Shown: positions 1-20,000 of the stretch, piece by piece | Layout of the letters: the number at the start of each line of letters is the position of its first letter | How positions within the stretch are numbered: position 1 is the first letter of the stretch | Source: Euglena gracilis | Lineage: Eukaryota | Length of the DNA stretch: 20,000 bases | Direction of reading: 5' to 3' | NCBI GenBank assembly: GCA_039621445.1 | Contig: CP154954.1 | Coordinates: 16,684,882-16,704,881 of the forward strand | Position numbers and translations under genes: made by a program | Notes under the pieces: model-generated | Told to the model about the DNA's origin: nothing | Databases searched by the model: none | The model's input: the letters and a program-made list of their open reading frames with translations, nothing else

Positions 1-2548
1 CATCGACCATTCACAAAAATACAAGTGGTCGATGTGCGCAAATACGCACACCGACCACTCACACAATTGCACAGGTGGCCGGTGTACACGAATGTGCAAA
101 TCGACCCTCATTCTGCATATTTATGTCACGTGAAGGTTCCGTTTGACATATGCACATTTCGGTGCCTTATAAGTGGAAGTGTTCTGAAAAGGTTCTGTCA
201 TGCCATGATCATTGTCTAAGAAAACTTGGGGCAAGGTTTTTGAATGGCTACCAGTTCCAATGTGCGACAGAGAACGGTGGCTTGTAAATGTGTCTTTGTT
301 TTGACCTCCGTATTTGGCTGTCTCTTCGCCCTAAACGGTTGGCATGCGCACTTGCGCACACCAACCATTGTGGAGGCAAAACTTTTGCAACTTGCGTGGT
401 GAAGAAATTCTGGTTTCAGGTAATAAGGAATGTTCAGTTGAACAAGCTCTATGACAGGAGAAAACTGGTCCATCTGCAGGTTTGTTTGTGTTGTCTCCAA
501 CCCACACAGCCCATCGTGTTCACGCCATCCGTTTGGAAGGTGCGTGGGAGGAACTGATGAATTGGAACCCCCGTGACTTTTGGACACTTTTCTTCAAAAA
601 AAAACGAGTTCCAGAATTTCAAAATTGCACATGTGTAATCTTCCGGTTATTTCGGCCAGTATCATTTTTCTGTTTTCACCACGATGATGTCTCTCTTTTT
701 TTTTCCATCAGAAAACAGGAAACACGCCAGTTTTTGTGCATAATATCTGTGTGTTGAGTTCCAGTACTTTCTCACACCCCATTAATCCGCAAAAATTCAA
801 TGTTCTCTGTCTCCAAAACAGTGGGATTTGTGGCCACATTTATGATGCTGCAATTTTCCATTGTTTCCGTGGAGCTGCAGCATGTCTGCCCCACCCCCCG
901 TCTGCTGTCCCAGTTGTGGTGGATAACACGACCACCCCCGTGGCTCTGAAGGGTTGATGACAGCCTTGTGGCTGCTGAAGCGCCATCACCTGTCCTCAGT
1001 TGGGCATCTGTTTCGGCAAGCTGGTAACCTGTAGGGAATGATTATCACGAGTGAAGAGTGAAACATATCTCTTTTTTTGAAAACTCGAGCTTTACACTTG
1101 GCTACTTGAGCCTCCCTGTCTGGTTGACTCCGCAGAGGCTCCTTCAGATAACCGGGAAGGCAGGTTGCATTTTTGTTTTGCAGGTACACAGGGTTCGCAC
1201 CCCCCCCCCACCAGCCCAACACCCATTTTTGGTCATTTCTGGGATTTCTTTTGTGGGACAAAGTCAGCCAAAACACACATAGAAAACCATGTTTCCACCA
1301 CGGCACGCAACGCTGAAGGAAAATATTTTATTGTCGGGGGGACCCCCCAGACCACCGGCACGATCATGTGCACCTGCGCACGTAGGGACACCCCACCTTC
1401 ACGCGCACACTTGCGCACAACTTGAACCCACAATCGCACGCATATGCAGACGCTTGGAGGGTAAGTTTGGGCGGCGTGTGAATCAGCGCTGGGGCACCCA
1501 GAACGGTCGGCGACACTCGCCACTAACCCCCAGTGGCTGCAGGACCACGAGTCGGCCGCCGAAAAACTACGGAACACACAGCAGGTGACAGGAACACACC
1601 CCCTTCGCCGCCCGTGTTGGAAATCCCGAGCCAGATGGACCCACACCCAGCACCGAACCGCGCGAACCTGCGCCTGTGGACACACACACTTCGTGCCCAC
1701 TTGAGCACGACTGAGGGCAGGTTGAGGGACCCTGTGACCCGGGCTGAAAACCCAGGCAGAGACGTGATGCTTCACGCAAGTGTCGTGCGTATGTCCGCAC
1801 GTTAGTCACCCCCCAGCTCTTCGTCTGCGCGGCCCTATTTTGAAGCCCCTGCCAGCAAGCACGTCGCAGGGAGGCAGCCACTGTCCAGGCAGCACAGCAC
1901 CGGGCTGAGGCCTTGAAGGTGGTCATGGAAGAGGGGTCTTTGGTGGCCGGGGTCGCGCGCATGTGCGCCTAATTGGGGGTCTTTGAGGAAAGAATCACAT
2001 GTCTGAAAATGTGATGAACGGGGGGTTAAACCTCATTGAGCAACACGGTAGAAACCTCCCACACTATTGGTTCTGAAACGCACCTCAAAACGCCCTGATT
2101 TATTGCGATAGCTGACATTGGTACGGCAGTCGCAAGGAGGGGGGCGGCGCGTATGACCAACCTGGGGTTGAAGGAACCAAGTCGGTGGCAGGGGGGGGTA
2201 CATGGACAAGGCCTCGTTTTTTTGAATTTGGGTCCCTTCTTTTTGGGCAAGTCCGATTTCGACTGGTGTTCATGTTGTGTGCAATCCAGAAACCGGGTCT
2301 GTGGAGGGGGGGTATCTCAAAAACAGACCAAACCTGCAACCCCCGACCAGACCGAAAGTTTTTGGTCTCCCAAAACAGTCAAAAATGCCATTTTGGGCAC
2401 TTTCTGGGCAAAAATTTGTCAAAAAATCAGGGGGGATTGATTTCGGAGACCTTCGGGGAAATTGCAGGAAAATTGCAGAAATTGCAGAAAAAATTGCGGA
2501 AAAATGCAGTTTTGGGAATGAGTAAACCCCCCACTTCTAATTAATAAT

Positions 2549-3223
2549 TAGTAAACCTATCCTATAACCCCCCCACGTATACCCCCCCCCTGGGCCCGAC
2601 CACCAAAGCGTGACTATAATCTCTAATAATAATAATAATTAATATACATATCCCCCCCCCTAGAGGGAAAAGTGGCTAAGACTTAGGCGGCGTAAATTGC
2701 CCATGACAAAATTGACTGAAGTGGCACCCGGAACAGTAGAAAAATGCTCCAAAAAACAGCCAAAATTTTCGAGTTGTGCATCAGGACAGAAATTTTTCAG
2801 CGTTATTGCGTATGTAACAGACGAAGCGGAAAACCGCTTCGATAATTTCTGAAATTTATTTTTAGTAGATTCACAGGTAAATACGAATAGTAAACCTATC
2901 CTATAACCCCCCCACGTATACCCCCCCCTGGGCCCGACCACCAAAGCGTGACTATAATCTCTAATAATAATAATAATTAATATACATATCCCCCCCCTAG
3001 AGGGAAAAGTGGCTAAAACTTAGGCGGCGTAAATTGCCCATGAAAAAATTGACTGAAGTGGCACCCGGAACAGTAGAAAAATGCTCCAAAAAACAGCCAA
3101 AATTTTCGAGTTGTGCATCAGGACAGAAATTTTTCAGCGTTATTGCGTATGTAACAGACGAAGCGGAAAACCGCTTCGATAATTTCTGAAATTTATTTTT
3201 AGTAGATTCACAGGTAAATACGA
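2549..3223 (+). repeat. Near-perfect tandem duplication of ~338 bp (2549-2886 and 2888-3223) spanning the left end of the element
   Basis: Copies differ only by two 1-nt poly-C indels and two substitutions (ctaagact/ctaaaact; atgacaaa/atgaaaaa). Confidence 0.95.
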
Positions 3224-4698
3224 CGCAGCAAAAAGGTTGCAGAAAACCTACCACAATCGACACACAACGAATGATGTCATCTGTCAAGCAGACACACAGA
3301 GACAGAAAAATAATATATACATAGCAAATACCTGCGAGCAACTAACGAATCAGTATAACAAGGAAATTTAAGTAAAATGCCGAATGAAGCGGAATACCTC
3401 TTCATCGACACCCAGAGTCGTGATATTACATTAAGTGCAACTGAATCAGAGGTAACAGGAATACATGTACAATTATGCTGTACAGGATAAAAAGGAGGAG
3501 AGACCACGTTGCACCTTTGTGATCAACTCGACCTGACACCGACGTTGGCCACCGTCGGTGTCGGTTGTTCCTGTGGGCTGCCGGGGCCGCAAGCGGCGGA
3601 AGCAGGCACCTGGCAGCCCCGTGGCTCCCCGCCTTGCACTGCCAGAGACAGACTGGTTTTAGGCCTAAACAGAATGAAAAACTAACATTTGAGGTTTGTG
3701 GTGCACTTGGCAGTTTGGTGGTTGTGTAGTGCGCGGAACAAATGCGTAGGTCCATGAGAAGCAGATAATGAATACAAAGCAAGCGGTTTTCCGCTTCCTT
3801 TGCACGTAATGGACACAATTTCACAAAAAGGGGAGAGGCTGGACCGGGTCCAATTCACTTCCCCGTACCCCTGAACGGTGCCCAGCCGTCAGGGGTTCAG
3901 TTACGGCTTTTGCTGGACCAGGCAGGCGAGCGTACAGTCCAGGCTCCCCGTTCATCGCAGTACATACGCGTTACGTAGTGTACGATGAATCTTGCGCATT
4001 GCACTTTGTGGTTCAGTCAAACGTTAAACGGTTAACAACATCGCGCATCGCATTGCAATGCGGACGAACGCACTCAGAATACAACGACAGAATGAACATG
4101 AAGCGGTTTTCCGCTTCTTTTTAATAAGATGAGCAATATGCTTAATGTCCATCGCGAGGTGAGGTACATAACTGTTTACCGGTTGCATGTACCATGAACA
4201 GGACACCAATCGTCATCTTAGCATCCAAATTGAAGAACTAAGTTACAGTGGTGTACCGAAGTCAAGATTGGTCCACTGCAATTCGTTGTGCACGTATCTC
4301 CGCCTGTGCTACGACACTTGCGCTGAGTTCATCGAGTCCATGAGAAGTCCTCTGCAAACATGACCTTGGCGGAGTTTTTATTATCAAAGTCAGGATGGAA
4401 GACAGTTTTATATGTCCAACAGATGAAAATGAAGCGGAAAACCGCTTCACCTACGCCTGAAATCGCGATGCCGTCTGTTCATACCGAGTGATGTGACCAC
4501 AAAGTACTACATTGTCCAGACCCCATGCATTCAGGTAGTTTAACTGAATGTGCTCTTCGGGCTGCCGCTGGCAATGGCCAGCAAAGGCCGTATGTGGCGG
4601 GGACTGCCCACCCCTCCCACGTACTGTCTGTGGTTCCCTACCAGTGACAGCCTCCTTTTTTGCTTTTACTGGAGGCAGCGGGAATCCACTTCATACGT

Positions 4699-4968
4699 GT
4701 GGGTAGCGACTGTGATCACCCAGGCAGTCGGGTTCATCAGTGCAGATTGGACTCAATTTGCTGGACGATGTTTACTTTCTGGTGCAGTGCTAAGTCACAT
4801 TGGTATGGACAGCTGAAGAAAGACGTGAGGTCAGTGTATATACCGAGATCAAGATACTACATACGCCTGTGATGTTGTGATTAGTTGGTTAGTCCGCAGG
4901 GCAGGGTAGTGACTGTGATCACGGCAGGCAGTCAAGCAAATGTGGGTAGTGACTGTGATCACCCAGGC
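4699..4968 (+). repeat. Three copies of a ~28-30 bp repeat GGGTAGYGACTGTGATCAC(CC/GG)AGGC
   Basis: Copies at 4699-4729, 4904-4933 and 4942-4968, each with a GTGATCAC palindromic core. Confidence 0.85.
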
Positions 4969-5452
4969 GGTTGTACCAAAAAAAACATGCATTAATTTAA
5001 AATGAGACAGAATAGGAAGCGTTTTTCCGCTTCCTGAAAAAATGGAAGAAAAAATACGTAAATCCAACCCTACGTTTCTGAATCGCGAGGTTTCTAACCG
5101 ACGTAAAATGGCAGTTGTACCACCAACCACATCAATTCACCATAAGTTCCTAGGTACTCGTGTTTTGGGAAGGATTTTACCTGACATCGCGCTCTGGATG
5201 CGCCCATTTTGAGAGACCAACGTCCTGTTGCACCCCCCGTTTCAAAATAAGAATACCCTTACCAAACAGCACCCCAAAAACAGCACTACCGTCCAAATGA
5301 AGCGGAAAACCGCTTCATAAATGAAACTATAAGCTATTTAACAAACAGTTCTGAGTTTAATGTGTTATAAACACCAGATTGCCAAGAGGAAGCGGTTATC
5401 CGCTTCCTTTTCTGTCAGTATATCCGTATCTGCCCATTGAAACAGAGAACAC

Positions 5453-8185
5453 ATGCCCGCTGTTGCATCGCCTGTCCAATTGGTCCTGAACATTCGGGGC
5501 CTTCGCGCCTATTTGCAACATGGCAGGCCTCGTTCGGGATGGGACCTATTTTACGATGCTTTCGTAGCTCGTCAAGTAGGTGCCCAAGCAATTGTTTCAC
5601 TGTGCTGCATGGTGCGGCTGAATCGACGTTCACGTCGCACAGTGGAAGCGGTGCGGGAGGCCTACATGCGGTCTTCGTCTCACCGTCCACGTTGGCTGGG
5701 ACAGCTCGCCACTGGGGCGTATGCTGTGTGGCGTACGCTGCATCGACATCGACATCGACATCGGCATCGACAGGCACAACCCCTTGCAGACCCCAGTACA
5801 GTGGCCGAGAACAATCCCAGCATGCGGGCACTGCAGCAGCTTCCGAGGGCAATGCGGAGAACTCTACGGCACACTGGCATGGTGGGTTGTACGGAGGTGC
5901 CGGTTGCAGCCCGGGCAGCAGTGGCGGAGCGGGACATCCTGGCCTCCCTGCGGAACCACCAGGTTGTCCTCTGGCTGGACAACTTCTGCTGGCTATGCTG
6001 GGGAACGGACCCGGCCACCCCAAACCTGAGCCAGAACCTCACTGCTTTTGGAACAGTGCAGGGTATAAATCATACTGATGTGTGCATGATTCAATGAATC
6101 ACTGGTTGGATCCTGAAGCAGTTAAGAATTAAACGACTTTCGGTGAATGGTAATGAAGCGGAAAACCGCTTCATTAATACTCAATATGTTTGCATGGTTG
6201 TTTGTGGTTCAACTGTAACAAGTAAATGATTCAGAAGCATGGTAACACCCGTACTTTGCACTGATGACGCTTTCTGCAGCTGGAGAACCTGTTGCACCGA
6301 CAGGGGACGAGGACACGTTCCTTGACCTTCCCGGTGTCTCCAGGACACCCAGAGCTGAGCGACCTGATTGGCAACTTGGAGGTGGTGGCGTCCTCCTGTT
6401 GTACCGCATCGTTGCTGCTGCACCAAGCCGTGGGTCGCATACAACGGATGCAGCTGACGGAGACGAGTATCAGGGTGCCGCTGGATGTGGCGCGGACCGA
6501 CATGCGGTCACTGCAGTGGCGTCCGCTGTCGCTGACCGAGCAGGTGGTGTTAGCCAACCTGGACCTGCTGCTGGTGCTGCAGACGGCGAAGTCACTGCAG
6601 CACCTCACTCGTCGCCAAACGCCTCTCCTGGTGGATGAGAACATCCACTACCGGTGTATGCGGCTGCTGTACTCTGCATCGGCATCGCGGTACTACGTGT
6701 CCCGCTATCTGGCCGAGGTCCCCCTGTTGTACGGCATCTGGCACGCGTACAAACACACGGTGATCGTCGTGTACCGGGCGTTCTTCCCGGTGCTGGCCCA
6801 CCTGGAGGTGTCCCCTGGTGACCACCACTTGACGTGCAGCCTGCGGAGCCACCGGAAAGTGCTGTACATGGAGAAGCTGTTTGCCAGCCTTCTGTTGTCC
6901 CGCGAGTCGGTCATGTCCCACTCTGAGTCGCGCATAGCACCAGGGAAGCGGTTTTCCGCTTGCTTGACGTTCACTGATGCAATTTCATGATGTATGTGAC
7001 ATGCTATCTGCGATTCAGTAGTCAACTGGCAACCAGAATGGGAGATTGGAGTCGCTCTGGGAGTACACGAGCTGAACAACAGCAGCAACTCCGGTCCTAC
7101 CTGTACCAGCTGCTGCAAGGGCTGTGGAACATCCTGGTCTTCTATGCCCCGGCCTTGCTGCACCTGGGACATGAGGTCCGACAGTGTACCTGGAGTGGTA
7201 GACCCGAGGACGAGGTGAAGGGCACCACCGTGCTGCAGAAGTGCCTCCTGCTGATGTTGCACCTGGAGCGCCTGATGAGTCCCGGAAGGCCGCCGCCCTT
7301 GGAGTACCAGCGGACCATCTCCCTGGCCCTGCTGGGGTGGCAGGACTGGATGTCCCGGCTGCTGGGCTGCGTGTTCGTGGAGGAGGCTGGTGAGGCCATG
7401 CTGTCGAGGTTGTCCTCTGCCTGCAAGCGGAATCCCCACGTGACCAGCTTCGAGGGTACGCTGCAGCTGTTCCTGAACCTCGGCGAGCCCTCCGGCAAGG
7501 CTCACCACAGCCGTGGCAGCCTCCGGAAGCAGCTCGTGCAGGAGATGGCACGTCGTGTTCGTGGCCTGCTTGGCAGCCCTGGTGACCGTCCATTTCCGAA
7601 GCGGGTGGACAGCACAACCGTACGGTGGCTGGTGGACCCAGAGACCTACCCCACCTGGATGGCACCGGAACCTCCACCAACGCGGATGACCACTGAGCAG
7701 CTGCTGCCCGTCCTGCGACACTCCGTGCAGACGCTGGTCCGAGGACAGCGCCTCGCTGCAGACGTGGAGGAGTGGTTCAGGACCAACGTGGGCACTGTTG
7801 ATCCAGATATTCTGCAAGAAAGAGAAGAGGCGATGTACCCCTTCCTCACGCGCAGAAGAAGCAGGGCTCCACAGCGGAACATCCTCTTCAGCGTCCAGAT
7901 GAAGCGGAAAACCGCTTGCACGACACGGATGAAGCGGATACCTGCTTCGATGTCAACTCAGCTGAGATGGAGGTGGCAGAGGCCTCGATCGTGGTGGGTG
8001 ACCAGGAGGAAGGCAGCAGTCTGTACGAGCCACCGGAGTCCCTCTACGAGCCGCCCGGTGACTTATCGGACGGCTACGTGTCCGTGGGGGCCTCCGACGG
8101 ATTGGACTGGCTGGGCTCACTGCAAGGCAGTGATATATCCGATGCTTCATCGGACGTATCCGTAGCAGTGGTGTGTAAATGCTGA
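5453..8185 (+). CDS. Putative RNase H-fold DDE transposase (Transib/RAG1-like motif order); spliced, 5' end unresolved, apparent frameshift near 7850
   Basis: GC3-rich exons ~5453-6050, 6269-6919, 7024-~7850 and an acidic tail in another frame to TGA at 8185. Removing introns 6051-6268 and 6920-7023 joins the frames (..TAFG-FLQLENLL..; ..SVMSQ-LATRM..). Motifs in order: VVLWLDNF, PLLVDENI, YGIWHAYKH, FVEEAGEAMLSRL. Confidence 0.6.
5741..5770 (+). repeat. (CATCGA)5 microsatellite within the coding exon, encoding HRHRHRHRHR
   Basis: catcga catcga catcga catcgg catcga. Confidence 0.9.
6051..6268 (+). other. Nonconventional euglenid-type intron
   Basis: CAG at +4..+6 (6054) and CTG at -8..-6 (6261); CAGTGCAGGGTAT pairs with GTACTTTGCACTG; excision preserves frame; contains palindrome 6155. 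Confidence 0.75.
6920..7023 (+). other. Nonconventional euglenid-type intron
   Basis: CTGAGTCGC..ATAGCA pairs with TGCTAT..GCGATTCAG; excision joins ORFs 6292 and 6987 in frame; contains palindrome 6945. Confidence 0.75.
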
Positions 8186-8545
8186 TTGCTGTTTGTGGGA
8201 GATTTCTGTTGTATATACGGTATTTGGGACACGTTGGGTTCACACGCTGGCTATTACTAACTAATACATAAGCAAATATGGGCATACCGGACCATGACCA
8301 CTACAGACAACAAGAAAAGGGATGCCTTTTTTAAACATGGTGCTGTTTGGTCCAGGTTGGCAGTGTAAAATGGAGAGTGTTTTGAAAACAACAAGCAAAA
8401 TCAAAAAAAATAACCAATTTTGTTGGGTTTTATAAGTTCTTTTTGGGAAATAAATGATGCAAATCCATTCAACTCAGCTTTATTTTCCACAGATTGGATG
8501 ATTATGTACATATTTTTCGATTTTTTTCTTCACAGACCAGTACAC

Positions 8546-11500
8546 ATGCCTGCGAAGAAGCTGGCGAAGGCAGACACCACGGGACAGTCGATCCCGAAGC
8601 TGCTGGAAGACGAGGAGATGTGGCTGCAGAGGGAACAGGGTTAGATTTGTGGTTCCTTTTGGTGAATGAACATACATTCTTCAATGAAGCAAACATTCAG
8701 AAGCATTGACAGATAAAAAATCACTTTGGTCAACTAATGAAGCGGAAACACTCTTCATTGCTGTGAATTGCATTATTTCTCCCACAAAAGAAATATATCT
8801 TAACTAACCCTGTAGTCGGGCAGCTGGTCCTGGACGTTGACCTGAGCCGGGGGCAGGTCCGGTGGCCCCGTCAGGAGCACGTGAACGACCTCATCACCGA
8901 GCTGAAGAACAATCCGCCGCAGGAGCTGGTGCTGACAGTGTGGCCGGAGAGAGGTGTCCACCAGCCCCCTCCATATTGTGTTTGTCGTTCCTGTGGATCA
9001 GACCCCCACACGTCAAGTTGGTTGTTTGCCGGAAGTGGGTTGGAACTTTGGACATGGGTTCTGTGTTTCTCTATTTCATCATATGGAAATCATCATGCGT
9101 TGTGTGGGGCAATGGATCGTTTCTGAATGTGTTCCCCTCTTCTCAGCTACGGGGAAGTGGGTCATCCTGAGTGGTCAACATCGTTTCCTGGCCGCGTCGG
9201 CCATCGCCGACGCCGCCATCGCCGATGCCCGGCGGCCGCCAGCCTTCACGGAGAAGTTCCGGTGCAAGGTGGTGAAGGAGAACACCAGCATCATCGAGCG
9301 CCAGCAGCTGGCCGGCAGGTTGCAGGCCATGGACGGCAACGTCATGGACATGACCCTGGCGGACCGCCTGCACTGGCTGCTGAAGGAGGACACCCACAAC
9401 CGGGAGATTGCCGAGGCGGAAGGGGTGGCGTACAACCCCACCAAGGCGGAGCTGTTGAAGAACGTGTACAGCAAGACGGGATGCCGCGAGACCGTGGACG
9501 GTGCCCTATGTTCTGTCGCCTATGGATGATTGTGCAGCCCAGAATGACTATATGATATTTGATGATTGATGGCATATTCAGTTTGTTGTCAGTTTGTTGT
9601 TGGTGGTTTTCAAATGCGATCGCAAAAGGAAGCGTTTTCCCGCTTCATTACCCTCCCGTTTTTAATTTTTAACCTTCTCAGGGTACGTGGGTCAAAGCCA
9701 TGATCCCGGTCACGGAGTGGGTGCTGCAGAGTGGGACCGAGGCTGTGGAGGTGGTGAAGAGGATGGAGGCCCGTGGTGGGGACCGTGTGTCCCCACACAC
9801 GTTCAAGTGCCTGGAGGCCATCTACCACCCGGACGACTACGCGGAGCTGGCCCAGGTGATGTTGGACGAGAAGTCCAAGCCCACCACCCAGCGGCTGGTC
9901 CAGTCTCCACATTTTGCATTCCACATCTGGCGGATGGTTATAAATCCCGAAAATAAAGAGGGACTTTTCATCAACAACGCAGACAGGAAGCGTGTTTCCG
10001 CTTTGTACATAAACTTTTTTAATTTTTAATGTATAATTGTGTTCATAGTGTTCACCCACTCATCCAAAATACAAAATGGAGTCTGCTGCCAGGCAGGAGA
10101 CGGCGAAGCTGGTGCGCCGCAGGACCTGGACGTGGCTGCTGCAGCACCCGGAGCTGGATGCCGACGTTCTTCACCCGACCAGAAGTGTGTGCTGTTTAAT
10201 TATTTGCATTAATCATATGCATGCACGTCTAAGAACTGCTGGCTTTCTCCATTTTTGATAACTGGTTCTTTACATGGATAAAATTCAGTCTGTATCATGA
10301 AGCGTTTTTCCGCTTCACTTTGCCAATTTGTGTTTTTTTTTGCAGAGGACCTGGCGCAGGTGGCCGCGCTGGAGACCGCCCTGCAGCCGGAGCACGTGAA
10401 GGTGCCGATGACCGGGGTGAAGTGGAGGTGGTCGCCCGAAGCCCCCTGTGCGGGGACCAACTTCTGATTTGTAAAAACAATTCTCGTTTCACAGCCTGGA
10501 GTGAATGCACCCCTCCCAGTGAATGCATGCACACCCCTCTCTGATGCGATGTCAGTTGTCCCCCGGCATTGGCCACCCGTCGAGGTAGTACGCCGCGCGC
10601 CGCTGTGGGCCGACCCCCTGTACGAGGGACTGAGGCAGCGGCTGCTGGGCCAGGTGATGGAGCCCGTCGTCAAGATCGGGGGCGTCTTCGGCACCCTGGA
10701 CCTGCACGGCATGAGCCTGCCTGGCCGTGGACCGTCAACGCCCGGCAAACCAAAGAAACCGGAGGAGGAGGTGTCCAGCACCCAGGAGATCTCCACGCCG
10801 GGCCGGGCCTCGGCCAAGCGGGCCGCCCAGCCTGAGGTGCTGAAGACCGGCCTCATCCACGTGGTGCCCATGCAGTCCACGGACAACGCCTGGCCGAAGG
10901 ACCTCCGTCTGCTGGACCTGGCAGCTGTGGTGGTGGAGGTGGAGCCCCAGCAGTTCGCCGACAATGACAGCGTGCATACCGAGGTGTTCAGGCTCATGCT
11001 GACGGGGGTGCCCATGATCGCCGTCGGGAGGGACATCGACCTGCGAGATCTCCAAGCGCGGCTGACGAAGATGCTGGCCAGTGAGATGACCGTCTTCCGC
11101 AAGGACATCGTCCTCTTCATCCCGCAGTCGGGGCCCGACCCGGACTGGATCTGGGCGCGAAGGACCCTGTCTGTGATCACCACGAACAAGAAGACGATGA
11201 AGGTGCACCATCTATTTTATTTTATGATGAAGCGGAAAAGCGCTTCCTGTTAATGAGAGCAGTTCTTTTCTTTTCTTGTCTATGTCATAGTGAATGCATA
11301 CATGTACATCGTACAAAACAGAAAATCCTTGTCCCTTCCCGTCGTAGGACCCCGGCCAGATCACCTTGCAGGGGATGCACCAGGTCCCGGATTGCACTTA
11401 GCATGCCAGTTAAGAATGTTGTCTTCAGTTTTCATACTTCAAGCATGAACTTGTGTCCCTGTTGTTGAGGGCAGTGTCAACCAACCTCGTTAGTTTTTGG

Positions 11501-12665
11501 CGATGTCTGTTTTGAAGTGCAACCCGGTGCACCTGACGTTGCCCATCTTGTTCCTGTGGAGGTCGTCTGGTGGTTCCTGCGGCGGCTGGAGGTGGCCACC
11601 ACTGACTGGGTGATGGTGCTGAGTTCCCGACCGGTGCTGTCCGCCCAGCTGGCCGTGCGGGCGGGCAGCGCCATCAACCTGCTGTGGGGCGTGCCGGCCC
11701 TCCCCTCCGACGACGCAGAGGCCCAGCAGCACTGCCTGGAGGACATCGGCCGCGAAATGAGGGTGGCCGACGGGCTACCGCCGTTGATCTGGGTGCAGGG
11801 TGGCCCAGGCTTCTGTCTCTTACTTTCACCGAACTTTAATTTCACATGGTTTGTCATTTAACGAATGCAAAAGGAAATCACCTGGTTCATTCTATGTCTT
11901 TTTTTCTGGATTTAACAATTGAAGCGTAAAACCGCTTCAAATTACTTTGCTTAAATTTTTTTTGCTGTTTTGTATCTGTATTCCAATTCCCTTCTGATTC
12001 CGGATAAAATAATTTCATTGGGTTGCCTTGTGGTCAAGGACGTCCACCTGAGGATCGTACGCCACCTGGCCCTGAACGTGTCCGGGTACATCCCGGAGGG
12101 GACGGAGCCGGCCCCCGCACCACCGACGGAGGAGGAGCCCCCGTCCAAGCAGAGCGGCCGGGACCCGAAGGAGTCCAAGTCCAAGGAGACCAAGGAGTCC
12201 CAGGACAAGCCCAAGGAGAAGGAGACCAAGGACAAGCAGGACAAGAAGACCAAGGACACGCCCAAGAAGGGCGCCCGGGGGAAGCAGTCCGCCTCCTCGC
12301 AGCAGCCGGCCCGGCACTCCTACGAGTCGTCCCCGGAACCGCCTGAGCGCCCGACACACAGGGAACGGCCTAATGGTGGATTGTCTGTGATGATCGTATG
12401 TCCTGTTTCGATTTTGGCAGTAATTTCACAATTCTGTTTGATGAAGAGTTTTTCCGCTTCCTTATGATTAAAGTCAGAGTAATTTTCCTAAGATTGGAAG
12501 TGCGTTCACGTTCTACTATAAATTGGTTCCGCTGCGATGCAACACAATGGTATCTAATCAAAACCGTTATCTGCGTTCCACGCCTCCCGTTTGCGCCGCT
12601 CCCTGTTGCCGAGGAAGCGGTCCGCCCTGGAGAACATCCAGGAGATGCTGGTGGACGACGAGTGA
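8546..12665 (+). CDS. Multi-exon protein with N-terminal ParB/Sulfiredoxin-like domain, helical region, possible degenerate methyltransferase-like segment and K/E-rich low-complexity tail
   Basis: Exons approx. 8546-8639, 8816-8953, 9147-~9500, ~9685-9903, 10085-~10166, ~10348-~10445, ~10573-11202, 11348-11391, 11525-11792, 12036-12355, 12611-12665 (TGA 12663-12665). Spliced N-terminus reads GQVRWPRQEHVNDLITELKNNPPQELVLTVWPER-ATGKWVILSGQHRFLAA, matching the ParB N-terminal pattern R..(V..L...L)...hhhxGxHR..A. Strong GC3 bias in exons against AT-rich introns. Confidence 0.75.
8640..8815 (+). other. Conventional GT-AG intron
   Basis: GT at 8640, CTAAC branch-like site at ~8804, AG at 8814-8815; phase 1 on both sides; contains palindrome 8739. 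Confidence 0.7.
8954..9146 (+). other. Conventional GT-AG intron interrupting the ParB-like domain
   Basis: GT at 8954, pyrimidine tract and CAG ending 9146; phase-compatible (WPER-A-TGKW). Confidence 0.75.
9904..10084 (+). other. Nonconventional euglenid-type intron
   Basis: R|Y...Y|R junctions; CCA (+4..+6) pairs with TGG (-8..-6); CTCCACATTTTGCATT pairs with AATACAAAATGGAG; frame preserved; contains palindrome 9987. Confidence 0.7.
11203..11347 (+). other. Conventional GT-AG intron
   Basis: AAG|GT at 11203, TAG ending 11347, phase 0; contains palindrome 11229. Confidence 0.7.
11793..12035 (+). other. Intermediate-type intron (GT start, non-AG end, paired termini)
   Basis: CAGGGTGGCCCA (11796-11807) pairs with TGGGTTGCCTTG (12019-12030) using G-U pairs; length 243 keeps frame (LPPLIW-KDVHLRIV); contains palindrome 11921. 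Confidence 0.65.
12356..12610 (+). other. Nonconventional euglenid-type intron
   Basis: CAG at 12359 and CTG at 12603; ACAGGGAACGGC pairs with GCCGCTCCCTGT; excision gives ..PERPT-RKRSALENIQEMLVDDE*; contains palindrome 12443. Confidence 0.75.
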
Positions 12666-13928
12666 GCGGGCGGCTGCGGCGGCCGCGGTGGCAGCGGGCG
12701 GCTGGTGCCGCCAGCGAGGGAGGGACAAGCGAGACCCAGACCCAGACCGGACCAGACCCATACCCACACCCAGACCCAGTCCCCAATCATGCGCACACCT
12801 TCGCCACACCACACCCACCTATTTCGCTGTTTTCTTTCCTTTGTGTTTGCCTTTGGCATGGCTGCGGAACTGGGGGCTGTGGGGTTTGCTCCAGCTGTGA
12901 CCTTTGTTTTGAGAATCAAAGTTACAAACCCACAACTTGCTCGGTTTAGGTTCTTTTCTTCGTGATACAATGCATCTTCTCAATATTGTTTGATGCGGGA
13001 TTCACGTTTGTTGGTTAGTTCAAGTTTGGCATATGTCATTACATTCAACATTCAGTTGGCTCAGTGATGTTGGCAATGTACTTAATTTGGGACCAGTACA
13101 ATACAGTTTGTTTTGGACTTATTTCCTTCTCTCCGATTTGAGGAAGCGGAAAACCGCTTCATCGTTTTCATGATTGTTTTTGCAGGTTTTCCCTCCTACC
13201 CGCTTACGATGGCCCAGTACCTCAAGTGCGGACTTTGACTACAGGTCTGTATCGTTCTGTGTCTTACATTTGTATACCATTTGTTGTGGCTGTAATGTCT
13301 TCTGGGAAATGTACTAGTTAAACTTAATGCCAATGACTACTACTGAGTGCGTGCGGTTCATCACACCCCTCCGGAAATGCTGAACGAATGTATGTTGACA
13401 TTATTATTCACTGTTTGAAATGCATACCCTTCCATCTGATTTGTCCTATAATTTTACCGTTTCTCATTAAAGCGGTTTTCCGCTTCCTTTTCGTTTTTGG
13501 AAAATTTTCTTGACTTTGCATTGCTAATCCGTTAGGTATGATTCTTCCGGTGTCGATTTCGGTGACATGTGAATGATTTTGAAGCGGAATGTCATTTTTA
13601 CCGCTTCCTATATTTTGTATTTATTATTTTCCCCCTTTTGCAGGGGGTTTCGCCTTCTTCTGTCTCCGGCGGCAGCCGACATGAGGTGTGTATTTGCACT
13701 TTATTGCTGTCTTTGAAATTTCTGTAGGGTTTTCGTTCATTTAGACTAAATTTCAAAAATTTAGTGCCATTTCAGGTGGTTTTGGGGTTTTCTAAAACTT
13801 CGTTACTGCAAGCCAAACGTCCAATCAGAAATGGCCGAAATCGGTACCTCTTCTAAAACCTTCAAAAAAAACAGGCCGTTTTTGGAAGCGTTTTTCCGCT
13901 TCCTTTTCCGTTTCGAGGGGGTTTAAAT

Positions 13929-14032
13929 TTTTGGGCAGTTTATGCCTCCTAAGTAAGAAGCAAGTGGCAAAAAGGGCGTGGTGGGCATGCCAATTTATGA
14001 GGTTTTGGCCAAAACCATAAAACTGCCCAAAA
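13929..14032. repeat. Nested inverted repeats at the right end of the element
   Basis: TTTTGGGCAGTTT (13929-13941) vs AAACTGCCCAAAA (14020-14032); perfect palindrome GGTTTTGGCCAAAACC (14001-14016). Confidence 0.8.
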
Positions 14033-14109
14033 TCCCTTGTTTTACCCTCCTGGTGCAAAAATAGAGGGAATTTTTGGACCCGTTTTTGGCCACACACGAA
14101 ACCTTGACG

Positions 14110-14177
14110 TATAACCCCCCCAACCCCCCTTGGGACCGACCACCAAACAGGAACCTATAACCCGGGGGGGGGTTATA
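14110..14177. mobile_element. Miniature inverted-repeat element (TATAACCCCCCC...GGGGGGGTTATA)
   Basis: Terminal inverted repeats; internal TGGG(A/C)CCGACCACCAAA shared with the sequences starting at ~2563 and ~2902. Confidence 0.55.
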
Positions 14178-14250
14178 AGTAGGGGGGGTTGCACTTCTGC
14201 TGCAGGAAACTGAGGAAATTATCACAAATTTGGCCATTTGGCAACATAAA

Positions 14251-14668
14251 CCCCCCCAATTAGAAGCCCCCCCCCAAATAACAACCCCCCCCCAAATAGA
14301 AGCCCCCCCCCTCAGGTTTCCCGCCAAAAATCCAAATAACAGCCCCCCCCCCTCCCCCGGCAAAGCTGGGGGAAATTTGACGAAAATTTTTCCGAAAAAT
14401 GGTGAAAACCTCGAAAATTCTCCATGAAAAAAGGTCAACATTGGGAACGAAATTGATATCTGGTATCCTTGAAACATGGCCTATCCACACAAAAACTAGA
14501 AAAAATGAGTCTTGCAAATTTTTAAACTTGGACCCCGTTCGATCCCCGGATCGACCGCCGGCTGAAGTTTTTCCTTTAGACAAAGGGTACCCAATTAGAA
14601 GCCCCCCCCCCTCGGGTTTTCCGCAGAGTGACCGAATAGTAGCCCCGGGGGGCTTCTAATTGGGGGGG
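14251..14668. mobile_element. MITE-like element with ~22-bp TIRs CCCCCCCAATTAGAAGCCCCCC
   Basis: 14251-14272 is the reverse complement of 14647-14668; internal AAT(T)AGAAGCCCCCC copies near 14295 and 14594; non-coding interior. Confidence 0.7.
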
Positions 14669-15044
14669 GGGGTAGGTGTAAGCTTTGAGCCGTTATTCAC
14701 AGTTTTTCCAACAAAAAGGTCCAAAAAACATGCTTCTTGTAAATTTGGAAACATGCTGATTCTGGAAATGTGGAATTTCTTGATCCAAAACTGCCAAAGA
14801 GAATTGCGAAAACTTTGGTCTCGGGTAAAACCTGGTCCAGGATGTGAAATTCTTCTTGGGAGGAATTATTTCCCAGCAGAAATCGGGGGGGAAATCTAAA
14901 AAAGGCCGAGAAATTGCCAATTTTTTGACAATATTTGTAAAATTAAGCAAATTTGGCAAATTTGCAACAAAATAACAAACAAGAGCACCTGGGTTCCCTT
15001 GTGAAAGGTTGTCGGAACTCATTTCACCTTCCATTTCAGGTTTA

Positions 15045-15180
15045 TGCGGAAAATTGCGGAAGGGGAAAGAAATTGTTGAAAAATTTCGGAAAATTGCAGA
15101 TAAATGCGGGAAATTACGGAATTTGTGGAAAAATTGTGGATACCCATTTCCTCCTGCAAAAATGCAAAAAAATTGGTGCA
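15045..15180 (+). repeat. Degenerate GGAAA(A)TTGC(G/A) array, related to 2457-2510
   Basis: Repeated GAAAATTGC(A/G)G-like units at both locations, on either side of the central element. Confidence 0.6.
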
Positions 15181-18100
15181 AAGAGCCGGAAGGAAAAATT
15201 TGACTTTGGGGGGGGCGGGTACCCCCCCCCGCATTCAGTCCGGACCCCCTTGGCAGGTGGGGAGGTCCGTCCAGGAGGGGGGGACACCCCCACCTAAACC
15301 ACGCCTAAACTACCCACACCTAAACACCCCCACCTAAACTACGCCCTCCTTCTATCGAACCCTGCCTTGGGGGGTCCGGCGAAACCACCCCCTACCCCCC
15401 CCCCCAGGTTGGGTATAGAAAGAATTGTGGGTGGGTCCACTTCTGCTACCGCTGCTGCCATTCCACAGACTGCTCCCAGTCAGGTCTGGCTTCAGGGTAG
15501 GAGAGCCCAATGGCGTGCTGGGTTTCCCACCCGCCGTTCTCTGCTCTGCGGGAGAGGATATCGTATAACAAGGCCCATGGCAGGATTGCCGGTGAAATGA
15601 GCCGCGCATCGGAGGTGGGACATTGCACAGCAGCACCCCACTGAGGTGTAATGGGAGTATCGTGCGGCTTTACAGCTCCACAGGGGGGAAAGAGGGAACC
15701 CTGGGGGGGGGTCAAAAGAGGGTGTGACCTTCCTGAAAAGCCTGGATTCCTTGTTGATACCAGGCAATTGTTACGTGCATTAACACTAATCTCTTAACTG
15801 TTCGTTGACACATCTCTCTCTCTCTGCCTGTTTGTTAGTTTGTTTACAGGTTTTTCTGTCTGGTTGGCTGTCTGTCAGTATGTGTGAAGGTCAGGGGCCC
15901 ATTCACTTAGACTCATTCACTAGGCTCGAAAAAAAATGCAAAAAAAAAACGACAAACAAGCGCTAAATTGAAAACAAATAAAAAACTGCAGTATGCCCAG
16001 AAAGGAAATTGCATCCCCAGAAATGTAAAAAAAAAATGCACAAGGGAGATAAATTGATCGAAAGATAACTGCAAAGCGAAGCAAAGAAAAAAGAATGTCA
16101 ATTGTGAAAGGAAAAAGGTGAAAATCACAAAAAAGTGAAAATTCCCTCAAAAACTGCTCAAAACTGCACAATCTGTATTTTTTGCAAAAAAAAAATGCAA
16201 AAAAAAGGTTAAAATGTACAGCACATCCCTCTCCGCTGTCTGTCTGTGTGCCTGTCTGTGCATCTATTCTCAGGGCGTCGCTCAACAACCCCTGTCAGGG
16301 GCAACGCCCCCAAAGCCCTCACCACATCCGGGACGGTGTTGCACGCAGTGAGACGCCGCCTCTTCGCCATAGGCACAGCGTGCGTGTGGCAACAACGGCC
16401 AATTCTAACCCAAAAACAAGACCCCCTGCCGGTTTTGAGCAAAAATCCAAAACTAGACCCCAAAAAACAATCCCTCGGGATGTTTGGGGGAAATACAAAA
16501 ATGGACTCCCCAAAAAAACTGTGAAAATGCCCCCAAAACGGAGTATTTTGGACGTGTTTGATTTTGCCCACCAGTTTTTTGAGGTAATTTTTCGCTCACC
16601 AGCAAGAGCCACTCTTTTTTGGACTTCTGTTTGGACCCCCCCCCCGCGCAGGAAGGTTTTCTGCTGCCGAAATTTCAGCAAAAATAAAGCAAACAGACCC
16701 CCCGAAAAAAGAGCACCCCATTGGGATTTTCAGCAACGGACCAAAATGCGCGCCAACATCTTGGGGAAACTGGTATGCAGAACGGTTTGTGCATGGGCGC
16801 AGACGAACAGCATGTTCAAAGGACACTGATGATTACCACAACCCTAGAAGGTTTTCGGACGTGATAGGTGTGTTGGTGCGCGCATTTGCGCAAACCAAAT
16901 TTCTTTGTTGGTGCAAATGCGCGCACGAACATTTAATCATTCACTTCAAAATAGTGCGTTGTGCGAGTCTTAGCACACACAAACAAAATTTGTTTGTAGG
17001 CGCAAATACGTGCACGAACACATATCAGTCGTGCGATACCATCTCCTGGTCTGTGGCGGTCTGTGACGTGCGAACGCAGTTCCGCACGCCAGCCATTGAT
17101 TTGCACCACGACTGTGTGGTGATGAAATTTGTGGTGTGAAGCAGTGCATAATGTTCACTTGAACACGTCATCTGACGTGCGAACATTTGCCTGCCTTAAT
17201 GTGCGAACATTTGCACTGCTGTTCCCCGGCCCACACGGCCGGACTGTTCGACGCTTTTTCTGCAACAGTACTGCGTTACAAGAAGCAGAATTCAAAAATT
17301 TGGTACCTGAAATACCCGGATGCGTCGGGCCGAAACCCATTTTCTGGCTTCTCCACCGTTTCTCTTGAAACGCACCAGTTTTGCGCATGGTTTGTGGGTG
17401 GTAAGTCCCACCGCTTTCATGCAACCAATCGAGTGGTAAAGGTTCAACACTTCCTGTGCCCAAAGAAACGGGTGTTTGGGGCTACCTTTCTCCAGCAGTT
17501 GGTTGCCATGAACTAGCACCACGCCGTCCCCCCAGTCTCACGCCCTAGTTGTGGGGAATAGCGTGGCCGCTTTGGTGGGTGCTTTTGCGCTGGGGAGGTC
17601 GATGCCAGCCTGTTTTTAGTGTTCTGAAAAATAAAGTTTTTTTCGGGCCTGGGTCAGTCAAGAAAAAAATCCAAAAATAAGACCCCCCATAAATAGGAGG
17701 TTCCCAGCAACGGACCCAAAGACGGGCATCTTATTTTGGGGATGGGGGGGAGGGGTTAGGTCGTTGTAGGTCACTGTCAGCTCATTGTGTACCCACTGAA
17801 TCCTTGGGTACGGATTGTGCACCGTATGGTGGGCTGCCGCCTTCCTGGGCGACATGGGGGGAGGTAGGCTGGGACCCATCAGAGGGGGATCAGAGGCAGG
17901 CAGACCCTCACAGCGGCATCAGTTGCCCGTCTGTCAGAGCATCTGCCTGACCGCCATGTACCTCAGGCCATGGGGGTGCGGTGTGGGAGAGCGACACCTC
18001 AGCGATGATAATGCCGGGCTCTGCCAGTGAGACAGTCCCACCCATGCAGTCGCTTAGCTTGAATGAGTGGCAGGCAAGCACCCATGGTCATCCAGAATCC

Positions 18101-19858
18101 CAGACCCAGTCATACCCATCACTCACATCCACGCCATGCCAGTCATGTCAGTCACGCCCAGTCATTTCATAGGTATTTGGTGGCAGGCACGCCTTGGGGA
18201 GGTACGATGGACAAGTTCGGGCCAAAAACACAAGCCCCCCCCCCAAAAAAAGACAAAAGAAGGCCAAGAAACGTCTTGTCAAAATGGTTGAGAGCTTTCC
18301 CCAAATCAACAGAACAAAAAAAGCAGTCAGGGTATGCATCAGCAACCTTGCATGTCCCCACATCCCATGGCATGGCGCAGGGATGGGCGGACGAGTGGCG
18401 CCGACGGGCCCGCCGACGGGCCCGCCGCCCAGTCACCCTGGGGGCCCCCGGTGGGTCGAAATCCACAGTGTGGTGGGCCACAGTCCAGCAGCCCGGGGGC
18501 CGGCGGGGGCTCTGGCGCAGGGAGGGAGCTGGCAGCCCTGTCCTCCGAAGGCGCATGCCTGCAGCGCAACACGCTTACTAACCCCGGGAGGCACAGCCCA
18601 ACAACAACGTTCCAGGGATATGTCGTTGACACACGGGGCACTGGAAGCATTTTGTTTGAACGGCGGGGAGAAGGGCTTTCCATACGCGATGCCTTCCCGG
18701 GGAGAACTAGTGATGAATTCTCAACCCCCCCTTGTCCAACAACCATCATTATTCTCCAACTTTCTTTGGCTCAGTTCAGCCACTTTGGCCACTTTTTTGG
18801 CCATTCTTTGGCCACTATTGCCATTCTTTAGTCACCGTTGTCCATTTTTGCCCAGCCTTTGGGAGACTTTGGCCGTTTTCACGATATTCATGCACACTGT
18901 GTACAAGCATCCATAAGAAAAATCAGCTTTTGGGAAAATTATTCCATTTTGGTCAATTTTGCCCATTTTGGGTAATTTTTAAACCGTTTTCGGCAGGGCA
19001 TCGGCCTTTTTCTTCGACATTTTTGGCATTCTCAGCCATTTCTTGGTGGCTTTTGCCACGTTTGGGGGGGGGGGCTGAAAAAAAATTCCGAAACTTATGG
19101 AATCAACAACGCGTCCAAAAAAAACACATATTTGACCTGGGGGGGTGTTCGTTGTACAAGCCCAGTTGCTGGGGGGGGGGTAAATGGTTTTTGTCATCCA
19201 TCAGGCAAAATTCCGAACTATTCTTACAAAACTGATTATTTGTCAGGTGTTCAATTGTCCACATCTATCAATATCGAGCAAACCTAACTTTGGGGCGCAT
19301 GGGAAGCCGGTCTCGTCCAAAAAAAAACACTTCTGCTTCTTCCTCTTTCAGATCCTCAACACTGAATCCAGCCAGACCTCCTCCTTTTTTGCCAGCCAGC
19401 CAGCCGCGGCTAGCCGCGGCTAGCCAGATACCCCAGCTCCATACTTCGGTGGGTGGGGCCTTTTCCAAACCCCCTTTATCTTCAGTGCAATGGCTCCATT
19501 TTCATTTGCACTTTCATCTCTCAGGTTTTTCTCCCTCCACCTTAGTCTTCATGCCAAGTGGGATGTCAAGCCCGTGGTCTGTAAAGGTGTGCTATTCCCC
19601 ATGAATGCAGATTGTGTAGTGCAATTTGGAGTGGTTCTTGGGTTTTCATAAAGGCATTTTCAAATTTCATAAATTTCATAAATTTTAAATAAAAAAATAA
19701 TTTCAAAATAAATTCTCATAAATAAAAAAATTCAAAAATTACTGTAAGTTACTGTAAGTTACAGCTGTGTAATTTATAAATCTTAAATTACGCAAAATTC
19801 ACATAGTCCCAACATGTGCCCAGGCACTGCCCCGACTCACACAGGGGGCGTTTGGCCG

Positions 19859-19917
19859 GACCAACCTAGCCGGCTGGCAGACCAACCTAGCCGGCTGGCA
19901 GACCAACCGAGCCAGCC
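19859..19917 (+). repeat. 21-bp tandem repeat GACCAACCTAGCCGGCTGGCA, two exact copies plus one partial
   Basis: 19859-19879, 19880-19900, degenerate 19901-19917. Confidence 0.85.
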
Positions 19918-20000
19918 AACATGCCGGCTGTCCAACCGTCCGTCCAGATGAAAGCCACTGTCGCTCCACGAGAGCCGCTGTCACGCTCGCGCCCAGCTAT

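Follow-up and report, generated by a model that had tools for sequence, protein, structure and literature searches.

This locus raises the question why one short palindrome recurs through some 11 kb of sequence, and whether it acts as double-stranded DNA, as RNA or not at all. In the window (the whole 20,000-nt stretch of DNA that was analysed), the motif GAAGCGG-N4-CCGCTTC (search pattern GAAGCGGNNNNCCGCTTC) occurs 24 times with at most two mismatches, between 2823 and 13902, compared to 0.10 occurrences on average, and never more than 2, in 200 dinucleotide shuffles; the coordinates are the same as in the initial annotation, which had counted about 24 copies. Eight copies are perfect, twelve have one mismatch and four have two, and no excess of matches was found at 3–5 mismatches, so that a tail of decayed copies was not seen. 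A 25th copy (13581-13607) has both arms intact and a spacer of 13 nt. The copies at 2823 and 3160 derive from one 337-bp tandem duplication, leaving 23 independent copies. The flanks (1-2700 and 14001-20000, 8.7 kb) contain no match at up to three mismatches, and all half-site heptamers in the window lie within 2800-13920 (18 of 18 for GAAGCGG, 17 of 17 for CCGCTTC), in agreement with the earlier description of the motif as element-restricted, a restriction that is measured against these 8.7 kb of flanking repeats only. The palindrome is a genuine cis-element of its host, a cut-and-paste eukaryotic DNA transposon of about 11 kb whose two genes contain introns and lie on the + strand. The transposon has the following features:

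2549..3223: 337-bp tandem duplication, 2 units, 98% identical; contains two motif copies and two candidate left TIR copies
3018..3040 (also 2681-2703), + strand: candidate left TIR; 19/23 bases equal the reverse complement of 13932-13954; seen in one element copy
5453..8185, + strand: gene A, DDE transposase; exons 5453-6055, 6280-6950, 7019-7892, 7967-8185
6056-6279 (224 nt), 6951-7018 (68 nt), 7893-7966 (74 nt), + strand: predicted introns of gene A, frame-keeping GT..AG read from the sequence
8547..12665, + strand: gene B, orphan; about 10-11 exons with approximate boundaries; possible ParB N-terminal-like domain in exons 2-3
13932..13954, - strand: candidate right TIR; pairs with 3018..3040 at 19/23

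Gene A was delimited by tblastn of P0001-P0003, which gave four blocks in frames 2, 1, 3 and 2, with splice sites inferred from the sequence. It matches proteins of 754–811 aa with 46–50% identity and belongs to a large, unnamed family with 914 cluster representatives. By predicted structure (AF2 model, pLDDT 82.8), the best fold is that of the P element transposase (Z 10.1, 285 aligned, rmsd 5.0), followed by Hermes (Z 8.6; Foldseek probability 0.98) and then by Tn5, ISCth4, Transib and RAG1; D181, D327 and E403 are invariant. Judged by this model, gene A encodes a DDE transposase with a fold closest to the P-element and Hermes transposases, with which it shares an RNase-H-like DDE core and a large helical insertion domain. 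It differs from both in its low identity to them (8–9%) and in having no Pfam match to either superfamily, and no THAP or BED finger was seen in gene A. Gene B was traced with a crude codon-usage path model, which failed on gene A, and its frames were checked by translation. For exon 3 of gene B, the nearest Atlas clusters carry ParB_N or DUF6551 (0.89–0.92) and the ten best named matches fall into one family/clan, which hints weakly at a ParB N-terminal-like domain in the product; HMM, homologue and structure comparisons gave no support to the ParB-like reading.

The full consensus of the motif is a 22-bp palindrome, A-[T/G]-GAAGCGG-AAAA-CCGCTTC-[A/C]-T (A-K-GAAGCGG-AAAA-CCGCTTC-M-T), and its copies are distributed as follows:

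2823..2840: A-loop, perfect; unit 1 of the 337-bp tandem duplication
3160..3177: A-loop, perfect; unit 2, duplicate of 2823
3386..3403: AATA spacer, 1 mismatch; 5' non-coding
3780..3797: T-loop, 1 mismatch; 5' non-coding
4100..4117: T-loop, perfect; 5' non-coding
4431..4448: A-loop, perfect; 5' non-coding
4675..4692: GAAT spacer, 2 mismatches, weakest of all; 5' non-coding
5016..5033: T-loop, G7>T; 5' non-coding
5299..5316: A-loop, perfect; 5' non-coding
5389..5406: TTAT spacer, arms without mismatch, 11-bp stem; begins 64 nt 5' of the gene A ATG
6155..6172: A-loop, perfect; middle of gene A intron 1
6945..6962: T-loop, 1 mismatch; overlaps the gene A exon 2/intron 2 boundary
7901..7918: A-loop, 1 mismatch; inferred 74-nt gene A intron 3, also within two open frames
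7931..7948: ATAC spacer, 1 mismatch (G-T pair); gene A intron 3, 30 nt after the 7901 copy
8739..8756: AAAC spacer, 2 mismatches; gene B intron 1
9629..9646: T-type, G7>T; gene B intron 3
9987..10004: T-type, 2 mismatches; gene B intron 4
10299..10316: T-loop, G7>T; gene B intron 5, acceptor ~30 nt downstream
11229..11246: A-loop, C12>G; gene B intron 7, donor ~25 nt upstream
11921..11938: A-loop, G7>T; gene B intron 8
12443..12460: T-loop, 2 mismatches; gene B intron 9
13143..13160: A-loop, perfect; 3' non-coding
13469..13486: T-loop, 1 mismatch; 3' non-coding
13581..13607: 25th copy, 13-nt spacer between intact arms
13885..13902: last copy, T-loop, G7>T; 30 nt inside the candidate right end

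The initial annotation had described a fixed 4-nt spacer of AAAA or TTTT. The length holds for all 24 copies and the sequence for 17 of them (nine AAAA, eight TTTT), whereas seven copies deviate at one or two positions (AATA, GAAT, TTAT, ATAC, AAAC, TTTC and GTTT) and the 25th copy departs from the length as well. By the majority letter of the spacer, there are 13 A-type and 11 T-type copies, and both orientations are mixed within the + strand genes. The arm mismatches that had been noted at 5016, 9629, 11229 and 12443 are present, and the symmetry does continue beyond the core: after loop-normalised alignment, 21 of 23 copies have A as the second base outward on one side, 15 of 23 have T at the equivalent place on the opposite side, and at the position adjoining the core T/G is paired with A/C. 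Covariation of these outer pairs is not significant (43–77 of 500 shuffles reach the observed level; p = 0.07 in a separate test).

Around the palindrome, the sequences are unrelated, as had been claimed: local alignment of the 60-nt flanks gave a mean score of 7.14 compared to 6.91 for shuffled flanks, with equal 95th percentiles. Twenty-odd identical 22-mers in unrelated sequence must be the product of copying and not of independent evolution, and because the flanks share nothing, it must be the short unit itself that was copied. Such copying could have been functionless. A neutral 22-bp mini-palindrome may have spread in a master copy through some accident or mechanism of DNA copying, for example template switching at hairpins, short-patch conversion or action of the transposase on a tiny two-arm substrate, surviving where it was harmless, in non-coding sequence. 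We regard this explanation as rather unlikely, although it accounts directly for identical 22-mers amid unrelated flanks, which need copying, and for a Poisson-like mismatch spectrum of about 0.8 per 14 positions, as after a single burst; one burst of insertions, now ~6% diverged, fits the mismatch distribution equally well. It also agrees with an A4 spacer whose rate of change does not exceed that of the more variable arm (9/92 versus 16/161 cells), with the resized spacer of the 13581 copy, and with substitutions that have the look of strand-biased decay, G>T making up 9 of 20. A precedent are the selfish palindromes of Volvox carteri organelles, short palindromes with A/T loops of 3–5 nt (TAAA/TTTA) in intergenic DNA and non-ORF parts of introns, which are similar to the transposon motif in their loop and their avoidance of coding sequence (PMC2670323). 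The Volvox repeats are organellar, 14–79 nt long, nested and make up ~80% of non-coding DNA (PMC2670323), whereas the transposon motif lies in nuclear DNA, has a fixed length, occurs as single copies at even distances and is limited to one element. A spreading mini-palindrome is further opposed by the 8.7 kb of repeat-rich flanks without any copy, by the lack of nested or length-variable copies with one exception, and by the missing tail of decayed relics. The initial annotation had itself considered an independent mini-repeat with its own target-site duplications; none were found around the motif, equal flanking dinucleotides occurring in 4 of 23 copies, all of them AT/AT, which is itself palindromic.

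The covariation analysis that had been proposed for the motif yielded no compensatory change: the core retains sequence identity and not pairing, with a change on both sides in 0 of 7 core pairs and 18 unpaired compared to two G-U cells. This bears on two structural explanations. Extrusion of cruciforms or hairpins from DNA, raised already by the initial annotation, might create hot spots of replication, recombination or repair without a dedicated protein, and several copies do combine perfect arms of 9–11 bp with a 4-nt spacer. However, uncompensated mismatches are tolerated, structure needs no fixed sequence and yet the arm sequence is invariant, and arms of 9–11 bp extrude poorly in relaxed DNA; we consider this explanation highly improbable. 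Alternatively, a hairpin in the primary transcript, with a stem of 7–9 bp and a tetraloop, could mark the pre-mRNA of the element for efficient splicing, for nuclear retention or export, or for protection from RNA-based silencing. The hairpin was predicted in all six motif-containing stretches that were folded (five intronic, one upstream of gene A), three of which beat their shuffles (z -3.1 to -3.8). The lack of compensation argues against it, as do the mixture of A- and U-loop forms in one transcript and the absence of a match among the Rfam families searched, and stems of 7–9 bp are too short for Dicer-type processing. A trace of strandedness is present nevertheless: G7>T is found in 6 of 11 T-loop but in 1 of 12 A-loop copies (Fisher p = 0.027), and on the + strand nine G>T stand against two C>A substitutions. 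Both observations point to a strand-aware process and suggest that the transcribed strand may matter; an RNA hairpin seems improbable to us all the same.

No copy lies inside predicted CDS; ten lie upstream, 11 in introns and 4–5 downstream, and the GC content of the 60-nt flanks is 0.29–0.47 for 20 of 24 copies compared to 0.60–0.62 in exons. At least one copy is present in 10 of 12 predicted introns, including the two shortest (68 and 74 nt), a count that is approximate because the exon boundaries of gene B come from the codon-usage model; two introns are empty compared to 6.2 under random placement (P = 0.005; 0.009 if the 11 intronic copies are taken as given). In the 5' part, the spacing has a CV of 0.30 (P = 0.0006), or 0.39 with the duplicate excluded (P = 0.009). 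Copies were said to be mostly 300–900 bp apart, which is true of 16 of 23 intervals (the others are 226, 244, 283, 930, 956, 90 and 30 bp), and their placement is more even than random, contrary to the expectation for a neutral mini-palindrome. About one copy per intron would suit an RNA hairpin, as would the copy at 6945..6962, in which the inferred donor GT (6951-6952) falls at the arm/spacer junction and the left arm forms the end of exon 2, as judged from the reading frames. It would also suit relics of introners, i.e. short insertions that made the introns and of which the palindrome remains, nearby cryptic GT/AG being used for splicing. The two shortest introns consist mostly of motif, the 74-nt intron holding two copies and the 68-nt intron starting inside one, and the introners known from Amoebophrya and other protists carry direct as well as inverted repeats, resembling the motif as repeats with inverted repeats tied to many introns (PMC7789003). 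Both explanations are weakened by the 13 of 24 copies outside predicted introns, in 5' and 3' non-coding sequence. The distance of the motif to donor, branch region or acceptor is variable, a point against the RNA hairpin. Introners have inverted repeats at the intron ends, direct repeats across the boundaries and related sequence over whole introns (PMC7789003), whereas here a compact palindrome away from the intron ends is the sole common sequence, direct repeats at the boundaries are absent and half of the copies are not intronic. The homologues that are apparently intron-free give no evidence of intron gain because their ~3-kb source contigs may be transcripts. An origin of the motif in introners is quite doubtful.

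The explanation that we tentatively favour, while holding it for possible rather than probable, is that the array consists of DNA-level binding sites for an element-encoded protein. The motif would act on double-stranded DNA as docking sites of a dimeric protein. Candidates for this protein are the gene B product, with its possible ParB N-terminal-like domain, and the gene A transposase, through its helical N-terminal part. The initial annotation had preferred a dimeric site over an RNA hairpin, and this preference stands in part: missing compensation, both orientations, copies outside introns, variable distance to splice sites, lack of an Rfam match and even placement favour it, whereas a plain symmetric dimer site predicts neither the asymmetry of changes between the arms (4 versus 16, p = 0.012) nor the equal rate in the spacer nor the orientation-linked G7>T. 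Even placement and the lack of a decayed tail are compatible with maintenance, and the copies may be kept by selection. To our knowledge, known binding-site arrays of transposons are subterminal and not spread throughout introns, which counts against a docking array.

Comparable systems exist in parts. CACTA arrays contain motifs in both orientations. CACTA (En/Spm-type) elements are, like the present one, large multi-intron DNA transposons with a transposase, a second protein and a reiterated short motif, which is a cis-determinant bound by their own DNA-binding protein TNPA, whereas here a binder is only proposed (PMC2613891). The CACTA motifs are non-palindromic, ~12 bp long and located in the subterminal few hundred bp, unlike the 22-mers that occupy the whole 11 kb with about one copy in each intron; no Transposase_21/TNP2 match was obtained for gene A, and no CACTA termini were seen at the candidate element ends. 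Papillomavirus E2 sites (ACCG-N4-CGGT) are inverted half-sites with an A/T-rich 4-nt spacer, present in multiple copies per genome and bound by a dimer. They are similar to the motif in their short inverted half-sites, fixed A/T-rich 4-nt spacer and many copies on one genome, but they are 12 bp long and clustered in a control region, which the transposon motif is not, and there is no sequence or protein relationship. The OB operators of plasmid RK2 are scattered along the plasmid in many copies, comparable to dispersed parS sites. From these palindromic sites acts the ParB-family protein KorB, a dimer that is element-encoded and acts at a distance, so that a mobile element with a scattered short palindrome is common to both systems (PMC11790492). 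Gene B, with its hints of a ParB N-terminal domain, lacks HMM support for this likeness, and a ParA-like partner was not seen in the transposon. KorB functions in bacterial partition and repression, whereas the transposon has introns and resides in a eukaryotic nucleus.

An element-wide array of palindromes with about one copy per intron is a layout that we have not found described for such transposons. If the array is indeed bound by a protein, an end-to-end protein coat could serve transposition, by pairing or compacting the long element, or, alternatively, damp the element's own transcription.

A search of the whole window for GAAGCGG-N4-CCGCTTC with at most two mismatches yielded 24 sites, 8 of them perfect, 12 with one mismatch and 4 with two, compared to a mean of 0.10 and a maximum of 2 sites in shuffled sequence. 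The sites span 2823 to 13902 and coincide in all coordinates with the approximately 24 copies described in the initial annotation; the palindrome array is real and well past chance. The 4-nt spacer, which had been proposed to be fixed and to give each copy an orientation, reads AAAA in 9 and TTTT in 8 copies, and the variants in the other 7 carry one or two changes. Classified by the majority spacer letter, the copies comprise 13 of A-type and 11 of T-type. Since the copies starting at 2823 and 3160 are parts of one 337-bp tandem duplication, 23 copies are independent. One more copy, the 25th, starts at 13581 and combines both arms with a spacer of 13 nt. Intervals between neighbouring copies range from 30 to 956 bp and cover the whole element, and 16 of the 23 fall within the previously suggested 300-900 bp. 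When all copies were turned to the A-spacer orientation, the consensus was the 22-bp palindrome A-[T/G]-GAAGCGG-AAAA-[C/A]CGCTTC-[A/C]-T. The common sequence stops at these 22 bases: alignment of 60-nt flanks gave a mean score of 7.14 compared to 6.91 for shuffled flanks, with the same 95th percentile, in line with the unrelated surroundings noted before. The repeat-rich flanks of the element (1-2700 and 14001-20000, 8.7 kb) contained zero matches with up to three mismatches and none of the window's 18 GAAGCGG and 17 CCGCTTC half-site heptamers, so that the reported restriction of the motif to the element holds in comparison with those flanks alone.

The host of the array is an autonomous-type eukaryotic DNA transposon of approximately 11 kb on the + strand with two genes, gene A for a DDE transposase and gene B for an orphan protein. 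The features referred to in the following are listed here by window position.

Features of the element
2549-3223, no strand assigned: 337-bp tandem duplication of 2.0 units with 98% identity, so that one motif copy is present twice, as are a C-run segment and the candidate left terminal repeat
3018-3040 (duplicated at 2681-2703), + strand, versus 13932-13954, - strand: candidate terminal inverted repeats, 19 of 23 bases matching in the one element copy compared
5453-6055, 6280-6950, 7019-7892 and 7967-8185, + strand: exons of gene A, delimited by the only GT..AG introns that join the tblastn blocks in frame
224, 68 and 74 nt in length (the last at 7893-7966), + strand: introns of gene A, predicted from the reading frames
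8547 (ATG) to 12663-12665 (stop), + strand: gene B, about 10 exons from a crude codon-path model, boundaries approximate

The candidate terminal repeats bracket the motif array and lie just outside its first and last copies. Four RNA sequencing runs with the same species label contained 14, 24, 14 and 71 reads on the window, mostly 95-99% alike, and no splice joints were seen among these few reads (14-71 per run). DNA runs contained 34-43% of the words sampled from the window, and we read these data as a multi-copy, weakly expressed family. The flanks are rich in runs of 8-11 C or G bases (around 1200 and 2170, and at 14100-14660, 15200-15400, 18233-18259 and 19050-19076) and contain short repeated units such as CCCCCCCAAATAGAAGCC, present in 3.4 copies at 14251-14311, with related pieces on both sides of the element and in both orientations; they probably represent a separate repeat family that hosts the element. 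At 16871-16931, an inverted repeat has 28-nt arms with 86% complementarity and a 5-nt gap, and Rfam returned only weak miRNA-like rows for 16862-16943 (27 bits compared to a gathering threshold of 70).

GC-rich blocks (0.60-0.62) alternate with AT-richer stretches along the + strand. The product of gene A is 46-50% identical to proteins of 754-811 aa, and tblastn with its homologues detected four blocks in frames 2, 1, 3 and 2. The codon-path model trained on gene B failed on gene A, and the exons of the latter were therefore taken from homology. The family comprises 914 cluster representatives at E≤0.001; none of the 24 long members examined and none of the exons in the window matched Pfam. 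An AlphaFold (AF2) model built from 31 sequences (pLDDT 82.8, pTM 0.75) had its closest solved folds in the P element transposase (VIA Z 10.1, 285 residues, rmsd 5.0) and Hermes (Z 8.6), followed by further transposases and integrases (Tn5, ISCth4, Transib and RAG1), and the Foldseek top ten consisted of Hermes and the P element with probabilities of up to 0.98. D181, D327 and E403 are unchanged across the 31 family sequences, and H363 and E530/531/534 are likewise invariant (numbering of the homologue P0002). Judged from these fold matches of the model and the invariant D181/D327/E403, gene A encodes a cut-and-paste transposase with RNase-H-type DDE fold from an unnamed family, which seems to form an unclassified superfamily of eukaryotic DDE transposases or a deep branch. 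The transposase was absent from the viral contigs and prokaryote genomes searched. Contigs of the relatives P0008-P0166 are mostly 2.7-3.4 kb long, with a few of 4.3-6.6 kb. The prevalent size is that of a single mRNA or a short one-gene element, and these contigs may be either DNA or cDNA; we therefore dropped the argument that intron-free relatives indicate a recent origin of the introns. In exon 1 of gene A, CATCGA is repeated 5.3 times (5741-5772), encoding a His-Arg run.

For gene B, no homologues of exon 3 or exon 7 were found, Pfam, PHROG and NCBIfam gave zero matches, and sequence matches in the PDB stayed at noise level. By eye, exons 2-3 resemble the N-terminal domain of ParB/Srx, including a GQHR-containing stretch, and the neighbours of exon 3 in a protein language model (Atlas) were clusters with ParB_N or DUF6551 (0.89-0.92). 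The putative domain is interrupted by an intron, so the exon pieces were searched separately, and a single-sequence AF2 model of exon 3 alone reached a pLDDT of 56.8. The possible ParB-like N-terminal domain is a lead, not a finding. A 24/51-nt repeat at 12167-12266 in gene B encodes a Lys/Glu/Thr-rich stretch.

Within the element, ten copies precede gene A, eleven fall into predicted introns (6155, 6945, 7901 and 7931, and one in each of seven gene B introns), and three follow gene B, where the 13581 variant is also found. Coding sequence contains no whole copy. The sole overlap is the left arm of copy 6945, which forms the end of exon 2, with the inferred donor GT at the junction of arm and spacer. 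Copies 7901 and 7931 share the 74-nt intron of gene A and fall within two open frames as well, so that their intronic status depends on the frame change demanded by homology. Ten of the 12 predicted introns contain a copy, and only 2 were empty compared to 6.2 if copies are placed at random within the non-coding DNA of the element (P=0.005; P=0.009 when conditioned on eleven intronic copies), counts that rest on predicted splice sites and on approximate exons of gene B. In the 5' part, the spacing was more regular than random, with a CV of 0.30 (P=0.0006), which rose to 0.39 (P=0.009) when the duplicated copy was left out. The 5' non-coding part also contains further hairpins. One has a 10-bp stem free of mismatches around an 8-nt loop (3535-3562), and another is a 31-mer built around GTGATCAC that is repeated after 243 bp with 94% identity (4698-4728 and 4941-4971). 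Among the non-coding stretches of the element that lack a copy, the longest is the 381-bp gap between the stop of gene A and the ATG of gene B (8166-8546), with copies 7931 and 8739 as neighbours.

Tentatively, and at somewhat less than even chances, we regard the motif as an array of DNA-level docking sites for a putative dimeric, element-encoded protein. Such sites would occupy the only DNA able to accommodate a 22-bp palindrome, which includes almost all of the introns.

Hairpins at the motif appear in predicted RNA folds, and a function of the copies as RNA structures has to be weighed against that of a DNA site. In the alignment of 23 copies, two-sided changes were found in 0 of 7 core pairs, with 18 unpaired and 2 G-U cells. 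Covariation of the four outer pairs stayed within shuffles, 43-77 of 500 of which reached the observed values, and the first outer position is paired in 13 of 23 copies compared to 9.3 expected (p=0.07). The sequence and not the pairing is therefore conserved, which answers the covariation check called for in the initial annotation. A-loop and T-loop orientations furthermore both occur within one direction of transcription, more than half of the copies lie beyond predicted introns, and Rfam had no match at the motif; we consider an RNA hairpin quite unlikely, and nothing specific supports an RNA role. A cruciform-type element, in which the palindrome would act as DNA structure, is highly improbable. 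The earlier preference for a protein site over a hairpin thus gains from the lack of compensatory pairs and the presence of both orientations, whereas the differences between the two arms and between the orientations do not fit a simple symmetric site. Within 6925-7018, the 3' end of exon 2 (6925-6939) can pair with the last part of the 68-nt intron (7001-7016), so that the stem encloses the motif hairpin (MFE -37.3 kcal/mol, z -3.77). This stem enclosing the intron could bring the splice sites together, or be due to chance.

Independent evolution of identical 22-mers in unrelated surroundings is impossible, so the palindromes must have been copied, and the docking-site reading competes with that of a neutral mini-palindrome that copies itself. 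The distribution of mismatches fits a single burst with about 6% divergence equally well, and several features argue against a simple interpretation as a symmetric site under selection: substitutions are no more frequent in the spacer than in the more variable arm, the arm on the 5' side of the A-spacer carries 4 changes compared to 16 in the other arm (p=0.012), the G-to-T change at core position 7 is found in 6 of the 11 T-loop copies and in 1 of the 12 A-loop copies (p=0.027), and on the + strand G>T exceeds C>A by 9 to 2. These asymmetries, which are explained in part only, suggest a transcription-linked mutation bias on the + strand or copying that preserves orientation. However, MITE-like mini-repeats have a target-site duplication at each copy, and no such duplications were seen here: equal flanking dinucleotides, which might have marked the independent mini-repeat considered in the initial annotation, occurred at 4 of 23 copies and were all AT/AT, itself palindromic. 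The absence of copies from the flanks, the even placement and the lack of a tail of decayed relics also speak against a free-living repeat. Beyond two mismatches, there were 2 matches with three, both of them located in exons (expected: 0.4), and 6 with four (expected: 3.7). We hold a neutral mini-palindrome to be doubtful, yet the strongest of the competing explanations. Scans for the exact motif detected at least 118 metagenome loci and 5 viral loci. All 123 listed matches are single copies even with a relaxed pattern, tblastn and blastn found no kinship of these loci to the element, and they probably represent chance matches or bacterial terminators.

The frequent location in introns could also suggest relics of introners, i.e. 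that the copies arrived together with the introns. This is very unlikely, because the introns are not alike along their length, with flank alignments at the level of shuffled sequence, and because 13 of the 24 copies lie outside predicted introns. In relation to the predicted splice sites, the palindrome is internal and variable in position rather than confined to the intron ends, being found at the donor, in mid-intron or 30-150 nt before the acceptor.

Several other explanations were rejected. The outermost two copies are complete palindromes with opposite spacers, which does not fit abutted transposon ends or an insertion target with a 4-bp duplication. Excision footprints of the hAT type would duplicate flanking sequence and not one fixed 22-mer, and sites for a host repressor would be shed by the element instead of being kept in 25 copies.

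In a more specific and unlikely version of the docking-site reading, the element would be a eukaryotic transposon with its own ParB/parS-like system. The putative gene B protein would load as a dimer on the approximately 25 palindromes, with one site in each intron and a spacing of ~300 bp in leader and trailer, and coat or bridge the 11-kb element, so that the distant ends might pair for transposition or the promoter might be shut off. As coding sequence has no room for a 22-bp palindrome, introns may have been kept, or even created, as parking places for the sites. The likeness to ParB-parS and KorB-OB lies in the many copies of one short palindrome (24 and one variant) on a single element.

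Transposon ends with repeated binding motifs are known. CACTA/En-Spm elements encode a TNP2-type transposase (Pfam Transposase_21), whereas gene A is without any Pfam match, and CACTA-type arrays concentrate subterminally, while the copies described here run from end to end (2823-13902). The TNPA motifs of CACTA (PMC2613891) and the KorB operators of RK2 (PMC11790492) are akin in logic to the proposed docking sites, but the array described here is spread end to end. Introners of Amoebophrya (PMC7789003) and palindromes in Volvox organelles (PMC2670323) are further cases for comparison. A literature search with the exact sequence retrieved the motif from no paper of the collection searched. Topic searches yielded no account of a transposon whose introns each carry a palindrome, nor of an autonomous element in which a single palindrome is arrayed evenly from end to end and occurs in nearly all introns.

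Either way, the motif is a ready test object that requires one oligonucleotide and two candidate proteins, the gene B product and the transposase. If it is a neutral mini-palindrome, it would be a rare nuclear case of hairpin-repeat spread confined to one element. If an element-encoded protein binds the sites, they would reveal a way in which a long transposon arranges its DNA, introns would gain a use at the DNA level, and the array would point to a partner for a transposase family with 914 representatives and no Pfam match.
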